Assembly (NCBI RefSeq): GCF_003334405.1
Contig: NZ_QOWM01000006.1
DNA from: Escherichia coli
Lineage (GTDB): Bacteria > Pseudomonadota > Gammaproteobacteria > Enterobacterales > Enterobacteriaceae
DNA: 64,000 nt
Direction: 5' to 3' (one strand)
Shown: in pieces, positions 1 through 64,000 of the stretch
Layout of the letters: each line of letters begins with the position of its first letter
How positions within the stretch are numbered: the stretch's first letter is position 1
Notes under the pieces: generated by a model
Databases searched by the model: none
Seen by the model: the letters and a program-made list of their open reading frames with translations, nothing else
Told to the model about the DNA's origin: nothing
Translations under genes and position numbers: made by a program

Positions 1-30162: not shown

Positions 30163-32141
30163 GTAAACGAATTGCGCTTTTCCCGGCGTTATTGCTGGCG
30201 CTGTTAGTGATTGTCGCTACGGCGCTCACCTGGATGAACTTCTCGCAGGCGCTGCCGCGTAGCCAGTGGGCGCAGGCTGCCTGGTCGCCGGATATTGACG
30301 TCATCGAGCAGATGATTTTTCACTACAGCTTGTTGCCGCGTCTGGCGATTTCGCTGCTGGTGGGCGCGGGTCTGGGGCTGGTGGGCGTGCTGTTTCAGCA
30401 AGTGCTGCGTAACCCGCTGGCGGAGCCGACGACGCTTGGCGTTGCTACAGGCGCGCAACTGGGGATTACCGTCACTACGCTCTGGGCGATCCCTGGTGCG
30501 ATGGCGAGCCAGTTTGCTGCGCTGGCAGGGGCTTGTGTTGTTGGCTTAATTGTCTTTGGCGTCGCGTGGGGGAAACGGCTGTCGCCGGTAACGCTGATTC
30601 TCGCGGGGTTGGTAGTGAGCCTTTATTGCGGCGCAATCAATCAGTTACTGGTTATCTTCCATCATGACCAACTGCAAAGCATGTTTCTGTGGAGCACTGG
30701 AACGCTGACGCAAACCGACTGGGGCGGCGTTGAGCGTTTATGGCCGCAGCTGCTGGGCGGTGTGATGCTGACGTTGCTGCTACTTCGTCCGTTAACCCTG
30801 ATGGGGCTTGATGATGGCGTGGCGCGCAATCTCGGGCTGGCCTTGTCGCTTGCGCGTCTGGCGGCGCTGTCGCTGGCGATTGTCATCAGTGCGCTGCTGG
30901 TGAACGCTGTGGGGATTATCGGCTTTATCGGGTTGTTCGCGCCGCTGCTGGCAAAAATGCTGGGGGCGCGGCGTCTGCTGCCACGACTGATGCTGGCGTC
31001 GTTGATTGGTGCGCTGATCCTCTGGCTTTCCGATCAAATCATCCTCTGGCTGACTCGCGTGTGGATGGAAGTGTCCACCGGTTCGGTCACTGCGTTGATC
31101 GGTGCGCCGCTGCTACTGTGGCTGTTGCCGCGTTTACGCAGCATTAGCGCGCCGGATATGAAGGTCAACGATCGTGTCGCGGCTGAACGCCAACATGTGC
31201 TGGCGTTTGCCCTCGCGGGCGGCGTGCTGCTGTTGATGGCTGTGGTGGTGGCGCTGTCGTTTGGTCGTGATGCGCACGGCTGGACGTGGGCGAGCGGGGC
31301 GTTGCTCGAGGATTTAATGCCCTGGCGCTGGCCGCGAATTATGGCGGCGCTGTTTGCGGGCGTCATGCTGGCGGTGGCGGGCTGTATTATTCAGCGACTG
31401 ACCGGAAACCCGATGGCAAGCCCGGAAGTGCTGGGGATTAGCTCCGGCGCGGCGTTTGGCGTGGTGTTGATGCTGTTTCTGGTGCCGGGTAATGCCTTTG
31501 GCTGGCTGTTACCTGCAGGCAGTCTCGGCGCGGCGGTGACGCTGTTGATCATTATGATCGCCGCCGGCCGCGGTGGATTTTCCCCACACCGTATGTTACT
31601 GGCGGGGATGGCGTTAAGCACCGCGTTCACCATGCTTTTGATGATGTTGCAGGCAAGTGGTGACCCGCGAATGGCGCAAGTGCTGACCTGGATTTCCGGT
31701 TCGACCTACAACGCGACCGATGCGCAGGTCTGGCGCACCGGAATTGTGATGGTGATTTTGCTGGCGATTACCCCGCTGTGCCGCCGCTGGCTGACCATTT
31801 TACCGCTGGGTGGTGATACCGCCCGAGCCGTAGGAATGGCGCTGACGCCGACGCGAATTGCGCTGCTGCTGTTAGCGGCTTGCCTGACGGCGACCGCGAC
31901 GATGACTATTGGACCGTTGAGTTTTGTTGGTTTAATGGCACCGCATATTGCGCGGATGATGGGCTTTCGACGGACGATGCCACACATCGTAATTTCGGCG
32001 CTGGTGGGTGGTTTACTGCTGGTGTTCGCTGACTGGTGTGGGCGGATGGTGCTGTTTCCATTCCAGATCCCGGCGGGGCTGCTGTCAACCTTTATCGGCG
32101 CGCCATATTTTATCTATTTGTTGAGAAAGCAGAGCCGTTAA
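30159..32141 (+). CDS. fhuB: ferric hydroxamate ABC transporter permease (fused double domain)
   Basis: 660-aa hydrophobic ORF; GTG start overlapping fhuD stop (GTGA). Confidence 0.93.
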   Translation: MSKRIALFPALLLALLVIVATALTWMNFSQALPRSQWAQAAWSPDIDVIEQMIFHYSLLPRLAISLLVGAGLGLVGVLFQQVLRNPLAEPTTLGVATGAQLGITVTTLWAIPGAMASQFAALAGACVVGLIVFGVAWGKRLSPVTLILAGLVVSLYCGAINQLLVIFHHDQLQSMFLWSTGTLTQTDWGGVERLWPQLLGGVMLTLLLLRPLTLMGLDDGVARNLGLALSLARLAALSLAIVISALLVNAVGIIGFIGLFAPLLAKMLGARRLLPRLMLASLIGALILWLSDQIILWLTRVWMEVSTGSVTALIGAPLLLWLLPRLRSISAPDMKVNDRVAAERQHVLAFALAGGVLLLMAVVVALSFGRDAHGWTWASGALLEDLMPWRWPRIMAALFAGVMLAVAGCIIQRLTGNPMASPEVLGISSGAAFGVVLMLFLVPGNAFGWLLPAGSLGAAVTLLIIMIAAGRGGFSPHRMLLAGMALSTAFTMLLMMLQASGDPRMAQVLTWISGSTYNATDAQVWRTGIVMVILLAITPLCRRWLTILPLGGDTARAVGMALTPTRIALLLLAACLTATATMTIGPLSFVGLMAPHIARMMGFRRTMPHIVISALVGGLLLVFADWCGRMVLFPFQIPAGLLSTFIGAPYFIYLLRKQSR

Positions 32142-32165
32142 TTTTTCCATATAACGGCCCTGTAC

Positions 32166-32289
<124 letters not shown>

Positions 32290-32298
32290 CATGCTGGA

Positions 32299-33579
32299 TC
32301 ACAACTTCGCAAACACCCGACGTGCAGCATCGATGGTGTTATTGATATCTTCCATGCTGTGCGCCACGGACATAAAGCCCGCTTCAAACGCTGACGGTGC
32401 CAGGTAAACACCTTCGCCCAGCATCATATGGAAGAAACGCTTAAAGCGTTCCACGTCACAGGCCATCACATCCTGATAGCACGTCACGGACTCGGCGTCG
32501 GTAAAGAAAATACCGAACATGCCGCCAACGTGGTTAACGACCAGCGGAATTCCGGCTTCTTCTGCCGCTTCCAGCAGACCTTCTGCCAGACGTGTTGTCA
32601 GCTCATCCAGCGTTTCGTGAACGCCCGGCTGCGCGACTTCATTCAGACAGGCGAAACCCGCTGCCATCGCAATCGGGTTACCGGAAAGCGTACCCGCCTG
32701 ATAGACCGGACCCGTCGGGGCCAGCGCATCCATTACATCACGACGACCACCGAATGCGCCTACCGGCATTCCACCGCCGATGATTTTGCCGAGGCAGGTT
32801 AAATCTGGCACTACGCCGTAATAATCCTGTGCGCCAGCTAGCGCTACGCGGAAACCGGTCATCACTTCATCGATGATCAGCAACGCGCCAAATTCGTCGC
32901 ACAGCGCGCGCAGACCTGGCAGGAACTCTGGCAGCGGCGGAACACAGTTCATATTGCCTGCCACCGGCTCGACGATAATACAGGCAATCTCTTGCGGGTA
33001 TTGCTCAAATGCGGCGCGTACAGAAGCCAGATCATTATAAGTACAGGTTAAGGTATGTTTGGCGAAATCTGCCGGAACGCCCGGCGAGTTTGGCTGGCCT
33101 AACGTGAGTGCGCCAGAACCGGCTTTCACCAGCAGGCAGTCAGCGTGACCATGGTAACACCCTTCAAATTTAATAATTTTGTCGCGACCGGTAAAACCAC
33201 GGGCCAGGCGGATGGCGCTCATGGTCGCTTCAGTGCCGGAGTTCACCATGCGCACCATATCCATGGTCGGGACCAGTTCGGTCACCAGTTGCGCCATTTT
33301 CACTTCCATTTCGGTTGGTGCACCAAAGCTTAAACCACGCTCGGCGGCTTCAATCACGGCATTGCGGATTGCCGGATGGTTATGGCCCAGCACCATCGGC
33401 CCCCAGGAACCGACATAATCGATATAGGCTTTGCCATCAACATCGTACAGATAAGCGCCGTCCGCTTTTTCGATAAACAGTGGAGTGCCGCCCACGCCAG
33501 TAAAGGCGCGAACAGGGGAGTTCACACCGCCAGGGATCAGCTCGCGCGCTGCGCTGTAAAGATTTTCAGACTTACTCAT
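32299..33579 (-). CDS. hemL: glutamate-1-semialdehyde 2,1-aminomutase
   Basis: 426-aa ORF; PLP aminotransferase class III pattern; recognised as HemL. Confidence 0.96.
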
Positions 33580-33785
33580 GGAGGGTTCCTGATTCGTAGA
33601 AAAAGTGAATGGCTGCTATTCTATGTTATTCATAACAAGTTAAATACTCGTCAAACATCAGGCTGCTTGTACTGGTGCAATCCTGATTTCTTAGAGTATA
33701 AAAGTTTTGTGCATTTGAAACATTACGCTTTGCAAAGGATTTTCATGGAACGTGCGAGTAAAATGCCGTCATCTTATTTGTATGA

Positions 33786-35225
<1,440 letters not shown>

Positions 35226-35306
35226 ACGAAATACCAGGGTATTAGATAATGGCGATTATTATTGGGTTAGAATTTGCCCAATTGCCGATGTCGTTTGGAG
35301 CAAAAT

Positions 35307-35651
35307 ATGAGTGATGACGTAGCACTGCCGCTGGAGTTTACCGACGCAGCAGCCAACAAAGTTAAAAGCCTGATCGCTGACGAAGATAACCCGAATCTGA
35401 AATTACGCGTGTATATCACCGGTGGCGGTTGCAGCGGCTTCCAGTATGGTTTCACCTTTGATGATCAGGTGAACGAAGGCGATATGACCATCGAAAAACA
35501 GGGCGTTGGCCTGGTGGTTGATCCGATGAGCCTGCAATATCTGGTCGGCGGTTCCGTTGATTATACCGAAGGTCTGGAAGGTTCTCGTTTCATCGTGACC
35601 AACCCGAACGCGAAAAGCACCTGCGGTTGCGGTTCTTCCTTTAGTATCTAA
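35307..35651 (+). CDS. erpA: A-type iron-sulfur cluster insertion protein
   Basis: Track ORF trimmed to ATG at 35307 (114 aa, [11 protein letters not shown]...); Fe-S ligands CSGF and C-terminal CGCGSSF. Confidence 0.93.
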
Positions 35652-35661
35652 TCTGTTGTTC

Positions 35662-35698
35662 ATGTGCCGGATAAACTATCCGGCACATCTTCTCTCTT
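35662..35698 (+). terminator. hairpin 3' of erpA (shared with convergent yadS)
   Basis: ATGTGCCGG (35662-35670) / CCGGCACAT (35680-35688) followed by pyrimidine-rich CTTCTCTCTT. Confidence 0.45.
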
Positions 35699-36321
35699 CA
35701 ACGCCCATTCTCATCCAGCGCAAACGTCGGTAGCTTAAGATGCCAACGAATAGCCGCCAGCCGAATCAATAGCGTCACGACCATGCCCATCATACTGGCT
35801 GTTTCCAGTGGTACGGAAAATGTGTAATAAGCCGTAGCGTGGACAATACCGCCGATAATACAGGCAGTTGCGTAGATTTCTGTACGTAAAATCATGGGGA
35901 TTTCGCGGGCCAGAACATCACGAATGATCCCGCCGCCAACGCCAGTAATGACGCCCATACAAACCGCGATTAACGGACCGGCTTCCGCATTAAAGGCTTT
36001 ATTCACGCCAATGCCGACAAACACCGCCAGACCAACGGCGTCCAGCACCGGCAACATCCATTTTGGTAAGCGTCTTGGCTGGCGCACCAGCACGATGGTC
36101 AGCATGCTGGTGACCATTGCAACGACCAGATCGGTGGGATCTTTCACCCAAAATACCGGGCCGTGATCCAGCGCCATGTCGCGAATTGTCCCGCCGCCTA
36201 CTGCGGTTACCACGCCCAGTACCAGAACACCAAAAGGGTCCATACGCAATTTTCCGGCTAACAAAACGCCGGAGATGGCAAATACCGCTGTGCCGACTAT
36301 ATCCAGCCAATAGACGAGCAT
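35698..36321 (-). CDS. yadS: UPF0126 family inner membrane protein
   Basis: 207-aa hydrophobic ORF with internal duplication; glycine-rich motifs. Confidence 0.9.
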   Translation of the reverse strand: MLVYWLDIVGTAVFAISGVLLAGKLRMDPFGVLVLGVVTAVGGGTIRDMALDHGPVFWVKDPTDLVVAMVTSMLTIVLVRQPRRLPKWMLPVLDAVGLAVFVGIGVNKAFNAEAGPLIAVCMGVITGVGGGIIRDVLAREIPMILRTEIYATACIIGGIVHATAYYTFSVPLETASMMGMVVTLLIRLAAIRWHLKLPTFALDENGR

Positions 36322-36358
36322 TGTTCAATCCCCACTGAGCACCTGAAAAGGTCAGGCG

Positions 36359-37159
36359 CTAATCTACCTGTGAAAGCGCATTACAGAGCTGTTGTGCAGC
36401 GAGGATAATACGTGGGCTTGCACGTTCAAACCAGTCACTCGTGAGAGGAATAACGGGAATTTTGAGCTGTTCACCCCAGTATTGTTTGATTTTAGGAATT
36501 TGGTCCGGTCCGCCTGTAATGACAATCGCCTGTGGCGAGCGTGCTAACACCTGTTCGCGGCTAACTTGCGGCCAGGGAACCCGGCTGTCTTTAAAGATGT
36601 TTTCTCCGCCACAAACTTCGAGTACCTGGTTCTGAATCGACTCTTTTCCACTGGTAAATGGCGGATTAATGCCGAATTGCAGAAAAACACGTTTTTTAGG
36701 TTTATCAGCATATTGCGCTTTCAATTGCGCGTACTGATCCAGCAGGGATTGCGCGGCTTGTTCGGCCTTGTCTGGTTGCGGACTCCAGGGGGCCAGTTGA
36801 CGTAACGCATTGGCAATTTGTTCAATGCTTGTCGCATCGACCCACATCACTTTTATTCCCAGCGAAGCCAGCTGGTCAACCTGCCGCTCGGCATTACCTC
36901 CACGCCAGGCAATCACCAGATCGGGTTTCAGCGCGACAATGCGTTCCAGATTCATCCCCTGCCAGGTGGAAACCTGCTCAATCTTTTGCGCTTGTGGAGG
37001 ATAGTCGGAATAGCTGCTGACCCCAACCGGCGTGATCCCGGCGGCAAAGGCAAGTTCAGTGTTGGCGGGAGAAAGCGTGATGACGCGCGGCGCGGCGTTG
37101 AGCCACAGTGGCGCAAGAAAAGACAGGGCGACCAGCGCCCTGAACAGTGACTTAGCCAT
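36359..37159 (-). CDS. btuF: vitamin B12 periplasmic binding protein
   Basis: Track ORF trimmed to ATG at 37159 (266 aa, [14 protein letters not shown]...); signal peptide; start overlaps mtn 3' end by 8 nt. Confidence 0.92.
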
Positions 37160-37850
37160 GTGCAAGTTTCTGCACCAGTGACTCAACCATCAGGCTGGAC
37201 TGTTTAGCGGCAACAGCCAGGAACTCATCGAAGCTAAGATGAGACTGTTGATCGGCCACGTCGGAGATGGCGCGTACGACAACAAACGGGACGTTGAAAT
37301 TGTGGCAGACATGGGCGATTGCCGTCGCTTCCATCTCTACAGCAATGGCCTGTGGGAAGTTGTGGCGGATTTTCGCCAGACCAACAGAACCGTTGATGAA
37401 AGCGTCGCCGCTAACAATCAGGCCACGTACAGCGTTAAGATTCAGTTCGGCAATGCAGGCCTCAGCGGCAGCGATCAGTTTATCGTCAGCTTTAAAGCCT
37501 GCCGGACAGCCTGGTAACTGACCGTATTCATAACCAAATGCCGTGACATCCGCGTCGTGATAACGTGCTTCGTCCGAGACAACGATATCGCCCACTTTCA
37601 ACGTTGGTGCCAGGCCACCGGCAGAACCGGTGTTAATAATCACATCTGGCTTGCAGTGTTCCAACAGCAAAGTGGCACCCAGCGCCGCAGCGACTTTACC
37701 GATGCCCGATTTCAGAAGCGCAACCTCGGTTCCATTCAGTTGGCCGGTATAGATTTCGCAACCGCCGAGACTGATAGTTTGACGGTTTTCGATTTTGTCA
37801 CGCAGCAGCGTAACTTCTTCTTCCATTGCACCAATGATGCCGATTTTCAT
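37152..37850 (-). CDS. mtn: 5'-methylthioadenosine/S-adenosylhomocysteine nucleosidase
   Basis: 232-aa ORF; recognised as Pfs/MtnN ([13 protein letters not shown]...). Confidence 0.95.
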
Positions 37851-37933
37851 AGATTTACTCGCGATAAGCCCGATTTGAAGGCATAGTTTACCATGCGCTT
37901 ACGGGGAAGCGTATTTCTCACGCGGGAGAGGAC

Positions 37934-39451
37934 ATGGCACAGATTGATTTCCGAAAAAAAATAAACTGGCATCGTCGTTACCGTTCACCGCAGGGCGTTA
38001 AAACCGAACATGAGATCCTGCGGATCTTCGAGAGCGATCGCGGGCGTATCATCAACTCTCCGGCAATTCGTCGTCTGCAACAAAAGACCCAAGTTTTTCC
38101 ACTGGAGCGCAATGCCGCCGTGCGCACGCGTCTTACCCACTCGATGGAAGTCCAGCAGGTGGGGCGCTACATCGCCAAAGAAATTTTAAGCCGTCTGAAA
38201 GAGCTTAAATTACTGGAAGCATACGGCCTGGATGAACTGACCGGTCCCTTTGAAAGCATTGTTGAGATGTCATGCCTGATGCACGATATCGGCAATCCGC
38301 CGTTTGGTCATTTTGGCGAAGCGGCGATAAATGACTGGTTTCGCCAACGTTTGCACCCGGAAGATGCCGAAAGCCAGCCTCTGACTGACGATCGCTGCAG
38401 CGTGGCGGCACTACGTTTACGGGACGGGGAAGAACCGCTTAACGAGCTGCGGCGCAAGATTCGTCAGGACTTATGTCATTTTGAGGGGAATGCACAAGGC
38501 ATTCGCCTGGTGCATACATTGATGCGGATGAATCTCACCTGGGCACAGGTTGGCGGTATTTTAAAATATACCCGTCCGGCGTGGTGGCGTGGCGAAACGC
38601 CTGAGACACATCACTATTTAATGAAAAAGCCGGGTTATTATCTTTCTGAAGAAGCCTATATTGCCCGGTTGCGTAAAGAACTTAATTTGGCGCTTTACAG
38701 TCGTTTTCCATTAACGTGGATTATGGAAGCTGCCGACGACATCTCCTATTGTGTGGCAGACCTTGAAGATGCGGTAGAGAAAAGAATATTTACCGTTGAG
38801 CAGCTTTATCATCATTTGCACGAAGCGTGGGGCCAGCATGAGAAAGGTTCGCTCTTTTCGCTGGTGGTTGAAAATGCCTGGGAAAAATCACGCTCAAATA
38901 GTTTAAGCCGCAGTACGGAAGATCAGTTTTTTATGTATTTACGGGTAAACACCCTAAATAAACTGGTACCCTACGCGGCACAACGATTTATTGATAATCT
39001 GCCTGCGATTTTCGCCGGAACGTTTAATCATGCATTATTGGAAGATGCCAGCGAATGCAGCGATCTTCTTAAGCTATATAAAAATGTCGCTGTAAAACAT
39101 GTGTTTAGCCATCCAGATGTCGAGCAGCTTGAATTGCAGGGCTATCGGGTCATTAGCGGATTATTAGAGATTTATCGTCCTTTATTAAGCCTGTCGTTAT
39201 CAGACTTTACTGAACTGGTAGAAAAAGAACGGGTGAAACGTTTCCCTATTGAATCGCGCTTATTCCACAAACTCTCGACGCGCCATCGGCTGGCCTATGT
39301 CGAGGCTGTCAGTAAATTACCGTCAGATTCTCCTGAGTTTCCGCTATGGGAATATTATTACCGTTGCCGCCTGCTGCAGGATTATATCAGCGGTATGACC
39401 GACCTCTATGCGTGGGATGAATACCGACGTCTGATGGCCGTAGAACAATAA
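37934..39451 (+). CDS. dgt: dGTP triphosphohydrolase
   Basis: 505-aa ORF; HD-domain motif [10 protein letters not shown]. Confidence 0.95.
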
Positions 39452-39507
39452 CCAGGCTTTTGTAAAGACGAACAATAAATTTTTACCTTTTGCAGAAACT
39501 TTAGTTC

Positions 39508-39535
39508 GGAACTTCAGGCTATAAAACGAATCTGA
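39508..39535 (+). promoter_or_regulatory. sigma-E (RpoE) promoter of degP
   Basis: -35 GGAACTT (39508-39514), 16-nt spacer, -10 TCTGA (39531-39535); exact match to sigma-E consensus; about 45 nt upstream of degP ATG. Confidence 0.8.
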
Positions 39536-39580
39536 AGAACACAGCAATTTTGCGTTATCTGTTAATCGAGACTGAAATAC

Positions 39581-41005
39581 ATGAAAAAAACCACATTAGC
39601 ACTGAGTGCACTGGCTCTGAGTTTAGGTTTGGCGTTATCTCCGCTCTCTGCAACGGCGGCTGAGACTTCTTCAGCAACGACAGCCCAGCAGATGCCAAGC
39701 CTTGCACCGATGCTCGAAAAGGTGATGCCTTCAGTGGTCAGCATTAACGTAGAAGGTAGCACAACCGTTAATACGCCGCGTATGCCGCGTAATTTCCAGC
39801 AGTTCTTCGGTGATGATTCTCCGTTCTGCCAGGAAGGTTCTCCGTTCCAGAGCTCTCCGTTCTGCCAGGGTGGCCAGGGCGGTAATGGTGGCGGCCAGCA
39901 ACAGAAATTCATGGCGCTGGGTTCCGGCGTCATCATTGATGCCGATAAAGGCTATGTCGTCACCAACAACCACGTTGTTGATAACGCGACGGTCATTAAA
40001 GTTCAACTGAGCGATGGCCGTAAGTTCGACGCGAAGATGGTTGGCAAAGATCCGCGCTCTGATATCGCGCTGATCCAAATCCAGAACCCGAAAAACCTGA
40101 CCGCAATTAAGATGGCGGATTCTGATGCACTGCGCGTGGGTGATTACACCGTAGCGATTGGTAACCCGTTTGGTCTGGGCGAGACGGTAACTTCCGGGAT
40201 TGTCTCTGCGCTGGGGCGTAGCGGCCTGAATGCCGAAAACTACGAAAACTTCATCCAGACCGATGCAGCGATCAACCGTGGTAACTCCGGTGGTGCGCTG
40301 GTTAACCTGAACGGCGAACTGATCGGTATCAACACCGCGATCCTCGCACCGGACGGCGGCAACATCGGTATCGGTTTTGCTATCCCGAGTAACATGGTGA
40401 AAAACCTGACCTCGCAGATGGTGGAATACGGCCAGGTGAAACGCGGTGAGCTGGGTATTATGGGGACTGAGCTGAACTCCGAACTGGCGAAAGCGATGAA
40501 AGTTGACGCCCAGCGCGGTGCTTTCGTAAGCCAGGTTCTGCCTAATTCCTCCGCTGCAAAAGCGGGCATTAAAGCGGGTGATGTGATCACCTCACTGAAC
40601 GGTAAGCCGATCAGCAGCTTTGCCGCACTGCGTGCTCAGGTGGGTACTATGCCGGTAGGCAGCAAACTGACCCTGGGCTTACTGCGCGACGGTAAGCAGG
40701 TTAACGTGAACCTGGAACTGCAGCAGAGCAGCCAGAATCAGGTTGATTCCAGCTCCATCTTCAACGGCATTGAAGGCGCTGAGATGAGCAACAAAGGCAA
40801 AGATCAGGGCGTGGTAGTGAACAACGTGAAAACGGGCACTCCGGCTGCGCAGATCGGCCTGAAGAAAGGTGATGTGATTATTGGCGCGAACCAGCAGGCA
40901 GTGAAAAACATCGCTGAACTGCGTAAAGTTCTCGACAGCAAACCGTCTGTGCTGGCACTCAACATTCAGCGCGGCGACAGCACCATCTACCTGTTAATGC
41001 AGTAA
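39581..41005 (+). CDS. degP: periplasmic serine endoprotease/chaperone DegP (HtrA)
   Basis: 474-aa ORF; signal peptide; catalytic Ser in GNSGGAL; two C-terminal PDZ-like regions. Confidence 0.96.
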   Translation: MKKTTLALSALALSLGLALSPLSATAAETSSATTAQQMPSLAPMLEKVMPSVVSINVEGSTTVNTPRMPRNFQQFFGDDSPFCQEGSPFQSSPFCQGGQGGNGGGQQQKFMALGSGVIIDADKGYVVTNNHVVDNATVIKVQLSDGRKFDAKMVGKDPRSDIALIQIQNPKNLTAIKMADSDALRVGDYTVAIGNPFGLGETVTSGIVSALGRSGLNAENYENFIQTDAAINRGNSGGALVNLNGELIGINTAILAPDGGNIGIGFAIPSNMVKNLTSQMVEYGQVKRGELGIMGTELNSELAKAMKVDAQRGAFVSQVLPNSSAAKAGIKAGDVITSLNGKPISSFAALRAQVGTMPVGSKLTLGLLRDGKQVNVNLELQQSSQNQVDSSSIFNGIEGAEMSNKGKDQGVVVNNVKTGTPAAQIGLKKGDVIIGANQQAVKNIAELRKVLDSKPSVLALNIQRGDSTIYLLMQ

Positions 41006-41015
41006 TCTCCCTCAA

Positions 41016-41047
41016 CCCCTTCCTGAAAACGGGAAGGGGTTCTCCTT
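41016..41047 (+). terminator. intrinsic terminator 3' of degP
   Basis: CCCCTTCC (41016-41023) / GGAAGGGG (41032-41039), 7-nt loop, then TTCTCCTT. Confidence 0.6.
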
Positions 41048-41159
41048 ACAATCTGTGAACTTCACCACAACTCCATACATCTTCATCATCCTTTAGGCAT
41101 TTGCACAATGCCGTACGTTACGTACTTCCTTATGCTAAGCCGTGCATAACGGAGGACTT

Positions 41160-42317
41160 ATGGCTGGCTGGCATCTTGATACCAAAATGGCGCAGGATAT
41201 CGTGGCACGTACCATGCGCATCATCGATACCAATATCAACGTAATGGATGCCCGTGGGCGAATTATCGGCAGCGGCGATCGTGAGCGTATTGGTGAATTG
41301 CACGAAGGTGCATTGCTGGTACTTTCACAGGGACGAGTCGTCGATATCGATGACGCGGTAGCACGTCATCTGCACGGTGTGCGGCAGGGGATTAATCTAC
41401 CGTTACGGCTGGAAGGTGAAATTGTCGGCGTAATTGGCCTGACAGGTGAACCAGAGAATCTGCGTAAATATGGCGAACTGGTCTGCATGACGGCTGAAAT
41501 GATGCTGGAACAGTCGCGGTTGATGCACTTGTTGGCGCAGGATAGCCGTTTGCGGGAAGAACTGGTGATGAACCTGATTCAGGCAGAGGAGAATACTCCC
41601 GCACTTACTGAATGGGCGCAACGGCTGGGGATCGATCTCAATCAACCGCGAGTGGTGGCTATTGTTGAGGTCGACAGCGGTCAGCTTGGCGTGGACAGCG
41701 CAATGGCGGAGTTACAACAACTGCAAAACGCGCTGACTACGCCCGAGCGTAATAATCTGGTGGCGATTGTCTCGCTAACCGAAATGGTGGTGTTGAAACC
41801 GGCGTTGAACTCTTTTGGGCGCTGGGATGCAGAAGATCATCGTAAGCGAGTTGAACAACTGATTACCCGCATGAAAGAGTACGGCCAGCTGCGTTTTCGC
41901 GTTTCACTGGGCAACTATTTTACCGGTCCTGGCAGTATTGCCCGATCCTATCGTACGGCGAAAACGACGATGGTGGTGGGTAAACAGCGGATGCCAGAAA
42001 GTCGCTGCTATTTTTATCAGGATCTGATGTTACCTGTGTTACTCGACAGTTTGCGTGGCGACTGGCAGGCCAACGAACTGGCGCGACCGCTGGCGCGGCT
42101 GAAAACGATGGACAATAACGGCTTGCTGCGACGAACGCTGGCGGCGTGGTTTCGCCACAATGTGCAACCGCTGGCAACGTCAAAGGCGTTGTTTATTCAT
42201 CGTAATACCCTGGAGTATCGGCTTAATCGTATATCGGAACTGACCGGGCTTGATTTGGGCAATTTTGATGACAGGTTGCTGCTGTATGTGGCGTTACAAC
42301 TGGATGAAGAGCGGTAG
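41160..42317 (+). CDS. cdaR: carbohydrate diacid regulator
   Basis: Track ORF trimmed to ATG at 41160 (385 aa, MAGWHLDTKMAQDIV...); C-terminal HTH region. Confidence 0.9.
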   Translation: MAGWHLDTKMAQDIVARTMRIIDTNINVMDARGRIIGSGDRERIGELHEGALLVLSQGRVVDIDDAVARHLHGVRQGINLPLRLEGEIVGVIGLTGEPENLRKYGELVCMTAEMMLEQSRLMHLLAQDSRLREELVMNLIQAEENTPALTEWAQRLGIDLNQPRVVAIVEVDSGQLGVDSAMAELQQLQNALTTPERNNLVAIVSLTEMVVLKPALNSFGRWDAEDHRKRVEQLITRMKEYGQLRFRVSLGNYFTGPGSIARSYRTAKTTMVVGKQRMPESRCYFYQDLMLPVLLDSLRGDWQANELARPLARLKTMDNNGLLRRTLAAWFRHNVQPLATSKALFIHRNTLEYRLNRISELTGLDLGNFDDRLLLYVALQLDEER

Positions 42318-42348
42318 GTTATGCGTTAAGGTTGAGGCGGCGCTGGCT

Positions 42349-42404
42349 CATTCCCCTCAGCCCGAAGGGTAGAGGGGAATGCCCGAATTAACCGTCAGTT
42401 CGGG
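42349..42404. terminator. pair of hairpins between convergent cdaR and yaeH
   Basis: CATTCCCCTC (42349-42358) / GAGGGGAATG (42372-42381); CCCGAA (42382-42387) / TTCGGG (42399-42404). Confidence 0.4.
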
Positions 42405-42405
42405 A

Positions 42406-42792
42406 TTATTTACGCGTTAGTTTTTCCAGATCGGCTTCAATCTCGCTGATCTTATTGGTTACGACTGACTCCAGGTGACGTAAGTCGTCGAGGATCTTAC
42501 GCTTAAGATCAACTTCGCTGCGGTCACGCTGGCAGATTTGATCAAGCTCATCAATGATATACCGTAGATTCGGGCTGATTTCCTGGACTTCTTTATAACC
42601 CTGACCCACACCATCAGCGACGACCGTTTTACGCTGACGCGGATATTTAAACTTAACGCTCTTGGCGAAAAACTCGCCTTTGTCTTTCTGGAAATAGATT
42701 TTCAGAATATCGTTGTTGGCTTCCTGCCGGAGGCTGTAACGATCAATTTCTTCAGGATTGGTAATACCCAGACTTTTCAGATTGTCGTACAT
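42406..42792 (-). CDS. yaeH: UPF0325 family protein
   Basis: 128-aa ORF ([19 protein letters not shown]...). Confidence 0.9.
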
Positions 42793-42953
42793 AGCGTTAC
42801 CTCAAAATGAGTCAGTAAATTGTGCTTATTTTAGCATTTGGCCTGGCCCGCCCGGCTCGACTGTGATCGCAGAAAGCCTTTTTCTTCCAGACTTCTATCA
42901 TGGCGTAAAAATCAAAAAATTACCTGCTTTATTCTGGTGATAAAATTCACGAT

Positions 42954-64000: not shown

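Follow-up and report, generated by a model that had tools for sequence, protein, structure and literature searches.

The stretch between dgt and degP on the Escherichia coli chromosome raises the question of how degP is placed under envelope-stress control: which sigma factor begins transcription and at which base, and what the GTAAA elements lying farther upstream contribute. We addressed it in a 64,000-nucleotide window, meaning the whole stretch of DNA that was analysed, to which all coordinates refer unless they are given for MG1655. The window is E. coli chromosome with the gene order erpA, yadS, btuF, mtnN, dgt, degP, cdaR, yaeH, and the promoter is the native degP (htrA) regulatory region in the dgt-degP intergenic space. 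Of 5,426 complete E. coli genomes, 5,425 contain the 401 bp around this promoter, at 99% identity or more in 5,417, where this DNA is annotated as dgt and degP. The degP promoter is well studied and already known to drive the periplasmic protease DegP in envelope stress.

A sigma-E promoter with a mapped start

A reading of the sequence from 39200 to 39800 placed every motif of a preliminary description, made from the letters alone, at the position it had been given (Table 1). The string GGAACTT-N16-TCTGA occurs a single time on both strands of the 64 kb window, against 0.01 occurrences expected from dinucleotide shuffles. The preliminary description had called it an exact sigma-E consensus, and this holds for the classical form, GAACTT-N16-TCTGA. 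That form was reportedly built on degP and rpoH P3 themselves, which makes the exactness of the match partly circular. The claim does not carry over to the -10 element of the consensus drawn from 28 mapped sigma-E promoters (Rhodius 2006), which reads GGAACTT at -35 and TCAAA at -10: the degP TCTGA agrees at three of five positions (T, C and the final A) and fits TCNNA. A relaxed scan of the window for sigma-E sites, allowing one -35 mismatch, spacers of N15-17 and TCNNA, returned four matches where 5.3 were expected and thus had no discriminating power; only the exact degP site stands out in the sigma-E scans. On the + strand only one further motif comes near the sigma-E consensus, GGAACTA-N16-TCGAA at 55689-55716, which by the K-12 offset falls within rseP, upstream of bamA; relaxed matches of this kind are at chance level.

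Table 1 Features of the dgt-degP region, with identity to E. coli across a 33-genus alignment where it was scored by element.
Feature	Coordinates	Strand	Basis	Identity, 33 genera
dgt (dGTPase) CDS	37934-39451	+	ORF and RefSeq annotation of identical DNA	
Curated CpxR box 'degP2', GTAAATTACCGTCAG, inside dgt	39312-39326	+	12.1 bits on the CpxR matrix, rank 13 in window	
Conserved block TTGTAAAG-N4-CAATA-N2-TTTTTTAC-N2-TT	39460-39490 (about -81 to -51)	+	33-genus alignment	columns at least 95% conserved
Curated CpxR box 'degP1', GTAAAGACGAACAAT, GTAAA-GACGA-ACAAT direct repeat, N5	39462-39476 (centre about -72)	+	PMC9600279 Table S1	
GTAAA	39462-39466			1.0 at all five bases
N5 between GTAAA and ACAAT	39467-39471			mean 0.64
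ACAAT	39472-39476			0.67, 0.85, 0.94, 1.0, 1.0
A	39477			1.0
Inverted GTAAA (TTTAC on +)	39482-39486 (centre about -57)	-	outside the curated 15-mer	0.91, 1.0, 1.0, 1.0, 1.0
TT	39489-39490			1.0
Linker to -35	39487-39507			mean 0.54
Sigma-E -35, GGAACTT	39508-39514 (-33 to -27)	+	exact match to Rhodius 2006 -35 consensus	GAAC 100%, TT 97%
16-nt spacer CAGGCTATAAAACGAA, with TATAAA at 39520-39525	39515-39530	+	length preferred by sigma-E	mean 0.63
Sigma-E -10, TCTGA	39531-39535	+	sequence read; T, C, T and final A invariant across genera	T, C, T and final A 100%; fourth base 55%
Transcription start (A), 40-nt leader	39541	+	Kim 2012, 180,844; Rfam model position 1 aligns here	
5' leader, Rfam RF02700 HtrA fourU RNA thermometer	39541-39586	+	77 bits (gathering score 52); all of the 46-nt model (1-46)	
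degP (htrA) CDS, 474 aa	39581-41005	+	ORF, ATG at 39581; identical DNA annotated serine endoprotease DegP	

The genome-wide start-site map of Kim 2012 places a start for degP (b0161) at MG1655 NC_000913 position 180,844 on the + strand, with a 40-nt UTR and the upstream sequence TGCAGAAACTTTAGTTCGGAACTTCAGGCTATAAAACGAATCTGAAGAACA, ending in TCTGAAGAACA. The offset between MG1655 and the window is 141,303, and the same offset carries the ATG at 180,884 onto 39581. Transcription thus starts at A39541, six nucleotides past the end of TCTGA and behind a discriminator of 5 nt, within the 6-8 nt beyond 39535 that had been predicted. Sigma-E promoters have spacers of 15-19 nt, with 16 strongly preferred, and discriminators of 5-6 nt (Rhodius 2006), so the 16-nt spacer and 5-nt discriminator of degP are consistent with the rules for this sigma factor. 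The Kim 2012 map also holds a start at MG1655 181,772, attributed to cdaR (leader of 691 nt), which corresponds to window position 40469 (+) within the degP coding sequence.

Expression data point the same way. When rpoE is overexpressed in MG1655, degP tops the list of induced genes, with a rise of 56-fold on arrays and 64-fold in qRT-PCR, and in a review htrA is given as the second gene for which transcription by RpoE was demonstrated. The motif, its strand, its distance from degP, the mapped start and the 56-fold induction by rpoE all agree with the sigma-E control that was first proposed for this site.

Conservation was assessed in one genome per species, scanned with a degenerate DNA pattern for the DegP N-terminal peptide PSLAPMLEKVMP, which yielded 120 loci. 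We kept the 111 in which an MK[KRT] start could be recognised and enough sequence lay upstream; these 111 species span the Enterobacteriaceae, Erwiniaceae, Yersiniaceae, Hafniaceae and Pectobacteriaceae within the Enterobacterales. In 98 of them the pattern [GT]GAAC[TC][TA]-N16-TCTNA occurs no more than 200 nt from the degP ATG, compared with 0.06 expected, and the N16 spacing is kept in nearly all of the 111 orthologous regions. Across 33 aligned genera GAAC of the -35 and the T, C, T and final A of the -10 are invariant while the spacer drifts (Table 1); the discriminator and start base have a mean identity of 59%. Motifs and a spacing that stay fixed while the spacer sequence drifts are characteristic of a functional promoter.

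The spacer also contains TATAAA, which might serve as the -10 of an overlapping sigma-70-type promoter that drives degP, the sigma-E-like motif then being incidental. Relatives lend this some substance. Salmonella htrA has a second start with a 47-nt leader, equivalent to about 39534, for which TATAAA could act as a sigma-70 -10; in Klebsiella a start at the G of TCTGA has 25 reads compared with 11 for the downstream start; and TATAAA is conserved within the Enterobacteriaceae. Outside that family, however, TATAAA is lost while GAACTT-N16-TCTNA is retained, 39541 is the only start mapped for degP in E. coli, and the gene responds 56-fold to sigma-E. A scan of 39300-39700 for consensus sigma-70 promoters and terminators found none. 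The second starts together with TATAAA suggest an overlapping sigma-70-type promoter in relatives such as Salmonella and Klebsiella, but a sigma-70 promoter as the main degP promoter is disfavoured, and that the sigma-E-like motif is incidental appears extremely improbable. Initiation at 39541 from the sigma-E motif is established by the mapped start, the induction data and the conservation.

CpxR and the conserved block upstream of the promoter

Cpx-mediated transcription of degP is said, from work of Danese and colleagues in 1995, to depend in part on the sigma-E holoenzyme, and Pogliano and colleagues reportedly obtained a CpxR-P footprint upstream of the degP -35 in 1997. Expression measurements describe the size of this input: degP mRNA rises 26.6-fold in cpxA24 and 32.4-fold when nlpE is overexpressed (pnlpE). 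With pnlpE in a delta-cpxR strain it still rises 6.4-fold, so CpxR is not the sole input, and the residual induction reflects that of sigma-E. Expression of degP in Salmonella is likewise CpxR-dependent. Overexpression of CpxR alone did not induce degP, which its authors explained by limiting sigma-E; the lack of induction under that limitation fits a CpxR that acts on the sigma-E promoter.

Forty-one known CpxR sites are tabulated in PMC9600279, including the degP1 box GTAAAGACGAACAAT, which is attributed there to De Wulf 2002. The box begins 11 nt downstream of the dgt stop codon (end at 39451) and spans -79 to -65 relative to 39541, so that it lies no more than about 100 bp upstream of the start. 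GTAAA at 39462-39466 is its 5' half, and the partner is the degenerate direct half-site ACAAT at 39472-39476 rather than the inverted TTTAC; measured against GTAAA-N5-GTAAA, the first half is perfect and the second matches at two of five positions. We built a CpxR matrix from 39 curated sites, leaving out both degP entries, and ran the scan that the preliminary description had proposed. It did not single out degP1, which scored 6.3 bits, a value equalled or bettered at 185 of about 128,000 window positions. The caution with which CpxR binding had been regarded was therefore fair for a reading of the sequence alone, where the box is at chance level, although the direct partner ACAAT at the canonical N5 had been overlooked. 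CpxR-P binding at degP rests on the secondary curated table, the CpxR-dependent expression and conservation; the sequence by itself is no proof.

Two other positions are among the top three of the window on this matrix. One, at 37844-37858 (-), scored 16.3 bits and overlaps the start codon of mtnN (...ATGAAAA), perhaps by coincidence; the other, at 59044-59058 (+) with 15.0 bits, is the curated 'skp' box, which belongs to the training set. A CpxR-like repeat with N6, CTAAA-GTTTCT-GCAAA, lies just upstream of the -35 at 39489-39504 (-) and appears in the 16-bp scan of PMC9600279; across genera only its TT at 39489-39490 is conserved. By eye, AACAATAAATTT had looked like a possible IHF site, a candidate that was dropped as a poor match to WATCAANNNNTTR with the relevant bases among the less conserved. 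A literature search for the promoter sequence returned only a primer.

The degP box resembles the CpxR-P operators of cpxP, ppiA and spy in its perfect 5' GTAAA, its N5, its location less than 100 bp upstream and the CpxR dependence of expression. It differs from them in a degenerate 3' half-site (ACAAT) and in an extra inverted GTAAA 10 bp farther on, and its partner promoter depends on sigma-E whereas theirs depend on sigma-70.

The curated list also holds a second degP entry, degP2, which lies inside dgt, and Cpx control could in principle be exerted chiefly through that box and an upstream sigma-70 start instead of the sigma-E promoter. Its presence on the list and its score and rank in the window (Table 1) speak for it, as do additional starts of Salmonella htrA, with leaders of 215 or 449 nt beginning inside dgt, and unusually conserved synonymous sites in GAATATTATTAC at 39350-39361, which hold a -10-like hexamer, TATTAT. 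This hexamer, at 39353-39358, is about 7 nt upstream of the equivalent of the Salmonella 215-nt-leader start (about 39366). The degP2 box is unconserved in its second half, however, and the third-codon-position identity is 0.51 against a background of 0.49; the E. coli start-site map gives degP only 180,844; and, with sigma-E limiting, overexpressed CpxR leaves degP uninduced. On these grounds we think it very unlikely that Cpx control runs mainly through degP2. Although the better box by score, it was set aside because its synonymous sites are unconserved; it lies in a poorly conserved stretch of dgt. Among 44 Enterobacteriaceae loci, synonymous sites are almost invariant in two other places within dgt, namely GAATATTATTAC (codons E-Y-Y-Y) and GGATTATATCAGCGG at 39380-39400. 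The GAATATTATTAC region may be an internal promoter, or the -10 of the far-upstream start.

At the sigma-E promoter itself, the upstream GTAAA/TTTAC pair is deeply conserved. In the window GTAAA-N15-TTTAC occurs once, with about 0.1 such pairs estimated by chance (GTAAA occurs 180 times on both strands), a departure from chance that is slight. Among the orthologs, GTAAA-N14-16-TTTAC was found in 97 of 111 species (0.16 expected), and the spacing was exactly N15 in 92 of these 97 loci. Its position relative to the promoter is also held: in 84 of 89 the G of GTAAA precedes the -35 by 45-46 nt. Most loci that lack the block are explained by a promoter more than 200 nt from the ATG (Hafnia, Brenneria roseae) or by a right arm that reads CTTAC (Pectobacteriaceae). 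It is this conservation across species that raises both the sigma-E motif and the GTAAA/TTTAC pair above chance.

An inverted arm under constraint

Across the 33 genera, GTAAA-N5-ACAAT-N5-TTTAC is nearly invariant, and its inverted arm is under as much constraint as the accepted left half-site (Table 1), which is the modestly new point of this analysis. The inverted arm does not conform to the direct-repeat model of CpxR binding. The centres of GTAAA, ACAAT and TTTAC fall on one face of the helix at about -77, -67 and -57, each a helical turn from the next. The possible dimer centres, -72 and -62, are classical positions for class-I activators. The whole element thus carries two perfect GTAAA arms in inverted orientation, 20 bp apart, and is conserved in at least five families of Enterobacterales. 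As a tentative reading, the degP operator may be a three-half-site element, GTAAA-N5-ACAAT-N5-TTTAC, and not a simple direct repeat.

Another possibility, which we likewise hold only tentatively, is that the arm, TTTTTAC at 39480-39486, is an A/T-tract, UP-like or bent, that would aid docking of the polymerase alpha subunit, leaving GTAAA-N5-ACAAT as the entire operator. Sigma-E promoters are A/T-rich upstream, with peaks near -48/-49 and -57/-58 (Rhodius 2006), and the arm is centred at about -57. A published model of sigma-E promoters counts degP among those with an active upstream contribution, on the CpxR matrix the minus-strand 15-mer that includes the inverted arm reaches no more than 0.7 bits, and the curated CpxR list consists of direct repeats only. 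In that same promoter model, on the other hand, the far-distal subsite shows no positive correlation with promoter strength. A39485 and C39486 are moreover 100% conserved over the 33 genera and N15 is kept in 92 of 97 loci, a precision beyond what a generic T-tract would require. Because these two bases are not T and are invariant, as is the exact N15, a third CpxR contact at the inverted arm is slightly favoured over a T-tract.

The leader and a model of degP control

The 40-nt leader matches an RNA thermometer family in Rfam (Table 1). RF02700 is defined on the 40-nt leader of Salmonella htrA, in which a fourU hairpin conceals the Shine-Dalgarno sequence at 30 C but is open at 42 C; temperature-dependent translation from that leader was demonstrated with reporter and SHAPE assays. 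The E. coli leader equals it in length and is almost identical in sequence, with UUUU (39548-39551) opposite the GAGA Shine-Dalgarno, a bulged C and a 5-nt loop, and its predicted minimum free energy (MFE) fold keeps the UUUUG:CGAGA pairing and the upper stem. E. coli and E. albertii differ from Salmonella in a C for U at 39572, the base that pairs with A39547, so that one pair of the lower stem is broken. At 37 C the predicted MFE is -3.0 kcal/mol for E. coli compared with -5.8 kcal/mol for Salmonella; only MFE values were used, as energies of the Rfam structure are not meaningful for sequences with a non-canonical pair. The E. coli hairpin is weak and no more stable than shuffled sequence (z = +0.99).

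Among 14 diverse loci, RF02700 matches only those of Salmonella, Escherichia, Citrobacter, Lelliottia and Enterobacter. The thermometer is much younger than the promoter and the CpxR block. Elsewhere in the window, Rfam matches above the gathering score include t44 RNA at 48457-48543 (+), with 83.5 bits, and the CssrA sRNA at 49382-49491 (+), with 136 bits.

As an overall explanation, we consider it very probable that sigma-E initiates degP transcription at 39541, that phosphorylated CpxR boosts initiation at the same promoter, and that a thermometer in the leader possibly adds to this. The sigma-E holoenzyme recognises GGAACTT and TCTGA, 16 nt apart, with transcription beginning at A39541. 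Phosphorylated CpxR would occupy the block at 39460-39490 and raise initiation at this promoter. Given a site that faces the polymerase on the helix, about 45 nt upstream of the -35, it is probably a class-I-type activator that touches the alpha subunit of polymerase. The weak fourU hairpin that the leader can form over the ribosome-binding site could add temperature control of translation. We infer the exact CpxR contacts, above all that of the inverted arm, as well as the activation mechanism and any thermometer function of the E. coli leader.

Since the sigma-E and Cpx regulons both count degP among their founding members, its control by the two carries little weight as a discovery. An experimentally mapped promoter was nonetheless recovered to the base by reading the letters, and the locus can be used as a positive control. 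For the operator, the equal conservation of the inverted arm suggests that the textbook 15-bp box under-describes the CpxR site of degP. If the three-half-site element is real, it implies non-canonical CpxR binding at a sigma-E promoter, for example by a dimer that can take either orientation about a central half-site common to both, or by a third monomer.
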